64,000 bases of DNA from an uncultured Candidatus Saccharibacteria bacterium (GTDB taxonomy: Bacteria > Patescibacteriota > Minisyncoccia > Phycocordibacterales > UBA12088). A model generated the notes under the pieces. It made no database searches. It was not told where the DNA came from and worked only from the letters and a program-made list of their open reading frames with translations. The stretch lies in the NCBI GenBank assembly GCA_964531785.1, contig CAZHFF010000001.1:229997-293996 (forward strand), in the 5' to 3' direction. The position numbers were made by a program, and so were the translations under genes. Below are positions 1-64,000 of this stretch, piece after piece; within the stretch, counting starts at the first letter, position 1, and each line of letters opens with the position of its first letter.

Positions 1-4
1 CCAG

Positions 5-35
5 GGGCCCGCACACCGAGTGCGGGCCCTTTCTC
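5..35 (+). terminator. GC-rich hairpin with T-rich tail at the window edge
   Basis: GGGCCCGCAC (5-14) pairs with GTGCGGGCCC (20-29) around a 5-nt loop, followed by TTTCTCT. It probably ends a gene upstream of the window. Confidence 0.5.
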
Positions 36-63
36 TGTCATGCTTGCAGGGCGGCCCGGTGCC

Positions 64-72
64 TGGTATACA
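64..72 (+). promoter_or_regulatory. Extended -10-like box TGGTATACA
   Basis: TGnTATAnn motif about 30 nt upstream of the ATG at 105. The same motif class recurs upstream of many genes here. Confidence 0.35.
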
Positions 73-104
73 CGCTAAAGGGTCAACAGGACAAGGTGGA
101 AGCT

Positions 105-395
105 ATGCACCAGAATGGTACTTCACGACTACAGAAGAAGTTGCATGATCGTGTCGAAGCGGTGCGTCGTGAAGCACAGAACGTATCTGGCACAGCGAAG
201 CTCATTGCAAACCTCTGTGCTGAGGTACTCGAGAGCGGCGGCGCACCAGAGTTGCAGAAGCATGTGGCGTTTCTAACGGGTGCACTTGCGCGAATGCAAA
301 AGGACCTGGGCGTCATCGAGCATTTTGGATCAGAAGGCGTGCGTGTTAGGCCGCCGTCCCAGCTACTCACCCAGAAACCTCGCGATACCAAGTGA
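105..395 (+). CDS. Hypothetical small helical protein
   Basis: ORF 96..395. The ATG at 105 is preceded by AAGGTGG (93-99) at SD spacing. The antisense ORF 83..457 looks like an Arg/Ser-rich GC artefact. Confidence 0.45.
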   Translation: MHQNGTSRLQKKLHDRVEAVRREAQNVSGTAKLIANLCAEVLESGGAPELQKHVAFLTGALARMQKDLGVIEHFGSEGVRVRPPSQLLTQKPRDTK

Positions 396-471
396 GGATC
401 GGAGCCGTGCAGCAGCACGGCTCTTGTTGTGTGGCTGATACGTGCTCGGTAGACCATTTCCGAAGCTACGG

Positions 472-477
472 TACACT
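472..477 (+). promoter_or_regulatory. -10 box TACACT, 6 nt before ATG 484 (leaderless arrangement)
   Basis: TACACT, then tgagtc, then ATG. Same hexamer as the SOS promoter -10. Confidence 0.45.
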
Positions 478-483
478 TGAGTC

Positions 484-1323
484 ATGCGGCGCATCCTCCT
501 CTACCTTGCATTTGGTGTGTATCTCGTTGCTGCATTCGTCGTGTTCCTGTACGAGGACGTTGCGGAGTCCGTGCCCGAGGGTCGTGCGCTCGCCGTGATG
601 ACAGACAGGGGGATCTCGGTCGGTAACGATCGAAAAGAAGAGAGCGTCGAGCAGCACCAGGCCTCAACCTCTGAACCGAACACCGAATCGGAACAGCGGT
701 CAGCGTACACGGTCACTAAGGTGGTAGATGGCGATACGATACAGGTACGGCGTGGCGAGGTGTCGGAGACCGTGCGCCTCCTTGGCATAGATACACCCGA
801 GACGGTGCACCCGAGCAAACCCGTTGCCTGTTACGGGCGCGAAGCTTCGGCGCGTCTCCAGGTCCTCGTTGAGGGTTCGGCGGTGCTGCTCGAGTACGAC
901 GACTCTCAGGGTATGCGGGATAAGTATGGCAGGATGCTTGCGTACGTGTACCTTACGGATGGGACACAGGTGAATTTGCTTCTGCTCCGTGAGGGATTTG
1001 CGTATGAGTACACATATCGTACGCCGTACCGGTACCAGATGACGTTTCGATCAGCCGAGCGTCGTGCACGAGAGGCCGGTCTCGGGCTTTGGGGTCCGGA
1101 TGCCTGTAAACAGGCGAACGAACCAGGCGCTACCCTGCGCACCCCACCTGTGTCACGTGGCGCAGATGGGTATATTTGTGAACGGAACGCCTACAACTGC
1201 TCCGACTTCACGACGCGATCAGAGGCACAGCGGGTATACGATGAGTGCGGCGGCGTTGCCCATGATATCCATCGGCTCGATGTGGATGGTGATGGGGTCG
1301 CGTGCGAAACGCTACCGTCGTGA
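484..1323 (+). CDS. Secreted thermonuclease (SNase family) with C-terminal Excalibur Ca-binding domain
   Basis: N-terminal TM/signal. SNase motifs [29 protein letters not shown]-terminal [14 protein letters not shown] is Excalibur-like. Confidence 0.85.
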
Positions 1324-2166
1324 CTAGGGCAGCTCGGGAGTGCTTGTGGTCGAGGTCGGCAGTACGACCGACTCCGGCGACGGGCTTGCTTCGGGCGTGG
1401 GTGCGGTGGTCGGTGGGTTGCTGAATATCGCATCGACCATTGACCCCTCGCTCGGCGCGGCAAGCCCCGGAGCGTTTACTGCTCGGAGCAGGGTCTCCAT
1501 GACCGCGGTCATAGCGGGGTAGAGTTGTGCGCCCTCAAATCGGATCTGTTGACCGGCCGCGAGCACGACCGTGTATGGGGAACCGACCGCTCCCGCTTTG
1601 ATGGCCTCCTCGAAATCCTCCTGCACGCGCCGCATGAGACGGTCCGAGCGCATGCATGCCTCGAATTCCGCGCGGGAAACGCCAGCACGCTCCGCCATTC
1701 CCGGTAGCAGGGAAAGGTCGAGCTGGTCGTTGCTTGGTGTTTCGGCAAAAAGGATGTCTGCGAACTTCCAAAACGCATCATTGCCACCGACGCTTCCAAC
1801 GCATTCGCTCGCAAGTGCTTCGGTCGGCGCTTTGGTGTGGAGCTGGACGAACGGTAGGTGTCTGAAGACCCACGCCATTTGGCCATCTTTGCCGTAGCGT
1901 TTCATGAGCTGGTGCATCGTGGCATGGTACTGTTTACAGTACGGGCACTCGAAATCGCTGTAGACGACGTACACGATCGGCGCGTTCGGATTGCCCAGTA
2001 CCCAGTCGTCCTTACTGATCGGCGCGACGTTCGCCAGGTCCTTCGCGCTGCGGAGCGTGTCTGCTTGGGGCGCGTCCTTTCTGAGGCCAATGAACACCGC
2101 AACGCCGATGATGACGAGGGCGATGAGTACCGCGATCGGCAGTATGAGGGGGTTTCGTGTTGGCAT
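1324..2166 (-). CDS. DsbA-family thiol:disulfide oxidoreductase, membrane-anchored
   Basis: N-terminal TM helix, thioredoxin-fold CxxC motif FECPYCKQYH, Pro/Thr/Ser-rich C-terminal tail. Confidence 0.8.
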   Translation of the reverse strand: MPTRNPLILPIAVLIALVIIGVAVFIGLRKDAPQADTLRSAKDLANVAPISKDDWVLGNPNAPIVYVVYSDFECPYCKQYHATMHQLMKRYGKDGQMAWVFRHLPFVQLHTKAPTEALASECVGSVGGNDAFWKFADILFAETPSNDQLDLSLLPGMAERAGVSRAEFEACMRSDRLMRRVQEDFEEAIKAGAVGSPYTVVLAAGQQIRFEGAQLYPAMTAVMETLLRAVNAPGLAAPSEGSMVDAIFSNPPTTAPTPEASPSPESVVLPTSTTSTPELP

Positions 2167-2277
2167 GTGCGTGAGTTAGGTGGTGTAAGAGGGTGGTCTA
2201 GCGTATTGTAGCATGGTGCGTCGTGCTACAGCAAAACGTTCGCACCGACCCACCGTTGCAGCACCCCAGCTTTCTTC

Positions 2278-3078
2278 ATGAACATACTTGACGCTACCGT
2301 TCTCGGCATCACCCAAGGCCTGACCGAGTTCCTTCCAGTTTCTTCGACCGGCCACTTGATACTCATGCGGGAGTTCTTGGGTATGGGAACGGAGCATGGT
2401 CTCGCGGTAGATGCGATGCTGCACTTCGCCACCGCGCTCGCCGTTGCAGTATATTTCAGGATCGATCTGACACGCCTCGTGCTGAACTTCTTTCTCTGGG
2501 TCAGAAAGCGGGACGTGGGTGACGATCGGGTGCTCATACCAGCGCTCATGCTCGGGACCCTGCCTGCCGTGGTCGCAGGCTTCCTCCTGGAAGAGACTAT
2601 GGACACGGTGTTCCGCAACGTACCTCTGGTCGCTGGGGTGCTCGTGTTCGGTTCGGGGGTCTTTCTTGTGGCCGAATGGGTGCACCGTACGTACGCTCTG
2701 GAGCGCCCGCTCACGGTAAAAGGAGGTGTACTGATCGGTTGCTTCCAGGCGCTCGCGCTCCTGCCGGGCATGTCGCGCTCCGGCGCAACGATATCCGGCG
2801 GCCTTCTCCTTGGACTTTCGCGCGAGCAGGCAGCACGGTTCGGTTTCCTGCTCTCATTCCCGATCATCCTCGGGGCGGGCAGCAAGAAGCTACTCGAGCT
2901 CGGGAGTGCTGGCGTCCTTACGAACGAGTGGCTGCCGATACTCGTCGGTGCGCTTGCAGCGTTCCTTGCAGGAATTGCCGCTATCCACTACCTGCTCCTC
3001 TTTTTGAAGAACCATACGTTACTCGTCTTTGTTGCCTACCGTCTGGTGCTTGCCGCCGTAGTATTCCTCTTGGTGTAA
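2278..3078 (+). CDS. uppP: Undecaprenyl-diphosphate phosphatase
   Basis: N-terminus MNILDATVLGITQGLTEFLPVSSTGHL plus a polytopic membrane profile and SRSGATI motif. Confidence 0.9.
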   Translation: MNILDATVLGITQGLTEFLPVSSTGHLILMREFLGMGTEHGLAVDAMLHFATALAVAVYFRIDLTRLVLNFFLWVRKRDVGDDRVLIPALMLGTLPAVVAGFLLEETMDTVFRNVPLVAGVLVFGSGVFLVAEWVHRTYALERPLTVKGGVLIGCFQALALLPGMSRSGATISGGLLLGLSREQAARFGFLLSFPIILGAGSKKLLELGSAGVLTNEWLPILVGALAAFLAGIAAIHYLLLFLKNHTLLVFVAYRLVLAAVVFLLV

Positions 3079-3084
3079 GGGAAC

Positions 3085-3106
3085 GCCGCAGCATGGTTGC
3101 TGCGGC
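3085..3106. terminator. Hairpin after uppP
   Basis: GCCGCAGCA-TGGT-TGCTGCGGC, 9-bp stem, no clear T-run. Confidence 0.35.
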
Positions 3107-3333
3107 GGAAACTCAGTCGGTCGCTGGGTAGACCAGGTTGTGGGTCGGGTCGACCGGATCCTCGGCCCACCTTTCACATGCCGGCGTGGGCTGCGGCGGC
3201 GGCGTCTTGTCCCGTGTGCTTTGGACGGGTTCACGCTGGGTCTGCCGTTCTGTGCTCACTTCTTATCTCACTCCTCTCTTGAGCAAGACCTGAGTATATA
3301 CCTATCTCAAAGAGGTTCAAGTCTGCTCTACTG

Positions 3334-3921
3334 CTAGAACGGGAGCGTGAAGGTCATGGCGCCATTCTCGACCTCTTTTTCCCAAAGTTCCGGCTTGAGC
3401 CGGACCTCCTTCTGCTCGCCAAAGTCGGTGTAGAGTATCTTCTTGTGCTTCCGGATATGATCATAGAGCTCCTTTGTAAGCCGCACGTCGTCGAGGCAGT
3501 ACTTGCGCACCAGGTCCTCCTTGCCCTCTTTCCACCAGCGTATCGCATCAAGGCCGTGGCCTGACTTCTGTGCGCCGAGCGTTGCTTCGGCTATGGTGTC
3601 GAGCTTCAGACGCCTCCCGAGGACGTTGCGCACTTCAACGAGAATGTCGATGCTCTTGATACGGGTGAGGTCGCCAGGGTAGTACTTGTTGAGGAGTGGT
3701 ATGTCGAAGTGGTCGCTGTTATAGCCTATGAGCACGTCCGCCTTTTCGATGATCGGCCACAGCTGGTTCAGTTCAGGAACAGAATAGGAGGCATAGGTGT
3801 CGGTCGACGAGTCGTACGCGCCCACGATCGATATATCCAGTCTTGAGGGATCGTTCGCACCGACATCATCGAACGAGTTCGCGGTTTCGATATCAAAGAC
3901 GACCCTGCGTATACGTGCCAT
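3334..3921 (-). CDS. RNase H-like fold 3'-5' exonuclease (PolB-exonuclease-related, YprB-like)
   Basis: VFDIETA, GYNSDHFDIPLL and CLDDV motifs typical of DEDD exonucleases. Confidence 0.7.
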   Translation of the reverse strand: MARIRRVVFDIETANSFDDVGANDPSRLDISIVGAYDSSTDTYASYSVPELNQLWPIIEKADVLIGYNSDHFDIPLLNKYYPGDLTRIKSIDILVEVRNVLGRRLKLDTIAEATLGAQKSGHGLDAIRWWKEGKEDLVRKYCLDDVRLTKELYDHIRKHKKILYTDFGEQKEVRLKPELWEKEVENGAMTFTLPF

Positions 3922-3960
3922 ACGGTATGCTGGCTTAGGGTTACGGGCTAAACAAGCGCA

Positions 3961-5271
3961 CTATTCTAGCGCTTCGAATATTGCATCAGCGAGACGTTGC
4001 TCAGGCAGCATGGATTGTTCCTTCGTGGTGAGGTTCTTGAGCGGGAAGAGACCACTCGTCTCCTCCTCTTTGCCGACAACGAGGAGGAACGGCACTGATT
4101 TCTTTGATGCCGTCTTGACCTGGTCGCTGAGCTTCCGGCCGGTTATATCGACAGCCACCGTGATGTCGCGTCGTCGCAGCCGCTGTGCGACACCCTGCGC
4201 AAACTGCATCGAGCTCTGGTCAGCGACCGCAAGGTATACATCGGTTACCGATACGTACGGAGGGAGCAGGTCGCGCGTTTCGAGGAACTCACGGATCGCC
4301 ACGTCGCCCATACCAAAACCGACCGCAGGGACGGGCTCACTCCCAAAGAGTTCGAGCAGTCCGTCGTAGCGGCCCCCCCCGAACAGAGAGCGATTGTTCT
4401 TTTTGTTCGTGTCGAACACCTCGAAGATCATACCGGTATAGTAGTCGAACCCGCGTACCATGTGCGGGTCATGAACTACGTTCCGTATCCCTCGCGTCTC
4501 GAGCGTTTCAAGGAGCGCGAGGAGGTCATTGCCGCTCTCGGTCTCTTGGATGAGCTTGCGGATCTCGCTCGGATTATATTCTTCAAGCACGACCTGACTG
4601 AGCGTATCACCAAGGAGCGCCTTGAGGCGGGACGCATACTCCTCTGGCTCAAGCTTGTTGCGGCGGTCCATGAGCCGGATCAGCTCGTTCTGAACGTTCC
4701 TTTTAATAGTGAAGCCGTGTTTCTTGGCAAGAAGTGTGAGCGTTTCAGGCACGACCACGCGGTTATTGATCCGTATCTCAAAGTCGTGCTCGAGCGCCCC
4801 AAATGCCCGCATCAGCTCATACGAAAGGAGTATCACCTCGACATCAGCCTCGATCGAAGCCACGCCGAAAAGGTCGCAGTTCAGTTGCCAATGCTCGCGC
4901 AATCGGCCCTTCTGCGGACGTTCGTACCGGAACAGGTTGGGTATCGAGTACCAGCGGAGCGGAAACGCGAGCTCGCGTTTGCGTGCGGCGACCATACGCG
5001 CAACGGTCGGAGTCATTTCCGGACGCAGGGTAACGCGGCGGTCGCCCCGGTCGGTGAAGCTGTAGGTCTGTTCCGAAACGATCTCTTCTGACGACTTTGC
5101 TTCATAGAGCTCGGTCGGTTCAAGAACAGACGCGTGATACTCCTCGTACCCATAGTGCTCGACCACATCGCGCACCCGATCGAAAATGAAATCCTGGATA
5201 GCGAGGTCCTCCGGGTAGAAATCCCTGACCCCTTTATAGGGTTCGGTAGCCGCCTTTTTTCGGGTAGACAT
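3961..5271 (-). CDS. hisS: Histidine--tRNA ligase
   Basis: Class II aaRS motifs KGVRDFYPE, FRYERPQKGRLREH and GGGRYDGL. Start moved to the internal ATG (MSTRKK) because the upstream 33 codons are non-conserved-looking. Confidence 0.9.
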   Translation of the reverse strand: MSTRKKAATEPYKGVRDFYPEDLAIQDFIFDRVRDVVEHYGYEEYHASVLEPTELYEAKSSEEIVSEQTYSFTDRGDRRVTLRPEMTPTVARMVAARKRELAFPLRWYSIPNLFRYERPQKGRLREHWQLNCDLFGVASIEADVEVILLSYELMRAFGALEHDFEIRINNRVVVPETLTLLAKKHGFTIKRNVQNELIRLMDRRNKLEPEEYASRLKALLGDTLSQVVLEEYNPSEIRKLIQETESGNDLLALLETLETRGIRNVVHDPHMVRGFDYYTGMIFEVFDTNKKNNRSLFGGGRYDGLLELFGSEPVPAVGFGMGDVAIREFLETRDLLPPYVSVTDVYLAVADQSSMQFAQGVAQRLRRRDITVAVDITGRKLSDQVKTASKKSVPFLLVVGKEEETSGLFPLKNLTTKEQSMLPEQRLADAIFEALE

Positions 5272-5368
5272 ACTAGAGCAGTGTAGCAGAGTATGAGCAC
5301 AATACAACGCTCTCCGCAGGCAGCCCTGGCTCTTTCGTGCGTTATTATATAAGCTGTAGCTACGTACC

Positions 5369-6139
5369 ATGAAGACCGTCCTGAACCTGTATAAGGCGCG
5401 TGGGGAGACTCCGCTCCAGCGTATCGAACGGTATCGTAAGGATCACCCGGAGTACAAGAACCTACCTCTGTCGTATGTGGGCCGCCTCGACCCTATGGCC
5501 GAAGGGGTGCTTTTGGTGCTTGCGGGAGAGGAGAACAAGAGACGGGAGCAGTATCTAGGGCTCGATAAGGAGTACACGTTCGACGTGCTGTTTGGCTTTG
5601 CGACCGATACGTACGATTACCTTGGCCTCATGACCGACAGTGTTACCCGTGCGTCGCATCGGCCGCTCAAGGTGCCGCTCTTGCTTGAGTACATCAGCCA
5701 GATGCCGGGCGCACGGTCCCAGAAGTATCCTCCGTTCTCGAGCAAGCCGCTCGAAGGGGTGCCACTGTTTATTCGCGCCCGCAAAGGGGAACTGTCCGAT
5801 TTCGATCTTCCCGAACACCAGATCGAGATCATGTCCTCGGCGCTCATCGGAACAAAGCGCATCTCAGATGTAACCCTACTTGCTGATGTGGAGAAGGGTG
5901 TCGGTGCTGTCCATGGTGATTTTCGACAGGAACGCATCATGACCCTGTGGAAGGAAACCTTGCGTGTACTCTACGGTTTGGAGTTCGACCTCGCCACCAT
6001 ATCGATCACGTGCTCGAGCGGCACCTACGTTCGATCGCTTGCCCACGAGTTAGGCGAGAAGCTCGGCGTGCCGGCGCTTGCAGCGAGGATCGTTCGCACC
6101 CGCGTCGGCAAATGGAAGCTCCGTGGAGCGGAGAAGTAG
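5369..6139 (+). CDS. truB: tRNA pseudouridine(55) synthase
   Basis: Catalytic motif GRLDPMAEGVLLVL and a TruB-like length. Confidence 0.85.
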   Translation: MKTVLNLYKARGETPLQRIERYRKDHPEYKNLPLSYVGRLDPMAEGVLLVLAGEENKRREQYLGLDKEYTFDVLFGFATDTYDYLGLMTDSVTRASHRPLKVPLLLEYISQMPGARSQKYPPFSSKPLEGVPLFIRARKGELSDFDLPEHQIEIMSSALIGTKRISDVTLLADVEKGVGAVHGDFRQERIMTLWKETLRVLYGLEFDLATISITCSSGTYVRSLAHELGEKLGVPALAARIVRTRVGKWKLRGAEK

Positions 6140-6148
6140 GCATATCGT

Positions 6149-7429
6149 ATGCAACACGAACGCCCCGGAGGGAAAAGGTGGTGGCAAGAGGTGGTCTTCT
6201 ATGAGCTGTACATCGACCAGTTCGCGAGCAACCTCGGCGGTTTGACCGACCGTCTTCCGTACCTTGAGGACCTTGGTATTACCTGCGTGCATCTGCTCCC
6301 CCACTATCCATCGCCCATGATCGATCAGGGGTACGACGTTTCCGATCACTGCGGGGTAAGGAGCGAGCTCGGTACGCTTGATGACTTCAAACGCTTCACT
6401 GATGCGGCACATGCCCGTGGCATGCGTGTGCTGACCGATCTGGTGTTGAACCATGTCTCGATCCGGCACCCCTGGTTTCAGGAGGCGTCGCGTGGGAACG
6501 ACAGCGACAAGCATGACTATTTCCTCTGGAGCGCAACGGGTCGTGAGTTTAGCGGAGCCGTAAACGCCTTCCCGGAGGTGAAACCTTCGAACTGGATATG
6601 GAACGCCGCGACGCGTGAGCATTACTTCGCGACATTCTACCCTGAGCAAGCGGACCTCAATTGGCACGACCCGCGTGTGTTCGAGGAACTCTGCTCGGTC
6701 ACCAGCTTTTGGGTCGGTATGGGCGTGGACGCGTTCCGCCTTGATGCGGTGCAGCATCTGGTCAAGGAGGAGGGGACCGATTCTATGGACCGTCCCCTGA
6801 CGCATGCAATTCTTAAAAAGCTACGTTCGTACCTCGACGAGAACCACAACGAGGTCGCGCTGCTTGCCGAGGTGCACCGGCCGCTCGAGAAAGCAGCCGC
6901 CTACTTTGGAGACGGCGATGAGTGTCACCTAGTGTATGGGTTTCCGCTCATGGAAGCACTCTATGCAAAACTGTTGCTCAACGAGAGCTCGCTCCTCGAC
7001 ACGGTCTTGCCGACCCACCTGTCCATACCGGAGGGTGCGGCGTGGGCTACGTTCCTTGCGAACCACGACAACATCAGCTTCGAGATCGCACCGAGCACAC
7101 TGGCGCTGCGGTTGTCCCGAGCGCTTGACCCAGCACAGAAACGCCGCTTCGGTCCTGGGAGCGCATCGCGTCTTGCGTCGCTCTGGAACGGTGACCTCAC
7201 CCAGGTGCTCGCTGCGCATGAACTGCTCTTCTCGTATCCCGGGTCACCGATCATCTACTATGGCGATGAGATCGGCATGCAGAACGCGCCGCTCCCAGAG
7301 GGCGAGGTCGACACGCGTAAGGTCATGCGTGGGAAGTTCGATTGGCAGGAGGCAGAGCGGCAGCGAGATGACCCTAACTCGCTCTTTTTCGCCATGCGCG
7401 CTTTGATCCGAGAGCGGAGGAACAGGTAA
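6149..7429 (+). CDS. GH13 alpha-amylase-family glycosidase (trehalose-synthase/oligo-glucosidase-like, short form)
   Basis: GH13 conserved regions DVSDH, GVDAFRLDAV, LLAEV and FLANHD. Confidence 0.85.
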   Translation: MQHERPGGKRWWQEVVFYELYIDQFASNLGGLTDRLPYLEDLGITCVHLLPHYPSPMIDQGYDVSDHCGVRSELGTLDDFKRFTDAAHARGMRVLTDLVLNHVSIRHPWFQEASRGNDSDKHDYFLWSATGREFSGAVNAFPEVKPSNWIWNAATREHYFATFYPEQADLNWHDPRVFEELCSVTSFWVGMGVDAFRLDAVQHLVKEEGTDSMDRPLTHAILKKLRSYLDENHNEVALLAEVHRPLEKAAAYFGDGDECHLVYGFPLMEALYAKLLLNESSLLDTVLPTHLSIPEGAAWATFLANHDNISFEIAPSTLALRLSRALDPAQKRRFGPGSASRLASLWNGDLTQVLAAHELLFSYPGSPIIYYGDEIGMQNAPLPEGEVDTRKVMRGKFDWQEAERQRDDPNSLFFAMRALIRERRNR

Positions 7430-7473
7430 GGTGCCGACACTCTGTAGAACTCCCGCCGAGCCTTTGTATAGGG

Positions 7474-7875
7474 CTAGGAATGGTTGCTGTTTTGCTCCCG
7501 AGCGCGCTTTGCGTGCATCATTTCGAACGTCCTACTGCCTAGGCTGAGCATGAGATAATAGACGGTAGCCACGAGCAGTACGACGAGCAAGAGACCTCCC
7601 CAGACGAAGAGTCCCGGCCGTTCGCCGTACAGGTCGGTCATGAGCAGACCAGCTATCGTGATCGTGAGTATCGGCACGAAGTACGAAAACAGCACTTTGA
7701 GCTTGAACGGCCGGTCGACAGGCTGGCTCTTTGTTCGAGCGGCCAGCAGTCCGGCAGTCCAGAACGCACACATCATGATCCCGACCCCGACCGCATTGCC
7801 GACCAGAAAACCCGCAGCGAGCTCGGTCGCCATAAGCAGAAGGCCAAGTACATAGGGCTGTGTTATGTGTCGCAT
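7474..7875 (-). CDS. Hypothetical integral membrane protein
   Basis: Four hydrophobic helices. Start placed at the internal ATG (MRHITQ) to avoid overlapping the upstream nuclease gene. Confidence 0.5.
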   Translation of the reverse strand: MRHITQPYVLGLLLMATELAAGFLVGNAVGVGIMMCAFWTAGLLAARTKSQPVDRPFKLKVLFSYFVPILTITIAGLLMTDLYGERPGLFVWGGLLLVVLLVATVYYLMLSLGSRTFEMMHAKRAREQNSNHS

Positions 7876-7955
7876 GTGGTGTAGAAACCATCGGGCACGC
7901 CACGGTTCGTGATGTGTCCTGTCTTGGCTTTTAACCCAGGGTACATTCGTACCGA

Positions 7956-8531
7956 CTATTCGCCTGATGGTGCGCACGCGTCTTCCGCCCAGAGCCCGCT
8001 CTGGTTCTCCATCGCTTCTGCCTGTGCGGCCTTATATGCGTCGCTGCGAGCGTACGGTGTGTTGTACGTGTACTCGACCGCATAGCCGTTCCTGAGCATG
8101 GTCTCGTTCAGGTCGGTGCCGTCTGGATGTGCAACGTACGCGAGCAGCCTACCGAACTGGTCTCGAGTACCCTGGGTTTCATCGAACGAGAGGCGTACGA
8201 GACCAGTGCGGGCGAGTTGCTGGAGATGGCGGGTCGCCTCCTGTGCGTAACACTCGGGACCGCTCGGTATGTTCGGTTCAGGCGCGTTGATCCCGATCAG
8301 GCGCACACGTTCCTCCTTGCCCTGGTACAGGACCGAGATCGTATCGCCGTCGAGGATACGAATGAGCGGATAGGTGCCATCCAGAACAATTTCAGCAGGT
8401 GCGACCTGTGTGTCAGCACTCAGTTCATTGACCGGCACGGTTTCGCGAAGCTGGTGGATCAAGACCCCGGCAAGGCCCACATTGAGCACGAAGGAGAGCA
8501 GGAGCAGTACGCGGCAGGGTCGGCAAGCCAT
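7956..8531 (-). CDS. Secreted thermonuclease (SNase family), second paralogue
   Basis: Signal/TM MACRPCRVLLLLSFVLNVGLAG. SNase motifs ILDGDTISV..VRLIGINAPE..QFGRLLAYV. Confidence 0.8.
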   Translation of the reverse strand: MACRPCRVLLLLSFVLNVGLAGVLIHQLRETVPVNELSADTQVAPAEIVLDGTYPLIRILDGDTISVLYQGKEERVRLIGINAPEPNIPSGPECYAQEATRHLQQLARTGLVRLSFDETQGTRDQFGRLLAYVAHPDGTDLNETMLRNGYAVEYTYNTPYARSDAYKAAQAEAMENQSGLWAEDACAPSGE

Positions 8532-8537
8532 AGGCAC

Positions 8538-8577
8538 AGTGTACCATATGGTACTGCGGTACCGTACGGTGTACCAT
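8538..8577. promoter_or_regulatory. GTAC-rich operator-like cluster in a divergent promoter region
   Basis: Perfect 14-bp palindrome GTACCATATGGTAC (8541-8554). GTGTACCAT is repeated at 8539 and 8569. There are five GTAC cores within 40 bp. Confidence 0.4.
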
Positions 8578-8586
8578 GAGCTTCTC

Positions 8587-10356
8587 ATGTCTGTTGACCC
8601 GAATCAGCCCACCGTATACAGAGCTTCAGCATTCCTCGCCGATATGTGGCGTTTTGTACGGCCCTACCGCGTCCGATTCTGGGTAGGTAGTTTCATTCGT
8701 GTCGTGTCGGACCTCGTGTGGCTCTATCCGGTATATGGTACTGCGCAGGTAGTCGACCTCCTGAAGGTGCACGAGCCGGGCATGAGCCTGCAGCCGATCA
8801 TCACGATCGTGCTCCTCATGCTCGTTGCGGTCGTGGTCCGCTATGCGACCATATATGCAGCGAAGCGGATCCTTTTCGGAGTGAGCGAGAAGACGGCGCT
8901 CGATGCGCTTCGGGAGGGTGTTTACCACGCGTACCTCCTGCCGATCGCCTGGCACGAAGGACAGAACACGGGCAACAAGATGAAGCGTGCCGATCGCGGT
9001 GCGTACAGTCTTGACCGGGTGATCCGCATCTGGACCAATAATCTGCTCGAAATAGCGGTCAACTTCATCAGTATCACCCTGATATTCGCCAAGTTCGACC
9101 TCTTCGTCGCGATTGTCACCGTTGCCTTCCTGGGGTCGTTCTATTGCCTGTCGCGGTTCTTCATCGTGCGCGCTGCCCGTGTCTCGGAAGAGGTGAACAT
9201 CAAAGAGGAGTCGCTGCATGGCTTGCTCTATGAGGCACTGAACAACATCCGTACCGTGCAGGTGTTCGCACTAGCTCGGTCCCTCGATCGCGCGGTGCAG
9301 GGTTCCATGGAGCTGCTCTACCGGAACATAGAACGGCGCATCGTCTGGTTCCAGAGCGGCAATGCGACGAGGGGTGCCTATGGTCAGGTGTTCCGGGTGG
9401 CAATGATGGCGTACATCATCTACGGGATAACCCAAGGCGCGTACGAGGTCGGTTTCCTGGTGCTCTTCGTACTCTATTTTGGCAATTTGCTCCGATCGGT
9501 CCAAGAGCTGTCCGATGTGACGCAAGAGCTGGTCATCGCGAAGTACGCGTTCGGACGCCTGATGACCGACCTCGATACGCCGGTGCGCGAAGCGCTCTCT
9601 GCCGGTACGGCACAGACACCTGCAGGGTGGAAGGAGATAGTGGTGGAGCGCCTCTCGTTCTCGTACCAAGATCGTCCCGTGCTTAGAGATGTGTCGTTCA
9701 CGATCCGGCGCGGCGAGCGTGTCGGTCTGGTCGGCCTATCGGGTGCGGGAAAGTCAACGTTGCTTAAACTCTTCCTGCGTGAGCACGAGCTTCAAGAGGG
9801 CATGATCACCATAGGCGACGTACCGCTTGCTGAGATCGCGCTCGACGATTGGCTCGGCCATACGACCATTGTGCTGCAGGACACTGAAGTGTTCAACATG
9901 AGCCTCCGTGAGAACATTACGATTACCAACGCTGCTCGGAAGGGTGACCACGCGCTTCTTGTACGATCGCTCGCGATAGCGCATCTCAACGATGTGGTGG
10001 CTCGCCTGCCGCACGGACTCGAAACCCCGATAGGGGAGAAAGGTGTACGGCTCTCCGGCGGTGAACGGCAGCGTCTGGGTATCGCGCGCGCGGTGTTCAA
10101 GGAACCGCAGTTCCTCCTGCTCGACGAGGCAACAAGCCATCTCGATGTCGAGTCGGAGGAGAAGATCAAGCAGTCCTTGCGTGACTTTTTCCAGGGCATC
10201 ACCGCGCTCGTGATCGCGCATCGGCTTACGACCATCCGTGAAATGGACCGCATTATCGTGCTCGAGAATGGATGTGTCGTTGAGGAGGGTACGTTCGAGG
10301 CGCTGTATGAGCGACGAGGCCGATTCTTCGAGCTCTGGGAAAAGCAGCACCTGTAA
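8587..10356 (+). CDS. ABC exporter, fused permease/ATPase (half-transporter 1)
   Basis: Six-TM domain, Walker A GLSGAGKST, signature LSGGERQR, Walker B LLLDEATS. Start at ATG 8587 (MSVDPNQ). Confidence 0.9.
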   Translation: MSVDPNQPTVYRASAFLADMWRFVRPYRVRFWVGSFIRVVSDLVWLYPVYGTAQVVDLLKVHEPGMSLQPIITIVLLMLVAVVVRYATIYAAKRILFGVSEKTALDALREGVYHAYLLPIAWHEGQNTGNKMKRADRGAYSLDRVIRIWTNNLLEIAVNFISITLIFAKFDLFVAIVTVAFLGSFYCLSRFFIVRAARVSEEVNIKEESLHGLLYEALNNIRTVQVFALARSLDRAVQGSMELLYRNIERRIVWFQSGNATRGAYGQVFRVAMMAYIIYGITQGAYEVGFLVLFVLYFGNLLRSVQELSDVTQELVIAKYAFGRLMTDLDTPVREALSAGTAQTPAGWKEIVVERLSFSYQDRPVLRDVSFTIRRGERVGLVGLSGAGKSTLLKLFLREHELQEGMITIGDVPLAEIALDDWLGHTTIVLQDTEVFNMSLRENITITNAARKGDHALLVRSLAIAHLNDVVARLPHGLETPIGEKGVRLSGGERQRLGIARAVFKEPQFLLLDEATSHLDVESEEKIKQSLRDFFQGITALVIAHRLTTIREMDRIIVLENGCVVEEGTFEALYERRGRFFELWEKQHL

Positions 10357-10541
10357 GAACGGCTGAGCTCGGGCGTCACATATGATATGAACAAGAACTG
10401 GACATGTCTCGCGTATCATGCCGCCATTGGTGGAGCGGCGCCTTTCACGACCCCGTTCATGCTCCCTGTGGGCATGTACGATGTCTATGATACGCAAAGG
10501 CAGTGTGCCTCGGCTACGTAACCGGTTTCGATACGTACTCG

Positions 10542-10571
10542 CATCACCCTGCCTTCCCGGTCAGGGTGATG
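10542..10571 (+). terminator. Hairpin between the two ABC genes
   Basis: CATCACCCTG-N10-CAGGGTGATG followed by TTCATTT, 20 nt after the 44-codon ORF. Confidence 0.4.
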
Positions 10572-10598
10572 TTCATTTACAGGTAAGGATAACTCGGT

Positions 10599-12383
10599 AT
10601 GGAACCGGTAAGGAAAACACTTGAACTGCGTTGGAAAGCCATTTTCCGCCACTACTGGCGTTTTGTGCGCCCCTACCTGCGATCCCAAGTGTACCTGGTC
10701 ATTGGTTACATGCTTGGTGGTATAGGCAGTGTCGTCATCGCGCGCATCATCTACAAAGACCTTGTGGACGTCGTTTCACAGGGTAGAGTGGATGCGTACG
10801 CTACGGCGACCCTGCTCATGTACGCGCTTGCCGGAACGGTATTCTTCTACAACGTTTTCTTCCGCATCGGCGACTACTATATGATAGTCTCGCAGAGCCG
10901 GATCCTGAAAGACCTGCACGATCATGTGCACGACGTACTCGAACGGCAGTCGCATGAATTCTTTACGAACACGTTCGCGGGAAGCTTGATCGCGAAGACA
11001 AGGCGGTTCGTGAACGCGTTCGAAACGCTGCATGATATTGTCGTTTTCCAGCTTGTGATGCACGGTATGCAGCTTATTGCTGCGATCGCGGTCCTCTGGT
11101 ACGAGTCGTATGTTCTCGGTCTCGTGTTCCTGGCGTGGTTCCTCATGTACTGTGTGCTCGTGCGCTACCTGGTCCGCTGGCAGGTCCCGAAAAGTCTTGC
11201 GAACGCGGAAATGGACACCAAGACCACTGCACACTACTCGGACATCATATCCAACATCCTGACGGTCAAGATGTTCGGCTCATCTCAGTATGAGATCGCG
11301 TCGTTCAAGAAGACCACGACCATACAGGAGCGGGCACGGCATGCCGCCTGGATGCAGCAAAGCTTTTGGAACAACCTCTACCAGGCGATCGCGGTCGGCG
11401 TGTTCGAGATCGCGATCATGTGGGTGGCGATCTGGCTCTGGCACCAGGGCATGGTCACGCCAGGGACGCTCGTGTTGGTGCAGGTGTACGTGATCCTGAG
11501 CTTCAACGTCGTGTGGCAGATGAGCAAGAACATCATCCGTGCCATGGCAGCGCTCTCGGATGCTAACGAGATGGTCGAGATACTCGACCGCGTGCCGACC
11601 GTAGAGGACCCAGTGGAGCCAGAAGCCGTGCGCTTCACCGAAGGGCGCCTCGAGCTTAGTGGTGTCACCCACCGTTACAACGGAAGCAACGGGAACATCT
11701 TCGAAGCGCTTGATCTCGTTATACCGGCAGGGCAGCGTGTTGCGCTTGTTGGACATTCCGGCGCAGGCAAGACCACGATCGTGAAATTGCTCTTGCGCTT
11801 CCTCGATGTCGAGGAGGGCTCGATAACGATCGACGGCCAGGATATACGGAACGTGAAGCAGGATGAGTTGCGACAGCACATTGCTTACGTGCCTCAGGAG
11901 CCGCTCCTGTTCCACCGAACGCTACGTGAGAATATTGCATATGCGAAGCCGGAGGCGACACTCGAAGAGGTGATCGAGGTCGCCAAGCGGGCCCATGCAC
12001 ATGAGTTCATCGAGAACCTTCCGCACGGGTACGACACGCTCGTGGGCGAGCGGGGCATCAAGCTCTCAGGAGGTGAGCGGCAGCGCGTGGCGATAGCCCG
12101 AGCCATGCTCACTGATGCGAAAGTAGTTATCCTCGACGAAGCCACGAGCTCGCTTGATTCACTGTCAGAGCAGTACATTCAGGCCGGGTTCGATGCGCTC
12201 ATGGAAGGGAGAACGACGATCGTCATTGCGCACCGCCTCTCGACCATCCAGCATATGGACCGGATCATTGTGCTCGACAAGGGCAAGGTTGTTGAAGACG
12301 GTATACACAGCGAGCTTATCGCGAATCAGGGCATCTATGCTGAGCTGTGGAAGGCCCAGGTCGGCGGCTTCATCAGCGAGTAA
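10599..12383 (+). CDS. ABC exporter, fused permease/ATPase (half-transporter 2)
   Basis: Walker A GHSGAGKTT, LSGGERQR, VILDEATS. Likely heterodimer partner of 8587..10356. Confidence 0.9.
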   Translation: MEPVRKTLELRWKAIFRHYWRFVRPYLRSQVYLVIGYMLGGIGSVVIARIIYKDLVDVVSQGRVDAYATATLLMYALAGTVFFYNVFFRIGDYYMIVSQSRILKDLHDHVHDVLERQSHEFFTNTFAGSLIAKTRRFVNAFETLHDIVVFQLVMHGMQLIAAIAVLWYESYVLGLVFLAWFLMYCVLVRYLVRWQVPKSLANAEMDTKTTAHYSDIISNILTVKMFGSSQYEIASFKKTTTIQERARHAAWMQQSFWNNLYQAIAVGVFEIAIMWVAIWLWHQGMVTPGTLVLVQVYVILSFNVVWQMSKNIIRAMAALSDANEMVEILDRVPTVEDPVEPEAVRFTEGRLELSGVTHRYNGSNGNIFEALDLVIPAGQRVALVGHSGAGKTTIVKLLLRFLDVEEGSITIDGQDIRNVKQDELRQHIAYVPQEPLLFHRTLRENIAYAKPEATLEEVIEVAKRAHAHEFIENLPHGYDTLVGERGIKLSGGERQRVAIARAMLTDAKVVILDEATSSLDSLSEQYIQAGFDALMEGRTTIVIAHRLSTIQHMDRIIVLDKGKVVEDGIHSELIANQGIYAELWKAQVGGFISE

Positions 12384-12469
12384 GGTACGCACCTCAAGAT
12401 CACCCCGCCACGTTTGGCGGGGTTGCTCGTTGGGTGTGTCACTGGTACGCTTGTAGGCACATGGATTCA

Positions 12470-13618
12470 GCTACGTCTGCGTACGCACGTGACGGAGTGA
12501 ATATACACGACGAAGAAGTGTGGAGTAAGACTGCACATGCATACTGTGCTGAAACCTACCACGCAAGTCCTTTTGTGTCGTTGCACACTACGAGTAAGGA
12601 CCATTTCCGCCTTGGCGGCGGATACACATGGACTTTCGAGGATGAACACATGTGGCACGACGTGGCTGCGGATGGACTTGGTACCAAGAGCGTACTCATT
12701 GCCGCGTCAGGTCGCTTTGAAGCCGCGGCGCATGATGTAGTTGCGATGGTGGCGCATGACCTGTTACGCGAGGGAGGAGTGCTCTCGCTGTTTACGACCG
12801 TCATCTCGGTCGACAAAGTTGGCGAGAATGATTCGCCGCAGCGTGCTGCGCTCGAACGCATATTCCGGGAGCTTACACGCATCGCACGTACGCACCGTTT
12901 CGTTCTCTATAAAGGTGAAACAGCGCAGGTCGGAGAGCTTTTATGTGCCGAAACGTTTGGTGATGTGCCGGTACGCTTCATGTGGGAAGGAGTAGGTCAT
13001 GGTGTTTTTCACCTAGAGCACCGGGTCCGTCGTGATGAGCTTAAGCCCGGACAAATCGTCATTGCGCTTCGTGAACACGGGTTCCGGTGTAACGGCATTT
13101 CAAGCGTACGTAAGGCACTTGAACATAAGTATGGTGGTACGTGGCAGAGCAATGAAGCTGCGCATGATGCGGTGTATGCAGCGGCGGCACCCTCGCTTCT
13201 GTACATGAGACTCCTTACTGATGTGCTTGGCTGGGGTGAAAAGGCGGCGTGTATGCCGATCTACGCGCTCGCTCACGTAACCGGAGGAGGTATACCAGGG
13301 AAGTTTGCAGAGGACCTCTTGTTTCCAGCAGGCCTTTCTGCTGAGCTAGATGATTTGTGGAAGCCAGCCGCCATTATGCAAGATTGTGCAGAGTGGCGGG
13401 GGATTTCGGAGGAGGAGAGCTATCGTGCATGGAACGGGGGGCAGGGTATGTTGGTCGTTCTCGACAGGAGCGACGTCGATCGTTGTCTCGCTTTGGCACA
13501 GGAACATATGATCGAAGCAAAGGTCTGCGGCGAGATCGTGAAGCGGTCAACACCGGAGCTCGTGATCCACTCAAAGTATACAAAAGGAGAAGTGCTTCGG
13601 TACAGACCCGAAAAATAA
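12470..13618 (+). CDS. AIR-synthase-related (PurM-like) protein
   Basis: PurM-type motifs DGLGTKS, GETAQ and HVTGGG. Collinear by eye with E. coli PurM. Confidence 0.6.
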   Translation, partial: ATSAYARDGVNIHDEEVWSKTAHAYCAETYHASPFVSLHTTSKDHFRLGGGYTWTFEDEHMWHDVAADGLGTKSVLIAASGRFEAAAHDVVAMVAHDLLREGGVLSLFTTVISVDKVGENDSPQRAALERIFRELTRIARTHRFVLYKGETAQVGELLCAETFGDVPVRFMWEGVGHGVFHLEHRVRRDELKPGQIVIALREHGFRCNGISSVRKALEHKYGGTWQSNEAAHDAVYAAAAPSLLYMRLLTDVLGWGEKAACMPIYALAHVTGGGIPGKFAEDLLFPAGLSAELDDLWKPAAIMQDCAEWRGISEEESYRAWNGGQGMLVVLDRSDVDRCLALAQEHMIEAKVCGEIVKRSTPELVIHSKYTKGEVLRYRPEK

Positions 13619-13629
13619 GGAGAACATAC

Positions 13630-13651
13630 GGAGCAGCTTGCGTGCCGCTCC
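13630..13651 (+). terminator. Weak hairpin after the PurM-like gene
   Basis: GGAGCAGC-N6-GCCGCTCC (one mismatch), then GACTCGTTTTC. Confidence 0.35.
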
Positions 13652-13689
13652 GACTCGTTTTCTAACCGCCTATCCACAGGCTGTTTTGT

Positions 13690-13718
13690 TTGACAGTGAA
13701 CACTCGTTCACCTACACT
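13690..13718 (+). promoter_or_regulatory. Sigma-70-type promoter TTGACA-N17-TACACT with embedded LexA (Cheo-type) box
   Basis: -35 at 13690-13695 and -10 at 13713-13718. The spacer contains the palindrome GTGAAC-ACTC-GTTCAC (13696-13711), which fits GAAC-N4-GTTC. Confidence 0.65.
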
Positions 13719-13746
13719 GAGGACATACCAGATAACAGCCGGGCGT

Positions 13747-14022
13747 ATGAGCAAGAACACCCTAACCAAAGAGATCATCCGTGAGCTTGAAAAGCTCAAT
13801 GACACGATCGATCGCAAGATCATCAAGGGGCTTTCCTACAAAACGGAGGCAAAACGCCATCGCGAGCTCACCGAAACCCTGCACCGGATCCGTGCGGAAA
13901 GCGAAGACGAACTGCTCGCGCACGCGGCGCACCGGTCAGGTCGTCGGGGCAAGAGTCCGGTGCGGAGAGAGCTTGCCGGGGGTGTCGTACGCAGGTTGTT
14001 CGGCTTCAGTCTCGCAGTATAG
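13747..14022 (+). CDS. Hypothetical small protein, first gene behind the SOS promoter
   Basis: ATG at 13747 lies downstream of the predicted TSS. Coiled-coil-like N-terminus, basic and hydrophobic C-terminus. Confidence 0.5.
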   Translation: MSKNTLTKEIIRELEKLNDTIDRKIIKGLSYKTEAKRHRELTETLHRIRAESEDELLAHAAHRSGRRGKSPVRRELAGGVVRRLFGFSLAV

Positions 14023-14074
14023 TGAGCTGCTCAGGCCGGCTTCCGATTTCCGCGCACTAAAAACATTCTTCAGC

Positions 14075-14527
14075 ATGTCGCACGAAACAAAGTTCAAGAT
14101 CATCGCGTCCGTCTATCTCGTGCTCGAGCGAGATGAGAAGAAGCTATTGATCCGTCGGTTCAGGACCGGTTTTGAAGACGGTAAGTATGCATTGGCCGCA
14201 GGGCATGTTGATGGTAATGAGACCATGCGCGAAGCACTGGTGAGGGAGGTCCGCGAGGAGATAGGTATTGAGCTTACTGTCGATGAGCTGGAGCTTGTCC
14301 ACACCATGCACCGCTTTTGCGGTGATCATGAGCGCGTAGATCTGTTCTTTAAAACGCGGGACTGGGAAGGGGAGCCTTGCAATATGGAACCGGAAAAATG
14401 TGATGACGTGCACTGGTTTCCTAACGACGCTCTGCCTGAGAATCTGGTGCAGTATGTCCGCGTTGCGCTCGGTCACATAGATGCGGGTGTGCAATACAGT
14501 GAGTTCGGATGGAGTTTGAATAGGTGA
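14075..14527 (+). CDS. NUDIX hydrolase (MutT-like)
   Basis: Nudix box GHVDGNETMREALVREVREEIGIE. Confidence 0.85.
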   Translation: MSHETKFKIIASVYLVLERDEKKLLIRRFRTGFEDGKYALAAGHVDGNETMREALVREVREEIGIELTVDELELVHTMHRFCGDHERVDLFFKTRDWEGEPCNMEPEKCDDVHWFPNDALPENLVQYVRVALGHIDAGVQYSEFGWSLNR

Positions 14528-14530
14528 CAT

Positions 14531-15100
14531 ATGGAACACTACAAAAAACAGCTCTACACCTTCTATCACACGCATCGTCGCATGCCCGGCTACAGCGAGA
14601 TGTGCGAGCTCTTCGGGTTCGCTTCGAAGAACGCGGTCGCCAAGGTGGTCGACAAGTTGGTCGATGCCGGGGTGATACACAAAGATGCAAAGGGAAAGCT
14701 GCTCCCGCTTTCGCTCGGCGACGAGGTGCCGCTTTTGGGGTATGTTGAGGCTGGCTTTCCGTCCCCTGCCGAGGAGATGGCGCTCGACAGGATCACGATG
14801 ACCGACCTCTTGCTCGACACCAAAGACCCGGTTTACCTCTTGCGCGTGAAGGGCGACTCCATGATCGACGCGGGTATCTTTGAGGGTGACCTCCTACTGG
14901 TGGAGCGTACCGAGCACGTTCGGGTCGGGGACATCGTGGTCGCGAACATGGACGGTGAGTGGACCGTGAAATACCTCCGGGAAAAGCGTGGCCGTCGCTA
15001 CCTAGAGCCTGCAAATGAGGACTATCCCGACCTATATCCTGAACACTCTTTAGAGATAGGGGGTGTGGTAAGGAATGTCATACGGACGTACAGAAAATAA
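14531..15100 (+). CDS. lexA: LexA repressor
   Basis: Winged-helix N-terminus, cleavage site VEAGFPSP, S24 catalytic GDSM and VKYL. Confidence 0.9.
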   Translation: MEHYKKQLYTFYHTHRRMPGYSEMCELFGFASKNAVAKVVDKLVDAGVIHKDAKGKLLPLSLGDEVPLLGYVEAGFPSPAEEMALDRITMTDLLLDTKDPVYLLRVKGDSMIDAGIFEGDLLLVERTEHVRVGDIVVANMDGEWTVKYLREKRGRRYLEPANEDYPDLYPEHSLEIGGVVRNVIRTYRK

Positions 15101-15548
15101 TTCAAAAGGCAAAAATCAAAATGCAAAATTACAGTTCAAATGTAAAAAGTGATCTACGCCAACGCTGCTATTCATTTAGTTTATCGATCATTAAGGTTGT
15201 TGACGGGTTGCCTAGCAAGAGAGCGGCGTGGGTGATAGCAGATCAGCTTATCAGGTCCTCCACATCTGTTGGGGCAAATTTAGTAGAAGGTAAATCAGCA
15301 AGTTCGCGACTCGAGTTCAAGAAGTTTTATGAGATCGCCCTTAAATCAGCAAATGAAACAAAATACTGGCTCTCTTTGTTAAAAGATGCAGGTTTATGTG
15401 ATCGTTCGCACGTTGAGCCGCTGATGAGCGAAATCGTAGAGATTAGTAACATGTTAGCAAGTGGAGTCATTAAACTTAAGCAGAAGGTGTGACTTTTTAC
15501 TTTTGCCTTGTATTTTTGACCTTTGCATTTTGAGTTTTGACTTCTAGC
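15101..15548 (+). mobile_element. AT-rich inverted-repeat-bounded unit carrying the four-helix-bundle gene
   Basis: Left arm 15101-15150 pairs with right arm 15492-15548: TCAAAATGCAAA with TTTGCATTTTGA, and GTAAAAAGT with ACTTTTTAC. The interior is visibly AT-richer than the flanks. Confidence 0.4.
15121..15492 (+). CDS. Four-helix-bundle protein (23S rRNA intervening-sequence protein / Avd-like family)
   Basis: Family hallmarks SFSLSIIKVVDGLP, SVGANLVEG and YEIALKSANETKYWLSLL. Confidence 0.9.
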   Translation: MQNYSSNVKSDLRQRCYSFSLSIIKVVDGLPSKRAAWVIADQLIRSSTSVGANLVEGKSASSRLEFKKFYEIALKSANETKYWLSLLKDAGLCDRSHVEPLMSEIVEISNMLASGVIKLKQKV

Positions 15549-15582
15549 ATAGGCTTAGACTTACTACTTTCTACTCTTTACT

Positions 15583-17037
15583 ATGCAAATAGACCCATCA
15601 ACCCCACTTGTCTTCATCGACCTGGAGACCACAGGCACGAGTCCTCGCCATCATCGAGTGATCGAGGTCGGTATCGTGCGTGTTGAAGAAGGGGAGGCGG
15701 TGAAGGAGTATAAAACACTTTTGAACCCAGGCGAGCTGGTGCCCGCGTTCGTTGCTTCGCTCACCGGCATCTCTACGGCGATGCTCCAGGGCGCACCACA
15801 GTTCGAGGACGTTGCCCTGGAGATCGCAGAGCTGCTCGAAGGAGCACTTTTTGTTGCGCATAATGCGCCATTCGATTACGGCTTTTTGGGAGCAGAGTTC
15901 CGTCGTATCGGCATGTCGTTCTCGTATCCGTACCTTTGCACAGCGAAACTCTCACGTGAACTGTATCCGGAGCACAGGCACCATAACCTTGATACGATCA
16001 TAGAACGCTATAGTCTCCAAGCGGGCGATAGGCACCGTGCTCTTGATGATGCAAAGGTGTTGCACCAGCTGTTGGGTGTCATGAGGAAGGAGCTCGGTGA
16101 TGAGCGAGTGTTCGAGGTGTGTCAGAACATGGTGCGTGTGCGCAACCTTCCGCTTCATATACAGGAGGAACAGGTAGCGCGCCTTCCGGAGCTTTGTGGT
16201 GTGTACTTTTTCTATGGAAAAAACGATGAGCTGTTGTACGTTGGCAAGAGCAGGAGAATACGCACCAGGGTTCGCTCCCATTTCTCTGCCGATGCGCTCT
16301 CCGGTAGGGGTCGTGACATGCTTTCCGAGATACGGCGCATCGAATACAAGGTAACGGCCGGTGAGCTCGGCGCGCTCTTGCTTGAGTCGCACCTCATCAA
16401 AACACAGTTGCCGGTATACAACGTGCGCGAACGGGAACGCAAGGCACTCTGTCTGGCGCGTGAACACACTGATGCCACAGGATATAGTCGTATCGCCATC
16501 GAGTACGCAGACACGATTGAACGCGGTGAGGAGGCAAGTATCGCAGCTGTTTTCAAAAGCAAGCGACAAGCAAAGGAAGTACTCGGACAGCTTGCAAAGG
16601 ACCATACCCTCTGCCCGACGCTTCTTGGTCTTGAGAAGCCTACTACTGAGAAGGCGCCATGTTTTAGCGCTCAGCTTGAGCAGTGTCAAGGTGCCTGTGC
16701 CGGAGTAGAGAAATCTCGCCATTATAACAAGCGTTTTCGATCAGCATTTTCACACCACCGTATAAAGGCATGGCCATTTGCGGGGCCAGTCGCTATCGAG
16801 GAAAAGAACCTCGACGGCTCGGGTGAGCTTTTTGTGGTCGATAACTGGCGTTTGCTCACCGCGCTCCATCTTGAGGACGGTGAATGGCAAGAGTTCGTTC
16901 CTGCGCGATTCCGGTTTGACTACGATGCCTACAAGATATTTTCGCGTGAGCTGTTACGCAGGAAACCTAAGGTACAGGTACGCGAGTTAACGTCTGTTGA
17001 ACAAGCTTGGTTAGAAGGAGCGAGCACTCCCCTATAA
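15583..17037 (+). CDS. DnaQ-type 3'-5' exonuclease fused to a GIY-YIG/UvrC-N-like nuclease (Cho / Rv2191-like)
   Basis: DEDDh motifs FIDLETTG, AHNAPFDYGFL and HRALDDA. GIY-YIG motifs GVYFFY..LLYVGKS..R.RV.SHF. Confidence 0.85.
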   Translation: MQIDPSTPLVFIDLETTGTSPRHHRVIEVGIVRVEEGEAVKEYKTLLNPGELVPAFVASLTGISTAMLQGAPQFEDVALEIAELLEGALFVAHNAPFDYGFLGAEFRRIGMSFSYPYLCTAKLSRELYPEHRHHNLDTIIERYSLQAGDRHRALDDAKVLHQLLGVMRKELGDERVFEVCQNMVRVRNLPLHIQEEQVARLPELCGVYFFYGKNDELLYVGKSRRIRTRVRSHFSADALSGRGRDMLSEIRRIEYKVTAGELGALLLESHLIKTQLPVYNVRERERKALCLAREHTDATGYSRIAIEYADTIERGEEASIAAVFKSKRQAKEVLGQLAKDHTLCPTLLGLEKPTTEKAPCFSAQLEQCQGACAGVEKSRHYNKRFRSAFSHHRIKAWPFAGPVAIEEKNLDGSGELFVVDNWRLLTALHLEDGEWQEFVPARFRFDYDAYKIFSRELLRRKPKVQVRELTSVEQAWLEGASTPL

Positions 17038-17044
17038 GTCACCT

Positions 17045-17157
17045 GTCAAATGTTTAAAGTCAAATGTACAAGTAAAAGATCAAAAAATTATCTGTTAGTG
17101 ATAGACATTTTGTTTGAAATATACTTTTGACCTCTGACCTTTAATCTTTGAAGTTCT
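17045..17157. repeat. Cargo-less member of the AT-rich inverted-repeat family
   Basis: Left arm GTCAAATGTTTAAAGTCAAATGTACAAGTAAAAGATCAAAAAA. Right arm CATTTTGTTTGAAATATACTTTTGACCTCTGACCTTTAATCTTTGAAGTTC. It abuts the ATG at 17158. Confidence 0.55.
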
Positions 17158-17553
17158 ATGAAGCCCGTCTCATTCATTCGCACCGCGCCAACTGCACTGG
17201 GGGAGGTCAAGAGTGACGCAGGGTACAGGAACCCGCTTTCACTTGACGCGCTGTTGGTGAGTCATCCAACCTCGACGTTCTTTGTTCGTGTCGGGAATGA
17301 TGTGGACGAAGCAGGTGAAGGTTTAGGTGTCGTTGCAGGAGATTTGCTCATTGTGGACCGATCTGTTTTGCCAACACTTGGCAGGCTGGTGCTTGCAGTG
17401 GTTGAGGGGCAACTTGTGCTGCGTCGTTACACAGAACATGAATCTCGTCGGTTTCTTGTTTCTGGAACACCAAAGCCACAGTCTATCGAGCTTACAGACG
17501 AACATAACGTAGTGCTTTGGGGTGTGGTGACTGCAACGGTTCGGCACGTCTGA
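17158..17553 (+). CDS. UmuD-like S24-fold protein lacking the Ser/Lys catalytic dyad
   Basis: Collinear with UmuD and the LexA C-terminal domain (LLVSHPTSTFFVRV..GDLLIVD..VLAVVEG). GDSMIDAG is replaced by GNDVDEAG, and the TVK(K/Y)L lysine by VLRRY. Confidence 0.75.
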   Translation: MKPVSFIRTAPTALGEVKSDAGYRNPLSLDALLVSHPTSTFFVRVGNDVDEAGEGLGVVAGDLLIVDRSVLPTLGRLVLAVVEGQLVLRRYTEHESRRFLVSGTPKPQSIELTDEHNVVLWGVVTATVRHV

Positions 17554-17612
17554 TTTTGCAAATTAGTAGCCTGATCTATGCTAGTTGTGAGTATGTGCTA
17601 TCGTACAATACC

Positions 17613-18080
17613 ATGAAATGGAAGACGCCACCGACCATAAAGATATATGAAGCGCTTGGTGCGATCAGTGACGGGCGTGTCGAGGTTGAGGGGAACGTTG
17701 CCAAGGTCTATTCATCAAGTCGAGGTAAGTACTACGACGTAACCTATGACCCGGTTGCAGGCGCTATCATGGCGAATGACAACGGGTCGTACTGGAAAGG
17801 GTACCTAGGCTACCCGTCGATTGCGTTGCTTATGCTCAAGCAAGTCCTACCTTACGACCTCAGTGTCGCGATGTTGCTCAAAGATATTCCCTGGAAAGAT
17901 ATTAACCAGAAGCATAAGAACAATTTTGATAAAACGTTGTCGTATGTGCTTGGGGCGGTTCTGCACAGGGGAGGGAATGTGCAAGATCTTGAGCGATACG
18001 TGGAGGATATCAAACAACGGGTACAGGCACTGGAGCTCTCACATTTAGGGCCGAGAGCACAGCCGCCGGAGGGATATTGA
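17613..18080 (+). CDS. Hypothetical protein between umuD-like and umuC
   Basis: 155-aa ORF starting MKWKTPPTIKIYE, with a TGCTATCGT box just upstream. No motif recognised. Confidence 0.5.
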   Translation: MKWKTPPTIKIYEALGAISDGRVEVEGNVAKVYSSSRGKYYDVTYDPVAGAIMANDNGSYWKGYLGYPSIALLMLKQVLPYDLSVAMLLKDIPWKDINQKHKNNFDKTLSYVLGAVLHRGGNVQDLERYVEDIKQRVQALELSHLGPRAQPPEGY

Positions 18081-18351
18081 CGCATGGGCGGCTTATAGTA
18101 CGTGGGTACGCATGATGTCAAGAACTGCATCATGAGTACAATGTGTCATCTCATGCTGGTTCTTCGAAACGAAAGAAGCAGGATGCACCGTGCCTCGGTT
18201 GTGAGTAGCACGCAAAGGGCAGATTGGTCTGTTTGCCAGCCTGCCCCTCATGACTCGAGCACCCACGTCATAGGACTTATGGTCGAACCGAATGTGGCGC
18301 TTGAGGCAAAGACCATTGCGGCTGTAGGTCTGCCCAAAATTCTTGCCCCCC

Positions 18352-19878
18352 ATGCTGTCACCCATCACGCTCATCGACTGCAACAACTTTTTTGTAAGCT
18401 GCGAGCGGCTTTTTCGCCCTGATTTGGTAGGACGGCCAGTCGTTGTGCTCTCCAGTAATGACGGGTGTGTGATATCGCGGAGTGAAGAGGCAAAAGCACT
18501 TGGTGTTAAAATGGGTGAACCGTACTTCAAGGTGAAGGACGCGTGCATGAAGCATGGGGTCACGGTCTTTTCCTCGAACTTTGACCTCTACCGCGACCTT
18601 TCGCGTCGTGTCATGCATACGCTACGCAGTTTCTCTGACGATGTTGAGGTGTACTCTGTGGACGAAGCCTTTCTAACCAGAACATCTCTGAAGGCCCCAT
18701 CTGCTTTGTCGCCTTCGTCGTGCGGACTCTCACCGTACTCACAGTACGACTCGAGTCCCCACTCCTCGGCGCCTTGCATCTGGGGTCTTGATAGATGTTC
18801 TGGCGGTGGGTGTACAAAGCACGAGATGTGTGAACTATATGCTTGGGGTCAGCTTATCCGCAGCACTGTGTTTCGTGAAGTAGGTATACCGGTCTCGGTC
18901 GGCATTGCTCCCACAAAGACGCTTGCAAAGGCTGCCACGTACTTTGCCAAACACGCCTCGCGGGCGTATGGGAATGGGGAACGACGAAGTATGGGGGGCG
19001 AGTATGAGAATGAGGCAACGGTTCCGCATACGAACTCCGCATACGAAACTCAGAGCCACGCTCCGTATACGAACACGCTCTGCACACAAGGCGTATGCGT
19101 ATTCATGGACGAGGCGGCACGCACACAAGCCCTCAACATCTTGCCCATTGAAGAGGTTTGGGGAGTGGGGTTCCGCCTTGCCCCAAAGCTTGTTGCGTTA
19201 GGTGTCGATACAGCAGGGAAGCTCGCGGCAATGAACGATGCGTGGATCCATAAAAAGATGAGCATACGGGGCTTGCGCACCGTAGAAGAGCTTCGAGGCA
19301 AGCGGTGCTACAAGATCGGCGAAGATACGGAGCTTAGGAAGTCGCTCCTCCATTCGCAGTCGTTCGGTAGGCCTGTCAAAGACCTACCGGCTCTACGTGC
19401 CGCGGTCGCATACCATGCACGCAAGGTTGCTGAGACCCTGCGTGCCGAGCGTGCCGCAGCTCGGAGCGTTCACGTGACCGTGCGTACCTCGCGCCATGGG
19501 CAAGTGCGGTACGCTGCTGGTGATATGGATATTTTACCTGCACACACGAACAGTACGTTCGAGCTTGTATCCCAAGCGCTTGCCGTGCTCACGCGCATCT
19601 ACCGTCAAGGTTTCCCGTATGCAAAGGCTGGTGTCATGGTGACCGATATCGTTCCGGAGGGCGCGGTACATCCGGTGACATTGTTCGGTGCTGTTCCGGG
19701 TGACGTGCAGCCCCTGATGAAGGCATGGGACGAACTGCGTCACCGCTATGGACCCAACGTGGTGCGTTTGGGTGTCGAAGGCAAGCAGACCGCCTGGGCG
19801 GCTCGCCACGGGCTGCTTTCGCCTCGATACACCACGGACTGGAAGGAGATAGTGATGGTGCAGAAAGTTAAAAGTTAA
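18352..19878 (+). CDS. umuC: Y-family DNA polymerase, UmuC type
   Basis: Collinear with E. coli UmuC: IDCNNFFVSCERLFRPDL..VVVLSSNDGCVISRS.EAKALGVKMG, SVDEAF, and C-terminal LSPRYTT. Two low-complexity insertions. Confidence 0.9.
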   Translation: MLSPITLIDCNNFFVSCERLFRPDLVGRPVVVLSSNDGCVISRSEEAKALGVKMGEPYFKVKDACMKHGVTVFSSNFDLYRDLSRRVMHTLRSFSDDVEVYSVDEAFLTRTSLKAPSALSPSSCGLSPYSQYDSSPHSSAPCIWGLDRCSGGGCTKHEMCELYAWGQLIRSTVFREVGIPVSVGIAPTKTLAKAATYFAKHASRAYGNGERRSMGGEYENEATVPHTNSAYETQSHAPYTNTLCTQGVCVFMDEAARTQALNILPIEEVWGVGFRLAPKLVALGVDTAGKLAAMNDAWIHKKMSIRGLRTVEELRGKRCYKIGEDTELRKSLLHSQSFGRPVKDLPALRAAVAYHARKVAETLRAERAAARSVHVTVRTSRHGQVRYAAGDMDILPAHTNSTFELVSQALAVLTRIYRQGFPYAKAGVMVTDIVPEGAVHPVTLFGAVPGDVQPLMKAWDELRHRYGPNVVRLGVEGKQTAWAARHGLLSPRYTTDWKEIVMVQKVKS

Positions 19879-20020
19879 AAGGCAAAGGTCAAAAGTGTCC
19901 TACGTTCTAGAACCAGCGAATGCAGGGTTGAATTTACCGAAGTAATCGTTGACATATAGAATAGGATATGTTTAGTAGCATCAGAATTTGCGCATCTAGG
20001 GACTTGGGAAGGGTAATTGA

Positions 20021-20335
20021 ATGAATGCACAAGTCGGTATCAGGATGTTTTTCGGCCTCATGTTTGTCGTCGTGCTCGCAGGTTGCGAGGAGTTGACAAG
20101 TACAGAGGATAACAGGGACGCGTGTTCCATTGTTAATTATGGCCAGGGGGTCTTATATTTCTCCTGCACCCGAGACATGTTCGCCAGAACACTGGCGAAG
20201 TGGAGAGAGGAAAATCCCTGTGCCATCAGCGCTGTCACCGGCAACGGAACAGGTGGCGCCGGTTATGACCAGGGATACTTTATATTCCTTGAGTCAACAA
20301 CATGTTCCTTGGGCTCGGAACTTGGGAAAAGGTAG
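20021..20335 (+). CDS. Small lipoprotein, hypothetical
   Basis: Signal peptide with lipobox VLAG|C, six Cys residues, AT-richer codons than neighbouring genes. Confidence 0.6.
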   Translation: MNAQVGIRMFFGLMFVVVLAGCEELTSTEDNRDACSIVNYGQGVLYFSCTRDMFARTLAKWREENPCAISAVTGNGTGGAGYDQGYFIFLESTTCSLGSELGKR

Positions 20336-20356
20336 GCGACCGCTACTATCGATAAG

Positions 20357-20382
20357 GCGACGCGCTCACCCGCGTCGTTTTT
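20357..20382 (+). terminator. Rho-independent terminator
   Basis: CGACGCG-N6-CGCGTCG followed by TTTTTT. Confidence 0.7.
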
Positions 20383-20508
20383 TCTTTTTAAAAAACGGAT
20401 CCTTCCCATTCTTACCTGCACTTTTGCATTTTGCATTTTGACTTTTGAACTTTGAATTTTTCATGTATTTCCATCTTCCTTTCTGTATCCCCACATACCC
20501 TCGATATT

Positions 20509-20517
20509 TGCTATACT
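20509..20517 (+). promoter_or_regulatory. Extended -10 TGCTATACT, 7 nt before ATG 20525 (leaderless)
   Basis: TGnTATACT, then gcgtcct, then ATG. Confidence 0.55.
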
Positions 20518-20524
20518 GCGTCCT

Positions 20525-21364
20525 ATGATTCGTGCGAGCGTGGTGTTGCTGTTGGCGGGCTTTTTTATGTGGGCCCCGTGGATGGATACCACCAGCGGGC
20601 GTACCTCGGTTGATCGGGCGCTTGAAGCGTTCGGGCCGGTTCCCTCCAATTGTTTCGACAGTGACGGGAATGAACTGCAGAACGGACTTGCGACCCGTTG
20701 GTACCCGCTCGGGCGACTAATACATGCGTGCAATGGCGATTATGTGGTCTGGTTTTGGGGAGCGGTCAAGGAAATGGGAGGTGTCTACAAGAAGGCAGAC
20801 GATATCCATGCAAAGCAGGCAAAGCCCCTCAGCTGTCAGAACGTGATCGACCGCCAAGAGGCGCGTCGTGCAACGAGCACTGACGCGACCGTGGTCGTCT
20901 TCGAGGGCCCGTTCGCGACCGAGCCCGATTTCTCGCTCCATCCTGAGGCGCGGGAACACCGCTCAAAGCTCGTCGCGGCGTTGCGCACCGGACCTAACTT
21001 CGCAGGTGCGTTCACCGTCGTTTCATGGGAATGCGGTCAGAATTGCCAAGACCATGCGGTCATGAACTCAGCCACTGGTCAGGTCATAGCCTATGGTCCT
21101 AAAACCGAGTTCTCGCTCGATTACAGCCTCAATAGTACACTCCTCATCACTAACCCGGTCAAGAACCTGCCGGCTCTGAGCGACAGTAACTACGAAGCAG
21201 AGACCATGGCACTCTCGATCGCGCGCTTGCCACGCGAGTACTACCGCCTCACCTCGGACGCGCTGTCGGGGACACAGTACCTGGTCAAGCTTTGCGTTGA
21301 GAGTGCTGCGATCGGGTACATCGCTGTTGCGGACGATCGTATCGGATTAGTGGAGCGGCAGTAG
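20525..21364 (+). CDS. Hypothetical secreted/membrane-anchored protein
   Basis: N-terminal hydrophobic helix. No recognised motif. Confidence 0.6.
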   Translation: MIRASVVLLLAGFFMWAPWMDTTSGRTSVDRALEAFGPVPSNCFDSDGNELQNGLATRWYPLGRLIHACNGDYVVWFWGAVKEMGGVYKKADDIHAKQAKPLSCQNVIDRQEARRATSTDATVVVFEGPFATEPDFSLHPEAREHRSKLVAALRTGPNFAGAFTVVSWECGQNCQDHAVMNSATGQVIAYGPKTEFSLDYSLNSTLLITNPVKNLPALSDSNYEAETMALSIARLPREYYRLTSDALSGTQYLVKLCVESAAIGYIAVADDRIGLVERQ

Positions 21365-21399
21365 CTCGAAATGACCGTTTTGCATCAAGGGACACCTCT

Positions 21400-21408
21400 T
21401 GCTAGCAT
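21400..21408 (+). promoter_or_regulatory. Extended -10 TGCTAGCAT, 6 nt before ATG 21415 (leaderless)
   Basis: TGnTAGCAT, then gtcggt, then ATG. Confidence 0.5.
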
Positions 21409-21414
21409 GTCGGT

Positions 21415-21888
21415 ATGCTCGCTGTAGGTGATCAGGTGCCGCGTGAACTGCGCATGACCGACGAGAACGGTACAGTAGGTACGCTAGGCGACTTGGCCGG
21501 CTCATACCTGGTCGTGTACTTCTATCCGAAGGATCTGACCCCGGGCTGCACTGTCGAAGCAGAGCAGTTTCGAGATGCGCTCCCGCAGCTCGAGGCACTG
21601 AACGCCAAGGTGTTAGGGGTCAGCAAGGATAGCTGCCAGAGCCACATGAAGTTCAAGGAAAAGAAGGGTCTCACGTTCACGCTTGTTGCGGACACGGAGC
21701 ATGAGCTCATGGAGGCGTTCGGCGTTTGGGGAGAACGGAAGTTCATGGGCCGGACGTATATGGGCACCTCACGCTCGACGTTCCTCATTAGCCCGGAAGG
21801 AGTAGTGCTCCATGTGTGGGAAAAGGTGAATCCGCTAGGGCACGCGGAAGACGTGCTGACCGTGCTACGTGCGCAGCGAACCGTGTAG
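21415..21888 (+). CDS. bcp: Thioredoxin-dependent peroxiredoxin (Bcp type)
   Basis: YFYPKDLTPGCTVEA peroxidatic-Cys motif and AhpC/TSA fold length. Confidence 0.9.
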   Translation: MLAVGDQVPRELRMTDENGTVGTLGDLAGSYLVVYFYPKDLTPGCTVEAEQFRDALPQLEALNAKVLGVSKDSCQSHMKFKEKKGLTFTLVADTEHELMEAFGVWGERKFMGRTYMGTSRSTFLISPEGVVLHVWEKVNPLGHAEDVLTVLRAQRTV

Positions 21889-21890
21889 CT

Positions 21891-21924
21891 CCCTGGTTTT
21901 CTATGCCTCGACAGGGCGTTTTTT
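21891..21924 (+). terminator. Weak hairpin with T-run after bcp
   Basis: CCCTG..CAGGG stem followed by CGTTTTTT. Confidence 0.35.
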
Positions 21925-21973
21925 GTGCACGCTGACCATGCGGGTAAAGAGCGCACGTGCGTCAGCCAAAAGA

Positions 21974-22001
21974 TTGACAAAATACGCATACATGCTATAA
22001 T
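21974..22001 (+). promoter_or_regulatory. Promoter TTGACA-N16-TATAAT (with TGc extension), 6 nt before ATG 22008 (leaderless)
   Basis: -35 at 21974-21979, TGCTATAAT at 21993-22001, then aacaac, then ATG. Confidence 0.65.
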
Positions 22002-22007
22002 AACAAC

Positions 22008-23330
22008 ATGAACAACTCTACCCATATATCGATCGCGTACGTGCTCGCCATCTGTGCCGTGGCTGTAACTGTGCCGCTGCGTACTGATGCTGCGTACACG
22101 TTTCGTGGCCAAACGTTCGCAACAGAAGCTGAGTATGTGGCTTTTGTGGGCGAGTATTTGCGCATCTGGCGCGAACTGGCGGAAGGCGTACAAAACGGAG
22201 GCGGTGGTGGTACGAATGGAGCGGTGAACGGGACCTCTGGCACTAACGGCGCAAATGGTGCTAATGGTACCAGCGGGGCGAACGGCACTTCGGGTGCAGT
22301 ATCAGGAGGTGGGGGCGCGGTCCAGACAGCCGGCACGAGAATGGTCGTAACCGGGTTCTCCCGCGACATCGCACACGACAATGCCCGGGTGACCGGTGAG
22401 TTCGAGCTTCGGCGCGACCACTATGCCACGGTGTGGTTCGAGTACGGGACGACCGCAAGCCGCCTTACCGAGATCAGCAACTACGAAGTGCTACAGTCAT
22501 ACGGTACGAAGAAAGCGTTCGACCAACGTGTCAGGGGCTTGCTACCGCAAACCACCTACTACTACCGGGCAGCGATGCGGACCGCAGACGGAAAGACAGC
22601 ATACGGGACGGTCCGTTCCTTCACGACCGGTGTGAACTATGCAAGCAAGGAAGCGTTCGTCGCTGTGACGACCGACAAGGTTGCGAACATCGACGAAGAC
22701 CACGCGACGCTGCGTGCACGTGTGAAATTCATCAATTCCAAGTTCGCACATGTCTGGTTCTACTACGGCACCGACCCGGAAGAACTGACCAAGCATACCA
22801 AGGGCATCCGCCTGTTGCCGAAGGAGCGAACCGTCGAGCATGTGCTCGAGAAGCTTAAGCCTGAGACCACGTACTACGTGCGTGCGGTGGCACAGGACGA
22901 TCTGGGTACGTACAGCTATGGAGCTATCCAGTCGTTCACAACTCGTAAGGATATCGCTAATGAGCAGCCGAAATTCACCCTGGGTAAGCCTGAAGGTGTC
23001 ACCCGGTATGGTGCGACCTTTGCCGGCACGGTCGACATGAAGGATGGCACGAACGGGATCCTGTTCCTGGTGTATGGTGAGCATGCCGAGAGTGTTCGGC
23101 ACGCGGCGACTGTGTACAGCCGCTACTCGGCCATACGTGAGCGAGGTGATGACCTGCAGAAAGCACGCATTATGACGGGAGTATGGGATCGCAACGCATT
23201 CACCCACACGGTCAACGATCTCGAACCCAACACTCGATACTCGTATGCGATCGGCGTCGAGTACACGAACGAAGCAAAGGATCGGGTACTGTTCATGACC
23301 GCTCCAAAGACGTTCACGACGAAAAAATAG
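22008..23330 (+). CDS. Secreted protein: Gly/Asn/Thr-rich tract followed by three FN3-like repeats
   Basis: Signal peptide and NG(T/A)-rich tract. Three ~85-aa repeats each end in L.P.T.YY(Y/V)RA...G..YG...SFTT-like strands. Confidence 0.7.
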   Translation: MNNSTHISIAYVLAICAVAVTVPLRTDAAYTFRGQTFATEAEYVAFVGEYLRIWRELAEGVQNGGGGGTNGAVNGTSGTNGANGANGTSGANGTSGAVSGGGGAVQTAGTRMVVTGFSRDIAHDNARVTGEFELRRDHYATVWFEYGTTASRLTEISNYEVLQSYGTKKAFDQRVRGLLPQTTYYYRAAMRTADGKTAYGTVRSFTTGVNYASKEAFVAVTTDKVANIDEDHATLRARVKFINSKFAHVWFYYGTDPEELTKHTKGIRLLPKERTVEHVLEKLKPETTYYVRAVAQDDLGTYSYGAIQSFTTRKDIANEQPKFTLGKPEGVTRYGATFAGTVDMKDGTNGILFLVYGEHAESVRHAATVYSRYSAIRERGDDLQKARIMTGVWDRNAFTHTVNDLEPNTRYSYAIGVEYTNEAKDRVLFMTAPKTFTTKK

Positions 23331-23333
23331 CAC

Positions 23334-23361
23334 AACAGGCCCGGGGAACCCCGGGCCTGTT
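23334..23361 (+). terminator. Strong hairpin after 22008..23330
   Basis: AACAGGCCCGGGG-AA-CCCCGGGCCTGTT, 13-bp arms, no T-run. Confidence 0.5.
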
Positions 23362-23437
23362 GCTTACCCGCTAGGGTGAAAGGGCTTGCTGCGGTATACT
23401 GGTTCCATGCCGTTCGTGCGGCGAACAGGTTTTGTGC

Positions 23438-24265
23438 ATGCCAACAGAAATTATAGAAGAACCAGGAACAGGGCCTTTGCTTGCTGAGTCACGGTCAGGA
23501 ACGTACGTTTGCAGTAGATGCAGGGCAAAGTTATTCAGTTCTCTTGACAAACAGCTCGGAGCGGACGATTACCCCACCTTCCGCGCGCCGATCGATGACC
23601 GAGCCCTGGAGGAGTACGCGTCATATACCGCCGAGGGAGCCGTACAGACACGACTCCGGTGCCGATCCTGCAGGGCAGAGATCGGCTTTATTGGTGATAT
23701 CGAATTACGTAGCGCTGATGACCTCGAGGAAGGTGAGCGGCAGCGAGAGTACAAAGTCTGGAGCAGGGCGTTGCGCTTCGTTGGGTCATGGTCCGGATGG
23801 ACCCGACCTCTGAGATTGCTCGTGCTTGCTGCGGTAATCGGTGCTGTCGTCTATGCGGGGGCGTACGGCGCGAGTCTTGTGCAAAACTTTATGGGAGGTA
23901 GCGATGGGCGCGAGATCGAACTCTGGCTCGATGGGCGCGACGTGCAAGCAACGCTCGTACGGCTCGATCGTTCAGGTCAGGGAAGCATGCCGAACGTGGA
24001 ATCGGGCACGTTGCTTTTCGTCATACCGCCCGGAAGTGCCGGTGTCCGCGTTCGTCTCGCGAGTGGCCCGTTCGAAGTGCTGTGGCTTGACGAGCGCTTC
24101 ATGACACTGGGTTTTGAAACGCATGATGCAGCAGCAAGCGCCGATGTACTAACGACTCCCGAAACTGCCCGGTATGCGCTCATCGCGACACCGGGCGTGA
24201 TCCCGCGCACGGTGCGCTTGCCCGGGTTCGAGGTGTTCGTTCGCAACAAGGCTGACCTGCTTTGA
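23438..24265 (+). CDS. Hypothetical membrane protein with a degenerate MsrB/Mss4-like zinc-ribbon N-domain
   Basis: CxxC..CxxC pattern (YVCSRCRAKLFSS..LRCRSCRAEIG) resembles MsrB but lacks GWPSF and HLGHVF. One central TM helix. Confidence 0.5.
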   Translation: MPTEIIEEPGTGPLLAESRSGTYVCSRCRAKLFSSLDKQLGADDYPTFRAPIDDRALEEYASYTAEGAVQTRLRCRSCRAEIGFIGDIELRSADDLEEGERQREYKVWSRALRFVGSWSGWTRPLRLLVLAAVIGAVVYAGAYGASLVQNFMGGSDGREIELWLDGRDVQATLVRLDRSGQGSMPNVESGTLLFVIPPGSAGVRVRLASGPFEVLWLDERFMTLGFETHDAAASADVLTTPETARYALIATPGVIPRTVRLPGFEVFVRNKADLL

Positions 24266-24299
24266 GCCTGTGCACAACACGCGTGTCCTGGCGGTACTC

Positions 24300-24308
24300 T
24301 GGTATACT
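24300..24308 (+). promoter_or_regulatory. Extended -10 TGGTATACT
   Basis: Lies 22 nt upstream of ATG 24331. Confidence 0.45.
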
Positions 24309-24330
24309 GCGATCATAACGTCACACATTC

Positions 24331-25380
24331 ATGTCATTCACCAACCTCACAGAACGTATACAGCAGGTAGGGGTCGCAAAAGTGCTCCTGCTCATTGTTG
24401 CAGCGTTCGTTGTACTGGCGCTCGTCCTTGCACTTATTGGTACTGCGTTCTCGGGCTTTGGCCGTACCCAGCGTTCACCGTCATATGTCACGTTCGATCA
24501 AAAGGGTTCGTTCGGTATGGCGGAACGGGCTGCGTACGATAGTGCAGCCAGTGCGCCGTCCGTGTCGGGTGATGTGGCGCTAAGCTATCGAAATATCGTG
24601 CCGCCTGATGGCGGACAGGGCTATGTGCCGGGGAACGATGCCGAGGAGTTCGAGGCTCGATCGTTTAACGCCGCAATCCGCACAGGCGACCTCGATGGCG
24701 TTTGTAACACTATCTTGGGCTGGAAACCAGAGCCATATGTTGTGTTCTTGGAGGAGACACGGACCGAAAGTGCATGCTATGTACGATTCAAGGTTGAGCG
24801 TGCGCGAGTTGACGATGTAGTGGCACTGCTAACTGCACTACGGCCTGACGACCTTACGGTTCGAACCGAGACGATACGTGAGCAGGTGCTGGATCATACT
24901 TCTCGGCTGGATATTCTGCTCGGTAAGCAAAAGGTGACCGAGGAGACGCTAGAACAGGCAGCACGGGCGTACGATGAGCTGCTTGCGCTTGCGCGCTCCG
25001 CTGAGGATGTGGCATCGCTCTCCAAGGTGATCGACAGCAAGCTTGCACAGATCGAACGGTTGACTCGGGAGCAGATAGCTATAGCGAGCGAAATAGAGGC
25101 GGTGACACGGCAAAAAGCGGCAGCAATGGACCGACTGGATTATGCAGAGTTTACGGTGCGTGTTTCTAAGTTTCAGATCGTTGATCTGACCGGTCTCCGT
25201 GAGTCTTGGGTCGCTGCACTACAACAGTTCGTGCGTACGCTTAACACCACACTGCAAGCGATGACGCTCGGTCTTATAGCGGCACTGCTCCATCTCGCAT
25301 TATTCCTCATCTATGTCATCGTGCTCTTGGTCCTGGTTAAGCATGGTTGGCGTCTCGCACGTGACTTTTGGCAGCGGTAG
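24331..25380 (+). CDS. Hypothetical membrane protein (N- and C-terminal TM helices, central coiled coil; DUF4349-like architecture)
   Basis: Topology and coiled-coil segment read from the translation. The family assignment is an impression, not a search result. Confidence 0.55.
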   Translation: MSFTNLTERIQQVGVAKVLLLIVAAFVVLALVLALIGTAFSGFGRTQRSPSYVTFDQKGSFGMAERAAYDSAASAPSVSGDVALSYRNIVPPDGGQGYVPGNDAEEFEARSFNAAIRTGDLDGVCNTILGWKPEPYVVFLEETRTESACYVRFKVERARVDDVVALLTALRPDDLTVRTETIREQVLDHTSRLDILLGKQKVTEETLEQAARAYDELLALARSAEDVASLSKVIDSKLAQIERLTREQIAIASEIEAVTRQKAAAMDRLDYAEFTVRVSKFQIVDLTGLRESWVAALQQFVRTLNTTLQAMTLGLIAALLHLALFLIYVIVLLVLVKHGWRLARDFWQR

Positions 25381-25476
25381 TGCTGTCAAGAAAGTTGCTC
25401 GATTGGGACACAGGGTTGGAAGGTCCACAAAAAGCATTGTAGAAGTGGAAAAAACACTGGTTTGCCGTTTTGTGCG

Positions 25477-25485
25477 TGGTATAGT
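25477..25485 (+). promoter_or_regulatory. Extended -10 TGGTATAGT, 6 nt before ATG 25492 (leaderless)
   Basis: TGnTATAGT, then cggtgc, then ATG. Confidence 0.55.
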
Positions 25486-25491
25486 CGGTGC

Positions 25492-25917
25492 ATGAGGTCA
25501 CTGGAAAGCCTGACTGCACAGCAGGAAACATCCGACACCGAGCGATCGATCGAGACAGTGGTCAAACGTGCTGACGAACTACTTGGTTCACTCGATGAGG
25601 CACTTGAGTCGTATAGCGAGGTTACCATCGGTACCAGTACCTATGAAGCCAACACACCTTTTGAGCAGCGTGTCGCGCGGGCACAGCGGCTTAAGGAGGG
25701 CGTGACCGGTCTGGTCGAACAGTTGAGAACCGGTAATTCCCAGGCCGAAGTTGAGCGAGCTGCGCTAATGCTCGAGCAAGTTGTAGATCTCTATGAGAGC
25801 GCCCTCAAGGTCGAAGCCGATGCTGCAGCAATGCAGGGAGGTACCAAGCTCGTTCTGCTCATGAACAAGATCGCCCTGGCCCTCTTGCCACTTGAGGAGC
25901 AAGAGCGCGAACGGTAA
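25492..25917 (+). CDS. Hypothetical acidic helical protein
   Basis: ORF 25462..25917, with the start set at the ATG positioned behind the -10 box. Confidence 0.5.
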   Translation: MRSLESLTAQQETSDTERSIETVVKRADELLGSLDEALESYSEVTIGTSTYEANTPFEQRVARAQRLKEGVTGLVEQLRTGNSQAEVERAALMLEQVVDLYESALKVEADAAAMQGGTKLVLLMNKIALALLPLEEQERER

Positions 25918-25924
25918 CGCACAC

Positions 25925-26968
25925 ATGGACCACCACCAAGAGATCGAACAGCATCTCGCTATTTTGAGGCGTCTACAGCAGCCGAGCGGTTTGTTTCTTG
26001 CTGCCGCGGAGCAGGGCGTAACGACCGGGTATGATAAGTCATGGCTTCGGGATAATTTCTATGAGGTCATGGCGTTCGAGGAGGTCGAGGATTGGGAAAC
26101 AGTACACCGTACCTGGCATGCCCTGCTCGATATATTCCTAAAACACGAGGATAAGATCAACTGGGCAATACAGGAACGTCCCCGGTTCACCTATCAATAC
26201 ATTCATGCACGGTACCACCCGGAGACGTTCGAAGAGTTTTGGGAAGAATGGGGGAACAAGCAGAACGATGCGGTCGGGTGCGTACTCTTCGCGCTGGGCA
26301 CGCTCGAACGCAAAGGTCATTCTGCAGTACGTGATGAGAACGACCGTAGGATCGTTCAGCGGTTGGTGGATTATCTTGCGTCAATTGGCTATGCAGAGGA
26401 CCCTGACAACGGTGTTTGGGAAGAGTACGAGGAGGTCCATGCGTCATCGGTCGGCGCATGTGTTGCGGGGCTAACTGCGGTTCGTGACGCCGGGCTTGCG
26501 ACCGTGCCGCAGGAACTCATCGATACGGGCTTGATATCTCTGCAGAAACGCCTGCCGCGCGAGTCGCACACCAAGTTCACAGACCTGGCGCTGTTGTCGC
26601 TCATTTTTCCTTACAAGGTAGTGACCCCTGAACAAGAGGACGAGATACTCCGAAACCTTGAGTACCACCTCGAGCGTGATAAAGGGATCATCAGGTACCG
26701 GAACGACCGCTACTACAATGTCAACGAGGACGGTGTGAGCGAAGAGGCCGAGTGGACCATGGGGTTCCCCTGGCTCTCCATTATCTATCGTGAAAAGGGC
26801 GATCACGAGCGAGCAGATCATTGGCTGGACAGAGCGCGTCAAGCACTTGATCATGAGGGCAAGCTCCCGGAGCTTTACTACTCACATTCTGACCTCCCGA
26901 ATGAGAACAACCCGCTGGGTTGGGCGGAGTCGCTGTTCATTATCGCGCTCGCGCGAGCACATCGGTAG
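25925..26968 (+). CDS. GH15-family glycoside hydrolase (glucoamylase-related catalytic domain)
   Basis: (alpha/alpha)6-type motifs SWLRDNFY, NDAVG and GVWEEY. Confidence 0.75.
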   Translation: MDHHQEIEQHLAILRRLQQPSGLFLAAAEQGVTTGYDKSWLRDNFYEVMAFEEVEDWETVHRTWHALLDIFLKHEDKINWAIQERPRFTYQYIHARYHPETFEEFWEEWGNKQNDAVGCVLFALGTLERKGHSAVRDENDRRIVQRLVDYLASIGYAEDPDNGVWEEYEEVHASSVGACVAGLTAVRDAGLATVPQELIDTGLISLQKRLPRESHTKFTDLALLSLIFPYKVVTPEQEDEILRNLEYHLERDKGIIRYRNDRYYNVNEDGVSEEAEWTMGFPWLSIIYREKGDHERADHWLDRARQALDHEGKLPELYYSHSDLPNENNPLGWAESLFIIALARAHR

Positions 26969-26981
26969 GAGCTTGGGTCAT

Positions 26982-28217
26982 ATGCAGAGCGCCCGCACCG
27001 TACGACGTCCTCCAACACTGTTCATCGTTGGGGCGTGCATCGCCACGCTCTCGAGCGTGGCTGGTTGGCTGCTTGCGCCTATCGAAGCACGTTTCATCAG
27101 CACGTTAACGGAGGAGCCTTTTATGGTAGGGGTAGCCTACGCGGTCGGTACAGCTTCATTCGCTGTCCTCGCGCTCTTTACGGGACGGTTCGCAGATCGG
27201 TTCGGTCGAGGTCGTGTCACGGTCCTGGCACTTGGTATTGGTGTGCTGTACCCTCTGCTATACGCAAGCTCGATCAACGTACTCGCGTACATGGGCATCA
27301 AGGTTCTCTGGGCGTGTGCAGCGGTTGGGACCGGCCCCGTGCTCCTTGCGTTGCTGCAGGACCTTGTTGCGGATCGTTCCGACCGTGGTCACCTCCTCAG
27401 TCTCATGTATGGCGCGATGGCCCTGTCCGGCGCTGTTGGACATTACGTCGGCGGTGCTGTGGCGAGCCAGTTCGGATTGACCGCTCCCTATTACGTGCTC
27501 GCCTGTGTGTATGTGTTGGTCCTGTTTATCGCCCTACCCACGCTACTTAGAAGGAGTGCGAATCAGCACTATCACCACATTCTGTCCGAGCAAGAAACGC
27601 TTGGACTCGACCCAAGCTCCATACTGTTCGGCTTCCGGTACGTGTTCAAGAAGCCCATTCTGGTATACTACTTCATTCTCAATACCGCGTTTTCCATGAA
27701 CTATGGCATCAAGGTGTTGCTGTGGCCGCTCATTGTGCTCACCCTGGTCGAGGACCCGTACGTGATGGGTGTGATCTTTGCGGCAACCGGAGTAACCGCG
27801 TTCTTCGTACTGATGTTCTCAGGGAAGATCATTGATCGCAAGGGGGTATTCTATGGTATCCACCTTAGCTGGTTCGCGCTTCTGTCCGGTGGCGCGCTCA
27901 TGGCGGCCACTAACTCCTACCTGTGGTTCGGTGTCGGCGCGGTCCTGTTCGCCGTAGGCGAGGCGTTCTACGGCAGTGCACAGGCGGTCTTGTTGACCGA
28001 TCATGTTGCCAGTAAACATCGTGGTGAACTGTTGGGTATCGACCGTATCTTTGACAGTGCATTTATTACGCTCGCTATGCTGCTCTCCGGCGCGCTCATC
28101 GGTGCATGGGATGCGCAGCGTGCCTGGCTGCTCTTTATGGCAGTGCTGGCTGTGGCGTACTTGGGCGCATCGATCTATGCCGCACGCCATGACGGATTCA
28201 ATGTTCGATCCGCGTAG
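26982..28217 (+). CDS. MFS transporter
   Basis: About 12 TM segments and MFS motif A GRFADRFGRGRV. Confidence 0.85.
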   Translation: MQSARTVRRPPTLFIVGACIATLSSVAGWLLAPIEARFISTLTEEPFMVGVAYAVGTASFAVLALFTGRFADRFGRGRVTVLALGIGVLYPLLYASSINVLAYMGIKVLWACAAVGTGPVLLALLQDLVADRSDRGHLLSLMYGAMALSGAVGHYVGGAVASQFGLTAPYYVLACVYVLVLFIALPTLLRRSANQHYHHILSEQETLGLDPSSILFGFRYVFKKPILVYYFILNTAFSMNYGIKVLLWPLIVLTLVEDPYVMGVIFAATGVTAFFVLMFSGKIIDRKGVFYGIHLSWFALLSGGALMAATNSYLWFGVGAVLFAVGEAFYGSAQAVLLTDHVASKHRGELLGIDRIFDSAFITLAMLLSGALIGAWDAQRAWLLFMAVLAVAYLGASIYAARHDGFNVRSA

Positions 28218-28296
28218 AGAGCCTGATCATGTGGTCTTGAAATTAACCAAGCTGGTTTTATACTGAAAGTTGTTATAAGACTAACTGATCAGGCTT

Positions 28297-28710
28297 ATGG
28301 CTATTGTGAAATGGGAACCGTTCGGTGAACTTGACCGTTTTTTTGATGAGTTCGCGCTGCCTGCGGGAGGGAAGATGGGTTTCGATATGGCAGTCGACCT
28401 CTACGAGGACGGTAATGATATCATTGCCGAGATGAGTGTGCCGGGTATCGAGCCCGAGAATCTTGATATTACAGTGGAGGGTCAGTACCTGCGGGTGGTT
28501 GGTCGACGAGAAGAGGAAAAGGAGAAAAAGACCAAGCAGTTCTACAGCAAGGAAATCCGCAGAGGTAGCTTTGAGCGTGCGATACGACTTCCCGAGCCGG
28601 TTAGTGAGGCGAGTGTTAAAGCCGAGTACGAAGGAGGTGTGCTTAAGGTCATCATGCCGAAATTGGGCGATAAGCGAAAGAACAAGGTCAAGGTCTCGGT
28701 CAAGAAGTGA
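28297..28710 (+). CDS. Small heat-shock protein, Hsp20 family
   Basis: Alpha-crystallin domain: DLYEDGNDIIAEMSVPGI..NLDITV, F.R.IRLP and GVLKVIMPK. Confidence 0.9.
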   Translation: MAIVKWEPFGELDRFFDEFALPAGGKMGFDMAVDLYEDGNDIIAEMSVPGIEPENLDITVEGQYLRVVGRREEEKEKKTKQFYSKEIRRGSFERAIRLPEPVSEASVKAEYEGGVLKVIMPKLGDKRKNKVKVSVKK

Positions 28711-28730
28711 TGACGATCGTTCCAGTGCAT

Positions 28731-28776
28731 AACGCCAACACACCGACAGTCGATTTGCTGTCGGTGTGTTGGCGTT
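28731..28776 (+). terminator. Long perfect hairpin after hsp20
   Basis: AACGCCAACACACCGACAG-N8-CTGTCGGTGTGTTGGCGTT, 19-bp stem. Confidence 0.6.
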
Positions 28777-28842
28777 GAACACAAACACTTGACGTAGCGC
28801 GTGGCAAGTTGACACGGACATGGGCTGCCGTACGATGGCAGT

Positions 28843-29157
28843 ATGGACGCAATGCTTGATTCAGGGTGGGGAAAGGTGCTGGTCATTATCTACGCGCTGG
28901 CAGCGCTCGGTACTTATATCGTTTCGTACTCGTGTGGCGCCGCTGCACCTTGCGGTCTCTACATCGTCGCTCCGGTATTGCCCTGGGCATGGATACTGAC
29001 TCAAGAGTTCGGGCTCGCATTTCCGTGGGCCGTCTACCCGGTGCTGGTCCTCTTGAACGCAAGCATCGCGTATGCGTTAGGTGCAGGGTTTGAGCAGCTG
29101 TATCGGTATGTGCGCGAGTATCGTACTGGAGCTGTTGAGCTGGGTGAACAGCACTAA
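28843..29157 (+). CDS. Hypothetical small membrane protein
   Basis: Three hydrophobic helices. TACGAT box 6 nt upstream of the ATG. Confidence 0.5.
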   Translation: MDAMLDSGWGKVLVIIYALAALGTYIVSYSCGAAAPCGLYIVAPVLPWAWILTQEFGLAFPWAVYPVLVLLNASIAYALGAGFEQLYRYVREYRTGAVELGEQH

Positions 29158-29211
29158 CTGTGACATACTAATGTTCTAGGCGTGAGGCGTAACGCTCCGT
29201 CGAACTATTCC

Positions 29212-30255
29212 ATGCAGCAAGGAAACGCGCTTACCCTCGTCCTCGTCGGAGTAGCTGTAGCGCTCCTGGCCGCCATGGGTGTACTGGTGTACCTCGCACA
29301 GAAGGCACCTCAGCCTATCGTGCCGGTAGCGAGGAACGCTTCTTCAGAGAATACTGTGGCTGAACCAGCTCCCGACCCACGGGCTGGCTGGCGATCATAC
29401 CATGACGAGGACTACTCGTTCACGCTCCTCTATCCCCAAGGTTGGGTGGTAGAAAAGGGGTCGATCTTGCTTGACCCTGCTATCACGATCCGGCCGGATA
29501 TCGGCACCAGCAGTGCACGAGGACCCTGGTCACATCACGAACGTGCAACCCACGTTTCGCTTTACCCACAGGGCGTCGCCCGTGAGGGGCTGTTCGGCGA
29601 AACGCGCCCAAGTGCGACGATCATAACGCTACCGCGCGCTGTAGCACGGGACTATATCCTTGAGAACGGAAGGGTGTGGGGTACGCTTGTTACGTTCGAG
29701 GAGCATCCAAAGACCTGGACAGACGCGGGCTTTGTGTTTGCTCGGGCACTCGTCGAGGAAGAGGAGATCGTTTGCTTGCGCGCCGGAACGACCGTTGAAG
29801 AGGGCTCCTGTGATCCGCTTCTGGGCGATAGTTTGGTGCGGAATGGCTTCGTCGACGCCGAGGTCTTGAAGACGCTTGAGCTGATCTTAACCTCGATAGC
29901 ATTTGTTACTGAGGATCAAGCAGCTACGCAGAAACCACCCGAGGCGAGCGGTATTCGAGTCTTTGAGCCGGCACCAGAGACGCGTATCACCTCGCCCCTT
30001 ACCGTGTCCGGTGATGTCGATAGTTCGTGGCCGAGCGGCAATGCAATTGCGGTACGGCTTACTGACAGTGCCGGGAACCCACTGGTTTCCATGGTCACCG
30101 AACCAAAGAACGCCAGGGACGGTCGTGTACCGTTCTCTGTGACGCTCGTATTCGATCCGGGTACCGCCACAAGCGGCGTGCTCATGCTTGGTCCGGAAAG
30201 CTCGTTACAGGCAGGGACACAGCACCCGACCGTAGAAATGCCGCTCAGCTTCTAG
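29212..30255 (+). CDS. Secreted protein with C-terminal Ig-like (Gmad2-type) domain
   Basis: N-terminal TM anchor. The C-terminal ITSPLTVSGDVDSSW..AIAVRLTDSAGNPL pattern is typical of Gmad2-like domains. Confidence 0.55.
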   Translation: MQQGNALTLVLVGVAVALLAAMGVLVYLAQKAPQPIVPVARNASSENTVAEPAPDPRAGWRSYHDEDYSFTLLYPQGWVVEKGSILLDPAITIRPDIGTSSARGPWSHHERATHVSLYPQGVAREGLFGETRPSATIITLPRAVARDYILENGRVWGTLVTFEEHPKTWTDAGFVFARALVEEEEIVCLRAGTTVEEGSCDPLLGDSLVRNGFVDAEVLKTLELILTSIAFVTEDQAATQKPPEASGIRVFEPAPETRITSPLTVSGDVDSSWPSGNAIAVRLTDSAGNPLVSMVTEPKNARDGRVPFSVTLVFDPGTATSGVLMLGPESSLQAGTQHPTVEMPLSF

Positions 30256-30270
30256 TCGTGTTGTGGGGCA

Positions 30271-30292
30271 GAGCAGCTATGAACAGCTGCTC
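30271..30292 (+). terminator. Hairpin after 29212..30255
   Basis: GAGCAGCT-N6-AGCTGCTC. Confidence 0.4.
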
Positions 30293-30354
30293 GTTGTGCT
30301 CGTACCCATGCTGAACTAAAATAGAACAAATTAGTCGCCTAATGAACGAACACG

Positions 30355-32760
30355 ATGTCATTTAGCAACCCATTGCATCCAAAGCAGCCAGAGAGCGGAT
30401 ACGCGGACAAGCTGGCGCATTACACGCTCCTCTTGCTCGCATTCCTTTTGCCCTTCTGTATGGGCCTGGGCTCTGTAGCTCCGCTCCTCTACACCAAGGT
30501 GCTCGTTGCGGGGATACTGTTACTGGTGGCAGCGATCGCCTTCTCGGTAGCACGTCTTCAAACGCAGACCATCAGCTTGCCGCGCGTCTGGCTGCTCGGT
30601 GCTGCATGGTTGCTTCCTGCCGCATACCTAGTGAGCAGTATGTTCCAAGCGAACATGTCGCTTTCGCTCCTGGGAGAGCGATTGCAGGTCGACTCGTTCC
30701 TGTTTGTGCTACTTCTCACACTTGCGCTGACGCTCGTTACTCTCGTGCTCACGACCAAGGAACGGGTATTAAGCCTGTACATGGCGATGCTTGGCGGTGG
30801 CGCGGTCCTCACGGTCCTGCAGCTCGGCATCTTCTTTGCGCGAGACACTCTTGGCGCTCTTGGGCTCACGTTCACGACAGCCTCATTGCTCGGAAGCTTG
30901 AACGACCTCGCGGTCTTCTTTGGTCTCCTGTCGATCCTTGCGCTTGCCACACTGACCCTGCTTCCGCTCACGAACCTCGTGCGCTACCTCCTCTGGGCGA
31001 CGCTCGCTATAGCCGCGTTCTTCCTAGTGATCGTGGATCTGAATGTCCTCTGGTGGATCGTCGGTCTCTTTGCGCTCGCCTTCTTGGTCTACAGCGTTAC
31101 CGTTGCACGCACGCAGTCTCGAAACGGACTTGGCATTTCGTTCCCCGCGCTCGCTATTGTCGTGCTTGCGGCGGTGTTCCTGCTCGGGAGCGACACGTTC
31201 ACCGGTGCCCTTGCGCGGAAGGCGAACGTGGGAGAGCTCGACGTGCGGCCTTCTTGGAAGACGACGATCAGTATCGGCAAGAGCGCATATGCGGAGAACG
31301 CCCTGTTCGGTACCGGCCCGGGCACCTTCACGTACCTTTGGTCGAAGTATCGTCCGATCGAGGTCGACCAAACACCATTTTGGGGCACCGATTTCGCGTT
31401 CGGCATTGGTTTTATACCAACGAGTTTCGTAACAACTGGTCTCGTGGGTGCGTTCGCTTGGCTTGTCTTCCTGCTGCTGTTCTTGTGGAGCGGAATCCGT
31501 GCGTTCATACTGACGCGTGGTGAGGACCATGACCCGATCTCTGCTTACCTACGGATCTCGGCGTTCGTAGGCGCACTGTTCTTGTGGATCATCCTCTTCA
31601 TTCAAGTACCCTCGCCGGCACTTATCGTGTATGCGTTCCTTCTTACCGGGCTTTTCATTGCGTCGCTACGCTTCGGTCATGGTCCGGTGTTGGATATGGT
31701 CCTGTCGTTCAAGAACAACCCACGCCTGGGCTTCGTTGCCACGTTGGTGCTCACGCTGGGCATCCTCGGGAGCGTAACCGGGCTCTACACGATCGGCATG
31801 CGGTATGCTGCGGAGGCACAGTTTCAGCGTGCGCTCGTCGTCGCGAACACGACCACGGATGTGGACCTGGCAGAACAGCTCACCACGCGTGCGATAACGC
31901 TCCATCCGACCGACCTGTACTACCGACTGAGCGCCAATATTACGCAGGTGCGCATACAGCAGCTCTTGGCACAGAACAAGCCGCCCGAGGAGATACGCGA
32001 GCAGTTCCAAAACCTACTCTCGCGCGCGATAGCAGATGCCATGGAAGCTACGACGCTTGATCAGAATGACTACCAGAACTGGCTGACGCTGGGCACGATT
32101 TACCAAGGGATAGCACCGCTTGGCATCGAGGGAGCTGCGGCAAGTGCGCAAGCCGCGCTCGATCGAGCGCTCGCTTTGCGGCCCGATGCCCCCGCTATCC
32201 TGCTTGCGCAGGCGTCTATCGCTCGTCAGGAGGGCGATAGTGCAACTGCGAGGAGGTTGGTCGAGCGTGCGATATCGGTGCGGAACCAGTACACGGATGC
32301 GATCTTCCTGCTCGCACAGATCCAGATCGAGAACAATGAGATCGAAAATGCAGTTCGCTCGGTCGAGGCAGCGACCCTGTTCGATCCGAGCAACGCGGTC
32401 GCGTTCTTCCAGCTCGGCCTCCTTCAGTACAGTGCAACGAATTACGCTGAGGCAGCGCGTGCACTTGAACAGGCGGTACGGATCAACGATCAGTACGCTA
32501 ACGCTCGTTACTTCCTCGGCCTCACCTATGCACAACAGGGAAGGAGCCAGGAGGCACTCATCCAGTTCCGTGAGGTGCAGAGGACCAATCCGGACAATCA
32601 GGAGGTTGCACAGATCATCTCGAACCTTGAGGCGGGAAGGAGCCCGTTCCAGAACCTTGAGAATGAGCCGGTCATAGAGGAGCTCGACGCTCCGCCGGTC
32701 AACGAACCCGCGCAAACAGGTGCTGGTCGAGGTGCGGCCGGTGCCGAGCTGTCGGAGTAG
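30355..32760 (+). CDS. O-antigen-ligase-like (Wzy_C) polytopic membrane protein with C-terminal TPR repeats
   Basis: At least 10 TM helices, then about 300 aa of TPR-like repeats (AL.LRPD.., A..YF.LGL..). Confidence 0.75.
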   Translation: MSFSNPLHPKQPESGYADKLAHYTLLLLAFLLPFCMGLGSVAPLLYTKVLVAGILLLVAAIAFSVARLQTQTISLPRVWLLGAAWLLPAAYLVSSMFQANMSLSLLGERLQVDSFLFVLLLTLALTLVTLVLTTKERVLSLYMAMLGGGAVLTVLQLGIFFARDTLGALGLTFTTASLLGSLNDLAVFFGLLSILALATLTLLPLTNLVRYLLWATLAIAAFFLVIVDLNVLWWIVGLFALAFLVYSVTVARTQSRNGLGISFPALAIVVLAAVFLLGSDTFTGALARKANVGELDVRPSWKTTISIGKSAYAENALFGTGPGTFTYLWSKYRPIEVDQTPFWGTDFAFGIGFIPTSFVTTGLVGAFAWLVFLLLFLWSGIRAFILTRGEDHDPISAYLRISAFVGALFLWIILFIQVPSPALIVYAFLLTGLFIASLRFGHGPVLDMVLSFKNNPRLGFVATLVLTLGILGSVTGLYTIGMRYAAEAQFQRALVVANTTTDVDLAEQLTTRAITLHPTDLYYRLSANITQVRIQQLLAQNKPPEEIREQFQNLLSRAIADAMEATTLDQNDYQNWLTLGTIYQGIAPLGIEGAAASAQAALDRALALRPDAPAILLAQASIARQEGDSATARRLVERAISVRNQYTDAIFLLAQIQIENNEIENAVRSVEAATLFDPSNAVAFFQLGLLQYSATNYAEAARALEQAVRINDQYANARYFLGLTYAQQGRSQEALIQFREVQRTNPDNQEVAQIISNLEAGRSPFQNLENEPVIEELDAPPVNEPAQTGAGRGAAGAELSE

Positions 32761-32766
32761 TGCATC

Positions 32767-34443
32767 ATGCGCAAGCGGGTGATAGGATTGTTCCATAGCG
32801 AGATACGCGGTTTGCATCAAGCCGCGTATCTTTTGGCTTTGTTCACGCTCTGTTCGCAATTGCTCGCGATCGTGCGTGACCGGCTCCTGGCCGGATCGTT
32901 TGGGGCGGGTGAGACGCTGGACCTGTACTATGCGGCGTTCCGTGTGCCTGATACCCTCTATGTATTGATCGCGAGCTTGGTATCTGTGTTCGTGCTCATA
33001 CCATTTCTCGAGGACGCAGAGCGATCAGGAAAGGATGCGATGCATGTGCTACTTTCCGACCTCTTCACCTTCCTCATGCTCAGTATGGGTACGCTTGCCG
33101 CGGTCGCGTTCTGGTTTGCGCCATTCCTCTGTGATCTGCTGTTCGGACAGCTCTATGCGACAGCAGGTGAGGAGCTAGTACTGCTGGTGCGGGTACTGCT
33201 TTTGCAGCCGATACTGCTTGGCGTCAGTAATCTGTTCGCGGCGTACGTGCAGGTGAAAGGTCGTTTCCTTGTCTATGCGGTGGCGCCGTTACTATATAAC
33301 ATGGGCATCATTGCGGGTGTCGTATTCCTGTATGAGCCGTTCGGTACCGTTGGACTTGCGTATGGCGTCGTGCTCGGGGCACTGCTTCACCTGCTCGTAC
33401 AGGCAAGCTACTTGTTGTCGGAGCGTATGGTCCCGCGGTTCAAAGTGCCACGGATACGACTTGTCGTGTCCGTTGTGCTAACGTCATTACCGCGCGCTCT
33501 GGCGTTGTCGGCACAGCAGCTCTCCCTCCTGGTCCTTGTGTCGCTCGCGTCACTGTTTGCAGCAGGCAGTGTCGCAAGCTTTTCGCTTGCATACAACCTG
33601 CAGGCTGTTCCGATCGCGATCATTGGTGCAAGCTATTCGGTTGCAGCGTTCCCTAAGCTCGCGCGCCTCTTTATGGCAGGGGACAAAGGTCATTTCGTTG
33701 CTATCGTCGTGACGGCAACGCGCCAGATCCTATTCTGGGCGTTCCCGGTAATAGTTCTGTTCATTGTACTCAGAGCCCAGATCGTTCGTGTGATACTTGG
33801 GTCCGGCAAGTTCGACTGGAACGACACCATGCTTACGGCAGCAGTGCTTGCACTGTTCGTGGTATCGCTCGCAGCGCAGTGCCTGGTCGTGCTGTTGGTA
33901 CGCGCTTTCTATGCCGCAGAGCGCACCTGGACGCCGGTTGCGGTGAGCACGCTTTCCGCTCTGTTCGTGGTGGTACTGGCATTCTATATTACCTCGACCG
34001 GGGACGTGGCGGCGAAAGAAACGGGTGTCTTGGCTTCATACCTGCGTGTCTACGGTGTCGCCGGAGCGTCCGTGCTTCATCTTGCGCTCATGTTCTCGAT
34101 CGGCTCCATTATGAACGCGGTCGTGCTCATGGTCTTGTTCGAGCGCTCGTTCGGTCCGTACCTGACCGGTCTCGCACGCCCTGCGCTCGACTCGCTCTGT
34201 GCCTCGCTCGTCGCCGGATTAGGTGCATACCTTGCACTTGCCGTCCTAGCTGCTATTGTGTCAATGCAAACGGTCCTAGGGGTCTTCCTGCAGGGCCTTG
34301 GGGCAGGGTTGACCGGGCTTGTTCTGTGGCTCCTCGTCCTTACGGCACTCAATAATCGCGAGGTCGCCATCGCCTGGGACACTATCGAGTCACGGCTCCG
34401 GCAAACGTCGCCGCGTGATCTCCGGGGGACTATCGACACATAA
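32767..34443 (+). CDS. murJ: Lipid II flippase MurJ/MviN
   Basis: 14-TM MOP-family profile. N-terminal LLAIVRDRLLAGSFGAG.TLDLYYAAFRVPD. Confidence 0.85.
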   Translation: MRKRVIGLFHSEIRGLHQAAYLLALFTLCSQLLAIVRDRLLAGSFGAGETLDLYYAAFRVPDTLYVLIASLVSVFVLIPFLEDAERSGKDAMHVLLSDLFTFLMLSMGTLAAVAFWFAPFLCDLLFGQLYATAGEELVLLVRVLLLQPILLGVSNLFAAYVQVKGRFLVYAVAPLLYNMGIIAGVVFLYEPFGTVGLAYGVVLGALLHLLVQASYLLSERMVPRFKVPRIRLVVSVVLTSLPRALALSAQQLSLLVLVSLASLFAAGSVASFSLAYNLQAVPIAIIGASYSVAAFPKLARLFMAGDKGHFVAIVVTATRQILFWAFPVIVLFIVLRAQIVRVILGSGKFDWNDTMLTAAVLALFVVSLAAQCLVVLLVRAFYAAERTWTPVAVSTLSALFVVVLAFYITSTGDVAAKETGVLASYLRVYGVAGASVLHLALMFSIGSIMNAVVLMVLFERSFGPYLTGLARPALDSLCASLVAGLGAYLALAVLAAIVSMQTVLGVFLQGLGAGLTGLVLWLLVLTALNNREVAIAWDTIESRLRQTSPRDLRGTIDT

Positions 34444-34453
34444 CCTCAAACAT

Positions 34454-36253
34454 ATGCGGAGAATACGCAACTTTTCGATCATCGCCCACATCGACCACGG
34501 CAAATCCACGCTCGCTGACCGCATGCTGGACTATACCGGCACGATCGAAAAACGGCTCATGCGTGATCAAGTGCTCGATCGCATGGAACTGGAGCGTGAG
34601 CGTGGCATTACGATCAAGATGCAGCCCGTGCGTATGTCGTATCGGCCGTCCTTCGACCGGGACCACGAGTATGTTCTTAACCTGATCGACACACCAGGAC
34701 ATATCGACTTTTCCTACGAAGTATCACGGGCGCTGCTAGCAGTGGAAGGTGTCGTGCTCCTGGTTGACGCGACCCAGGGTGTCCAGGCGCAAACACTGAC
34801 AACGCTCGGCATGGCTCGTAGTGCCGGGCTCGTGGTCATCCCTGTTGTGTCAAAGGTCGACGCGCCACTTGCGCGCACCGATGAGGTCAAGCTCGAAATA
34901 GCGGAGCTGCTCGGATGCGACATTGCTCACGTGATAGAGACGAGCGGTAAGACCGGGGCCGGTGTGCCGGAGCTGTTGGACACCATCGTGCATCTCGTGC
35001 CCGCACCGAAAACGAGCGATAGTGCCTCCGGATTCCGGGGCCTCGTGTTCGATTTTCAGTATTCGAACCACCGTGGCGTCATCGTATACCTGAGAACGGT
35101 CGATGGTACGGTGAAGAAAGGTGATCGGCTACGCTTCTGCGCATCAAAGAGTACGTTCCAAGCGCTTGAGGTCGGTATATTCTCGCCGGACGCGGTCCCC
35201 GCAGAAGCGCTTGTCGAGGGGGCGATCGGGTACGTGGTGACGGGGATCAAGGAACCGGGAGTCGCTACGGTCGGTGACACCATTGTACGCGCAGACGAAG
35301 CCTCTGTGCCACTTGCAGGATATGAGCGACCTGTTCCTGTGGTCTGGGCGAGCGTCTATCCTGAGAGTCAGGACGATTTTGTACCGCTCAGGCAGGCGCT
35401 CGCTCGACTTAGGTTATCCGACAGCTCATTGTCGTTCGAGGAGGAGACCAGTGGTGTGTTGGGCAGGGGATATCGGTGCGGTTTCCTTGGCATGCTCCAT
35501 CTCGAGATCATCACCGAGCGGTTACGCCGCGAGTTCAACCTAGAACTCATCGTGACGTCGCCTTCGATCACCTATGAGGTGACCTTGACCAATGGTGAGC
35601 GCATGACCGTGTATTCGCCGCATAAGTTCCCGGACCAGGCAAAGATACGCTCGGTCGAAGAGCCGTGGGCGGTCGTGGTGCTCATGGCTCCCGGAAGCTA
35701 TATAGGGGCGATCATGCAGGTCTTGTATGAACATGAAGCCTCTGCACGTGCTACAGAGACTTTCGGGGACGGGCGTACAAGGGTTGTGATCGACATGCCC
35801 CTAAGGGAACTCATGAGGAATTTCTTTGACAAGATAAAAAGTGTCAGTTCTGGTTTTGCATCGATTTCGTATGAGTTCGGCGAGCAGCGACCTGCCGATG
35901 TTGTTCGTATGGACGTGCTCATCGCCGAGGAACCGGTCCCAGCGTTTACCCGTGTTATTGCCCGCAGGAGACTTGAGGAAGAAGCGGAGGAAGTGGTGGA
36001 GCGGCTTCACCAGGTACTGCCGCGCCAGCAGTTTACCACGAAGATACAGGCAACGGCCCTCGGGCGTATCATCAGTTCGAGAACATTGCAGGCGTTTCGG
36101 AAGGATGTCACCGCGAAACTCTATGGAGGGGACATCACCCGTAAAATGAAGCTCCTGGAGAAGCAGAAGAAGGGCAAAAAACGGCTCAAACAAGGCGGTA
36201 AGGTGAACATACCGCACGATGTCTTCCTAAAGATGATGCAAACGGGACAGTGA
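34454..36253 (+). CDS. lepA: Translation elongation factor 4
   Basis: IRNFSIIAHIDHGKSTLADR, DTPGHIDF, and LepA C-terminal YGGDITRKMKLLEKQKKGKKR. Confidence 0.95.
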   Translation: MRRIRNFSIIAHIDHGKSTLADRMLDYTGTIEKRLMRDQVLDRMELERERGITIKMQPVRMSYRPSFDRDHEYVLNLIDTPGHIDFSYEVSRALLAVEGVVLLVDATQGVQAQTLTTLGMARSAGLVVIPVVSKVDAPLARTDEVKLEIAELLGCDIAHVIETSGKTGAGVPELLDTIVHLVPAPKTSDSASGFRGLVFDFQYSNHRGVIVYLRTVDGTVKKGDRLRFCASKSTFQALEVGIFSPDAVPAEALVEGAIGYVVTGIKEPGVATVGDTIVRADEASVPLAGYERPVPVVWASVYPESQDDFVPLRQALARLRLSDSSLSFEEETSGVLGRGYRCGFLGMLHLEIITERLRREFNLELIVTSPSITYEVTLTNGERMTVYSPHKFPDQAKIRSVEEPWAVVVLMAPGSYIGAIMQVLYEHEASARATETFGDGRTRVVIDMPLRELMRNFFDKIKSVSSGFASISYEFGEQRPADVVRMDVLIAEEPVPAFTRVIARRRLEEEAEEVVERLHQVLPRQQFTTKIQATALGRIISSRTLQAFRKDVTAKLYGGDITRKMKLLEKQKKGKKRLKQGGKVNIPHDVFLKMMQTGQ

Positions 36254-36268
36254 CCACGCTCTGGTGTA

Positions 36269-36544
36269 CTAGAACGTGAAGTCGAGGGGTGCGGGTGGTG
36301 GAGTCGGGGGCAGGTTCGGCTCGTCTTCGGTTGGATCTGCGTCCGTGGTGAGCGGCTCCGATCCGGTCGCGTCGCGGATCACGTTCTCATTGCTGATCTC
36401 GACCGGCGGTGTGTTCGTGGTGCTACTTGTTCCCGAGAGCAAAGTAAAGCCCGAGTAGGCGAATACCATGCTCAGGGCGATGATGATCGAAAAACCGCCC
36501 CAGAGGTATTTTATGACTTTCTTCGTCCTTTTGTGGAACAGCAT
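36269..36544 (-). CDS. Hypothetical small membrane-anchored protein
   Basis: Single TM helix plus a Pro/Thr-rich tail. Confidence 0.4.
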   Translation of the reverse strand: MLFHKRTKKVIKYLWGGFSIIIALSMVFAYSGFTLLSGTSSTTNTPPVEISNENVIRDATGSEPLTTDADPTEDEPNLPPTPPPAPLDFTF

Positions 36545-36614
36545 AGCTGGGGATGACCTTAGGTGTTTTTCAAAGTATGATTAGAGTACCACAGAGCGTG
36601 GACCTTGCAAACGT

Positions 36615-36995
36615 ATGGCAAATTTCTATAGGCGTCGCCAGTTCATGCGGCTTCTCTACTCGAGGCTGGCGATCATAGTGTTGCTCGTCCCCGTGTTCTT
36701 CTTCGGCTATGCCGCCTACAACGCCTACGGCAAGTCAACAGAAGCCGAGGTCAAGCGTCTGGCCGTTGAGGAAGAACTTGCTCGGGTCACGGAGCGGGAA
36801 AACGTGCTGCTCGCTGACCTTGAGGTCCTTGAGAGCTCGCGCGGTGTTGAGGAGGCGCTGCGCTCGCGGTATTTGGTCGGCCGGGAAGGTGAACAGGTGA
36901 TCATGCTCATTGACAACGAGTTAGAACCTGTTGCTTCGCCAGTGTACGTGCCACCTCCGAGCTTGTGGGCACGCGTCATTAGTATAGTATTCTAA
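36615..36995 (+). CDS. Septum-formation-initiator-like (FtsB/DivIC-type) protein
   Basis: N-terminal TM helix followed by a coiled coil. Assignment rests on architecture only. Confidence 0.45.
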   Translation: MANFYRRRQFMRLLYSRLAIIVLLVPVFFFGYAAYNAYGKSTEAEVKRLAVEEELARVTERENVLLADLEVLESSRGVEEALRSRYLVGREGEQVIMLIDNELEPVASPVYVPPPSLWARVISIVF

Positions 36996-37036
36996 GCACG
37001 CAGGGAAGCTCCTCTGCGGGCAGATCGAGCAGATAG

Positions 37037-37110
37037 GCGAGTATCGTTTAGTGGCAGGACGCGACCTTCCCAAGGTTGAGACGGGAGTTCGATTCTCCCT
37101 ACTCGCACCA
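37037..37110 (+). tRNA. tRNA-Gly (anticodon CCC), CCA encoded
   Basis: Acceptor GCGAGTA/TACTCGC, anticodon arm CGACC-TTCCCAA-GGTTG, T-loop GTTCGATTC, 3' ACCA. Confidence 0.9.
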
Positions 37111-37188
37111 TAACACATATCGACTCCACCCTGTCCGGCACAGGTCATTGGTGCAAGGCGCGACCAGAGTACATAGCGCGTACGTGTG

Positions 37189-37197
37189 TGCTATACT
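37189..37197 (+). promoter_or_regulatory. Extended -10 TGCTATACT
   Basis: Upstream of the glutaredoxin-like gene. Confidence 0.45.
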
Positions 37198-37225
37198 GCT
37201 CATGTTACTATCCTAATGTTGCACT

Positions 37226-37465
37226 ATGGATAAGAAAGTGACCATTTACAGCACGCCTACTTGCCATTTCTGTCATATGGCAAAGGAGTACCTGCAAGAG
37301 CAGAACATTGCGTTCGAGGAGTTCGACGTGGCGAGCGACCTTGAAAAGCGTCAGGAAATGGTGCAAAAAAGCGGCCAAATGGGTGTCCCGGTCATATTCA
37401 TAGGCGAAGATATGCTGATCGGCTTTGATAAGTCACGCATGGCGAGCCTGCTCGGTATCGCGTAG
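37226..37465 (+). CDS. Glutaredoxin-family protein (NrdH/Grx-like)
   Basis: VTIYSTPTCHFCHMAKEYL CxxC motif, GVPVIFI, 79 aa. Confidence 0.85.
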   Translation: MDKKVTIYSTPTCHFCHMAKEYLQEQNIAFEEFDVASDLEKRQEMVQKSGQMGVPVIFIGEDMLIGFDKSRMASLLGIA

Positions 37466-37488
37466 GAGAGCGGCTAGCCAGGTCGTTC

Positions 37489-37515
37489 CAAAAGCGCGGC
37501 TTGGCCGCGCTTTTG
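37489..37515 (+). terminator. Rho-independent terminator
   Basis: CAAAAGCGCGGC-TTG-GCCGCGCTTTTG with a T-run. Confidence 0.75.
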
Positions 37516-37524
37516 ATGAAAATG

Positions 37525-37533
37525 TGGTAGAGT
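37525..37533 (+). promoter_or_regulatory. Extended -10 TGGTAGAGT before tRNA-Arg
   Basis: Lies 12 nt upstream of the tRNA 5' end. Confidence 0.45.
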
Positions 37534-37545
37534 GTGGAACGTGTC

Positions 37546-37617
37546 GCCCTCGTAGCTCAATGGATAGAGCTATCCCGTCCTAAGGGAGAGATGTGGGTTC
37601 GATTCCTGCCGAGGGCA
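37546..37617 (+). tRNA. tRNA-Arg (anticodon CCU)
   Basis: Acceptor GCCCTCG/CGAGGGC, D-arm GCTC..GAGC, anticodon loop GTCCTAA, T-arm GTGGG-TTCGATT-CCTGC. No encoded CCA. Confidence 0.85.
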
Positions 37618-37651
37618 CATGTAAGCGAAGCGATCCCTGAGCCAACAGGAG

Positions 37652-37700
37652 CTTAGCTTCCGGGTCCCTAAGTGCCTATTTTAGGGACCCGGAAGCTAAG
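37652..37700. repeat. Palindromic element copy 1 (CTTAGCTTCCGGGTCCCTAA-N9-TTAGGGACCCGGAAGCTAAG)
   Basis: 20-bp perfect arms and a 9-nt loop. The core is shared with copies at 45542, 47816 and 48149. Confidence 0.85.
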
Positions 37701-37748
37701 TGAAGCGGACACCGCTACCTGCACAAGATGCTGTGGGGTAGTGTAAAG

Positions 37749-38108
37749 ATGAGCTATACTGATCGCATGGGTGTGTATACCGACAGTGACCTGGACGACC
37801 TTGTGCGTGAGAACCTTCGTCTTACCCAAGAGAACAACAAGCTGCTCAAGAAGATCCGACGTTCCGAGGTTGTCAATTTTTGGATACGCATCCTGTTCTT
37901 TTTGGTGCTCATAGGGGTTCCGATCCTCGTGTATCAGTACTACCTGGAGCCGTATGTACAGGAACTCTTTGCCACGTACCAGCGTATGCAGGAAGACGCG
38001 GCAAGTGTGAGAGATCTTTCATCAAAGCTCTCTGTGCCAGATGGTTTGAAGGCCCTTCTGCCGGGGGGAGGGGAAAGCGCCACGGACCAGGTGGTTCCGC
38101 AGCGGTAG
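37749..38108 (+). CDS. Hypothetical single-pass membrane protein
   Basis: Coiled-coil N-terminus, one TM helix (FWIRILFFLVLIGVPILVY). Confidence 0.5.
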   Translation: MSYTDRMGVYTDSDLDDLVRENLRLTQENNKLLKKIRRSEVVNFWIRILFFLVLIGVPILVYQYYLEPYVQELFATYQRMQEDAASVRDLSSKLSVPDGLKALLPGGGESATDQVVPQR

Positions 38109-38118
38109 GGTTTTTGTA

Positions 38119-38361
38119 TATGGCGTCCGTGTACCTTTAAAAGGCGCTACAGGCCGATTCTATGTAGGCAGTACCAACAACCTGCGGCGGCCGACTCGCA
38201 CAGCATCAGACAGGCCATACACACAGTACCAAACGACTTGGTCCACTCGAGTTGGTGTTTTCGCAACAGTATGAGACAATACATGCGGTAAGGACGGTAG
38301 AAAATAGATTGAAAAAGCCTAAAAAACGTGCTTATATTGAACAGATAGTCGCGGATGGATA
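38119..38361 (+). pseudogene. GIY-YIG nuclease (UPF0213/YhbQ-like) pseudogene with two frameshifts
   Basis: Frame a reads MASVYL. Frame c reads LKGATGRFYVGSTNNLRR. Frame a resumes with RLAQHQTGHTHSTKRLGPLELVFSQQYETIHAVRTVENRLKK. In-frame stops at 38137 and 38164. Confidence 0.6.
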
Positions 38362-38393
38362 GATAAAAATAAGTTCGGAAAGGAACATCTTAA

Positions 38394-38466
38394 GCTGAGG
38401 TAGCTCAGTTGGTAGAGCATTCGCCTGAAGAGCGAAGGGTCGGCGGTTCAAGCCCGCCCCTCAGCA
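38394..38466 (+). tRNA. tRNA-Phe (anticodon GAA)
   Basis: Acceptor GCTGAGG/CCTCAGC, anticodon arm TTCGC-CTGAAGA-GCGAA, T-arm GGCGG-TTCAAGC-CCGCC. Confidence 0.9.
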
Positions 38467-38485
38467 CACTGTTGAGCGTACAAGT

Positions 38486-38515
38486 TATGCGGGATACCTC
38501 CTGGTATCCCGCATA
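38486..38515. terminator. Bidirectional hairpin between tRNA-Phe and the convergent gene
   Basis: TATGCGGGATACC-TCCT-GGTATCCCGCATA, 13-bp stem. Confidence 0.5.
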
Positions 38516-38529
38516 GTCGGTGCCTGTGG

Positions 38530-39117
38530 TCAGCCACGTTTGGCCTCAAATCGCTTTTCCGGAAAGAGGCAGTAGATGACCGACCTAAGCCACCACATAA
38601 GGATGAGCATGCGCACGTAAACGCGTTTTTCGCCGCTGCGAGCCGCGAGCTGTTGCTGGATTCTGCCTTTGTAATTATCATAGATATCGGCGTCGAGATC
38701 GTGCAAATGTTTTTCACGAACGATCTCGAACACTTGATCTTGAGCCTCGCGCGGCATCTTGAGCAGTCCGCGCACGATCACAAAGCAGAGGCAGTCTCCT
38801 TTTCGTAGGATGCTGTCCTGTAAGCCAGCGTTTTCGTCGTTCTCGTCCTTGTGGTATTCGGCAAACGAGAGCGATCCGAGTCTCTGCAGCAAGGGAGCAA
38901 TGTCGGCAGTCAGACGTGCCGCTTCACGTTCCGGTGCGTTGCTGCCCAGGTATTGGATCAGCAACAGTGCCGCGATAGATTCTCGAGGCAGGTTGTAGTA
39001 CCAGATCACGTCGCCAAAATTTTCACGCATATAGTGCCAGTTTGTTGGCGACAGTGCGTCTGTGTAGATGCTGTGTTCCAGCCTACGCAGTGCCGCACGC
39101 AACAAGTTCGCAACCAT
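38530..39117 (-). CDS. Hypothetical protein
   Basis: 195-aa ORF with a C-terminal hydrophobic helix. No motif recognised. Confidence 0.5.
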   Translation of the reverse strand: MVANLLRAALRRLEHSIYTDALSPTNWHYMRENFGDVIWYYNLPRESIAALLLIQYLGSNAPEREAARLTADIAPLLQRLGSLSFAEYHKDENDENAGLQDSILRKGDCLCFVIVRGLLKMPREAQDQVFEIVREKHLHDLDADIYDNYKGRIQQQLAARSGEKRVYVRMLILMWWLRSVIYCLFPEKRFEAKRG

Positions 39118-39229
39118 GGTGCCCCTCCTAGCAGGACGTTTTTTGCCTACGTTATGGTATACACCCGGTACCAGAGGACGTCAACACCCGTTTGTCAACG
39201 GGTGTTCATAAGTCGACGTGTGGCACTAC

Positions 39230-39739
39230 TTAGCCACTTTTTACCTTGAGCTTGGTCTGCCGTTCCTTGTCGATCTTTGGAAGGCGGATGGTCAATAGGC
39301 CATGCTTCTCAAGCGCCTGCGCGCCCTCCACCTCGATCTCTGCCGGAAGGAGCACGGTCCGAGAGAACGAGCCCCAATAGAGCTCTTTATGAAAATAGTT
39401 ATCGTCAGAAACCTCTTTGTTCTCCTCGCGCATACCGCGGATCACCACCATATCACGTGAGATAGAGAGGTCAAGGTCCTCAGGACGTACGCCCGCTACA
39501 ATGCTGCGGATGACGATCTCTTCTGGAGTTTGAAAAACGTCGACGGTAAGCTGGCCTTCGGTCACCTCCTCCTCTTGCCATTCCTGTCTGTCTGGCTGAG
39601 GCGTGTCACGCCGGTCTTCTGTGTACTCACGAGCGGTACGTCGTAGCCGGGGCTCCTCCTCGTAGACATCATCATAACCATCGTCCGCATCAACGGTTCC
39701 GGTTAGACGTTGGAAAAAGGATTGTTTCGCTCGTGGCAT
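39230..39739 (-). CDS. Small heat-shock protein, Hsp20 family (second copy, acidic N-extension)
   Basis: Alpha-crystallin motifs QLTVDVFQTPEEIVIRSIVAGV.PEDLDLSI, F.R.VLLP and HGLLTIRLPK. Start at the internal ATG (MPRAKQ). Confidence 0.85.
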   Translation of the reverse strand: MPRAKQSFFQRLTGTVDADDGYDDVYEEEPRLRRTAREYTEDRRDTPQPDRQEWQEEEVTEGQLTVDVFQTPEEIVIRSIVAGVRPEDLDLSISRDMVVIRGMREENKEVSDDNYFHKELYWGSFSRTVLLPAEIEVEGAQALEKHGLLTIRLPKIDKERQTKLKVKSG

Positions 39740-39750
39740 GGCAAGAAGTA

Positions 39751-40509
39751 TTAGCTGCGTATACGAGTAACTTTTTTTACGCGCTCGAACAAAAGAAAGA
39801 GCACGATGATACCGAGCCAGACCGAGAAGAATACCAGTGCAGTTCTTCCTCCGCTCGAAGTAATTATATGGTGATTGAACTGCGCGTGCAATATGACAGC
39901 GGTCAACAGTCCTGTGCATAACGCCAGGAATTGAACGATAAAGGACCGATAGAACGTGAGTGCGATGAAGAACCCGATAAGTGCGGACGAAAGGGTGTGG
40001 ATCAGTGCAGCGCCCAGGAACCGTAGATTGCCGGTCAATATGCCGGCAAGCAGGTCACCGCGGCCGAGCGGGTCCATGAGGAAGAGGCCGGTTTCGAACG
40101 CGGCAAAACCGAGCGCAGCGCTGATGAGGTAGATCATGACGTCTATTGGCTCATCCACAGCGCGGCGCCACAGTACCAGAGCGAGTACCGCAGCATACTT
40201 CAGAAGCTCCTCGATAGCTGCCCAAAGGAAGACCGGTTCCACACCGGGCAGGTCACGGCAGTATCCAACGACCTGCCACGGGTGCGCAAGGAACGAGGTT
40301 TGTGGCCATATGGAAGCGGCGAGGCACTTGGCGAGCATTTCCAGCGGCAGCGCGAAGAGGACCGCGAGCATGCCGCCGAGGAAGGACACGAGGATGAGCC
40401 ACTTCGGCTCCGGGTGTGCCTGGTCCTCACGCAAAAAGAACCATAACCAAAGGAGGGCTGGCAGAAGGCCTCCGAGCATGGCAATGAAGATTGTCGAGCC
40501 TAAGGGCAC
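39751..40509 (-). CDS. prsW: PrsW-family intramembrane metalloprotease
   Basis: Polytopic membrane protein with AIEELLKY, GFAAFE and H..SSA motifs. Confidence 0.8.
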   Translation of the reverse strand: MPLGSTIFIAMLGGLLPALLWLWFFLREDQAHPEPKWLILVSFLGGMLAVLFALPLEMLAKCLAASIWPQTSFLAHPWQVVGYCRDLPGVEPVFLWAAIEELLKYAAVLALVLWRRAVDEPIDVMIYLISAALGFAAFETGLFLMDPLGRGDLLAGILTGNLRFLGAALIHTLSSALIGFFIALTFYRSFIVQFLALCTGLLTAVILHAQFNHHIITSSGGRTALVFFSVWLGIIVLFLLFERVKKVTRIRS

Positions 40510-40566
40510 ACTGTAAGTATATGGTAGAAGGGAGAAGGTAGAAAGGTGGCTATATACAGGCGTTTA

Positions 40567-40603
40567 GAAGTTAAAGGTCAAAAGCACAGGTCAAAGTTCA
40601 AAC
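40567..40603. repeat. Solo arm of the AT-rich repeat family
   Basis: GAAGTTAAAGGTCAAAAGCACAGGTCAAAGTTCAAAC. Shares the 12-mer AAAGGTCAAAAG with 19884-19895. Confidence 0.5.
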
Positions 40604-40722
40604 GTTCCTTCGTGCCTCGCAATAACGATGGAGAAATTCGTTGATGAGCAGTGCCGAACTTAGGTACAGCGTGCACACGTTCACATTCGCACGCGCTTCC
40701 CATACGGCAAATAGGCAGCGAC

Positions 40723-42912
40723 CTATTTGCTCGGCCATGGCGCGACCATAAGGAGCTCGCTGTCTTTTTCCGGCAGTGCTTGCCATATCTCTTCGGTCAC
40801 GAAGGGAATGAAAGGGTGAAGCAGCTTGAGCTGAAGCACGAGCATGTGGTAGAGCGTCGCCGCACGCTGTGCCTTTCGTTCCTCATCGTCACCCCGAAGT
40901 ATCTCCTTTGACTGCTCAAGTATCTCTGCTGCGAAACGGTCCCAGGTGTAGTGGTAGAGCTTGTCTGCGGCAAGGTAGAGGCGAAATGCCTCCACATCAC
41001 TAGTTATGTCACGGGCTAGCTCCTCCAGTTCAGCGATGAGCGATCGGTCATCCGGGTGCGTCAGGTCAGTCGCAGCTCCGCCGACCTCGTCGTACGCAGT
41101 GATCACGAAACGAGCGATGTTCCAGACCTTGTTCGTGAAATGCTTGTACCCCTTGACGCGCTGTTCTGACAGCTTGATGTCATTGCCCGCCGCTGCGCCG
41201 ATGATGAGCGATAAACGAGTCGCATCGGCACCATACCTAGCTATCATGTCGACCGGGTCAATGATGTTGCCGATCGATTTGCTCATCTTTCGGCCTTTTT
41301 CATCGCGCACGAGTCCGTGGAGGTAGGCATATGAGAACGGCTTTTCACCCAGGAGCGCGGTGCTCATCAGTATCATACGGGCGATCCAGAAGAAAAGTAT
41401 GTCATAGCCGGTCTCGAGCACCGTTGTGGGATGGTATGCCTTAAGGTCTTCTGTTCGATCGGGCCATCCGAGCGTCGAGAAGGTCCACAGGCCGGAAGAG
41501 AACCAGGTGTCGAGCGTGTCCTCGTCTTGCGTCCAGCCCTCGCCTTCCGGCGCCTCGACGCCAACATATAGCTCGTCACCGCGGTACCATACCGGGACCC
41601 GGTGGCCGAACCAGATCTGTCGGGAGATGCACCAGTCACGAAGGTTGTCTATCCAGTGGTAGTAGATCTTCTCAAAGTGATCAGGCAATATGCGGGTCTC
41701 CCCGGTCTCAACGACCTTTCGCATGAGCTCCTTGAGCGTCACTTCGCTCCCGTGAGGTACGCCCTTTATATTCGAATGCTCCAGGGTAAAGGTCTTATTC
41801 ACGGCGACGAACCACTGCTCCTTGATCTGTGGCTCGATCATGCCGCCACCGCGGCTGTTCGTTGCCACACTGTGGGTGTACGTTTCGTCCGTGCGAACGA
41901 GAAGCCCCTTCTCCTTGAGCCGTTCCACGATGAGCGGGCGAGCTTTCTTTATATGTTGTCCCGCGAATTCGCCAGCTGTCGGGAGCAGGAGCCCACGTTC
42001 ATCGATGATCTGCTCCTTTTCCAGCCCATGACGCTCCGCTATCTCGAAGTCTATTGCAGAGTGCCAGGGCGTGATGGTCATCACGCCGGTCCCGACCTCC
42101 ATCTCCGCAGCTTCATCCTTGATGATGGTCGCGGTGATAGGGCCATTGATCCACTCGAGCTCTATCTTCTGGCCATGCGTGTAGGCCTTGTACCGCTCAT
42201 CGTCGGGGTGCATCACAACATACTTGTCACCGAACTTGGTCTCGGGTCGAACTGTTCCAATGACGAACGGCCCGTACTGGAGGTAGTAGAACGGGTCTTG
42301 TTGTTCCACTCGCTCTACCTCATCATCAGAGACCGTCGTCTGCATCTTTGGGTCCCAGTTAACAATGCGGTGACCGCGGTAGATAAGGCCCATTTCATAG
42401 AGTCGCACGAACGCGTACATGACCGCTCGATACCGGTCTTCATCAAGTGTATAAGCGAGACGGCTCCAATCGAGCGACGAGCCCATCTTTCGAACCTGGC
42501 CGAGTATGGTGGCTTTGCTCTGTTCGGCGAACTCATTGACGCGTCGGAGGAGCTCCTCACGCCCTAGGTCGCTACGTGTTTTTTTCTCCGCTTTATATAT
42601 GTCGGCTTCGACCTTGCTTTGCGTGGCAAGTGCCGCCGAGTCGGTGCCGGGTATCCAGAGCGTTCGGTCGCCCTTCATCCGGTGGTAGCGCACGAGAATG
42701 TCCTCGACCGCGAGCATCGCTGCGTGTCCCATGTGGAGCGTTCCAGTGACGTTCGGTGGGGGAAGGACGAGCGCGAACGAGGCTGCGTCTGCCTGTGTGA
42801 CGCCATGCTCAATGCACACATCGGGGTTAAAAAGGCCGCTTTCTTCCCAACGCCTATATATTGCGTCTTCCGTTGCGCCCGGGTCGTAGGGCTTGAGGAA
42901 CTTCTCATGCAT
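40723..42912 (-). CDS. valS: Valine--tRNA ligase (short form)
   Basis: PPPNVTGTLHMGHA (HIGH), RKMSKSIGN (KMSKS), and the editing-domain region. Start at MHEKFLKPYDP. Confidence 0.95.
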   Translation of the reverse strand: MHEKFLKPYDPGATEDAIYRRWEESGLFNPDVCIEHGVTQADAASFALVLPPPNVTGTLHMGHAAMLAVEDILVRYHRMKGDRTLWIPGTDSAALATQSKVEADIYKAEKKTRSDLGREELLRRVNEFAEQSKATILGQVRKMGSSLDWSRLAYTLDEDRYRAVMYAFVRLYEMGLIYRGHRIVNWDPKMQTTVSDDEVERVEQQDPFYYLQYGPFVIGTVRPETKFGDKYVVMHPDDERYKAYTHGQKIELEWINGPITATIIKDEAAEMEVGTGVMTITPWHSAIDFEIAERHGLEKEQIIDERGLLLPTAGEFAGQHIKKARPLIVERLKEKGLLVRTDETYTHSVATNSRGGGMIEPQIKEQWFVAVNKTFTLEHSNIKGVPHGSEVTLKELMRKVVETGETRILPDHFEKIYYHWIDNLRDWCISRQIWFGHRVPVWYRGDELYVGVEAPEGEGWTQDEDTLDTWFSSGLWTFSTLGWPDRTEDLKAYHPTTVLETGYDILFFWIARMILMSTALLGEKPFSYAYLHGLVRDEKGRKMSKSIGNIIDPVDMIARYGADATRLSLIIGAAAGNDIKLSEQRVKGYKHFTNKVWNIARFVITAYDEVGGAATDLTHPDDRSLIAELEELARDITSDVEAFRLYLAADKLYHYTWDRFAAEILEQSKEILRGDDEERKAQRAATLYHMLVLQLKLLHPFIPFVTEEIWQALPEKDSELLMVAPWPSK

Positions 42913-42995
42913 ATCCGAGATAGTACCACAGGTCATGGGCTAATCCAGCGCAGGGCAAGCGACATGCAGTTGCGTAGCAAGGGAACGAATTAACA

Positions 42996-43024
42996 TTGAC
43001 AAACAAGCAAAACAAGAGCATAAT
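42996..43024 (+). promoter_or_regulatory. Promoter TTGACA-N17-CATAAT
   Basis: Followed by the SD GAGGAGGAGG before the TTG start at 43060. Confidence 0.55.
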
Positions 43025-43059
43025 GGTGTCAGTAGTGAGGATAGTGAGGAGGAGGTACC

Positions 43060-43311
43060 TTGAGGATACTGCGAGCGCTTTTTGAATACCTGCATCATGC
43101 ACGGTTGCTCGGACAGTACCGAGCGGCGTGTCTCGCGCCTAATGCACACCGGGGCCAGTTCGCTCGCTTGAACGGTAACGAGTGGGCTCGTATCAAGAGC
43201 GCCCCGCAGCATGGCCGGCGTATCTGGGCACTTGACTGGGACGGACTGACCGTCTACGCGGATTCACATATGATCCGTGAGATCGATGACGCAAGCGTGT
43301 TCGGCTACTAG
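43060..43311 (+). CDS. Hypothetical small protein
   Basis: Strong SD and an upstream consensus promoter. Confidence 0.5.
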   Translation: MRILRALFEYLHHARLLGQYRAACLAPNAHRGQFARLNGNEWARIKSAPQHGRRIWALDWDGLTVYADSHMIREIDDASVFGY

Positions 43312-43321
43312 GAGGGCAGGT

Positions 43322-43795
43322 ATGAACACCACGTTACAGGAGACACTGCTTGAGCTTGGTGCGCTCGCAGGGCTGCTTTTGCTGCACCTTTGGCTACGTG
43401 ATGTAGAGGAGTACTACCTTGCCTGCCTCGCTATCGGGTTCGGCTACGTACTCGCCGGTTACCTGCTGATCCAAGATGGCTGTATGCGGATCGGGGGTTA
43501 CCTGGCGACGCTCGGCGGCGCGGCCGCGCTACCTGGTGTGCACGGGCTCGGCAATGTCATCGCAGTGCTCGTGGTTACGTGCGGTGCTGGGTACATGGCG
43601 TACATTGCGGCACGCGCAGGAAACAAGGAGCTGCATTTCCCACGTTTGCTTGAGTTGCTCGTCGTGGCGGCGTATGTGGTAACGGCGTACGGCATGTATC
43701 CGGTGACCGGTGAGCGTGCCTACCTGTTTCTGCTCGGGGCCGGAGTTTTTCCTGTCGCTCGATACGTGGTGCATATGTTCGGCTGGGGCAAGTAA
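43322..43795 (+). CDS. Hypothetical integral membrane protein
   Basis: SD GGAGGG before the ATG. Five hydrophobic helices. Confidence 0.55.
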   Translation: MNTTLQETLLELGALAGLLLLHLWLRDVEEYYLACLAIGFGYVLAGYLLIQDGCMRIGGYLATLGGAAALPGVHGLGNVIAVLVVTCGAGYMAYIAARAGNKELHFPRLLELLVVAAYVVTAYGMYPVTGERAYLFLLGAGVFPVARYVVHMFGWGK

Positions 43796-43850
43796 CTAGG
43801 GTTACCCAAATAACGAAATGGGGCCGGCACAGCGTGTCCGGCCCGTTCTC

Positions 43851-44699
43851 TTACCGCAGGTCAGCACCTGCTCTGTGCACGACTCGCCGCAAGCGAGTAA
43901 CGATCTTGTTGTCGATCTGACGGATGCGTTCGCGCGTAAGTCCATAGCGTTCGCCGATCGCTTCGTAACAAAGCGTGTCATCACCAAAGTGACGCAGTCG
44001 CATGATCTCACGTTCACGCTCCGTAGCTTGTTCGAGTACCGATGTGACCAGTTCGCGTCGGCGTTGTTCGAGTTCTGCAGCCATGACCCTCGCCTCTGGA
44101 CCAGGGCGCGGGTCAGTGCGTGGATCAGTTGCGCAGGGTTCTTCCGCCCGTGAGCCCCAGGCAAGCTTAGAAGGGTCCTCCTGTGACGGGCACAATGTGT
44201 ACACGTTGTAACCTGGATGGAGCGGTGCACCTTCCTCGTCGAGGGTCTCGCGCAGGGCATGTGCCGGTACAGGTCGCCAGTACCGCGTACCGTTTGGTGC
44301 AGTGACCGCCTGGCTCATGTAGACGGGCGAAATGCTCGTTCGCACATGTTCCTGGATCTCGGCGCGTATGTAGGCAGCTGCGTACGGGCCCAGGAAGTGC
44401 TTTCTGGTCAGGTCGAACCGCCGAATCGCCCGCACCAACCCAAGCACGCCGCTCTGCATGAGCTCCTGCATCGCTTGATTGTCGCGGAAGAGACTCACGT
44501 ACCGCAGAGTGATCCTTGCGACGAGTGGACGATAACGGTCCACGAGTACGGTCAGGGCTTCGTTACTGTCCCGAGCGTGGTTTGCTTGGGCACGAGCGAT
44601 GAGTTCGTGCTGTATGCGCATAAGCGCAAGTTGCTTACTGCTTAGCCGTTTTGCCTGCTTGTCTGCTGGTTGAGCTGGGGTGGATTGGGGTGCTTGCAC
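43851..44699 (-). CDS. RNA polymerase sigma-70-family factor with a long region-2/region-4 linker insert
   Basis: Region 2 LVDRYRPLVARITLRY..GLVRAIRRFD. Region 4 HTH EREIMRLRHF..YEAIGERYGLTRERIRQIDNK. GTG start behind AAAGGAGG. Confidence 0.8.
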   Translation of the reverse strand: MQAPQSTPAQPADKQAKRLSSKQLALMRIQHELIARAQANHARDSNEALTVLVDRYRPLVARITLRYVSLFRDNQAMQELMQSGVLGLVRAIRRFDLTRKHFLGPYAAAYIRAEIQEHVRTSISPVYMSQAVTAPNGTRYWRPVPAHALRETLDEEGAPLHPGYNVYTLCPSQEDPSKLAWGSRAEEPCATDPRTDPRPGPEARVMAAELEQRRRELVTSVLEQATEREREIMRLRHFGDDTLCYEAIGERYGLTRERIRQIDNKIVTRLRRVVHRAGADLR

Positions 44700-44771
44700 G
44701 GCACTGCCTCCTTTGTGTTGCCTGTACTCTAAGGTATGACACGTTGCTGTATATGGCAAGTGGTGTGCGAT

Positions 44772-44804
44772 AGATAGAAAAGCATGGACGTTCTGTCCAT
44801 GCTT
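44772..44804 (-). terminator. Rho-independent terminator of 44822..45394
   Basis: On the - strand: AAGCATGGAC-AGAAC-GTCCATGCTT, then TTTCTATCT. Confidence 0.6.
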
Positions 44805-44821
44805 CTATGAAGTGTTAGTGC

Positions 44822-45394
44822 TCAACCTGGCAACCGCGTTCTACGTACCGGCCGCGTGAAATCACTCTTGCGCAGCGGTGTAGTGAGCTCTGCTTTAATG
44901 CTGGCCATCACGAGGCTGCCGCGCAGTGCATACCACAGCTGCTTGTACCAAGGCGTGGGCTGGCCGACCGAAGTGACCACAACGCGTCCCGGTTTGTTGA
45001 GGAGCAGACGATACCACAGGTACCGCATACCCCCAAGATACTGGCTCGAGGCGACGATGTGGTAGTTGTGGAGGTGTATGCCTTGTGCTTTGAACTGCGC
45101 ACCCTTCACATAGTCTGTAATATGGATGAGCAACGATCGCTCCCAGAGGTGGCCGTGTCGCTTGCGGAACGCGGAGACGTCTTGGATGCGGGTGTTCTGC
45201 ACCCCTCGCATCAGCAGATCTTCAACCAATGCCTCGGTAAAGTCTGCGTGGTAGTCCCTGCTCATGACATAGAGGAACACCATGTAGGTCCGGCTGAGGT
45301 GTTCGACGATGTATCGTCCCCAGAGAGGTATCGCGTCTACGCTGACTTCACCTGGAACGATAACGATGTAGGCGTCAGCGGCGGCTGTTGCCAT
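44822..45394 (-). CDS. Hypothetical protein
   Basis: ORF 44822..45481 trimmed to ATG 45394 (MATAAADAYIVIVPG). Confidence 0.5.
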   Translation of the reverse strand: MATAAADAYIVIVPGEVSVDAIPLWGRYIVEHLSRTYMVFLYVMSRDYHADFTEALVEDLLMRGVQNTRIQDVSAFRKRHGHLWERSLLIHITDYVKGAQFKAQGIHLHNYHIVASSQYLGGMRYLWYRLLLNKPGRVVVTSVGQPTPWYKQLWYALRGSLVMASIKAELTTPLRKSDFTRPVRRTRLPG

Positions 45395-45541
45395 GTGTCC
45401 GTCCTTCTGTTGTTTACCTAATCCAGCACTATACAACGGCCGTCGGTTTGCGCTAGGGGAGGGTGGTGCAGAACAAAGCATGGCTCATTTTCGTGTCAGT
45501 AGGGCAGGGTGCATACTATTGATCTTCTCCTATCTCCCTGC

Positions 45542-45596
45542 TCCTCAGCTTCCGGGTCCCTAAGTGAAGAACACTTAGGGACCCGGAAGCTGAGGA
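45542..45596. repeat. Palindromic element copy 2 (CCTCAGCTTCCGGGTCCCTAAGTG-AAGAA-CACTTAGGGACCCGGAAGCTGAGG)
   Basis: 24-25-bp perfect arms and a 5-nt loop AAGAA. Confidence 0.9.
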
Positions 45597-45613
45597 TGCG
45601 TTCAAATATACAC

Positions 45614-45643
45614 AAAACCACCCCGCTCCTGCAGGGTGGTTTT
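45614..45643. terminator. Hairpin downstream of the PG-binding gene
   Basis: AAAACCACCC-N10-GGGTGGTTTT, readable as a terminator on both strands. Confidence 0.5.
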
Positions 45644-45654
45644 GATGTCGTTTC

Positions 45655-46116
45655 CTACTTATTCAACACAGCACGCGTCAGCGGGCCAACAAATCCTGTT
45701 ACGTATCCGATGTCTGGATTGGCTGTCTGGTATGCCTTTACTGCCGCAAAGGTAAAAGGGCCAAAGAAACCGGTCGACGTAGGATAGGTGAAATGACCTT
45801 CCGAGCGAAGGCGCTCTTGAAGCTCATATACATCCTGGTTTCGCATGCCATAGCGAAGGTCCTGATTGAACTTGAACGTGTTTGCGCCGAGTACCGTACT
45901 CTCAAGCTCGGGCGTCGTTGTAGCGATCGGTTCCGCAGTCTCAACGATCTCCTCGGCCTCGTCATCTCCGCTGCCCAATAGGCCGAGCTGTGCGATAAGG
46001 AACCCAGGGTTGAGTAATGCGCCACCTGCGTAACCATGCGCTACGGTGCTCGTTGCGACCGTTGCGGTGAGCATGACTACAACAAGGACAACGCTTCGTG
46101 TAATGAAATGATCCAT
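45655..46116 (-). CDS. Secreted peptidoglycan-binding-domain protein
   Basis: Signal peptide. C-terminal PG_binding_1-like sequence G.RN.DVYELQERL...G....TGFFGP.T..AVKAYQ. Confidence 0.8.
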   Translation of the reverse strand: MDHFITRSVVLVVVMLTATVATSTVAHGYAGGALLNPGFLIAQLGLLGSGDDEAEEIVETAEPIATTTPELESTVLGANTFKFNQDLRYGMRNQDVYELQERLRSEGHFTYPTSTGFFGPFTFAAVKAYQTANPDIGYVTGFVGPLTRAVLNK

Positions 46117-46331
46117 ACCGGTGCTGTGTTAGTTAATAAACACTGGTGTGAGGGTGTGACCGAACGTTTTTCAGTCCACGGGACCCTACCACAGAGATTG
46201 ATAGAATGCAAGTTTCGCTTTGTATTAACGCTCTGCCCCAGGCTGACATAGCTCATGAAGCGTAGCGACATGAACTTGACAACACGTCTAACCTATGCTA
46301 GGCTCACCGCCACTGATAACCCTGTCGGAAC

Positions 46332-46514
46332 ATGCGCGGTCGGATAAGCACAGCCCTGTTTTACGTGGTCGGAAGCCTATTGTGGATACCGATCGTGTTC
46401 GGGTATGCAAGCATGCTCGAGATCCGGCACCCTCTCGCGTGGGTGGGAATACTTGCGGTCATGTGCACAGCGGCGAGCTTGTCTATAAGCGCAATAATCA
46501 AACGCTTGTCATGA
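46332..46514 (+). CDS. Possible small membrane protein translationally coupled to the GT2 gene
   Basis: 60-aa ORF with two hydrophobic segments. Its TGA stop (46512-46514) overlaps the GT2 ATG at 46511 (ATGA). Confidence 0.35.
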   Translation: MRGRISTALFYVVGSLLWIPIVFGYASMLEIRHPLAWVGILAVMCTAASLSISAIIKRLS

Positions 46515-47764
46515 TGCTACTCATCGTGTCGCTATATATATTTGTGTACATGGTGATGATCTTTGGGATCATTAACCTGCTGCGCCTGACCTTGCTTGCA
46601 ATTGGTTCGCACATATACGATGTAAGAAAGCGCAAGTCGCGCGCATTTGTACTACCCATCTATACTGTAGTAATACCTGCATACAACGAAGAACGGTCGA
46701 TCATCCGGTGCCTTGAATCGGTCACTGCTGCAAACTATGACAAACTGAAGCTCCAGATAATCGTTGCGGACGATGGGTCGAAGGATAGTACAAGCGAGCT
46801 TGTCCGTACATACAAACAGCAGCATCCGCATGCGAACATTTTGCTGCTTTCGCGCCCCAACGCAGGCAAGGCGCATGCCCTGAACTATGCGATTCAGAAC
46901 CATGCTCGTGGCGAGTTGGTCATGTGTCTTGATGCGGATTCTCTGATCCATAAGGATGCGCTCGTAAATAGTGCACGGCATTTTCTCGATCCGCGCGTTG
47001 TTGCTTTGTCCTCTAACGTAAAGATCATCCCGTCCGGTACGATCTTGAACCTGACCCAGGTGTACGAGTATCTGATCAGCTACCAAATCAAACGAGCACT
47101 CACGACGTTCAATATTGAATACATCATTGGCGGCATTGGCTCAGTGTTCCGACGGAGCGCACTTGAAGCGGTTGGGTACTACGACACCGATACGATTACG
47201 GAAGACATTGACCTTACTATGAAGCTGCTTCGCCTCGGCAACAAGAAGCACCGCGTCATCTACGGAGCAGACGTAATTTCGTACACCGAGTCGGTACTTA
47301 CCGTACGCGACCTGTTCAAACAACGGTTCAGATGGAAGTACGGTCGTCTCCAGACGTTTTTGAAGAATCTTGACTATTTCTTCTCACGTGACCGAAGGCA
47401 TGCACCCCAACTTACTTGGATGTATCTGCCGTTTATCATTTTTTCAGAGATCATGTTCTTCCTTGAACCGCTCATGATCTTATTCTTTATTGCGCTCTGC
47501 TTGCTGTTTGCTGATCTAGTAACACTAGCAAGTGCATGTGCGATCATTAGCTCATTCATTGTATTTTCCATACTTGCGGAAGATACGATACCGTGGAAGC
47601 AAAAGCTGAAGCTGGTAGTAGGGGCGCCTGCAATGTACCTGTCGTTCTACATCATCAACGTTGTCGAGTACATCGCCCTCGTGCGCACATACTACAATGT
47701 ACCGAATGTACGTCGTAGCATTCAGGCCAATGCATGTCGGTGGGAGCATGTAGCGCGTATGTAA
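46511..47764 (+). CDS. Processive family-2 glycosyltransferase (PgaC/IcaA/cellulose-synthase-like)
   Basis: VVIPAYNEE, DDGS, DADS (DxD) and QRFRWKYG (QxxRW), with flanking TM helices. Start set at MMLLIV. Confidence 0.85.
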   Translation: MMLLIVSLYIFVYMVMIFGIINLLRLTLLAIGSHIYDVRKRKSRAFVLPIYTVVIPAYNEERSIIRCLESVTAANYDKLKLQIIVADDGSKDSTSELVRTYKQQHPHANILLLSRPNAGKAHALNYAIQNHARGELVMCLDADSLIHKDALVNSARHFLDPRVVALSSNVKIIPSGTILNLTQVYEYLISYQIKRALTTFNIEYIIGGIGSVFRRSALEAVGYYDTDTITEDIDLTMKLLRLGNKKHRVIYGADVISYTESVLTVRDLFKQRFRWKYGRLQTFLKNLDYFFSRDRRHAPQLTWMYLPFIIFSEIMFFLEPLMILFFIALCLLFADLVTLASACAIISSFIVFSILAEDTIPWKQKLKLVVGAPAMYLSFYIINVVEYIALVRTYYNVPNVRRSIQANACRWEHVARM

Positions 47765-47815
47765 TCTTGCACTGGTGTACCTCATGAGTTTGGCACACCA
47801 GGTAACCGTCATGTA

Positions 47816-47860
47816 GCTTCCGGGTCCCTAAGTGTTCTTCACTTAGGGACCCGGAAGCTG
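47816..47860. repeat. Palindromic element copy 3 (AGCTTCCGGGTCCCTAAGTG-TTCTT-CACTTAGGGACCCGGAAGCT)
   Basis: 20-bp perfect arms. The loop TTCTT is the complement of the copy-2 loop, and the right flank GAGGATG matches copy 2. Confidence 0.9.
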
Positions 47861-47885
47861 AGGATGGATACCGATAGAGAAAAGC

Positions 47886-47921
47886 TTACGCCGAGAGCGT
47901 AGGCACTCTCGGCGTAATTTT
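47886..47921 (+). terminator. Rho-independent terminator after the GT2 gene
   Basis: TTACGCCGAGAG-N8-CTCTCGGCGTAA followed by TTTT. Confidence 0.65.
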
Positions 47922-48098
47922 GGTGTGACTCTCGTGCAGGCCTACCTGCACATTAAGCGGCGCTGTTCGTCAGGTGTGGCGGATGATCGTGCATGTGCAT
48001 GCGCACGGAGGTGCGTGAGTCATGACAAACTCCCTGTCTTTAGCGTGGCGGGATGCCAAGCTTCCGGAGAGAAGTGTAGCACGACCGTGGACCGACTG

Positions 48099-48133
48099 CC
48101 ACCGGAAAAGGTACTAAGTACCTTTTCCGGTGG
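48099..48133. terminator. Perfect 16-bp hairpin
   Basis: CCACCGGAAAAGGTAC-TAA-GTACCTTTTCCGGTGG. Confidence 0.45.
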
Positions 48134-48148
48134 GTTGGCTGCAGGTTG

Positions 48149-48197
48149 TTAGCTTCCGGGTCCCTAAGTGTTCTTCACTTAGGGACTCGGAAGCTAA
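48149..48197. repeat. Palindromic element copy 4 (TTAGCTTCCGGGTCCCTAAGTG-TTCTT-CACTTAGGGACTCGGAAGCTAA)
   Basis: 22-bp arms with one mismatch (C to T at 48187). Confidence 0.85.
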
Positions 48198-48695
48198 CCG
48201 TGTGCAGGATGGGGAGTGGGGTGCGGTGGTGTGGGGTGTGGGTGGCGTATGTGAGCGATGACCGTACGTTCGGCAAACGATGGTCCTGCGCGGGTGGAAC
48301 GGACATGGATGAAATGCATCGCCTGCGGTCGTGTTCGAGCTTGTGTTACCTGCACATCCTATAAGACGTAAAAGACAGCTGTAGACGCACCCCTCTTGTC
48401 CTTATCTTTGCAGGTTATCCACGTTGCACAACCCTGCCGTGTGGGCTGATGCTTACTCATGAAGAAGCACAGCACGAGTTGTGTCGTGGCTTCAGAAATA
48501 GTCAACCTGAAAAGCAACGGGAAACTGCTTTCCGGTGGTTACCAGCTAAAGATCGCAAGCAGTATGCGACAAGGCCTCGACCATGCGCAGAGCAGCACCC
48601 ACAAACGCCATGCGTGACACGTAGAGGCTTTTTGCGTTTGCGGCTTCATGCGTAGACCCCTTATCAATTTACCTTACCAACGTAGCAGTATCACT

Positions 48696-50144
48696 ATGAA
48701 CACACGACGCATATTACTCTCGCTCGCCTCGATCGTTTTCGTGGGGAGCCTCGTCGCCGGAGGAACGGGAGCATTCTTCAGCGACACAGAGACTAGTGAA
48801 GGGAACAGGTTTACCGCAGGCGCGCTCGACCTTAAGGTCGACTCGGTCGCGCATTATAATGGGTTGGTTTGTTTTGCTGGCACATGGCATCCTGAAAGCA
48901 CCGTAGAATGGGATGGTGAAAAGCTGGTGCTTACGGAAGAAAACGTGCAGGACGCGATTGACGCATACAACGACCCGGCACTAAACCCAATGCTCAATCC
49001 TTTCGTGCTCGCGGGGAGCGCTTGTGGCGGTACGTGGGACTTGACCGACCTCGGTCCCGAACTCAAGTTCTTTGACTACAGCGACCTGAAGCCGGGCGAT
49101 AGTGGTGAGAACACCATATCGCTCCATGTGTACGACAACGACGCGTACATGTGTGCGGCGATCCACAACGTGAAGAGCAATGAGAACGGTTGTACGAGTC
49201 CAGAGGTGGCAGTAGACGGTACCTGCGGAACACCAGGTATGGGTGAGGGCGAGCTCGACCAAGAGTTGAACTTCCTCATTTGGGAAGATGATGGCGACAA
49301 TATGCTTCAGCAAGGTGAGGACATTCTCTACCAAGGTCTCGCGGCCGCTGGTGTGGCAGGTGTTTATCCGCTCTACACACCGGACACAGGTGTCTTTACG
49401 GGTGGTACTACCGGATACCTCGGTGTCTACTGGTGCTATGGAAATCTCACAGTTGACGGTACCGACATCACCTGTGATGGCGCACCAGTCACGAACCTCA
49501 CACAGACCGATTCACTTGAGGCTGATATCACGTTCTATGTCGAACAGGCACGGCATAACGAGAACTTTGAGTGTCCTCCACTTGCGGATTTTGAGGGACC
49601 AGGTACACCAATTGAAACCGAATTGGTTGTCACTGAAGGCGACGGGTGGTCACCTGAAGCGTTGTCTGGGGTGCTTAATCAAAACCGTTGGGTTGCGAAG
49701 GCGCGTTATGGTGCAAACAATCCTACAGGCTCTTATGAACTAGAGGTTGGATATGGCCCAGGGTTTCGTGATGAGGGTAATCATGTTTACGCAAGTGGTG
49801 TCGGAGAATCATTCTCACTCGCATATGATGATACGACCAAGATAGCAACGGTTACCGTTGGAAATGACTCAGCCACCTATGACCTATCGGGAGGAACGGC
49901 AGGTACTCCAACATCAATAGGTATAACAGCGAAAGGTGGATCTGGTGATTCAACATCTCTCACAGGAATCTTCTTCAATGGCAATGCTGTTCCAGACCTG
50001 GTGTCGCCAACCACGGGACCTGTTCACCATTCGCTTTCAGGATCGGAAATTGAAGGAAACTTCCTACTTACCGGTACACTCACATTGAACTGGGTGTCAC
50101 CACAGGACGAGCTCCCAGCCCTGCAGATCGACGTGCTGTACTAG
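48696..50144 (+). CDS. SipW-cognate signal-peptide protein, TasA/camelysin-like N-domain plus C-terminal domain
   Basis: MNTRRILLSLASIVFVGSLVAGGTGAFFSDTETSEGNRFTAGALDLKVD matches the SipW-dependent signal class. DLKPGDSGENTISLHV is camelysin-like. Confidence 0.8.
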   Translation: MNTRRILLSLASIVFVGSLVAGGTGAFFSDTETSEGNRFTAGALDLKVDSVAHYNGLVCFAGTWHPESTVEWDGEKLVLTEENVQDAIDAYNDPALNPMLNPFVLAGSACGGTWDLTDLGPELKFFDYSDLKPGDSGENTISLHVYDNDAYMCAAIHNVKSNENGCTSPEVAVDGTCGTPGMGEGELDQELNFLIWEDDGDNMLQQGEDILYQGLAAAGVAGVYPLYTPDTGVFTGGTTGYLGVYWCYGNLTVDGTDITCDGAPVTNLTQTDSLEADITFYVEQARHNENFECPPLADFEGPGTPIETELVVTEGDGWSPEALSGVLNQNRWVAKARYGANNPTGSYELEVGYGPGFRDEGNHVYASGVGESFSLAYDDTTKIATVTVGNDSATYDLSGGTAGTPTSIGITAKGGSGDSTSLTGIFFNGNAVPDLVSPTTGPVHHSLSGSEIEGNFLLTGTLTLNWVSPQDELPALQIDVLY

Positions 50145-50162
50145 CATCAGACTACCTATCTT

Positions 50163-50192
50163 TCGGAAGCCTGACATTTGTCGGGCTTCCGA
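50163..50192 (+). other. Intercistronic hairpin 1 (core GCCTGAC..GTCGGGC)
   Basis: TCGGAAGCCTGAC-ATTT-GTCGGGCTTCCGA, 13 bp including one G-U pair. Confidence 0.6.
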
Positions 50193-50233
50193 GCAAGTAA
50201 AGCAACGAACCCTTACTGATAACACCATAAAGC

Positions 50234-52228
50234 ATGAAACGTATCATTACCAGTATGCTCACCATCGTGGCGGCCGTTGCGCTCGTCGCGGGAGGTACGG
50301 GCGCGTTCTTTGGCGACACGGAACGCTCGAGCGGCAACACGTTCGCTGCGGGAACGCTCGACCTCAAGGTGGACAATGAGAGCTACTACAACGGCAATAA
50401 GTGCGCCAATGTGAGCACTGATCCGGGGGTAGAGCAGTGGGAGTGGGTAGGCGAGTCGCCGTACCCGGTACCAGGCACTCCCTGTACCACGAGCTGGTAC
50501 CTAGATGACCTCGCGAACGGCCGTCTCTTCTTTGACTTCAACGACGTCAAGCCGGGAGACGAGGGTGAGGACACCATATCGCTCCACGTACAGAACGATG
50601 CATGGGCGTGTATGGACCTTACCGTGACGAGCAATGATGATAACGGGAGCACCGAGCCGGAGCTTCTCGTTGAAGAAGAGGAGGCCGATGATGTGGCCGA
50701 TGAGTGGGACGGCGAACTCGCACAAGCTATTCAAATGGTGTGGTGGGCGGACGATGGCGATAATGTGCTCGAGGACGGTGAGCGCATCATGTCAGGTGAC
50801 GTAAAGACATTGCTCGACCTTGGTTACACGAGCGGTCCTTTCTCCGTGGTACTTGCGGACAGTACGGAAAATGCTTGGACAGGCCAGGCGAGCGGTCCGC
50901 TTACGGCAGGCGATGTGCACTACGTTGCAAAAGCGTGGTGCGTTGGCGAGCTCACGCTCGACCCTGTACCTGCAGGTCAAGGGGTGAACCCGTCGGTCGC
51001 TACGGGCATACTTTGCAACGGTCAAGCGGTTGGGAACGAGATTCAGACCGATACTACGACGCTCGATATACAGTTCCGCGCGATGCAGGCCCGGCACAAC
51101 GCACAGTTCATCTGTAGCGGACCACGCACGACGCTCACCGTTGTGAAGGAAGTCGTTGGCGGGGATGTGTCGCCTGCGGACTTCCAGATGACGCTTGACG
51201 GTGACCCTGTCCCGCAGAACGTTCAACTTCCCGTTTCTCCCGGAAGCTACACCGTAGGCGAGATGTTTACCGTACCGGACGGCTACACCATGGAGACCAG
51301 CTTCAGTGGTGTGTGCGAAGGCGCACAAACGCCACAGGTGGGAACGGCGACGGTGGTTGAAGGGCAGAACAATGTTTGTACGGTCACGAACACATTCCGA
51401 CCGATCGACACGACACTTGAGGTCGTGAAGGTGGTCGCGGGTGATGCACCGGACGGGGTGACGAGCGCGAGCTTCCAGTTGACCCTTAACGGAGCCAACA
51501 TAGACCAAAACACCCCGCAATCGATCGACCCGAACGGTGGTCCGTATACCGTGGGTGAGGTGTACGCGGTGCCGAACGGCTACACCATGGAGACCACGTT
51601 CAGTGGTGCATGTGGTACGGATGGTGCGGTGACCCTCACGCCGTTTACGAACAATGTCTGCACGGTCACGAACACGTTCACTGCAATTCCAGCCACACTT
51701 ACTGTCAACAAGGTGGTAATTAACAACAATGGCGGAAACAACGTACCCACCGACTTCCAGCTACAGGTCATCGGGGGCGGTGTAACGAACGTCTCTAGCG
51801 GCGCATCAAACCAGTTTCCGTCGGGAAATTACACTGTAACGGAGGTTGGTGTTCCGGGGTACGTTGCCTCGTGGAGCGGTGACTGTGTAAATGGTGGGGG
51901 GATAACACTCGCGCCGGGCGACAACAAAACCTGCACCATCACCAACACCGATCTGCCTGCTGCTATCACGCTCATTAAGAACGTGGTGGACGGAACTGCA
52001 TCTCCCTCACAGTTTGTGATGCGGATCGATGGTAACCCTGTTCCGCAGAGCACCTCGGTTGCGGTAGACTCAAACACTGACCATACCATCAGTGAGGACT
52101 TGGCTGCGGGCTACACGTTCACCTCGATAACGGGAGCCGGCTGTCCTGCAGGACTCAATGTGCCGTTCCAGCTGGACGAAGGGCAGTCGATAACCTGTAC
52201 CATTACAAACACATTCACAGGAAGCTAA
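50234..52228 (+). CDS. SipW-cognate signal-peptide protein, TasA/camelysin-like N-domain plus four tandem ~90-aa beta-sandwich repeats
   Basis: Signal MKRIITSMLTIVAAVALVAGGTGAFFGDTERSSGNTFAAGTLDLKVD. Four repeats each end in C(T/S)(V/I)TNT(F/D). Confidence 0.8.
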   Translation: MKRIITSMLTIVAAVALVAGGTGAFFGDTERSSGNTFAAGTLDLKVDNESYYNGNKCANVSTDPGVEQWEWVGESPYPVPGTPCTTSWYLDDLANGRLFFDFNDVKPGDEGEDTISLHVQNDAWACMDLTVTSNDDNGSTEPELLVEEEEADDVADEWDGELAQAIQMVWWADDGDNVLEDGERIMSGDVKTLLDLGYTSGPFSVVLADSTENAWTGQASGPLTAGDVHYVAKAWCVGELTLDPVPAGQGVNPSVATGILCNGQAVGNEIQTDTTTLDIQFRAMQARHNAQFICSGPRTTLTVVKEVVGGDVSPADFQMTLDGDPVPQNVQLPVSPGSYTVGEMFTVPDGYTMETSFSGVCEGAQTPQVGTATVVEGQNNVCTVTNTFRPIDTTLEVVKVVAGDAPDGVTSASFQLTLNGANIDQNTPQSIDPNGGPYTVGEVYAVPNGYTMETTFSGACGTDGAVTLTPFTNNVCTVTNTFTAIPATLTVNKVVINNNGGNNVPTDFQLQVIGGGVTNVSSGASNQFPSGNYTVTEVGVPGYVASWSGDCVNGGGITLAPGDNKTCTITNTDLPAAITLIKNVVDGTASPSQFVMRIDGNPVPQSTSVAVDSNTDHTISEDLAAGYTFTSITGAGCPAGLNVPFQLDEGQSITCTITNTFTGS

Positions 52229-52238
52229 CTTCTTCCTA

Positions 52239-52268
52239 CGAGGCCTGACCTGCTGTGGTCGGGCCTCG
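52239..52268 (+). other. Intercistronic hairpin 2 (core GCCTGAC..GTCGGGC)
   Basis: CGAGGCCTGACC-TGCTGT-GGTCGGGCCTCG, 12 bp including one G-U pair. Confidence 0.6.
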
Positions 52269-52360
52269 ACTGGAGGAAGACAGAATGATCGTTTGATTTC
52301 CCGTACCAAGTCTTTCTGTCTTTCGCCCCCATTCCTATACCCGTCCCCCATACCAACTTC

Positions 52361-53041
52361 ATGTCCTACGTAAAACAACTAGCACTCGGGATCATCGCAG
52401 CAGAGCTCATACTCGCTGCGGTCCTGGTCGCGAGCGTCTTTGCGCCGCTTCCGGGTAAGGTGCAGTTCAAGATCGTGCTCAGCGGCTCGATGGAGCCCGC
52501 GGTGCCGGTCGGGAGCGTCGTGTTTATCGCACCCAGCGCTACGTATGCGGTGGGCGATATCATCACCTTTGGCGAGGACACCAAAAAGCGTGTGCCCGTC
52601 ACCCACCGCATCGTCAGCGTCGAGCGTGAAGCGGGCTCCGTGCGCTACCAAACGAAGGGCGATGCGAACGAACAGGCTGATAATCTGCCCATCAAGCATG
52701 CCGAAGTGCTTGGGCGTGTTGTCCTCACGGTGCCACGCCTCGGATACGTGTTCGAGTTCGCGCGCAGCAGAACGGGATTCATCTGGACCATCGTCGTACC
52801 GGCATCGTTCATCGTGCTCGATGAGCTCATCACCCTCTATGGAGCCTTCCGCGACCGTCGGAGGGCGCGTCGAGCTGGAACGCTGCCGACCGAAAAGGCT
52901 CCCAGGTCAGTGTCGACCAAACCCGATCGCACATCGAACGACCACCGACAGGACCGTACTGCGCATCGGCAGGTGCTGTTCTCTGAGCGGGCCGGTATCG
53001 ACGGCTGTCGCGTGGTGCTGCGGCCGCAATACACCTCATGA
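52361..53041 (+). CDS. sipW: Signal peptidase I, archaeal/SipW type (S26B)
   Basis: TM helix, SGSMEP catalytic Ser box, THRIV His box, second TM helix, and a basic C-terminal tail. Confidence 0.85.
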   Translation: MSYVKQLALGIIAAELILAAVLVASVFAPLPGKVQFKIVLSGSMEPAVPVGSVVFIAPSATYAVGDIITFGEDTKKRVPVTHRIVSVEREAGSVRYQTKGDANEQADNLPIKHAEVLGRVVLTVPRLGYVFEFARSRTGFIWTIVVPASFIVLDELITLYGAFRDRRRARRAGTLPTEKAPRSVSTKPDRTSNDHRQDRTAHRQVLFSERAGIDGCRVVLRPQYTS

Positions 53042-54216
53042 GATACGCTACCACCAAACATGTGCTCGACCTTCGGAACGCAGCGCAGGGTATCACCGCG
53101 CCTTTAGCAAGCGACGCCAGGTCCGACGCAACCCTCGGGAAGATACATGGTCAGAAGGCTCAGGCTTTACCGTGCGCACTGATCCCTAAGGCGCCGAATG
53201 TGACAGCCCCATTGCTCCGCATTGCAGCGCTTGTCCTCTCGATAGTCGGGATGTGGCAGGTGCTCCCAGCGGTCACCGCATCGATCGCGTATTTCACCGA
53301 CACCGAGGCGACGTCCGGCCGGCTTTCTGCAGCGCTCCTTGAGCTTGATGCGGAAGGAGGCGGCGACGAAACGCTTGCGTGTGGCACGATGAAGAGCTTC
53401 CCCGTGTACGTTGAGCTCACCAAGACTCGTGCGGCACAGTATGCGGTTAGCGTCGAACAGGCGACCGGTGATGCGGCACTCTGCGACCTGCTTCGTGTCG
53501 AGGCGTGGCTTAAGGGCGAGCGACTGTATCCGACCGGAGGGAGCGGAAAGCTCCTTGATCTTGGTATCGAAGGCGTGACCGAGAGCGGTCTCTGGGACTT
53601 CAGGGTCGAACTTCCAAGCAGTGCACAGAGCATTCCGGACGGAAGCTACTGTATGGTCGATATCGTGTTCAGGGCCTGGTGCCCGATGACCGGTGCGTTC
53701 GGTGACGGGTTCTTCGATGAGGACAGGGTCACCTTAACGGTGCGTAAGGAGGGTTGTGAGGGGGATGAGTGCCTACCCTGCCCGGGGGGCGTCTGCGGAG
53801 ACGTATCTATCGAGGTCGTGAACGAGAACCATGCTCTTGTCGAGAACACCGTCACGGTCACGGCGAACACCGGAGGCAACAGTGCAAATGGAGGCGATGG
53901 CGGAGAAGGGGGTGCCGGGGGAGGTGGCGGCGGGAATGGTGGGGCCGGAGGGACCATCACGACCGGAAACTCGTCCGCCTCGGTCAGTATCACCAACGTG
54001 GTCAACGCCAACGAGACGACGATCACCGTGTCGGGGTGCTGCAAGAGCTGTCCCTGTGACACGAGCTGCTCGAGCGCCTGTAGCGACACTTCGGTATCGA
54101 GCATGCAAGTCGGTGCGGGCGAGGTCACCGCAGCGAGCCTCCGGGACGAGCTCGAAGCTCGCGTCGACGAAGCGTTCACTCAGATAGGCATGCCGCGCCT
54201 CCCGAGGGTACGGTAG
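53038..54216 (+). CDS. SipW-cognate signal-peptide protein with Gly-rich and Cys-rich C-terminus
   Basis: LRIAALVLSIVGMWQVLPAVTASIAYFTDTEATSGRLSAALLELD. Its start overlaps the sipW stop (ATGA). Contains NTGGNSANGGDGGEGGAGGGGGGNGGAGG. Confidence 0.7.
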   Translation: MRYATTKHVLDLRNAAQGITAPLASDARSDATLGKIHGQKAQALPCALIPKAPNVTAPLLRIAALVLSIVGMWQVLPAVTASIAYFTDTEATSGRLSAALLELDAEGGGDETLACGTMKSFPVYVELTKTRAAQYAVSVEQATGDAALCDLLRVEAWLKGERLYPTGGSGKLLDLGIEGVTESGLWDFRVELPSSAQSIPDGSYCMVDIVFRAWCPMTGAFGDGFFDEDRVTLTVRKEGCEGDECLPCPGGVCGDVSIEVVNENHALVENTVTVTANTGGNSANGGDGGEGGAGGGGGGNGGAGGTITTGNSSASVSITNVVNANETTITVSGCCKSCPCDTSCSSACSDTSVSSMQVGAGEVTAASLRDELEARVDEAFTQIGMPRLPRVR

Positions 54217-54471
54217 CGCACCTGTGGATAACCGAAGTGGCCGTACCGCCTCGTAACGCTCATCGCTCGTCTTCAAAAGGACACAAGGACAAGGCGCGTT
54301 GTCCGCGATAATAGATTAGAAAATGGGCATGTTCTGTGAGACATAGGGACAACTGTTGACCAGGCACATCTGTCCTTATGGTACACAGAACGATACTTGT
54401 CAATGATACCCTGAGAGCGCATTATGTTGTCAGAGCAGATTGTTTGGCAAGAAGCGGTCTGCTCAGGGTAT

Positions 54472-54477
54472 ATACAA
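54472..54477 (+). promoter_or_regulatory. -10-like TACAAT
   Basis: GGTATATACAAT, 150 nt upstream of ATG 54632. Confidence 0.3.
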
Positions 54478-54631
54478 TGTGCGTGACTGGATCAGGGGGC
54501 TGATCAACAGCTACGTGGGGCCCGATCTCGAAGCACTCTTCGAATCAAGATCGGACCCCAACAGCTGAAGGGTCAACCTGAACGCGAGGAGCCACGTGCG
54601 GCTCAGGCACACTGCACCTTTTAAGCTCAAT

Positions 54632-55228
54632 ATGACCACCTACCTCTACAAGATACTTTATGTACTACTCGTTGGGGCATTGGTCATCGCGAGCCTTTTT
54701 GTGTACTTCGCGGGCCACACGGAGCGGGGCATGCGGTATGCGCTGTTTGCTGAGAGTGGCCAGAGCAGTGCGCCTGCGCTTCTGGTTGGTGTGCGACAGG
54801 TTGCAGGGATGTCCGGTGATACGGTGCTTGCGGTCGGCACCGGCCCGCACGCGACGGAGCTTGAGGTGCGTGGGACCGCTCGGGCCCAGGGCGCGCTGCT
54901 CTACGTTGGGGATGAGCGAGCTGTCGCAGCGGCGGAGGCGCCCTATCGCTTGGTACTGAGCCTGCCGTACCTGGGTGTCGTGCTTGAGGTCCTGAGTTCG
55001 CTCTGGGGACGCCTGGCGCTCGTGGGTGTTCCGCTCCTTATGCTCGCGACCCATGCGGTGCTCGTACTTCACTACCAGGCGAGCATGACTCGCTCGCCCC
55101 AGCTGAACAATTTTGGACGGACGATGCGTTCACCGCGACTCGTCGTGCTTCGCGATACACTCAGGACCGTACCTGAACCGGCGGCCTATCCCTGGCAGAG
55201 CTCGAGAGCAATGCGCCAGACCGCGTGA
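54632..55228 (+). CDS. Membrane protein with SipW-like architecture (possible divergent S26B paralogue)
   Basis: TM, beta region, TM. ESGQSSAPALL aligns with LSGSMEPAVP, GPHATELEV with VTHRIVSVE, and YRLVLSLPYLGVVLE with GRVVLTVPRLGYVFE. Confidence 0.45.
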   Translation: MTTYLYKILYVLLVGALVIASLFVYFAGHTERGMRYALFAESGQSSAPALLVGVRQVAGMSGDTVLAVGTGPHATELEVRGTARAQGALLYVGDERAVAAAEAPYRLVLSLPYLGVVLEVLSSLWGRLALVGVPLLMLATHAVLVLHYQASMTRSPQLNNFGRTMRSPRLVVLRDTLRTVPEPAAYPWQSSRAMRQTA

Positions 55229-55613
55229 GCCGATACTAAGCGTTACGAACATTATCAAGTACCACTTCTTGCTATGAAAACTACAAGTACGCAGTTCGAT
55301 GGTGTCCGTGTTGTCTGGAGTTCGCGCGACTTGGCCGAAGGTATACAACAACCTAGTTCGATGTTCGGGACCGTAAGGGCGCGGAGCATTGACGGGGTGA
55401 CCCGCCGACGCGCAGCACGGCCCGAAACAAGAGAGCAGCCGGCGCAACATGCGCACACGGTACACACACCGAACCTGCTCGTGCAGATGCGGCGCATGGT
55501 CGATGGGATCATAGCTCGACCCACGATCCCAAAGCGACAGACGCTTTGGCCCTATGCTGGGTAGTGCAACCTCTTCTGTTGTTGAAAGCGGCACTTCAGG
55601 GGCTAAAGCAGTG

Positions 55614-55622
55614 TGGTATAGT
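55614..55622 (+). promoter_or_regulatory. Extended -10 TGGTATAGT
   Basis: Lies 40 nt upstream of the GTG start at 55662. Confidence 0.45.
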
Positions 55623-55661
55623 TTGTGGTACTGACCGAGAACGGTCATCGATGCCACTGCT

Positions 55662-58600
55662 GTGAAAGACTTTTCTGTTGGACCGGACACGAGTGACGCG
55701 CCAGGTGACCGGACGCTAGCGCGCGCGGTGACGAGCAGGGGTGTCGCGCTCGCGCTCGTTTCAAACGTTGTGCTGGTGGCTGCGCTTTTCGTCCTCACGG
55801 ACGTGTTCGGAGCCACCGTTGCTACGTATGATGACCTTCGGGTGCGTACGGGCGAACTTGGCGACCGAGCCACAGTGAGCGAGGCGCGTCGTGGCGGGGA
55901 GTTCGTGTTCGCAGGGGACGACCCATACGGTCAAGGAGACGACGGCGGGACGGTGCTAGCAGCTCCGAACGGTTACTGGGTGCGTGAACACGAGCATACT
56001 GCAGCAGCACCGGTCGAACTTGACTGGTTCGAGCGAGTGACCGCCGGTGCGAATATCACCCAGCTGATCGAACAGTTGCGTGACCGGTACACGGGAAGTC
56101 GTGACCTGTTCGTTCGCCTGCCGAGCGTACCAATGACGCTTGAGGTGGGGTACGTTGCGTTCGGGGCGTGGAACCGGTTCCATCTGCTCGAGAACACAGC
56201 TGCGGTCACCCTTGCGCTTCCAGAACCAACCATTCTTGATCTGCGCGACCTTACTTGGATTCAACGTGTCGAGGACGGGCAGCCGGTCAATGCGTGGGAA
56301 GCCCAGGTCCCGGGAGGTGCTGCGATTCAGGAGGTGTGGAGCAGTCCGCCCGTAGGTCACGGTATTGCAGCGACCGAGGTGTTCCACTGGGGCAACCCGG
56401 TCGTTACTTCACCCTCGGATGACGGAACTGACCCAGCTATTGCTGCCCTGGTGGATAATTTGCCCGGTAGCGCGACTGCAGCACAGGCACGTTTCATGCG
56501 CTACTGGTCGGGCGTTGAGGGTGGGGTGACCAAGATCGTCGTGTATGCCACACAGGACCCGAGGAATGAATACGAGGTGCTCGAGGGCAGTCCCTCCGAC
56601 CTGGCGCAAATGTTCTACTTTGATGATGTGCAGGACGTCTACATCGGCGGTGATGCGTACTCATTGACCTTGCTAGGAGCCCATCGGCTTGAGCTTGGTG
56701 CTCGGGGTGATCACAGCTCTATCAGTATCTACAACGGCAAAGGCGATTGTTGCACCGGACGGACAAAATACCTCTTACGACTCGGCAACACATCAGCAGG
56801 CACGGTGGATCCTGCAGTGATACGTGCGAACATCCGCGACACGTTCGAGGGCGGAATTGGTGTTTCGGGAGGTATCGGCAGTCATCGAACGGATCGTTTC
56901 GATCTAACCCTGGGGGGCACGATGTCGAACACGTCCCACTGGGTTTCCTATGGCGTCAGAACTCTCGTACTCGATGGTTACAAAGAAGAGGATCCGTACC
57001 TTAATAGCTCGGTATGGAATGGAAAAACAGGTACAGCTGCCGCCGCGGACACTGCATATCGGTATGCTGACCGTCTAAATGGCCTGGAGAGTGGCTACAA
57101 TGATACTGAAGATGTGAATAGCGCGTCACGAGTACGCGGCTTCGGGGTGCCTAAGGGCACGGCAGGTGTCACCACACGTACCGCAGACCTGGTGTGGGAG
57201 TCGGTCGGCGGGGCGGTATATCGGGCGGCCGTCCCCACGGAGGTTGTGGACGTATGGGCAGACGGCAAACCGACCGGAAAAAAGGCGAGCCCAAGTGTCG
57301 GTACCTTGCTCGCGGATGGAGATTGGTACTGGGGTGGGGGAATGCTCTACTATGTTGACAGCGTCGGTTCGCCTGCACGGCACGCACGTTTTGCCGCGAT
57401 CCACCGGTACAGTTACTATATTGTCCAGCATAAAGGTTGGTCCTCGACAGGTGTCTCTCTAGACACGTCAAATACAGGCAACAAGATCGATGGTCAAGGG
57501 TCCGCAGGGCAGGACGCGCGCTTCGTGTTCTGGGAGTACCTGCCGGGCACGTGGGGCGCCAACGGTTCGCCCTGGGCCGAGGGTGGACATATGTTCCGGT
57601 ATGAAGCAACCAACGAGAACGCGAGCGGGCAGGACGTGCTCACCAATGAGTCATGGCAGAACCTCGGGGACAACCGATGGGGGCTTGATATCAGTTCGAT
57701 CACAACGGTTCCCGGTAAGGCCGCGTATGCTGTGCTGTTCGTGAACGGTGAAGCCTGGGACGCAGCGTCCGGGCGAAAACGATCGACTGCGGCAGAGGTG
57801 ACAGAACCAAAGACGTGGCACTCGTCAGGAACCTATCTAACACTGTACAGCGAGACCGATCCCACCAATGAACGACTGATCCTCGGTGCCTGGGGGGTAT
57901 ACTTCAATGCCGATGCGAACATTACCGTAAAGAACTTCTCAGCACTTCCCGGAAAGAACGTCATCGAGCCCGTGTGGGAAACCGCCAATGGCGGCGATTA
58001 CACCCAGCGATTCATTTGGGCCGGCGCCTCCGATGGTTCTCCTGCACAGGTGAACGTAGACGCACTGCTCGCGGTCCATGAGTACCATGAGGTTTACAAC
58101 TGGCAGGGAGGCTCACTTGAGCTTCGTTCGATGAACAACATCCCGGCAAACTATCCGAACGGTGCCACGTACGATCGACCTGCAACAGGGAACCGAGGCA
58201 GCAACTTGGTACTTGCAGGGAAGTTGATCGCGCGCAGCAAAAGCTATGACAACGTGTTCGACACGATCGACTTCACGACAAGGAACGCAAATCCACGTCG
58301 TGTCGTCGAGGTGGTCGGTACCGATGTTGAGCTCACGCTAACCAATGTGACCGCCCCAGAGGGGTCGTGGGCCACGGTCGAAGACCTTGCTACCAGTGAG
58401 GTGTACATAAATGGTGCACGTGTCACGGAGAGCCCCTACTTCCTTTCGACCGGGACGCAAAGGACCTTTCCGTTCGTTCAGCATGGGTCGGCGTACCGCA
58501 TGCTGTTCGAAGAAGAGCCACCCAGTTCCGCGTATATATTCCATTCAAAGCTCGACCAAAGCACCACTGATACGACCGGTACCTGGAACGTCAGTTCTGC

Positions 58601-59603
58601 GGTCGCGAGCTGGGAAGCGCACGTAGCCCCGCTTACAAGCCTGGTCGCGTCGCTTCGGGGCAATATCTGGAAATGGGGCGGTTTTGATCCTACGCCCTAT
58701 ATGGAAGGTCTGACGCTCGACATGCTGGTCAAGATAGACGAGGTGCCGGCAGCCGTTCCACATACCTCGGCTGAGAACTGGCGTTGGCTGCAAATGGTGC
58801 ATTTCAAAGACCAAGAAACGGTGTCGGTCGCCTATCATAGAGGTTATCGCAACCTCCAGCTCAGCGCGCGCCTGGGCGCAGAGACGAGGTCAAAGAGTAT
58901 CAACATGGACCTGTTATCGCTCGCGGATCAGAAGTTCCACCGCCTGACGCTCACCTTCAACCCGTACGTTGACCGTATCGCTCGGGTCTATGTGGACGGA
59001 GTGCTTACGCTTGAAACAGAAGCGCTCCCTGGAAGTGCGGTGTGGGGCAGTACCCAAAGTCCGGAACGGCAGGCGTTCTCATTCGGCGGTCACTGGGCAG
59101 GGGGTGCTATAACGGATATCCATATCGATGAGCCTGCGCTTCTGCACGGCGTGTACACTCCAACTCCGCCTAACAGTGAGACTACGCTCGCTCAAGCAGC
59201 TTGCGAGCGCACACAGAGCGGTCAACCGGTATTCGCCGGGTTCGGCGTTCCCTGGAACCCATTTACCCAAGCCCGCGAACTGTTACTCACGGTGCAGTGT
59301 GGCGAGCAGGCACGGCTCAACCTGGGCGGCGATGCACAACCGTACCTTACTTACATACATGAGTCGGGGTATGTCTGGCGGGATGGAGCGTGGCAACAGA
59401 TCGGCATGACCGGTGCGAACCGTACCGGTACCTGGTACGTGGGGAGCGCATACAGCGTACTGCCGTTTAGTTACGAGGAGTTCGCAAATACGCAGTATGC
59501 GGTGGGGTACGTGTGTCAGCTGGTCAGTGCGGTTTGGAAGTGTGGCTGTCGCGATGTGACGTGCCAAGAACCAGCCTGGCAGCTCCAGTCGTTCAGACGC
59601 TAG
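55662..59603 (+). CDS. Giant (1313 aa) membrane-anchored surface protein with a LamG/ConA-like lectin domain
   Basis: N-terminal TM helix ALALVSNVVLVAALFVL. LamG-like block near residues 1010-1150 (FHRLTLTF..VYVDGVL..FSFGGHWAGG). GTG start. Confidence 0.7.
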   Translation: MKDFSVGPDTSDAPGDRTLARAVTSRGVALALVSNVVLVAALFVLTDVFGATVATYDDLRVRTGELGDRATVSEARRGGEFVFAGDDPYGQGDDGGTVLAAPNGYWVREHEHTAAAPVELDWFERVTAGANITQLIEQLRDRYTGSRDLFVRLPSVPMTLEVGYVAFGAWNRFHLLENTAAVTLALPEPTILDLRDLTWIQRVEDGQPVNAWEAQVPGGAAIQEVWSSPPVGHGIAATEVFHWGNPVVTSPSDDGTDPAIAALVDNLPGSATAAQARFMRYWSGVEGGVTKIVVYATQDPRNEYEVLEGSPSDLAQMFYFDDVQDVYIGGDAYSLTLLGAHRLELGARGDHSSISIYNGKGDCCTGRTKYLLRLGNTSAGTVDPAVIRANIRDTFEGGIGVSGGIGSHRTDRFDLTLGGTMSNTSHWVSYGVRTLVLDGYKEEDPYLNSSVWNGKTGTAAAADTAYRYADRLNGLESGYNDTEDVNSASRVRGFGVPKGTAGVTTRTADLVWESVGGAVYRAAVPTEVVDVWADGKPTGKKASPSVGTLLADGDWYWGGGMLYYVDSVGSPARHARFAAIHRYSYYIVQHKGWSSTGVSLDTSNTGNKIDGQGSAGQDARFVFWEYLPGTWGANGSPWAEGGHMFRYEATNENASGQDVLTNESWQNLGDNRWGLDISSITTVPGKAAYAVLFVNGEAWDAASGRKRSTAAEVTEPKTWHSSGTYLTLYSETDPTNERLILGAWGVYFNADANITVKNFSALPGKNVIEPVWETANGGDYTQRFIWAGASDGSPAQVNVDALLAVHEYHEVYNWQGGSLELRSMNNIPANYPNGATYDRPATGNRGSNLVLAGKLIARSKSYDNVFDTIDFTTRNANPRRVVEVVGTDVELTLTNVTAPEGSWATVEDLATSEVYINGARVTESPYFLSTGTQRTFPFVQHGSAYRMLFEEEPPSSAYIFHSKLDQSTTDTTGTWNVSSAVASWEAHVAPLTSLVASLRGNIWKWGGFDPTPYMEGLTLDMLVKIDEVPAAVPHTSAENWRWLQMVHFKDQETVSVAYHRGYRNLQLSARLGAETRSKSINMDLLSLADQKFHRLTLTFNPYVDRIARVYVDGVLTLETEALPGSAVWGSTQSPERQAFSFGGHWAGGAITDIHIDEPALLHGVYTPTPPNSETTLAQAACERTQSGQPVFAGFGVPWNPFTQARELLLTVQCGEQARLNLGGDAQPYLTYIHESGYVWRDGAWQQIGMTGANRTGTWYVGSAYSVLPFSYEEFANTQYAVGYVCQLVSAVWKCGCRDVTCQEPAWQLQSFRR

Positions 59604-60834
59604 TGTGTCGAGTGGCAGGCGTGTCCGCAAGTCGCTTTCGACCATCAGCACGGAGCTCGTCGGGAGTAGCGAACGAGCCCTTTCCGTTGCGTTCGAAGAG
59701 TAGATAGCCCGCCATGCCTATCATGACCGCATTGTCGGTCGACAGGCCCTTGGGCGGGAACTGTATCCGCACATCTGGCCACTGTTCGGTCAGCATGAGG
59801 TTGAGGCGTTCACGTATGTACTCATTAGCAGCGACGCCGCCTCCCAGGACGAACGTTTTGGTGTCGTGCTCCGAGAGCGCGCGACGTACCTTGGCAAGCA
59901 GTACATCGACTACTGCCTCCTCGAACTCGGTCGCAATGCGCAGCTTTGCGTGCTCATCTAGCTCGCGGAGCTCCCGAGTGAGGTAGAGTACAGCGGTCTT
60001 CAGACCGGAGAACGAAAAGTCGCAGTCGTTGCTGGTGAGCATCGGTCTGGGGAGTTTCTGGTCCGCAAGCGGCTTGCCAAACTTTTGATGGGCAAGACGA
60101 CGTCCTTCGCGTGCGAGGTTGGCGATATGCAACCCACCCGGGTAGGGCAGGCCGAGCATGCGGGCTACCTTATCGTATGCTTCACCTACCGCATCATCTC
60201 GTGTTTCTCCCACCACGGTGTACGTACCCCAGGCCGGGGCATGCACGAGCTCCGTATGACCGCCTGATATAAGGAGTGCGAGCACGGGAAAGGTGGTGCC
60301 GTGGAGCGTATAGGACTCGTTCGCATCGTTCGTTCTCGTGCTTGCGCTTGCTACGACATGTCCCTCGAGGTGATTTACCGGCAGCACGGGTATGTTCCAG
60401 GCTCGGGAGAGCGCGTCCGCAAAATTCACCCCGATCCAGAGTGCTGGCTCAAGTCCCGGTCCGGTCGTGACCGCGATCGCATCGACCTTGGGTCGCTCGG
60501 TGTTGCGAAGTGTCGTAAGGAGCAGGTCGGTGAGCTCAGGTTCTCGGCGCAGGAGCTCGGTCAACGACGCCTCGACCGCAGGTTCGATCTGTTGTGGTGC
60601 TTCTTGGTAGAGTCCCGCCTGTTTGAGCGCGGTAGCAAGGAGCGGGACCAGGTTCGCCGCATGCTCGCGTTTTGCGAGCGTCGGGTACACGCCACCGTAT
60701 TCTGAGTGTTTTGCTGCCTGTGAATAGAGCGCATTCCCACGTACCTGAAAGCTGGCCTGGTCAGCCTTGCCTTTGGCCTGAAGCACGGTCACTCCGGTTT
60801 CGTCACAACTCGTTTCTATGGACAAGAGGAGCAT
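59593..60834 (-). CDS. tsaD: tRNA N6-adenosine threonylcarbamoyltransferase
   Basis: LLSIETSCDETGV, GPGLEPALWIG, HLEGH and GGVAANEY. Carries internal insertions. Its 3' end overlaps the convergent giant gene by 11 bp. Confidence 0.9.
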   Translation of the reverse strand: MLLLSIETSCDETGVTVLQAKGKADQASFQVRGNALYSQAAKHSEYGGVYPTLAKREHAANLVPLLATALKQAGLYQEAPQQIEPAVEASLTELLRREPELTDLLLTTLRNTERPKVDAIAVTTGPGLEPALWIGVNFADALSRAWNIPVLPVNHLEGHVVASASTRTNDANESYTLHGTTFPVLALLISGGHTELVHAPAWGTYTVVGETRDDAVGEAYDKVARMLGLPYPGGLHIANLAREGRRLAHQKFGKPLADQKLPRPMLTSNDCDFSFSGLKTAVLYLTRELRELDEHAKLRIATEFEEAVVDVLLAKVRRALSEHDTKTFVLGGGVAANEYIRERLNLMLTEQWPDVRIQFPPKGLSTDNAVMIGMAGYLLFERNGKGSFATPDELRADGRKRLADTPATRHTSV

Positions 60835-60877
60835 GGTCGTTCTACTCTACCGTGTTTGAACGCAGAGCTCAAATGAG

Positions 60878-60883
60878 GTATAC
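60878..60883 (+). promoter_or_regulatory. -10 TATACT before tRNA-Val
   Basis: GGTATACT, 11 nt upstream of the tRNA 5' end. Confidence 0.45.
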
Positions 60884-60894
60884 TGCTCGCTATC

Positions 60895-60968
60895 GGGCGA
60901 TTAGCTCAGTTGGCTAGAGCGTTCCCTTGACGTGGGAAAGGCCAGGGGTTCGAATCCCTTATCGCCCA
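60895..60968 (+). tRNA. tRNA-Val (anticodon GAC)
   Basis: Acceptor GGGCGAT/ATCGCCC, anticodon arm TTCCC-TTGACGT-GGGAA, T-loop GGTTCGAATCC. Confidence 0.9.
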
Positions 60969-61118
60969 CAAACGAAGCAAAACGAAGTGCAGTGAGCGAT
61001 GCGCATCTGTTTGTGCAGCAAACAAGAACCGCGCATACATTTTTGTGGGCCATGTGCCTTAGCTGTGCCAGTAGGTAAAATGCACGCTTGACGTCGGTTT
61101 GGTGCACACTGTGGTGTG

Positions 61119-61127
61119 TGGTATAAC
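61119..61127 (+). promoter_or_regulatory. Extended -10 TGGTATAAC
   Basis: Upstream of the SD GAAGAGGA and ATG 61170. Confidence 0.4.
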
Positions 61128-61169
61128 ACGCCGGGTTACAGTGTGTACCCAACAACTGAAGAGGATGTC

Positions 61170-61952
61170 ATGAACAGAAGAGTGTTTAACGTGCTCACGG
61201 CGGTGTCGCTCGTGGGAGTTCCTGCGTTCGCGTCTGCGGACGAGGATCCGTGGAGCTTTGCAGCGTCGGTCGCCGGTCTACAGCGGCTCGATGATGACGG
61301 GGGCGTCTATCGTAACGCCGAGGGCAAGCGTCCGTGGGTCATCAGTCCTTCCATTAGCGGTTCCTATGCCGCGAGCCCCAGCACGAGCGTTTGGTTCAAT
61401 GTGACGGCGTTCGTTGATCCGTCCGACACCAACTTTTCGGACAATGGGAACAACGAGGTAGACACGACGGTCGGCGCGACGTTCACACTCGGGAACGGCA
61501 TCGATCTGACGCCGGAGCTCGGCTACTGGGCCGCGGGTAACGGGCTTACCGGGGTCGGTGCAGCCTTCGTTCCTGCCATTACGCTTGGCCGCAGCTTTCC
61601 TGTGTGGGCGGAAGGAGTCACCTTGACGCCCGCGGTGCGTGCTGAGTACGTGCGCACGCTTGAGGAAGACGGCAATGGTGCCCGCGTTTACCCGCAGGCA
61701 ACCCTCGCGTATGAGGGACAGGTCGGGCAGGTGCCGGTCACACCAGCACTCCGGACTGGCATTGCTGTCGCGATGGGCGAGTCATTCGGACTTGAGAGCG
61801 GTGCAGGGTTCTTCGCGGAACCGAGCGTTCGGATCGGCATCACTGATCGCGTCGCACTGTTCGCGGCGTACAAGGTGACCATGCCGATCAGCGGCATGGA
61901 AGACCGGGACACGAGTCACGCGGCCAAATTGGGCATCGAACTCACGTTCTAG
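61170..61952 (+). CDS. Secreted protein with beta-barrel-like alternating pattern and C-terminal ..LGIELTF
   Basis: Signal peptide ..VPAFASA|DE. Amphipathic beta-strand periodicity and a terminal Phe with hydrophobics at -3, -5 and -7. Confidence 0.55.
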   Translation: MNRRVFNVLTAVSLVGVPAFASADEDPWSFAASVAGLQRLDDDGGVYRNAEGKRPWVISPSISGSYAASPSTSVWFNVTAFVDPSDTNFSDNGNNEVDTTVGATFTLGNGIDLTPELGYWAAGNGLTGVGAAFVPAITLGRSFPVWAEGVTLTPAVRAEYVRTLEEDGNGARVYPQATLAYEGQVGQVPVTPALRTGIAVAMGESFGLESGAGFFAEPSVRIGITDRVALFAAYKVTMPISGMEDRDTSHAAKLGIELTF

Positions 61953-61967
61953 CAGTACACGAAGATC

Positions 61968-61998
61968 AGCACGGGGTAGCAGTACCCCGTGCTTTTTG
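61968..61998 (+). terminator. Rho-independent terminator
   Basis: AGCACGGGGTA-GCAG-TACCCCGTGCT followed by TTTTT. Confidence 0.8.
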
Positions 61999-62102
61999 TA
62001 TATCCTACCAGCAGGCGTGGTCCTTCATCTATTCTTCAGTAAGTATCTGCTATACTTGTGCATTACCAGACCAGCATATTACAAACTAACGGTACTACGC
62101 AT

Positions 62103-62972
62103 ATGAATCTTTCACTACAAAGGACCTTAAGTTTAATCGTTGCGCTTGCGCTTGTAGCTGCGACAGGTGCCTTTATGGCTGTGGTCGCGAGCGCGGCGCC
62201 CGTGCTTACTCCGTTTACGCAGGCGGAACTTGATACTAACTGGGAAGCGGATCGGTTCTTCCCAACCGATGGTGCAAGTTCCACAAGCGCCTTCGGCCGC
62301 AGTGATGTGGCACGTATCGGCATCGACGCAACAGAAACACAAGCGGGCACGTTCCAACGGACCGAGGGGATCAAGACTGTTGGTGATAATAATTTCGGAA
62401 CATCGAGCAATATCGATCTCTACCTAGATCCGGATTGGGCTGACCAAGCGGTTCGAGCGGGATTCTGGGTCGTCGGTGACAATGGGGCCAATGCACGCGA
62501 CAACCTGTTCGGCATTATCGAGTTCGTGCATCTCGAGCCGAGCACGAGCGGAGCATCTGCCGTGGGTGACCATGAAGGATGGCGCGTGTGGGATTCCATA
62601 ACCGGTTGGACGAACCTTGATGTGCCGTTCACGTACGGTGAATGGGTAACGCTCGGTATCGAGCTTGATACCACAGAAGAGGTTTATCGGTACACGATAA
62701 ACGGTACAGAGGTCGCTACTTCGACCGGAGGCGTGAACTTCATCCGTGAGCTGTTCATCAACAGCTATAACTACGGGTTGGACGAGTTCCCAAACCTTGA
62801 GAACGGCAATTATGCCGCACACTGGCACGTTGGCCTTGAAGATGAACCAGAACCGGAACTACAAGATCCACAATCGTTCAGGGACTGTATGCGGGGAGGC
62901 TGGGAAGCGTTCGGCTTCAGCAACCAGGGTCGGTGTATCCAGTACGCGTTGACCGGCATAGATAGTAGGTAA
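62103..62972 (+). CDS. Hypothetical secreted protein
   Basis: Signal peptide ..AVVASA|AP. C-terminal Cys-pair motif CMRGGWEAFGFSNQGRCIQY. Confidence 0.6.
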   Translation: MNLSLQRTLSLIVALALVAATGAFMAVVASAAPVLTPFTQAELDTNWEADRFFPTDGASSTSAFGRSDVARIGIDATETQAGTFQRTEGIKTVGDNNFGTSSNIDLYLDPDWADQAVRAGFWVVGDNGANARDNLFGIIEFVHLEPSTSGASAVGDHEGWRVWDSITGWTNLDVPFTYGEWVTLGIELDTTEEVYRYTINGTEVATSTGGVNFIRELFINSYNYGLDEFPNLENGNYAAHWHVGLEDEPEPELQDPQSFRDCMRGGWEAFGFSNQGRCIQYALTGIDSR

Positions 62973-62987
62973 GATCTGCCACGGTCA

Positions 62988-63021
62988 CACAACAACGCCC
63001 ATAAGGGCGTTGTTGTGTTTC
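62988..63021 (+). terminator. Rho-independent terminator
   Basis: CACAACAACGCCC-ATAA-GGGCGTTGTTGTG followed by TTTCT. Confidence 0.75.
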
Positions 63022-63043
63022 TCGCCAGGAGCCGCCACTACGC

Positions 63044-63049
63044 TATACT
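63044..63049 (+). promoter_or_regulatory. -10 TATACT, 7 nt before ATG 63057 (leaderless)
   Basis: TATACT, then agaacgt, then ATG. Confidence 0.5.
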
Positions 63050-63056
63050 AGAACGT

Positions 63057-64000
63057 ATGCCACGCACCACTCCTTGGAAGGAAGAAGAGATGCGCGCTCT
63101 GGTATCTCAGTACGGAACCCCGTTCTATGTCTACGACGAACAGGGTATCCGAGACGCGGCACGAGCGCTCATTAACGCATTTTCTTTTGCTCCGGTCTTT
63201 AAGGAGTACTTCGCGGTTAAAGCAACGCCAAACCCGGCTATATTGCACATTTTGCGAGAGGAAGGGTGCGGTGCCGATGCCAGTTCAATGGCAGAGCTTA
63301 TACTCTCGGAGCGTGCCGGTATGGCGGGTGACGACATCATGTTCACGTCGAACGACACCTCCGCAGAGGAGTTCATAAAGGCTCGTGAACTCGGCGCGAT
63401 CATCAACCTCGACGACCTCTCACATCTACCTTTCCTCAAAGTGCACGCCGGAATTCCTGACACGCTCTGTTTTCGTTATAACCCAGGACCGCTGCGTACA
63501 GGAAATGCGATCATCGGCGACCCAATGCAGGCGAAGTTCGGCATGACAGAACAGCAACTGTACGAAGGCTATAGGCAAGCACGTAAGCTGGGTGTATCAC
63601 GGTTCGGTCTGCATGCTATGGTCGCGTCGAACGTGTTAGATCCGGCATATCTCATTGAAACGGCAGACATGCTGTTTGAGATCGCGGTTCGTCTGCGTCA
63701 GGAGGAGAACATAGAGCTCTCGTTCATCAACCTTGGGGGTGGTGTCGGTATTCCGTATCGCCCCGAGGAGTCTCCCATCGATCTTGCGCTTCTTGGTGAG
63801 GGTGTGCGAAAGCTCTATGCGGCATACGGTCTCGAACCGCTCCGTTTGTATATGGAGTGTGGCCGTTACATTACGGGACCACATGGCTACCTCGTGTCGC
63901 GCGTACGTCACCTGAAGCGAACATATAAGAACTATATCGGCCTCGATGCGAGCATGGCCGACCTGATGCGGCCGGGTATGTATGGTGCATACCACCACAT
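63057..64000 (+). CDS. lysA: Diaminopimelate decarboxylase (Orn/DAP/Arg decarboxylase family 2), 3' partial
   Basis: My own translation of the open frame running off the window: YGTPFYVYDE, FAVKATPNP (PLP Lys), INLGGGVGIPY, MECGRYITGP. Not in the ORF track because no stop is reached. Confidence 0.8.
   Translation, partial: MPRTTPWKEEEMRALVSQYGTPFYVYDEQGIRDAARALINAFSFAPVFKEYFAVKATPNPAILHILREEGCGADASSMAELILSERAGMAGDDIMFTSNDTSAEEFIKARELGAIINLDDLSHLPFLKVHAGIPDTLCFRYNPGPLRTGNAIIGDPMQAKFGMTEQQLYEGYRQARKLGVSRFGLHAMVASNVLDPAYLIETADMLFEIAVRLRQEENIELSFINLGGGVGIPYRPEESPIDLALLGEGVRKLYAAYGLEPLRLYMECGRYITGPHGYLVSRVRHLKRTYKNYIGLDASMADLMRPGMYGAYHH

What the first reader, a model, noticed from the sequence alone, without database searches (positions are those of the whole stretch)
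13690..20462. SOS repair/mutagenesis island invaded three times by one AT-rich inverted-repeat family
The following lie on one strand, in this order:
- a consensus promoter with an embedded LexA-type box
- a small ORF, a NUDIX gene and lexA
- an IR unit carrying a four-helix-bundle gene
- a DnaQ-exonuclease/GIY-YIG (Cho/Rv2191-like) gene
- an empty IR unit
- an umuD-like gene, an unknown ORF and umuC
- an IR unit carrying a lipoprotein gene

Every loose junction between SOS genes holds a member of the same AT-rich family, whose core is AAAGGTCAAAAG / TTTTGACCTTT. The arms even supply the last codons of umuC (..VQKVKS*) and the first codons of the four-helix-bundle gene (MQNYSSNVKS). Such repeated, targeted insertion into one damage-inducible transcription unit is not a described arrangement as far as I know. 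It suggests either a mobile or IVS-like element with a target preference, or RNA-processing punctuation of an SOS operon.
Basis: partly seen in the sequence, partly recalled or inferred. Interest (0 to 1): 0.75.

Follow-up and report, generated by a model that had tools for sequence, protein, structure and literature searches.

The report
Four-helix-bundle intervening elements colonising an SOS operon
A DNA-damage (SOS) operon of a Saccharibacteria-like bacterium carries one intact and two decayed copies of a small selfish-looking module, a four-helix-bundle gene between AT-rich inverted arms; the same module sits between operon genes in many other ultra-small bacteria and resembles the intervening sequences known from ribosomal RNA genes.

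Summary
A LexA-box promoter (13690-13718) heads a same-strand operon: small ORF, NUDIX, lexA, Cho-like nuclease, umuD-like, UCP014422, umuC. Three AT-rich inverted-repeat units of one family interrupt it.

The arms are not generic spacers. A profile built from them hits the 64-kb window 8 times, 7 of them in this island. They are the two ends of a discrete ~443-nt module. It consists of a PF05635/TIGR02436 four-helix-bundle gene (S23p/Avd-like, the family found in 23S rRNA intervening sequences) between seven-heptad arms, (NNCAAAA)7 and (TTTTGNN)7.

I found the module in more than 90 otherwise unrelated Patescibacteria and Chitinophagaceae contigs. It is co-oriented with host genes and sits in stop|start junctions of operons (dnaK|dnaJ, gatA|gatB, rnc|smc, nuoF|nuoG). 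None of those loci is SOS-related.

- Unit 1 is intact.
- Unit 2 is a deletion relic.
- Unit 3 keeps both arms and about 15 N-terminal codons, with an ORFan replacing the rest.

Related SOS operons show presence/absence polymorphism.

The arms and the protein are under purifying selection. Arm pairing shows no covariation, so the IVS-like mechanism (co-transcription, stem formation, RNase III cleavage) is inferred from the rRNA precedent and is not shown here. General SOS targeting is not supported, although local enrichment is real. Verdict: a new variant of a known kind.

The parts
13690..13718 (+). SOS promoter: TTGACA, 17-nt spacer, TACACT, with a Cheo-type LexA box GAACACTCGTTC at 13698-13709
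   Evidence: This is the best promoter-like site in the region, 10/12. The GAAC-N4-GTTC match is exact.
13747..14022 (+). Conserved 91-aa first gene of the operon, function unknown
   Evidence: No Pfam or NCBIfam hit. Homologues (52-61% identity) lie in the same position in L003, L005, L008 and L009.
14075..14527 (+). NUDIX hydrolase, an accessory insertion in this lineage
   Evidence: PF00293 1e-17. No homologue was found in the operons of L003, L005, L006, L008 and L009.
14531..15100 (+). lexA
   Evidence: Peptidase_S24 9e-29; TIGR00498 4e-30.
15098..15150 (+). Unit 1 A-arm (left arm): seven NNCAAAA heptads. It starts at the lexA stop codon and contains the 4HB start codon plus 10 codons.
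   Evidence: nhmmer arm profile E 1.2e-6. Inverted repeat I1. Gapless alignment with 23 other elements.
15121..15492 (+). Four-helix-bundle gene (S23p / 23S_rRNA_IVP / TIGR02436, Avd-like)
   Evidence: PF05635 2.9e-26; TIGR02436 7e-29. PDB 2RLD 3e-16. 75-80% amino-acid identity to the two L003 copies, whose pairwise dN/dS is 0.08.
15492..15543 (+). Unit 1 T-arm (right arm): TTTTGNN heptads. It contains the 4HB stop codon.
   Evidence: nhmmer E 2.8e-9. Duplex with the A-arm is -33.4 kcal/mol, z -5.1.
15583..17037 (+). DEDD exonuclease + GIY-YIG, Cho-like nuclease
   Evidence: RNase_T 8e-37, GIY-YIG 8e-8, NF007833 Cho 5e-59. Precomputed UvrC_M and Cho_C.
17037..17085 (+). Unit 2 A-arm relic. It keeps ..TCAAATGTA..AAAAG.ATC, the lineage-specific variant of the 4HB 5' end.
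   Evidence: nhmmer E 0.13. Alignment with U1 and the L003 arms.
17114..17152 (+). Unit 2 T-arm relic, ending 5 nt before the umuD start codon
   Evidence: nhmmer E 0.006. Aligns in register with all other T-arms. The hairpin is not better than shuffles.
17158..17553 (+). umuD-like gene (S24 peptidase)
   Evidence: PF00717 2.7e-8; NF007621 9e-21.
17613..18080 (+). UCP014422-family ORF, an accessory gene
   Evidence: Precomputed PF27709. Present in L005 and L006. No homologue was found in L003, L008 or L009.
18343..19878 (+). umuC (the true start is probably the ATG at 18352). The last five codons and the stop codon are supplied by the unit 3 A-arm.
   Evidence: IMS 1e-38, IMS_C 6e-20, DUF4113 1.5e-16. 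C-terminal alignment.
19865..19897 (+). Unit 3 A-arm, followed by about 15 recognisable 4HB N-terminal codons (KAKVKSVLRSRTSEC, to about 19920)
   Evidence: nhmmer E 1.6e-4. The 4HB profile aligns only to these codons and scores about 0 bits, so the match rests on visual similarity.
20021..20335 (+). Lipobox ORF (..VVLAGC..) filling unit 3. It is an ORFan and may not be a real gene.
   Evidence: No family hit. Only itself was found among 5.8 billion proteins.
20354..20381 (+). Terminator-like hairpin plus T-run inside unit 3; the probable end of the SOS transcription unit
   Evidence: 11-pair stem, the strongest + strand terminator-like site in the island.
20409..20460 (+). Unit 3 T-arm
   Evidence: nhmmer E 5e-7. 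Duplex with the A-arm is -31.6 kcal/mol, z -4.9.
40566..40602 (-). Solo T-arm between valS and the next same-strand gene (a 252-aa membrane ORF). It is the only family member outside the island.
   Evidence: nhmmer E 0.062. Aligns in register with the other T-arms. Context.

Best explanation
The region is a LexA-controlled SOS operon of a Saccharibacteria-like genome, colonised by an intervening-element family that is widespread in Patescibacteria.

**The element**
- The full element is about 443 nt.
- It carries a four-helix-bundle gene of the S23p / 23S_rRNA_IVP / TIGR02436 (Avd-like) family.
- The gene lies between two ~50-nt inverted arms, each made of seven heptads: (NNCAAAA)7 on the left and (TTTTGNN)7 on the right.
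- The left arm contains the start codon and 11 codons. The right arm contains the stop codon.

**The three units**
- Unit 1 (lexA|cho junction) is intact.
- Unit 2 (cho|umuD) is an internally deleted, decaying relic.
- Unit 3 (after umuC) keeps both arms and about 15 N-terminal codons. Its body has been replaced by an ORFan with its own terminator.

**Shown**
- The family membership.
- The discrete module boundaries.
- Co-orientation with host genes, and location in stop|start junctions of operons.
- Purifying selection on both the protein and the arms.
- The existence of MITE-like empty derivatives.
- Patchy presence among related SOS operons.

**Inferred from the experimentally characterised rRNA IVSs of the same gene family**
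- The element has no promoter of its own and is transcribed by read-through from the host operon.
- The arms pair in the RNA into a long, imperfect A-U-rich stem.
- RNase III cuts that stem. This releases the 4HB message and leaves the downstream cistron with a short U-rich leader, so the insertion is tolerated even inside essential operons.

**Why the SOS operon**
In this clade the SOS operon appears to be a permissive site that accretes accessory genes, and there is no evidence of a dedicated target.
For: **Identity**
- PF05635 2.9e-26, TIGR02436 7e-29, PDB 2RLD 3e-16.

**Arm family**
- Motif enrichment.
- Profile hits are confined to the island.
- All arms, including the solo ones, align in register.

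**Generality**
- All of the roughly 40 closest 4HB loci in species-representative genomes carry the same arms, whatever the host GC (30-63%).
- 36 metagenome contigs add further cases.
- Nucleotide similarity between contigs starts and stops exactly at the arm ends: 68-78% identity over about 443 nt, with unrelated flanks.

**Context**
- Open-frame test for co-orientation: 26 to 4 upstream and 29 to 6 downstream.
- Neighbouring gene pairs include dnaK|dnaJ x3, gatA|gatB, rnc|smc x2, pheS|pheT, nuoF|nuoG, nuoK|nuoL and adk|map.
- The downstream ATG lies 1-12 nt after the T-arm, and 43 of 45 such genes lack an SD-like motif.

**Selection**
- 4HB dN/dS is 0.08 between the L003 paralogues.
- Over 389 element pairs, the non-coding left arm has p-distance 0.17 and the right arm 0.33, against a synonymous pS of 0.81.

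**Derivatives**
- Empty hairpin units in L011 (x2), L018 and L037 fold with z -2.5 to -7.9 and retain the ATGCAAAAT start.
- U3 retains N-terminal codons.

**Pairing**
- 78.6% of cells pair in register, against 55-60% when slid by 1 column.
- Mean duplex energy is -27.6 kcal/mol, against -11.8 for shuffled arms.

**Polymorphism**.

**Precedent**: an IVS with an S23p ORF, terminal inverted repeats, RNase III cleavage within the stem, and GC below that of the genome (PMC4990558).
Against: **No evolutionary signature of an RNA stem**
- Covariation equals the shuffled expectation.
- RNAalifold predicts no consensus helix.
- Cognate arm pairs are no more stable than non-cognate pairs (-27.6 against -26.6 kcal/mol).
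- G.U mismatches are not enriched over A.C (72 against 58, p 0.25).
- The two variable positions of each heptad are often unpaired, so the stem is punctuated by bubbles.

**Problems within the window**
- U2 does not fold better than shuffles.
- U3 contains a terminator-like hairpin between its arms. This would prevent the arms from being co-transcribed.

**Gaps**
- No RNase III gene lies in the 64-kb window, which is uninformative about the whole genome.
- How the element moves is unknown. No recent transfer (above 90% identity in two different contexts) was seen. The closest pair is the two L003 copies, at 87%.
Confidence: 0.6

Rival explanations
1. A DNA-level mobile element. On this reading the arms are terminal inverted repeats bound by a recombinase acting in trans, or by the 4HB protein itself. 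The empty units would be true MITEs, and RNA pairing would be incidental.
For: - The primary sequence of the arms is strongly conserved without covariation, as expected for protein-binding sites.
- There are empty derivatives and solo arms.
- The module has sharp boundaries across unrelated genomes.
- Two paralogues in L003 diverged after the split from the window lineage.
- A ~70-nt direct duplication flanks a cargo gene in L003.
Against: - Pfam annotation of the called genes shows no transposase or integrase within about 10 kb upstream or 2 kb downstream of the window's Cho gene (the contig ends there), or within 8 kb either side in L003.
- The parent element encodes a 123-aa helical bundle with no nuclease or recombinase fold known for its family.
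- Conservation is highest in the inner and central arm (..AAAATGCAAAAT..), not at the tips (alignment).
- No consistent target-site duplication is seen.
- The roughly 6:1 co-orientation with host transcription and the exact stop|start placement are not expected of a DNA transposon.
Confidence: 0.2
2. Expression modules. On this reading the arms, especially the T-arm, are portable cis-elements kept because they drive the downstream gene, and the 4HB gene is a passenger. Candidate roles are a promoter for a leaderless or short-leader mRNA, or an SD-independent U-rich translation-initiation region.
For: - T-arms end 1-12 nt before the downstream ATG, and 43 of 45 such genes lack an SD-like motif.
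- Solo T-arms sit upstream of genes: window 40566-40602, L003 6872-6924, 9960-10008 and 17232-17266.
- In L003 a T-arm plus 7 codons was duplicated to head a new cargo ORF.
- T-arms contain repeated TTGAC(C/T) -35-like hexamers.
- A promoter-like site (9/12) lies in unit 2 at 17098-17125.
Against: - The consensus scan finds no promoter-like site in the T-arms of U1 or U3.
- The canonical T-arm has no good -10 hexamer (read from the alignment).
- This reading does not explain the mirrored A-arm, the mirrored irregular fifth heptad, or the tight linkage to a protein under dN/dS 0.08.
- The background SD estimate was crude (16.5%), so the contrast is weak (p 0.03).
Confidence: 0.12
3. One reading: the family specifically targets, or has been recruited to punctuate, the damage-inducible SOS transcription unit. 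Possible benefits would be decoupling expression of lexA, cho and umuDC, or making cargo SOS-inducible.
For: - 7 of 8 arm hits in 64 kb, and 9 of 10 in the 17 kb of L003, lie in the SOS island.
- The lexA|cho junction carries a member in the window, in L003 and (as a relic) in the early-branching L101. On the Cho tree this needs at least 2 gains or about 4 losses.
- Three Saccharibacteria carry the element in another stress operon, dnaK|dnaJ.
Against: - None of the more than 90 other element loci is next to lexA, cho, umuD or umuC.
- Most hosts are housekeeping junctions.
- Five of nine related SOS operons have no arms and are compact.
- The same operon also accretes unrelated accessory genes without arms, such as Bro-N, PemK, DUF5680 and DUF4395. 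This points to a permissive site.
- The tree is a single-gene NJ tree.
Confidence: 0.1
4. Integron-like cassettes. On this reading the arm hairpins are attC-like recombination sites and the genes between them are cassettes.
For: - Imperfect hairpin units sit between genes.
- Cargo differs between related genomes at the same junctions.
Against: - No IntI-type integrase appears in the annotated neighbourhoods.
- The arms show no GTTRRRY core (read from the alignments).
- Elsewhere the element occurs singly, inside housekeeping operons, not in arrays.
Confidence: 0.03

Closest known systems
23S rRNA intervening sequences carrying an S23p ORF (Coxiella burnetii, Leptospira, Xanthomonas/Brucella type)
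   Same: - The same protein family (PF05635, four-helix bundle).
- The ORF is bracketed by terminal inverted repeats that can form a stem.
- The element is more AT-rich than its host genome.
- It has no promoter of its own and depends on host transcription.
- Its distribution is sporadic, suggesting horizontal spread.
- ORF-less versions exist.
- For the rRNA IVSs, RNase III cleavage within the stem has been shown (PMC4990558).
- 23S_rRNA_IVP ORFs also occur in rRNA insertions of CPR bacteria (10.1101/2024.02.27.582315).
   Different: - The element here lies between protein-coding cistrons, not in an rRNA helix.
- The arms are about 50 nt of phased heptads at roughly 75-80% complementarity. 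The Coxiella stem is 28 bp and nearly perfect.
- The arms overlap both ends of the ORF and abut the host stop and start codons.
- Processing has not been tested.
Correia repeat-enclosed elements (CREE / NEMIS) of Neisseria, and similar co-transcribed MITE-like repeats (ERIC, RUP, BOX)
   Same: - They are short inverted-repeat units in intergenic positions of operons and are co-transcribed.
- Their hairpins are bound or cut by RNase III.
- They can alter expression of adjacent genes.
- They show presence/absence polymorphism (PMC2649163).

This matches the empty units described here.
   Different: - No sequence relationship is evident.
- Correia elements have no coding parent, whereas these empty units are deletion derivatives of a gene-carrying element.
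- Copy number here is low (4 sites in 64 kb), against hundreds per Neisseria genome.
Avd, the accessory variability determinant of diversity-generating retroelements
   Same: A homologous four-helix-bundle fold and family (PF05635 is described as Avd-like in PMC10053308).
   Different: - No reverse transcriptase appears among the annotated genes near the window's island or around L003. Template and variable repeats were not searched for.
- The gene is embedded in heptad arms inside unrelated operons.
23S_rRNA_IVP genes reported inside cas operons (Zhang and Ye 2013, PMC3936711)
   Same: - The same family is found wedged between adjacent operon genes, for example between cmr3 and cmr2.
- The RxxxSxxxNxxE motif reported there is present here (R45, S49, N53, E56).
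   Different: - That report read the pattern as a functional association with nucleases and did not describe flanking arms or an element structure.
- The hosts here are SOS and housekeeping operons.

Membership tests
PF05635 / TIGR02436 four-helix-bundle protein (S23p, 23S_rRNA_IVP) | Scores above the curated family thresholds | tested here: met
   PF05635 scores 92.2 bits against a cut-off of 33.8. TIGR02436 scores 100.2 bits against a cut-off of 24. PDB 2RLD matches at 3e-16.
PF05635 / TIGR02436 four-helix-bundle protein (S23p, 23S_rRNA_IVP) | Conserved RxxxSxxxNxxE motif (PMC3936711) | tested here: met
   R45-S49-N53-E56 in LIRSSTSVGANLVEG, read from the translation. The leading G of GxxR is Q here.
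23S rRNA intervening sequence (IVS) | Inserted in a 23S rRNA helix, and so fragments the rRNA | tested here: not met
   The element lies between lexA and cho. Rfam finds only 4 tRNAs in the window and no rRNA near 16 other element loci.
23S rRNA intervening sequence (IVS) | Complementary termini able to form a stem around the ORF | tested here: met
   U1 arms are 52 nt and 75% complementary. Their duplex is -33.4 kcal/mol, z -5.1. Across the family, 78.6% of cells pair in register.
23S rRNA intervening sequence (IVS) | Excised from the transcript by RNase III | not testable with these tools
   This needs RNA end-mapping or an in vitro cleavage assay. The indirect tests (covariation, wobble bias) were neutral.
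23S rRNA intervening sequence (IVS) | GC content below that of the host genome | tested here: met
   U1 is 39% GC against 56% for the window.
MITE (miniature inverted-repeat transposable element), for units 2 and 3 | Terminal inverted repeats, small size, no transposase | tested here: met
   The arms are recognised by the profile. U2 is about 116 nt with no ORF.
MITE (miniature inverted-repeat transposable element), for units 2 and 3 | Target-site duplication | tested here: inconclusive
   No consistent direct repeat is seen at the module boundaries. The heptad arms make the boundaries fuzzy. The upstream stop codon lies at variable offsets, -16 to -31.
MITE (miniature inverted-repeat transposable element), for units 2 and 3 | Derived from an autonomous element that encodes a transposase | tested here: not met
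   The full-length parent encodes only the 4HB protein.
Diversity-generating retroelement (Avd component) | Linked reverse transcriptase and template/variable repeats | tested here: not met
   No RT domain appears among the called genes within about 10 kb upstream and 2 kb downstream of the window's Cho gene (the contig ends there), or within 8 kb either side in L003. Template and variable repeats were not searched for specifically.
Integron cassette array | IntI integrase nearby and attC sites with a GTTRRRY core | tested here: not met
   No integrase appears in the annotated flanks. The arm tips read AAGTCAAAAG / CTTTTGAATT.
LexA-regulated SOS operon (Gram-positive-type box) | GAAC-N4-GTTC operator overlapping a promoter upstream of lexA and repair genes | tested here: met
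   The box at 13698-13709 lies between the -35 and -10 hexamers. LexA binding was not tested.

The most novel reading that the evidence does not exclude
These modules may be a distinct, undescribed class of operon-junction (mRNA) intervening elements.

- Their heptad arms bring the upstream stop codon and the downstream start codon together at the base of a stem. RNase III cleavage, or ribosome re-initiation across the stem, would then preserve expression of both flanking cistrons. That would explain how the elements persist inside essential operons.
- The conserved four-helix-bundle protein acts on the arms to propagate or maintain the element.
- In one Saccharibacteria clade, arm-to-arm recombination has turned an SOS operon into a platform that captures cargo genes and expresses them on DNA damage.
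Probability: 0.25. Interest if true: 0.8.

Novelty: new variant of a known kind. Interest (0 to 1): 0.62.

Why it matters
- **An old question.** The origin, mobility and protein function of S23p-type intervening sequences have been open since the early 1990s, with only a handful of rRNA examples to study. A conserved arm-bracketed form sitting in many mRNA operon junctions, with empty and cargo-swapped derivatives, gives a much larger comparative set. It also gives simple experimental designs, such as two-cistron reporters, RNase III assays and 4HB-arm binding assays.
- **Annotation.** It offers a plain explanation for why "four helix bundle protein" genes turn up wedged inside unrelated operons, including cas operons. 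That pattern has been read as functional association.
- **This genome.** The SOS operon's odd spacers are relics of element turnover and not SOS regulatory sites. The operon is also a local hot spot for accessory-gene accretion.

Tried and rejected
- **Rfam.** No family matches the arms at E up to 1. Only tRNAs are found in the window.
- **RNAalifold** on 24 elements gave no consensus stem.
- **Covariation** for a manually defined 41-pair in-register structure equals the shuffled expectation.
- **Cognate versus non-cognate arm duplexes** show no difference.
- **G.U versus A.C bias** as a test for sense-RNA selection is not significant.
- **Generic spacer idea** is rejected. There are 8 profile hits in 64 kb and none in L005, L008, L009, L099 or L100.
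- **Phage origin.** There were no matches to the start-arm pattern in viral contigs.
- **Mobile lipoprotein cargo.** The ORF is an ORFan with no homologue.
- **Decayed or inverted 4HB gene inside unit 3.** A single tblastn hit (E 0.04) was not confirmed by a 4HB profile, which scored 0 bits or less. Only the first ~15 codons on the + strand are recognisable.
- **RNase III gene in the window.** None found, which is uninformative.
- **Fixed stop-codon target.** Upstream stops cluster at -16 to -31 relative to the 4HB ATG, but not at one position.
- **Strain-level filled and empty alleles.** The window's proteins occur on a single population's contigs. Identical metagenome copies are all filled.
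- **Literature.** Searches by arm sequence, family names and CPR repeat terms found no description of the arms. The library is limited to open-access papers and preprints.

Full report
**1. What is in the sequence**

The window is 56% GC. Its closest relatives are annotated as Candidatus Saccharibacteria (L010 is the same contig as L003).

Between 13690 and 20462, all on the + strand, lie the following features:
- the best sigma-70-like promoter of the region, TTGACA-17-TACACT at 13690-13718 (10/12), with a perfect GAAC-N4-GTTC box at 13698-13709 in its spacer;
- a conserved 91-aa ORF;
- a NUDIX gene;
- lexA;
- a PF05635/TIGR02436 four-helix-bundle (4HB) gene;
- a DEDD-exonuclease/GIY-YIG Cho-like gene;
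- an umuD-like gene;
- a UCP014422-family ORF;
- umuC;
- a lipobox ORF.

The only convincing + strand terminator-like hairpin in the island is at 20354-20381. One transcription unit from 13719 to about 20390 is therefore plausible, but it has not been shown.

**2. The inverted-repeat family is real**

- U1 arms (15099-15150 / 15492-15543) are 52 nt and 75% complementary. U3 arms are 28 nt and 82% complementary.
- As RNA duplexes, U1 is -33.4 kcal/mol (z -5.1) and U3 is -31.6 kcal/mol (z -4.9). U2 is only -15.6 kcal/mol (z -1.6). U2's hairpin folds no better than shuffles.
- An nhmmer profile of right arms finds 8 hits in the 64-kb window. Seven form the three units. The eighth is a solo T-arm at 40566-40602 on the minus strand, between valS and the next same-strand gene.
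- The arms are tandem heptads, (NNCAAAA)n on the left and (TTTTGNN)n on the right. An irregular fifth heptad is mirrored on both sides.
- Two corrections to the finding. The 262-nt UCP014422|umuC gap carries no member. U2 is badly decayed.

**3. The arms are the ends of a widespread module**

- I searched species-representative genomes with the 4HB protein. This gave 53 loci.
- Every close homologue (56-80% identity, about 40 loci from Saccharibacteria, Parcubacteria, Microgenomates, Berkelbacteria and others) has the same arms.
  - The left arm is ..AAGTCAAAAGGCAAAAGTCAAA-ATGCAAAATTACAATTCAAAATTCAAAAGTGA... It includes the start codon and the N-terminus MQNYNSKFKSD.
  - The right arm is ..TTTTGACTTTTTACTTGAACTTTTGACTTTTGAATTTTGAATT.
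  - This holds in hosts from 30% to 63% GC.
- More distant 4HB genes (38-50% identity) in Chitinophagaceae carry similar heptad arms.
- An exact-pattern scan of metagenomes added 36 contigs. All 32 whose contig extends across the element show the paired arms about 390 nt apart.
- BLASTN shows that nucleotide similarity between these contigs (68-78%) begins and ends at the arm tips, about 443 nt apart. The flanks are unrelated.
- None of these loci lies in an rRNA gene, and Rfam has no matching family.

**4. Where the module sits**

- A test for open reading frames in the 300 nt on either side shows co-orientation with host genes: 26 to 4 upstream and 29 to 6 downstream.
- Pfam scans of the neighbours show classic operon junctions: dnaK|dnaJ (3), gatA|gatB, rnc|smc (2), pheS|pheT, nuoF|nuoG, nuoK|nuoL, adk|map, yebC|ruvC and ftsE|ftsX.
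- The A-arm begins at or within a few nucleotides of the upstream stop codon. TAA accounts for 28 of 41 cases, at offsets of -16 to -31 from the 4HB ATG.
- The downstream ATG follows the T-arm by 1-12 nt. 43 of 45 such genes have no SD-like motif.
- No locus outside the window's own clade is next to lexA, cho, umuD or umuC.

**5. Derivatives**

- Empty units, with the A-arm followed directly by the T-arm, occur in L011 (two), L018 and L037. They fold as long hairpins (z -2.5 to -7.9) and still contain the ATGCAAAAT start. They are therefore internal-deletion derivatives.
- Window U2 and the L003 empty unit occupy the same cho|umuD junction. Each resembles its own genome's 4HB copy. This points to gene conversion or parallel decay.
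- Window U3 keeps both arms and about 15 N-terminal 4HB codons, a visual match that the 4HB profile does not score (about 0 bits). A 4HB profile finds nothing else in it.
- U3's lipobox ORF has no homologue among 5.8 billion proteins. U3 also has its own promoter-like and terminator-like sites.

**6. Selection**

- The two L003 copies are 87% identical, with dN/dS 0.08. The protein is therefore functional.
- Those copies diverged after the split between the window lineage and L003 (lexA dS is about 2).
- Over 389 pairs of intact elements, synonymous sites are saturated (pS 0.81). The non-coding left arm differs at only 17% of positions and the right arm at 33%. pN is 0.21.
- The primary sequence of the arms is therefore constrained.

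**7. Is the constraint an RNA stem?**

- For: 78.6% of cells pair in register, against 55-60% after a 1-column slide. Arms pair far better than shuffled arms.
- Against:
  - covariation equals the shuffled expectation;
  - RNAalifold finds no consensus;
  - cognate and non-cognate arm pairs are equally stable;
  - G.U does not exceed A.C (72 against 58, p 0.25).
- The RNA-stem and RNase III mechanism therefore rests on two things. One is homology with rRNA IVSs, where stems formed by terminal repeats are cut by RNase III (PMC4990558). The other is co-orientation and tolerance of the element inside essential operons.
- It is an inference, and I put it at roughly even odds. The overall statement, identity plus IVS-like behaviour, gets 0.6.

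**8. Why the SOS operon?**

I compared nine related SOS operons, located through Cho homologues.

| Locus | State of the SOS operon |
|---|---|
| L008, L009 | Compact: small ORF-lexA-cho-umuD-umuC; no arms |
| L099, L100 | No arms; some extra ORFs at the junctions |
| L005 | No arms, but carries Bro-N and other inserts |
| L006 | A variant arm family, plus DUF5680 and PemK |
| L003 | Two 4HB units, an empty unit, extra T-arms heading a 59-aa and a 120-aa ORF, and a fourth unit before umuC |
| L101 | A divergent relic at lexA\|cho |
| Window | U1 intact, U2 relic, U3 with replaced body |

- On a single-gene NJ tree, L101 branches first. The pattern needs at least two gains or about four losses.
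- Local enrichment is real. With four independent events, three or more falling in a given 6.8 kb of 64 kb has P of about 0.004 (my calculation).
- The wider survey shows no general SOS preference. My preferred reading is that this is a dispensable operon that accretes accessory genes and tolerates element turnover. A junction-specific preference is not excluded.

**9. Comparison with what is known, and novelty**

- The closest known system is the S23p-encoding 23S rRNA IVS. It shares the protein family, the bracketing repeats, the low GC and the dependence on host transcription.
- The defining rRNA location is not met here, so this is not an rRNA IVS.
- The empty units behave like Correia/NEMIS-type co-transcribed repeats (PMC2649163).
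- PF05635 genes wedged between cas genes have been reported, without mention of arms (PMC3936711). 23S_rRNA_IVP ORFs have been noted in CPR rRNA insertions (10.1101/2024.02.27.582315).
- I found no description of the heptad arms, or of the operon-junction habit, in the searchable library. That library is incomplete.
- I rate this a new variant of a known kind, with interest 0.62.

Noticed in passing
window 18343-19878 (inserts at about 18676-18830 and 18958-19090); inverted repeat 18677-18704 / 18776-18803: umuC here and in L003 carries two in-frame, low-complexity inserts of about 45 aa each. They are absent from the L008 and L009 orthologues (511-519 aa against 420-428 aa). The first insert is bracketed by a 28-nt inverted repeat that is 82% complementary.
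   Followed up: partly
window 13747-14022: A 91-aa basic protein with a hydrophobic C-terminal tail is the first gene of the SOS operon in the five relatives whose upstream region could be compared (52-61% identity). It matches no Pfam or NCBIfam family. It might be an SOS-induced small effector such as a division inhibitor.
   Followed up: no
window 10102, 13073, 21733, 49059, 58586, 61938: GAAC-N4-GTTC occurs 7 times in the window against 1.1 expected. Apart from the SOS promoter box, the other six were not examined for promoter context.
   Followed up: no
L003 9543-10035: A direct duplication of about 70 nt flanks a 120-aa HExxH ORF inserted between cho and umuD. The duplicated segment is a T-arm plus the first 7 codons of umuD (MKSVSFI), so the cargo ORF borrows umuD's start. 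This suggests recombination at T-arms.
   Followed up: partly
L031 4368-4864: About 500 nt of tandem T-arm heptads follow a 4HB element in a Parcubacteria contig. This is an expanded arm array.
   Followed up: no
L017 3283-4417 and L029 3234-4420: In two genomes the element sits immediately downstream of the RNase III gene (the rnc|smc junction). RNase III is the enzyme proposed to process the element.
   Followed up: no
L042-L059 (Chitinophagaceae), e.g. L054 1655-7871: More distant 4HB genes in Bacteroidota also have heptad arms, and sit at the nuoF|nuoG junction in several genera. T-arm-like repeats also lie upstream of several other genes in L054. In that phylum the right-arm sequence may have a life of its own.
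   Followed up: partly
L006 4-50, 2700-2778, 5148-5224: The closest relative by Cho identity (75%) has a different arm variant, GAGCTTGTAATTTTGAATTT / AAATTCAAAATTACAAGCTC. It lies before lexA, after cho and before umuC, and the arm profile does not detect it.
   Followed up: no
L005, L006, L099, L100 SOS operons: The SOS operon of this clade accretes unrelated accessory genes at its junctions even where no arms are present. Examples are Bro-N, DUF5680, a PemK toxin, UCP014422 and DUF4395.
   Followed up: partly
window 20021-20335: The lipobox ORF inside unit 3 has no homologue in 5.8 billion proteins. It may be a spurious or very young ORF.
   Followed up: yes

What the first reader, a model, noticed from the sequence alone, without database searches (positions are those of the whole stretch)
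15101..15548. Four-helix-bundle (23S-IVS-type) gene inside an inverted-repeat-bounded AT-rich unit between lexA and the Cho-like gene
The gene belongs to the family first found inside 23S rRNA intervening sequences and also known as Avd in diversity-generating retroelements. Here it is bracketed by imperfect inverted repeats. TCAAAATGCAAA (15116-15127) pairs with TTTGCATTTTGA (15522-15533). GTAAAAAGT (15142-15150) pairs with ACTTTTTAC (15492-15500). The unit starts immediately after the lexA stop and is visibly AT-richer than its flanks. This looks like an IVS-type stem-loop cassette placed in an mRNA operon rather than in rRNA. No reverse transcriptase or template/variable repeat pair is present, so it is not a DGR.
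Basis: partly seen in the sequence, partly recalled or inferred. Interest (0 to 1): 0.7.

Follow-up and report, generated by a model that had tools for sequence, protein, structure and literature searches.

The report
Heptad-armed four-helix-bundle insertion cassette
[quoted passage not shown] Its two ends are inverted arrays of 7-base repeats, a design shared by many relatives in ultra-small bacteria and, with other 7-base units, in several other phyla.

Summary
ORF 15121-15492 is a TIGR02436/PF05635 four-helix-bundle (4HB) gene. It is bracketed by 52-nt imperfect inverted arms, 15099-15150 and 15492-15543, in an AT-rich unit that starts at the lexA stop codon.

Almost every one of 77 related genes from Patescibacteria carries the same arms.

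- **Selection on the arms.** Non-coding arm positions are conserved at 1.25-1.33 bits. Third codon positions score 0.51 and flanking DNA 0.1.
- **Insertion.** Relatives have lexA and cho only 3-89 nt apart.
- **Orientation.** Cassettes always point the same way as the host genes (49 to 0 between co-directional neighbours).
- **Derivatives.** ORF-less hairpin versions exist.
- **Other subfamilies.** They carry other heptads, in Cyanobacteria, Chloroflexota and Treponema. The Coxiella 23S IVS has GACAGAT heptads upstream of its ORF.
- **Not a DGR.** There is no reverse transcriptase and no template/variable repeat pair.

The "IVS-type cassette outside rRNA" reading therefore holds as architecture. 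RNA pairing, RNase III cutting and the mode of mobility remain inferred. The conserved heptad sequence points to a sequence-specific binder, most simply the basic 4HB protein itself.

The parts
15097..15545 (+). Whole cassette: left heptad arm, 4HB ORF and right heptad arm. Promoterless and AT-rich.
   Evidence: The conservation profile over 55 homologous elements rises at about 15096-15100 and falls at about 15545. No sigma-70-like promoter or terminator-like site lies inside. GC is 0.31-0.50 against 0.55-0.63 in the flanks.
15099..15150 (+). Left arm: about 7 A-rich heptads (TTCAAAA GGCAAAA ATCAAAA TGCAAAA TTACAGT TCAAATG TAAAAAG). It holds the 20 nt before the ATG and the first 10 codons (MQNYSSNVKS).
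   Evidence: Searches find the arm and its heptads. Lag-7 self-match is 0.62. The non-coding part scores 1.33 bits per position and the coding part 1.59. The Pfam match starts only at residue 11.
15121..15492 (+). Four-helix-bundle protein gene: 123 aa, pI 9.45, TIGR02436 / PF05635.
   Evidence: Selection is purifying: against the syntenic copy in the closest relative pN is 0.16 with synonymous sites saturated (pS 0.89). The two copies in that relative give dN/dS 0.08.
15492..15543 (+). Right arm: T-rich heptads complementary to the left arm (ACTTTTT ACTTTTG CCTTGTA TTTTTGA CCTTTGC ATTTTGA GTTTTGA CTT). It starts at the last base of the stop codon.
   Evidence: One search finds the arm. Lag-7 self-match is 0.64. 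Conservation is 1.25 bits per position.
14531..15100 (+). Host gene upstream: LexA-like S24 peptidase. Its stop codon TAA abuts the first heptad.
   Evidence: One search gives the family. The C-terminus (VIRTYRK*) is intact compared with relatives that lack the cassette.
15583..17037 (+). Host gene downstream: Cho-like exonuclease + GIY-YIG protein. The 39 nt before it (15544-15582) are probably what remains of the native lexA-cho spacer.
   Evidence: Searches give the family. Empty-site spacers in relatives are 3-89 nt.
19864..19897 (+). A-rich heptad array of a second arm-bounded unit. It overlaps the last codons and the stop of the Y-family polymerase gene.
20419..20460 (+). T-rich heptad array, the partner of 19864-19897.
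   Evidence: 28-nt arms are 82% complementary. The duplex energy is -33.5 kcal/mol against -18.4 +/- 3.8 for shuffles, 0 of 1000 as good. These arms cross-pair with the arms of the first unit.
20021..20335 (+). Cargo of the second unit: a 104-aa orphan ORF with a lipoprotein-type signal (…VVLAGC). A terminator-like hairpin follows at 20354-20381.
   Evidence: The only database match is the protein itself. It has no NCBIfam match.

Best explanation
The unit 15097-15545 is one copy of a widespread, promoterless insertion cassette of Patescibacteria (CPR).

**Anatomy.** It carries a basic four-helix-bundle (S23p/IVS-protein/Avd family) gene. Both ends of the gene are built from about 7 tandem heptads: GTCAAAA-type on the left, overlapping the start codon and the first 10 codons, and the complement TTTTGAC-type on the right, starting at the stop codon.

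**Origin.** It was inserted directly behind the lexA stop codon of an SOS operon, and it can only be transcribed by read-through from that operon.

**Proposed mechanism.** In the transcript the arms can pair into an interrupted A-U helix of about 50 bp. That helix closes the ORF into a loop, hides its start codon and brings the host sequences on either side together. This is the architecture of ORF-bearing 23S rRNA intervening sequences, which RNase III cuts in the stem. The heptad sequence itself is conserved and differs between 4HB subfamilies, so the arms are probably also recognition sites for a sequence-specific factor. The simplest candidate is the encoded 4HB oligomer.

**Shown here.** Family membership, arm anatomy and periodicity, selection on the arms, the insertion status, the orientation rule, the ORF-less derivatives, and the association of other 4HB subfamilies with their own heptad arrays.

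**Inferred.** Pairing in vivo, RNase III cleavage, protein-heptad binding, and how new copies arise.
For: **Family.**

**Arms shared across the family.** The same arms flank nearly all of 77 distinct homologous genes from 79 CPR loci.

**Selection on the arms.** Boundaries are sharp. Non-coding arm conservation is 1.25-1.33 bits, against 0.51 at codon position 3 and about 0.1 in the flanks. Synonymous sites are saturated between the window and its nearest relative.

**Pairing.** Arms pair better than shuffles: -27.8 against -18.2 kcal/mol, median z -2.7. The window's arms are matched by 2 of 1000 shuffles. In register, 75.7% of cells are paired, against 57-60% one column off. Compensatory changes occur, for example UA to CG at pair 38:103 in 6 sequences. 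Complementarity in the inner box is higher for self than for non-self pairs, z 3.5.

**Insertion.** lexA-cho gaps are 3, 37 and 89 nt in relatives, with intact LexA C-termini. The closest relative has a younger second copy 1.2 kb upstream, dS 0.61 between its two copies.

**Orientation.** Both neighbours are co-directional with the cassette in 49 cases and both are opposite in 0. All 8 plasmid examples are also co-oriented. No promoter-like site lies inside the unit.

**ORF-less hairpins.** They carry the same arms and lie near 4HB genes.

**IVS parallel.** The Coxiella IVS has GACAGAT heptamers before the S23p ATG, a 28-bp terminal stem and RNase III cleavage.

**Subfamily-specific heptads.** GTGAAAG, TCAGACA, GTTAACG and ATACGAA. 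GTAATTC, CCCCAAT/CGTAAAT, GATGAAG and CTCTCCG.

**Arrays cluster around 4HB genes.** In the four plasmid stretches scanned without a preset motif (160 kb), 19 of 20 period-7 arrays lie within 5 kb of the 4HB gene.

**Basic protein.** pI is 9.45.
Against: - There is no sense-strand advantage: antisense arms fold slightly better, -29.4 against -27.8 kcal/mol, and sense is better in only 30 of 77.
- Duplex energy is no better for self than for non-self arm pairs: -27.8 against -26.3, median rank 37 of 77.
- Covariation is modest: 12-18 of 500 shuffles reach the observed values.
- One or two positions per heptad are mismatched in most elements. The helix is therefore a series of short A-U blocks and may be a poor RNase III substrate.
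- The whole-unit fold is not exceptional, z -1.0.
- In the Bernardetia and Treponema examples the flanking arrays are direct rather than inverted. Two gut-contig 4HB genes have no arrays.
- No copy of this subfamily was found inside an rRNA gene.
- No transcript or biochemical data could be consulted.
Confidence: 0.55

Rival explanations
1. The arms are DNA-level terminal inverted repeats of a small transposon with MITE-like derivatives. Either an unidentified transposase moves it in trans, or the 4HB protein acts on DNA. The RNA stem is incidental.
For: - The insertion is polymorphic between relatives.
- The relative L002 carries a younger intragenomic duplicate.
- ORF-less derivatives of about 110-190 bp keep both arms.
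- The complementarity signal is stronger with Watson-Crick pairs only than with G-U allowed, and there is no sense-strand bias.
- The termini are conserved: AA at -22/-21 in 55 of 58 elements.
- Arms of the two units in the window are interchangeable.
Against: - No target-site duplication could be defined.
- No transposase gene appears next to any of the contexts with precomputed annotation.
- The strict co-orientation with host transcription, 49 to 0, is not expected from a plain DNA transposon unless expression of the ORF is essential to it.
- The ends are repeat arrays of variable length rather than defined inverted repeats.
- None was found on viral contigs.
Confidence: 0.25
2. The heptad arrays are operator sites for post-transcriptional control. 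The 4HB protein, or a host RNA-binding protein, binds the arrays that lie just before start codons. It thereby sets translation of its own gene and of the downstream host gene (here cho). On this view the cassette is a domesticated regulator rather than a selfish insertion.
For: - The left array overlaps the 4HB start codon.
- Right arrays end 0-10 nt before the downstream start codon in many loci: the distance from the 4HB stop to the next ATG has a mode of 45-61 nt.
- No Shine-Dalgarno-like sequence precedes cho or the 4HB gene.
- The published proposal for TAACTGA heptamer arrays upstream of start codons is that they bind a translational regulator (PMC4679880).
- In a Dolichospermum plasmid nine arrays of the 4HB-specific heptad lie in the same operon.
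Against: - The cassette is absent from the same operon in relatives, so it is not a conserved part of SOS control.
- In the window the right arm ends 39 nt before cho.
- There is no binding evidence of any kind.
Confidence: 0.15
3. The unit is a degenerate DGR remnant: an Avd gene that lost its reverse transcriptase and template repeat.
For: PF05635 includes Avd-like proteins of DGRs.
Against: - No reverse transcriptase gene lies within -6/+3 kb.
- No direct repeat of 40 nt or more lies in window 5000-27000.
- The same RT-less arrangement is seen in every related locus whose annotated context was inspected and in all 8 plasmid examples.
Confidence: 0.02
4. The complementarity is a chance product of AT-rich simple sequence, or of replication slippage, with no function.
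For: - A-rich and T-rich segments pair fairly well even when shuffled (-18 to -21 kcal/mol).
- The number of heptads varies between elements.
Against: - The arms are conserved at 1.25-1.33 bits while synonymous sites are saturated.
- Only four such arrays exist in 64 kb, against 0 in shuffles, and they form two inverted pairs.
Confidence: 0.02

Closest known systems
ORF-bearing 23S rRNA intervening sequences (Coxiella burnetii, Leptospira)
   Same: - A 4HB/S23p ORF of about 120 aa sits in the loop of a stem formed by terminal inverted repeats.
- Tandem heptamers lie immediately upstream of the start codon (GACAGAT in Coxiella).
- There is no own promoter, so transcription depends on the host unit.
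- ORF-less short forms exist.
- The total size is similar: 428-444 nt in Coxiella, about 447 nt here.
   Different: - The host site is the junction between two protein-coding genes, not helix 25/45 of 23S rRNA.
- The heptad is different, and there are many more heptads, on both arms.
- The stem is long but interrupted every heptad, rather than a near-perfect 28-bp stem.
- RNase III cleavage is unproven here.
- The Coxiella ORF is decaying, whereas this one is under strong purifying selection.
Avd (accessory variability determinant) of diversity-generating retroelements
   Same: The same protein superfamily: a basic four-helix bundle. That it forms pentamers and binds nucleic acid is established knowledge of bAvd and was not tested here.
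   Different: There is no reverse transcriptase and no TR/VR pair. The gene is flanked by heptad arrays, which is not a described DGR feature.
Bacterial MITEs / palindromic intergenic elements (e.g. Correia, REP/BIME)
   Same: - Short AT-rich inverted-repeat elements inserted between genes.
- They are co-transcribed with their neighbours and able to form RNA hairpins.
- Both ORF-less and ORF-bearing forms exist.
   Different: - The ends are tandem heptad arrays rather than unique inverted repeats.
- No partner transposase is known.
- No target duplication has been defined.
- Orientation relative to host transcription is strict.
Heptanucleotide tandem repeats: cyanobacterial STRR, TAACTGA arrays of Beggiatoaceae (PMC4679880), GGGAATC arrays of Xanthomonas (PMC4692102)
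   Same: - Arrays of 7-nt units in intergenic regions.
- They often lie just upstream of start codons or occur as convergent (inverted) pairs.
- Their function is unknown.
   Different: Those reports do not connect the arrays with PF05635 genes. Here the arrays are the ends of a 4HB cassette and cluster around 4HB genes.
Integron gene cassettes
   Same: Promoterless ORFs in the host's transcriptional orientation, bounded by imperfect inverted-repeat sites. Neighbouring small ORFs are separated by repeated arm copies (L002, L066).
   Different: No integrase or attI was seen. The repeat lies on both sides of the ORF. The heptad structure is unlike attC.

Membership tests
PF05635 / TIGR02436 four helix bundle (23S rRNA IVS protein, Avd-like) | Profile-HMM score above the curated cut-off | tested here: met
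   PF05635 scores 92.2 bits against a cut-off of 33.8. TIGR02436 scores 100.2 bits against a cut-off of 24.
PF05635 / TIGR02436 four helix bundle (23S rRNA IVS protein, Avd-like) | Four-helix-bundle fold assembling into a pentamer | not tested
   Only sequence similarity to the solved structure 2RLD is available: E 3e-16 over residues 12-118. No structure prediction was run.
rRNA intervening sequence (IVS) | Inserted in a 23S (or 16S) rRNA gene helix | tested here: not met
   Rfam finds only four tRNAs in the window. The neighbours are lexA and cho. No universal rRNA motif occurs in any of the 79 related loci.
rRNA intervening sequence (IVS) | Terminal inverted repeats that form a stem enclosing the element | tested here: met
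   52-nt arms are 75% complementary. The stem is present in the MFE and centroid folds. It beats shuffles, 2 of 1000.
rRNA intervening sequence (IVS) | Excision from the transcript by RNase III without re-ligation | not testable with these tools
rRNA intervening sequence (IVS) | S23p/4HB ORF in the loop, preceded by tandem heptamers (Coxiella type) | tested here: met
   for the window. for Coxiella.
Diversity-generating retroelement | Reverse transcriptase gene adjacent | tested here: not met
   The precomputed Pfam annotation of the contig from -6 kb to +3 kb shows no RT.
Diversity-generating retroelement | Template repeat / variable repeat pair | tested here: not met
   No direct repeat of 40 nt or more lies in window 5000-27000.
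MITE / small DNA transposon | Terminal inverted repeats and multiple dispersed copies, including ORF-less ones | tested here: met
   The relative L002 has two copies.
MITE / small DNA transposon | Target-site duplication | tested here: inconclusive
   Empty sites come only from relatives whose Cho proteins are 66-72% identical to the window's. The termini are AT-rich with T/A next to the first AA. A search for an empty allele in metagenomes found nothing.
MITE / small DNA transposon | Cognate transposase | not tested
   None was seen in the annotated contexts inspected. No systematic search was made.

The most novel reading that the evidence does not exclude
PF05635 four-helix-bundle proteins and tandem heptanucleotide arrays form one system found across bacteria.

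- Each 4HB subfamily carries, and probably binds as an oligomer, its own 7-nt repeat.
- The gene-plus-arrays unit behaves as an IVS-like insertion cassette that can sit in rRNA helices or in operon junctions and leaves ORF-less hairpins behind.
- This would tie together three old puzzles: what IVS-encoded S23p proteins do, how IVSs spread, and where some of the heptanucleotide repeat arrays long known in cyanobacteria and other bacteria come from.
Probability: 0.3. Interest if true: 0.85.

Novelty: new variant of a known kind. Interest (0 to 1): 0.68.

Why it matters
The S23p/IVS-protein family has been known since the early 1990s, and its members outside DGRs still have no assigned function. 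How intervening sequences arise and move is also unresolved. Heptanucleotide tandem repeats have likewise been catalogued for decades without a mechanism.

This cassette shows the IVS design at work outside rRNA, in an SOS operon of an ultra-small bacterium. The comparison set gives three results:

- The arms are selected.
- The arms are built from heptads.
- The heptad is specific to the protein subfamily.

Together these make a concrete, cheap experiment possible: does the 4HB oligomer bind its own heptad array, as RNA or as DNA, and does RNase III cut the paired arms? It also matters for annotation. Such cassettes split operons in compact CPR genomes, and they supply the last codons and stop codon of at least one host gene (the Y-family polymerase gene at the second unit).

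Tried and rejected
- **Whole-unit fold z-score.** It is -1.0 and uninformative, because the 340-nt ORF dominates.
- **Duplex energy, self against non-self arms.** No difference was seen. The arms are generic across the family, so this test has no power. A mismatch-count test on the variable inner box did give a signal.
- **Sense against antisense folding.** There is no asymmetry, so this cannot be used to argue for an RNA-only function.
- **Paralogues in the window.** None was found.
- **Link to stable-RNA genes.** No rRNA motif occurs in the 79 loci. Only one cassette, in L027, abuts a tRNA gene.
- **Homologues of the 104-aa cargo of the second unit.** The protein matches only itself.
- **Exact-match search for an empty allele of the Daviesbacteria EamA-L31 site in metagenomes.** Nothing was found, so the target-site duplication stays unresolved.
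- **Viral contigs.** No copies were found, so phage carriage is unsupported.
- **Gut 'phage' contigs with 4HB genes.** They carry no heptad arrays, so the association is common but not universal.
- **Literature searches.** No paper was found that links PF05635 genes with heptad arrays, apart from the Coxiella IVS description. The library is limited to open-access papers and bioRxiv.
- **DGR reading.** Rejected.

Full report
**Observation**

The two short pairs belong to one inverted repeat, 15099-15150 / 15492-15543, 52 nt long and 75% complementary.

The enclosed ORF 15121-15492 (123 aa, pI 9.45) is a clear member of the four-helix-bundle family:
- PF05635, 92 bits against a cut-off of 33.8.
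- TIGR02436, 100 bits against a cut-off of 24.
- The solved structure 2RLD, E 3e-16.

The neighbours are a LexA-like S24 peptidase (14531-15100) and a Cho-like exonuclease + GIY-YIG protein (15583-17037). A UmuD-like gene, a UCP014422 gene and a Y-family polymerase gene follow. GC drops to 0.31-0.35 in the arms, against 0.55-0.63 outside.

The arm duplex energy is -33.7 kcal/mol, against -20.8 +/- 4.0 for shuffles; 2 of 1000 shuffles were as good. The long-range stem appears in both the MFE and the centroid fold. The whole-unit z-score is only -1.0.

The left arm reads TTCAAAA GGCAAAA ATCAAAA TGCAAAA… and the right arm is its complement. The lag-7 self-match is 0.62-0.64, against about 0.2 at lags 3, 4 and 10.

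A scan for such arrays finds only four in the 64-kb window, against none in shuffles. Two flank the 4HB gene. The other two, 19864-19897 and 20419-20460, form a second inverted pair.

**The cassette family**

The window comes from a Patescibacteria (CPR) genome. The protein has more than 1,800 database relatives, and the named ones are almost all from CPR lineages. A scan of species-representative genomes gave 278 relatives, of which 79 loci were kept.

Nearly every one has the same flanks:
- Left: …(T)AA GTCAAAA GGCAAAA GTCAAA ATG CAAAATTACAATTCAAAATTTAAAAGT…
- Right: …AACTTTTGA CTTTTTACTTGAACTTTTGACTTTTGAATTTTGAATT.

The arms therefore encode the first about 10 residues (MQNYNSKFKS, outside the Pfam domain) and the last two or three.

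A conservation profile over 55 elements gives the following information content per position:

| Region | Bits per position |
|---|---|
| Non-coding left arm | 1.33 |
| Right arm | 1.25 |
| Codon position 1 | 1.18 |
| Codon position 2 | 1.49 |
| Codon position 3 | 0.51 |
| Flanks | about 0.1 |

The boundaries are sharp, at 15097 and 15545. Between the window and its closest relative synonymous sites are saturated (pS 0.89) while pN is 0.16. The two copies in that relative give dN/dS 0.08. Both the protein and the arms are under purifying selection.

**It is an insertion**

The closest relative (L002; Cho protein 74% identical, P0124) has the cassette at the same place. Three further relatives (Cho protein 66-72% identical) have lexA and cho separated by only 89, 37 and 3 nt, with intact LexA C-termini.

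L002 also has a second copy 1.2 kb upstream. That copy is closer to its own first copy (dS 0.61) than to the window's copy, so it is a younger intragenomic duplicate.

**Rules of placement**

- **Orientation.** Where both neighbours could be oriented, they are co-directional with the cassette in 49 cases, one of them is opposite in 17, and both are opposite in none.
- **Upstream stop.** It lies 20-28 nt before the 4HB ATG in most elements. TAA abuts or overlaps the first conserved AA in 39 of 58.
- **Downstream start.** It often follows the right arm within a few bases.
- **Own signals.** No promoter-like or terminator-like site lies inside the window's unit.
- **Stable RNA.** No rRNA motifs occur in any locus. 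Only one cassette abuts a tRNA gene.
- **Phage.** None was found on viral contigs.

**Derivatives**

ORF-less hairpins lie near 4HB genes in L013, L016, L025, L030 and L066. Each consists of a left array, a short loop that is sometimes a GC-rich hairpin, and a right array. The L016 copy still holds the ATGCAAAATTACAA start.

In L066 the 4HB gene lies between two complete hairpins. In L002 a 59-aa zinc-ribbon-like ORF lies between two right-type arrays. In the window, the second pair of arrays encloses a promoter-like site, an orphan lipoprotein-like ORF and a terminator.

**Do the arms pair as RNA?**

Evidence for pairing:
- Family-wide, the arms pair better than shuffles: -27.8 against -18.2 kcal/mol.
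- On a 30-sequence alignment, 75.7% of cells are paired in register, against 57-60% one column off.
- Compensatory changes occur: UA to CG at pair 38:103 in 6 sequences, and CG/UA at pair 52:88.
- The variable inner box is more complementary to its own partner than to others, z 3.5.

Evidence that the signal is modest:
- 12-18 of 500 shuffles reach the observed covariation.
- Duplex energy for self pairs is no better than for non-self pairs.
- One or two positions per heptad are usually mismatched.
- The antisense strand folds at least as well as the sense strand.

Complementarity is real. What is most strongly conserved, however, is the heptad sequence itself. That points to recognition by a sequence-specific factor.

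**Other subfamilies and the IVS link**

Other 4HB genes in the same CPR loci carry different flanking arrays: GTGAAAG, TCAGACA, GTTAACG and ATACGAA.

Eight plasmid-borne 4HB genes were examined. Five are from Cyanobacteria; the others are from Chloroflexota, Bacteroidota and Treponema. All eight are co-oriented with their neighbours. Seven show period-7 arrays at one or both flanks, including GTAATTC, CCCCAAT/CGTAAAT, GATGAAG, TCTTCCN and CTCTCCG. In the Bernardetia example the flanking repeats are direct and of longer, uncertain period. Most arrays are inverted; those of Treponema and Bernardetia are direct.

An unbiased period-7 scan of 30-50 kb around four of these genes found 20 arrays, 19 of them within 5 kb of the 4HB gene. 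Two gut-contig 4HB genes have no arrays, so the association is frequent but not universal.

The Coxiella 23S IVS has tandem GACAGAT heptamers before the S23p start codon, a 28-bp terminal stem and RNase III cleavage in that stem (PMC4990558). PF05635 ORFs are also reported inside CPR rRNA insertions (PMC11270868).

Published surveys of heptamer arrays in Xanthomonas/Nostoc and in Beggiatoaceae do not mention this gene family. I found no paper making the connection, within the limits of the searchable library.

**Interpretation**

The unit is an IVS-type cassette living in an operon junction. It is promoterless, oriented with host transcription, and closed by arms that can pair, hide its own start codon and bring the host flanks together.

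RNase III processing, binding of the heptads by the basic 4HB protein, and the way copies spread are inferences. A DNA-level transposon/MITE reading remains a serious rival. A purely regulatory reading is possible.

**Verdict**

This is a new variant of a known kind: the IVS design outside rRNA, with heptad-array arms. It also offers a broader, testable hypothesis linking the PF05635 family to heptanucleotide repeat arrays.

Noticed in passing
window 19864-20460: A second unit is bounded by the same kind of inverted heptad arrays. It starts in the last codons of the Y-family polymerase gene (…QKVKS* is encoded by the array). It encloses a promoter-like site (19933-19962), an orphan 104-aa lipoprotein-like ORF (20021-20335) and a strong terminator-like hairpin (20354-20381). 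Its arms cross-pair with those of the 4HB cassette.
   Followed up: partly
window 13690-19878; L002, L089, L090, L091: A conserved SOS-type cluster: small 88-92-aa ORF, lexA, cho-like exonuclease + GIY-YIG, and a UmuD-like S24 protein in the window, L002 and L089 (L090 and L091 have an unannotated 109-112-aa ORF at that position). A UCP014422 gene is called in the window and L089 only; a Y-family polymerase gene follows in the window, L002, L090 and L091 (none is called in the L089 stretch).

The junction between the small ORF and lexA differs in every lineage:
- a NUDIX gene in the window;
- a 4HB cassette plus a 59-aa zinc-ribbon-like ORF in L002;
- Bro-N plus a 100-aa ORF in L089;
- nothing in L090 and L091.
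   Followed up: partly
window 20525-21888 compared with L090 102-959 and L091 1619-2947: The 279-aa gene and the AhpC/TSA-like gene lie after the second array unit in the window, but upstream of the SOS cluster in relatives. The second unit therefore sits at a synteny break.
   Followed up: no
window 18343-19878: The Y-family polymerase ORF is 511 aa, against 420 and 428 aa in L090 and L091. The excess seems to be low-complexity Ser/Pro- and Thr/Asn-rich stretches in the middle of the protein.
   Followed up: no
L013 1437-1550; L016 666-765; L025 1641-1743; L030 5449-5552; L066 1354-1547: ORF-less hairpin elements with the same heptad arms, 1-3 kb from 4HB genes. In L016 the remnant keeps the 4HB start (ATGCAAAATTACAA), followed by a small GC-rich hairpin in place of the ORF.
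   Followed up: partly
L102 (Dolichospermum plasmid pAfl69) 27305-33658: Nine arrays of the 4HB-specific heptad (TTACGAA/GTAATTC) cluster within 6.3 kb around the 4HB gene. Several lie inside annotated coding sequences (helicase-related, hypothetical, DNA methyltransferase). There they would be translated as repeats if in frame.
   Followed up: no
L092/L102, L095/L104, L097/L103: In three unrelated plasmids (Dolichospermum, Chlorohelix, Planktothrix) the 4HB gene follows a helicase-related gene; the next gene is annotated as a DNA methylase in Chlorohelix, is followed by a DNA methyltransferase in Dolichospermum, and is an unnamed large protein in Planktothrix. This suggests a recurrent insertion site in a restriction/defence-type operon.
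   Followed up: no
L027 3369-3516: The right arm of a cassette runs directly into a co-oriented tRNA-Ser gene. This is the only stable-RNA neighbour among the 79 loci.
   Followed up: no
L054 3660-3861; L069 990-1057: Very long right-type heptad arrays (up to about 136 nt) lie downstream of or near 4HB genes. This shows large variation in heptad copy number.
   Followed up: no
record titles of L011, L013, L017 and others: Many of the MAGs that carry this CPR-type cassette are titled 'uncultured Gammaproteobacteria' or 'Saccharibacteria' in the TPA assemblies. These titles look like placeholder or wrong taxonomic labels.
   Followed up: no

Follow-up and report, generated by a model that had tools for sequence, protein, structure and literature searches.

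A compositionally foreign lipobox gene between heptamer-array arms at the umuC stop codon of an uncultured Candidatus Saccharibacteria bacterium

Small inserts with complementary ends, called intervening sequences (IVSs), are known from 23S rRNA genes. The passages of PMC4990558 that treat these IVSs describe a 28-bp stem, excision by RNase III, and a GC content lower than that of the host, and they include ORF-bearing cases (helix 45 in Coxiella burnetii; also Leptospira and Salmonella). Tandem heptamers are known from other settings. The TTTTGAA heptamer repeats of Nostoc are argued to modulate recF and recO expression in the relevant portion of a preprint (bioRxiv 10.1101/2022.06.06.494920), and TAACTGA heptamer repeats upstream of start codons in Beggiatoaceae are proposed, in the passages of PMC4679880 devoted to them, to be translation regulators.

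We analyzed a 64,000-nucleotide stretch of DNA from an uncultured Candidatus Saccharibacteria bacterium (the window), in which an inverted-repeat unit with heptamer-array arms, unit 3, encloses a lipobox gene (Table 1). Like a 23S rRNA IVS, unit 3 is a small AT-richer insert of sporadic distribution whose complementary ends are able to form a long stem, and in unit 1 of the same window an S23p/PF05635-family ORF lies in the loop, as in the IVSs. In contrast to the IVSs, unit 3 stands between protein genes (umuC and a gene for a 279-aa protein), its arms are heptamer arrays, and its ORF encodes a lipobox protein, with a promoter-like site and a terminator, rather than a PF05635 protein. We rejected the reading of unit 3 as an rRNA IVS, since it is not inside an rRNA gene and no Rfam family matched at E ≤ 1 within positions 14500 to 21500. 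The arms resemble the Nostoc and Beggiatoaceae repeats in being tandem 7-nt units near start codons, and the Nostoc word is nearly the same as ours. They differ in that those repeats, as far as the cited passages go, are direct arrays read as regulators and are not linked to inverted partners or enclosed genes.

Table 1. Features of unit 3 and its surroundings (positions in the window)
Feature	Position	Strand	Remarks
Unit 1	15099..15543	+	encloses a PF05635/TIGR02436 four-helix-bundle (IVP) gene (E = 3e-26 and 8e-29)
Unit 2	17040..17157	+	gene-less arm pair; ends at the umuD start codon
umuC	18343..19878		PF00817/PF11799/PF13438
Left (A-type) arm of unit 3, AAAGTTAAAAGTTAAAAGGCAAAGGTCAAAAGTG	19864-19897	+	about five CAAAAGN-type heptamers; period 7 by TRF
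Inner junction, AAAAGTGTCCTACGT	19891..19905	+	resembles the arm/IVP-ORF junction
Interior of unit 3	19898-20415		518 bp
Promoter-like site, TTTACC-18-TAGAAT	19933..19962	+	predicted; 9/12 matches
Lipobox gene	20021..20335	+	104 aa; signal peptide; VLAG-C lipobox at residues 18-22 (Cys22)
Intrinsic-terminator-like hairpin	20354..20391	+	predicted; 11-bp stem (20354-20381) with 6 GC pairs, then a T-run
Right (T-type) arm of unit 3, CACTTTTGCATTTTGCATTTTGACTTTTGAACTTTGAATTTTT	20419-20461, or from 20415 with the preceding CCTG	+	period 7 by TRF
279-aa gene	20525..21364	+	no Pfam match; -10-like TATACT box just upstream

We found 18 strong heptamer arrays in this genome, compared with 0 to 2 in 20 shuffles. 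There are about 14 A...T arm pairs: 11 are gene-less, 2 enclose a PF05635 gene (unit 1 and a second pair on contig C14), and the last is unit 3, which is indeed the third such unit along the window. Arms without a detectable partner are common. All the arms share one consensus, made up of four outer heptamers, GTRCARG, and two inner heptamers. Unit 3 arms and those of other units are 85 to 87% complementary to each other, and the consensus, this cross-unit complementarity, and the duplex energies identify the unit 3 arms as homologous to those of the IVP-bearing units in the same genome. In several units the A-arm abuts or overlaps the upstream stop codon, and in six gene-less pairs an ATG stands 5 to 13 nt past the T-array (by eye). 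The ATG of the unit 1 IVP gene (position 15112) lies inside the A arm, and unit 2 forms only a weak hairpin as single-stranded DNA (z = -0.15). The arm motif AAAANNACAGNNYAAA has six matches here and 0 to 3, near control counts, in 25 genomes of the family; it is specific to this genome and thus unsuited for surveying relatives. In this genus, the arm family normally encloses an IVP gene (PF05635) or nothing, exactly at gene boundaries. To our knowledge, heptamer-armed four-helix-bundle units, which are common in bacteria, seem to be undescribed outside rRNA.

The gene-less copies are short, palindromic, and dispersed in intergenic spacers, as are REPIN/RAYT and MITE elements. We rejected both readings: the sole RAYT-like gene of this genome (contig C8) has another palindrome, AGCTTCCGGGTCCCTAAGTG, at its flanks and within it, rather than heptamer arms, and a repeat search revealed no target-site duplication at unit 3. 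An integron cassette was a further candidate, in that the arms are imperfect inverted repeats foldable as single strands and unrelated small genes occupy one kind of site. Unit 3, however, has arms on both sides of the gene, not one attC at the gene end, its cargo brings a promoter-like site with it, and the genome has no integrase close by, with PF00589 matching only twice, on contigs C10 and C13; this candidate was also rejected.

The sequence-only reading had proposed an arm pair whose left member overlaps the umuC stop, an AT-richer interior, and, within it, a possible TTGACA promoter and a self-contained lipobox gene with its own T-run terminator. This architecture stands, except for part of the promoter. 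The left arm supplies the last umuC codons and the stop TAA (19876-19878), which places unit 3 at a gene boundary. The reverse complement of the right arm shows the family motif GCAAAAGTGCAGG and then inner heptamers that are degenerate. In a repeat search the arms paired over 28 nt (82% complementarity) around a gap of 521 nt. When the 600-nt flanks of the lipobox ORF were compared with each other for inverted repeats, the top score was 37, compared with a shuffle maximum of 23. As an RNA duplex the arms reach -31.6 kcal/mol, an energy matched by none of 500 shuffled right arms and by 2 of 2,000 random 51-nt pieces of the window. Pairing is not unit specific: the unit 3 left arm binds the unit 1 right arm at -36.0 kcal/mol. 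CAAAAGTG and CACTTTTG, which had been said to pair, are a complementary 8-mer exactly at both inner arm ends, where the arrays end in register; the 8-mer is not rare alone (four matches versus 1.7 expected, with 8 of 100 shuffles reaching four). When positions 19850 to 20480 were folded as RNA, both arms were paired in the MFE structure (z = -5.9). The arms are asymmetric: the left arm lacks the two inner heptamers, and the right arm has them in degenerate form. A search of the interior flanks for decayed inner arms gave scores no higher than shuffle means, with no trace. A direct repeat flanking the lipobox ORF (CTAGGGACTTGGGAA and CTCGGAACTTGGGAA) was set aside as being at chance level by estimate.

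Unit 3 is stable, since both of its junctions recur, near-identical, in contigs of another study (records 4 and 9). In one independent-sample contig (run X2, record 4), the right arm is short by one heptamer, with 7 nt absent at position 20422. No excised, empty-site, or joint form was seen in four runs, for which contigs at low depth were available.

The GC content of the interior is 48.1%, compared with a genome mean of 57.3% (standard deviation, 4.1), which puts it at the 3.6th percentile of the 518-nt windows of the genome and bears out the compositional discontinuity that had been proposed. The codon score of the lipobox ORF exceeds those of the other five frames and of 98% of off-frame chunks, and it falls at the 3rd percentile of real-gene chunks, similar to that of the IVP gene. 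The lipobox gene is real and compositionally foreign. A promoter scan of the region found three sites versus 0.9 expected. The TTGACA hexamer is present at 19949-19954 but has no good -10 box at 16 to 18 nt, and the scan instead picks the overlapping predicted site listed in Table 1. The proposed T-run terminator corresponds to the predicted hairpin downstream of the ORF. At the left inner boundary, AAAAGTGTCCTACGT is identical at 13 of 15 positions to the arm-to-IVP-ORF junction of IVP units (AAAAGTGACCTACGG in the sister species and AAAAGTGATCTACGC in unit 1). This junction is probably a remnant of an IVP 5' end. Points against a remnant are that the match is short (15 nt) and partly repeat-like and that the six interior ORFs and frames gave no PF05635 match at E ≤ 10.

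The 104-aa protein carries a signal peptide that ends in a lipobox of the form [LVI][ASTVI][GAS]C; PF08139 scored below the cut-off (E = 0.025). A word-indexed search matched the query alone, which suggested an orphan gene. That reading was overturned by a full HMMER search, which found 151 proteins at E ≤ 1e-3 (the query counted), 7 of them at E ≤ 1e-10. Among 40 homologs Cys22 hardly varies, and two motifs, YGxGVYYF and TGNGTGxYGxDxGYFV, are conserved. An AF2 model built from the alignment had a pLDDT of 86. The protein belongs to a family, as yet unnamed, of small proteins of about 95 aa, which, as modeled, would adopt a beta-beta-alpha-beta-beta domain. With a single-sequence model, Foldseek returned nothing from the PDB at E ≤ 0.001. 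A wide VIA-align search with the good model gave best Z scores of 4.9 (an ACT domain) and 4.7 (the PilO core), in the range of common small alpha/beta arrangements. A protein-atlas search matched unnamed clusters only (best score, 0.80). A single-protein search of 60 relatives found no homolog, and an alignment search found family members in 6 of 401 genomes in a phylum sample and 11 of 401 in a class sample, this genome included. The family is patchily distributed in the Patescibacteria.

We examined six evaluable homolog loci in other Patescibacteria, from five genera (one genus contributed two). None had flanking inverted arms above shuffle level: the best flanking inverted repeats scored 20 to 26, compared with shuffle maxima of 24 to 27. 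Thus, the arms are not the vehicle of the lipobox gene. The homologs are single small genes between unrelated neighbors, at different sites in different genomes. By eye, TTGACA or TTGACT lies upstream in five of the six (locus L059 has CTTGACC only), a TAnnAT-like box follows 17 to 18 nt past the hexamer in four of those five, and GC-rich hairpins and then T-runs lie downstream. Phage morons are self-contained extra genes with their own promoter and terminator. The lipobox gene and its homologs resemble them in being single small genes, five of the six homolog loci showing, by eye, a TTGACA/TTGACT hexamer upstream and a terminator-like hairpin downstream. They differ in that no prophage context was seen and that the gene studied here sits in a repeat element.

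We also compared the locus with that of a sister species. Homology between the two umuC regions ends at about position 19851, 13 nt before the left arm, and an inverted repeat without a gene stands at the corresponding umuC stop in the sister species. The same species carries a second lipobox gene between umuD and umuC, inside arms (the inner arms span 34 nt at 85% complementarity) and unrelated in sequence to that of unit 3 (E = 1.3). Its protein matched only itself in a word-indexed search, the same search that missed the unit 3 family. This second gene hints that capture may exceed accident. In both species, the SOS locus holds a cluster of armed units. Downstream of unit 3, the 279-aa gene starts 63 nt past the right arm. 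Its position relative to umuC is different in 11 genomes (genera g6 and g1), and in the six g6 genomes with both genes, the order is 279-aa gene, 2 to 6 kb, and umuC, on the same strand. In the sister species, umuC and the 279-aa homolog are on different contigs, and a separate CTACTCG heptamer array stands in front of the latter. No CAAAAG-type arrays were found near the umuC or 279-aa homologs of relatives.

On balance, we think that unit 3 is a hairpin element of the IVP type that has decayed and in which a self-contained foreign gene took the place of the core. It shares with the IVP-bearing units their architecture, arm consensus, and placement exactly between the stop codon of one gene and the gene that follows, and it differs from them in its cargo, from an unrelated secreted-protein family, and in its missing left inner heptamers. 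The arms would come from the heptamer-armed hairpin family and would have been present first at the umuC stop. That the arms preceded the cargo is suggested by the end of homology 13 nt before the arm, together with the gene-less repeat at the umuC stop of the sister species. The core would be a horizontally acquired gene, complete with promoter, SD-like site, signal-peptide/lipobox ORF, and terminator, that either replaced the original core or inserted into it. The gene probably landed through recombination at a fast-changing spacer that is rich in AT and prone to form hairpins. Its transcription most likely starts at its own predicted promoter and would end at its own predicted terminator before the right arm, so that the arms would play no part in its expression. 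The presumed earlier state, an IVP-bearing or empty element at umuC adjoining the 279-aa gene, was seen in no genome. By our somewhat favorable estimate, the arms would be an insertion site and not a vehicle.

The sequence-only reading had instead argued for a cassette-type element. What holds of that proposal is that the same arms surround unrelated contents (a PF05635 gene, nothing, or the lipobox gene), and one other arm-bounded unit with unrelated cargo does exist, in the sister species. What does not hold is the arms as a general vehicle for this cargo, given the armless homolog loci, the gene's own promoter-like site and terminator, the nonspecific arm pairing, the IVP-type left junction, and the occurrence of non-IVP cargo in 1 of about 14 pairs in this genome. 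We concluded that a foreign gene that landed in an IVP-type element, or took over its core, agrees with the data better than a cargo-shuttling element does.

A true cassette platform, which we consider unlikely, would be a non-autonomous element, defined by the arms, that holds any small gene and is moved or processed in trans by IVP-bearing copies, much as a MITE depends on an autonomous partner, with the lipobox gene as a passenger traveling with the arms. The single arm consensus around such different contents, the arm-bounded lipobox gene of the sister species, an intact IVP gene 4.4 kb from unit 3, and the clustering of armed units at the SOS locus of both species are consistent with it. 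However, none of the six homolog loci has arms, unit 3 occurs once in this genome, the arms are not pair specific, and no recombinase or transposase is linked to them, the sole RAYT-like gene keeping company with another palindrome. The lack of an excised form in the four runs also counts against it, weakly, as only contigs were available. It is likewise doubtful that the arms are a trans-served, non-autonomous element in which IVP-less units are still recognized by the IVP protein or a host hairpin-processing enzyme and can capture and retain self-contained foreign genes. If this were true, the arms would be a transposase-free gene-capture site at operon boundaries in tiny genomes, and the genus would have a capture hot spot, in both its species, at the SOS (umuDC) locus.

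It is quite improbable that unit 3 is instead a recombinant hybrid, in which a rearrangement joined a left half-element at the umuC stop to a right half-element upstream of the 279-aa gene and the apparent cargo is a lipobox gene resident in the DNA between them. Unit 3 does lie at a synteny break, given the different gene order in g6 and the separate contigs of the sister species, where an inverted repeat follows umuC and the CTACTCG array precedes the 279-aa homolog. The interchangeable pairing of arms, the asymmetry of the inner heptamers, and the abundance of partnerless arms also suit such a joining. Against it, the inner ends of both arrays are in register and are occupied exactly by the complementary 8-mer, the lost inner arms left no remnants, and the lipobox gene was seen as a resident of neither parent site in the 60 relatives searched.

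The data support the earlier argument against a gene-specific regulatory repeat. A role as regulatory or RNA-processing signals, with the T-array serving the 279-aa gene at its promoter or 5' end, the A-array serving umuC at its 3' end, and the enclosed gene incidental, could draw on the ATGs just past T-arrays (including the umuD ATG at the end of the unit 2 arm), the A-arms at upstream stops, the arrays of other heptamer sequence at the same relative places in the sister species, the regulatory proposals in the cited Nostoc and Beggiatoaceae passages, and the pairing of the arms in the RNA fold. We consider it very unlikely, however: the arrays occur as inverted pairs around one particular gene family and have been gained and lost between sister species, a transcript would rarely hold both unit 3 arms because of the predicted terminator between them, the right arm lies upstream of the -10-like box of the 279-aa gene, ten g6 orthologs of that gene have no such array, and no Rfam family matched.

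The lipobox family has hosts that include genomes in which lipoprotein-maturation genes were not found. Lgt and LspA (PF01790 and PF01252) were not found in this genome (86% complete) or in the sister species (93% complete), and they were found in three of five tested genomes that hold a homolog. What has newly surfaced here is this family of small secreted proteins, as yet unnamed but with a confident structural model, which hops from one ultra-small bacterium to another. The core swap, as we read unit 3, would show that the arms persist and stay recognizable without an IVP gene and that such spacers accept foreign DNA.

The inverted-repeat unit at the umuC stop (unit 3) proved to be real. 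TRF found period 7 in both heptamer arrays, which were 82% complementary over 28 nt, with CAAAAGTG and CACTTTTG forming an exact complementary pair at their inner ends. The best inverted repeat scored 37 versus a shuffle maximum of 23 (600-nt flanks of the ORF compared), and none of 500 shuffles reached the arm-arm RNA duplex of -31.6 kcal/mol. When positions 19850-20480 were folded as RNA, the minimum free energy structure was closed by the two arms (z, -5.9). As the sequence-only reading had claimed, the interior is AT-richer (48.1% GC versus 57.3 ± 4.1% for the genome, the 3.6th percentile) and holds a 104-aa lipobox ORF with its own predicted terminator. The TTGACA promoter held up in part: the hexamer is present (19949-19954) but has no good -10 box. 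The assembly is 1.1 Mb and 86% complete. Composition statistics exclude contigs C7, C13, and C17, which have 64-67% GC versus 50-59% in the other contigs and may not come from this organism.

Features of unit 3 and of related elements, counted from the start of the window
Feature	Position	Detail
Unit 3, left array	19864-19897	contains umuC stop TAA, 19876-19878
Unit 3, promoter-like site	19933-19962	predicted, between arrays
Unit 3, SD-like GGGAAGGG		between arrays, for the 104-aa ORF
Unit 3, 104-aa ORF	20021-20335	signal peptide and lipobox VLAG|C
Unit 3, terminator	stem 20354-20381	predicted, 11-bp stem and T-run
Unit 3, right array	20415-20461	
Record 9, contig of another study	covers 19658-19991	1 difference
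Record 4, contig of another study	covers 20234-20500	1 difference; lacks one heptamer at 20422
Unit 1, IVP-bearing	15099-15543	PF05635/TIGR02436, E 3e-26
Second IVP-bearing pair	contig C14	
AGCTTCCGGGTCCCTAAGTG/CACTTAGGGACCCGGAAGCT palindrome, four copies	37646-37674, 45538-45596, 47806-47864, 48142-48207	

A word-cluster scan found 18 strong arrays in this genome, versus 0 to 2 in 20 shuffles. By partner search and inspection, we found about 14 pairs of a left (A-type) and a right (T-type) arm. Eleven, including unit 2 at 17040-17157, are gene-less, with arms 35-240 nt apart; two hold a gene for a PF05635/TIGR02436 four-helix-bundle protein ("23S rRNA intervening-sequence protein," IVP); and unit 3 is the remaining one. 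For at least five arms, no partner could be detected. We also screened each of 342 period-7-type TRF arrays for an inverted partner up to 3 kb away. At spacings above 300 nt, the top scores were those of the C14 unit (50), unit 1 (39), and unit 3 (35-37). Next, at 31-30, came arm pairs enclosing no gene and one pairing of arms across units; unrelated arrays all scored 29 or less. A C7 pair scoring 39 was rejected as noise, a GC-rich coding repeat (65% GC). The left arm of unit 3 pairs with the right arms of unit 1 (-36.0 kcal/mol) and unit 2 (-30.3 kcal/mol) as well as with its own partner (-31.6 kcal/mol); arm pairing is not unit-specific.

In the sister species G001, 20 sampled regions contained 13 gene-less pairs, 2 IVP units, and about nine unpaired arms. 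One consensus is common to all arms of both species: four outer heptamers, GTRCARG, and two inner heptamers. Directly after the inner heptamers, IVP units have GTGAYCTACGSC, coding K-S-D-L-R of the IVP N terminus; the arm itself contains the IVP start codon. A literature search of titles and abstracts found no description of an IVP gene in heptamer arms outside rRNA; the IVS comparison is based on PMC4990558, through which Ralph and McClelland (1993) is cited. A PF05635 fragment at C2:180846-180965 (E, 8e-5; N-terminal third only), between GspF-like and pilin genes, probably represents a unit in decay; no arms can be recognized around it.

A word-indexed search with the unit 3 protein returned only the query, and a single-protein search found matches in none of 60 relatives. 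The view of this protein as an orphan was overturned by an exhaustive HMMER search, which gave 151 proteins, mostly of 80-125 aa, at an E value of ≤1e-3 (query included; 7 at ≤1e-10). In 40 aligned members, Cys22 is near-invariant and YGxGVYYF, F(A/G)NxLS, and TGNGTGxYGxDxGYFV are conserved. On this alignment AlphaFold predicted a beta-beta-alpha-beta-beta domain preceded by a signal helix (pLDDT, 86; core, 93-96); the core already reached 75-80 in the single-sequence model. The model had no clear match among solved structures, and the protein belongs to no Pfam or NCBIfam family. By codon score, the ORF ranked first of its six frames and above 98% of off-frame chunks but only at the 3rd percentile of real genes; the IVP gene is similar. 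The family occurs patchily, in 6 of 401 genomes of an even phylum sample (E ≤ 1e-3; three of them weak) and 11 of 401 of a class sample (E ≤ 1e-5), the source genome counted in both. We concluded that the cargo gene is genuine and of foreign origin.

Neither Lgt (PF01790) nor signal peptidase II LspA (PF01252) was found in the source genome (86% complete), G001 (93%), or the homolog-bearing genome G497 (100%), all of which encode lipobox proteins of this kind; both enzymes are present in three of five genomes with cargo homologs. Because neither enzyme was found in the source genome, itself only 86% complete, or in G001, the protein may remain unlipidated in its current host.

Seven strong homolog loci were examined, of which L066 was dropped, its contig ending at the gene. 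The flank test thus covered six (in G330, G110, G497, G617, G686, and G578; G497 and G617 are of one genus) and left out the weaker matches L061, L062, and L068-L072. The best flanking inverted repeats scored 20-26 versus shuffle maxima of 24-27, so none of the six has arms above shuffle level; the weaker match L060 scored 22. By eye, five of the six loci have TTGACA or TTGACT upstream, four of these five with a TAnnAT-like box 17-18 nt past the hexamer, while the sixth (L059) has CTTGACC only. GC-rich hairpins with T-runs after them, also seen by eye, lie downstream. The homologs occupy unrelated sites, one apparently following a tRNA gene end. On the evidence of these six loci, the arms are not the vehicle of the cargo gene. 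Unit 3 had been proposed as a cassette-type element, with different cargo inside the same arms; a cassette platform served in trans seems to us unlikely. At L058 (G330:C1, 1380-1860), the lipobox homolog has a terminator hairpin (..GCCGC.. GGGCGGTTTTTTAGTA) on each side. The two hairpins are nearly identical, as would be expected had the insertion duplicated the upstream terminator.

At its left inner boundary, AAAAGTGTCCTACGT (19891-19905), unit 3 shares 13 of 15 positions with the arm/IVP junction and lacks the two inner heptamers. The right arm, read as its reverse complement, retains GCAAAAGTGCAGG, and the inner heptamers after it are degenerate. From these signs, unit 3 looks like an IVP-type element that has been modified; Pfam found no IVP remnant deeper in the interior. 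That recombination made a hybrid of two elements is quite unlikely, since no remnant of decayed inner arms turned up in the interior flanks, which argues against two separate elements each losing its inner half. With modest confidence, we favor the reading that the umuC stop carried a hairpin element of the IVP type, whose core gave way to a self-contained foreign gene. The hairpin element would have come first, its core would then have been replaced, and the foreign gene would be expressed on its own from the predicted promoter. The predicted terminator precedes the right arm, so pairing of the two arms within a single transcript probably has little bearing on the cargo gene. It is improbable that the arrays are regulatory or processing signals of neighboring genes, a reading with precedent in the heptamer papers on Nostoc (bioRxiv 10.1101/2022.06.06.494920) and Beggiatoaceae (PMC4679880).

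Both unit 3 junctions are nearly unchanged in another study's contigs (records 9 and 4). Within the population unit 3 is stable, its arms varying in steps of a whole heptamer. The right-arm polymorphism at 20422-20428 is one such heptamer, 7 nt absent from a contig of an independent sludge sample. A second repeat family, the palindrome AGCTTCCGGGTCCCTAAGTG/CACTTAGGGACCCGGAAGCT, is unrelated to the heptamer arms; it flanks and interrupts the only Y1_Tnp/RAYT-like gene of the genome (C8:23295-24150; PF01797, E 3e-6), and the two look like a REP/RAYT pair.

The source genome and G001 are homologous up to about 19851, which leaves 13 nt to the arm; past this point the umuC tails diverge. In six genomes of a related genus that have both umuC and the 279-aa gene (downstream of unit 3 here), the latter is located 2-6 kb upstream of umuC, on its strand, after an SppA-like gene and with no CAAAAG-type array. 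This gene order places unit 3 at a rearrangement junction. G001 has a CTACTCG-type array before its 279-aa homolog and, at the umuC end, a gene-less inverted repeat. This repeat consists of two segments in register, 19 and 17 nt long (79-82%) and separated by 157-191 nt, and shows a weak AAGACAA period. The umuC gene (18343-19878) encodes 511 aa here, 519 aa in G001, and 422-464 aa in relatives; the extra ~90 aa, roughly residues 113-250, are poorly conserved, and relatives' matches split there.

Armed units cluster at the SOS locus (exonuclease-GIY-YIG/umuD/umuC) in both species, with 3 of the ~14 pairs within 5.4 kb here (13690-20462) and six paired units within 6.7 kb in G001 (C6:9700-16430). 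The umuD-umuC spacer of G001 carries a unit with outer arms of 79 nt (73%) and inner CAAAAG-type arms of 34 nt (85%). It encloses an 86-aa lipobox ORF with a promoter-like TTGACA-18-TAAATT (10/12, with TG) and a predicted terminator; the protein is unrelated to that of unit 3 (E, 1.3). At the same junction here, the spacer (17554-18342; 50.1% GC, 6th percentile) has a 155-187-aa ORF with no Pfam/NCBIfam match and no arms. Upstream of umuD in G001 (locus L045, 9640-10240 on C6), a direct duplication of ~75 nt, comprising the T-arm and the first seven umuD codons (MKSVSFI), flanks a 122-aa ORF with an eCIS_core (PF13699) match and a HELVH motif. Given unit 3 here and the lipobox and 122-aa ORF units in G001, we concluded that, in both species, genes have been inserted repeatedly and independently into the armed spacers around umuDC.
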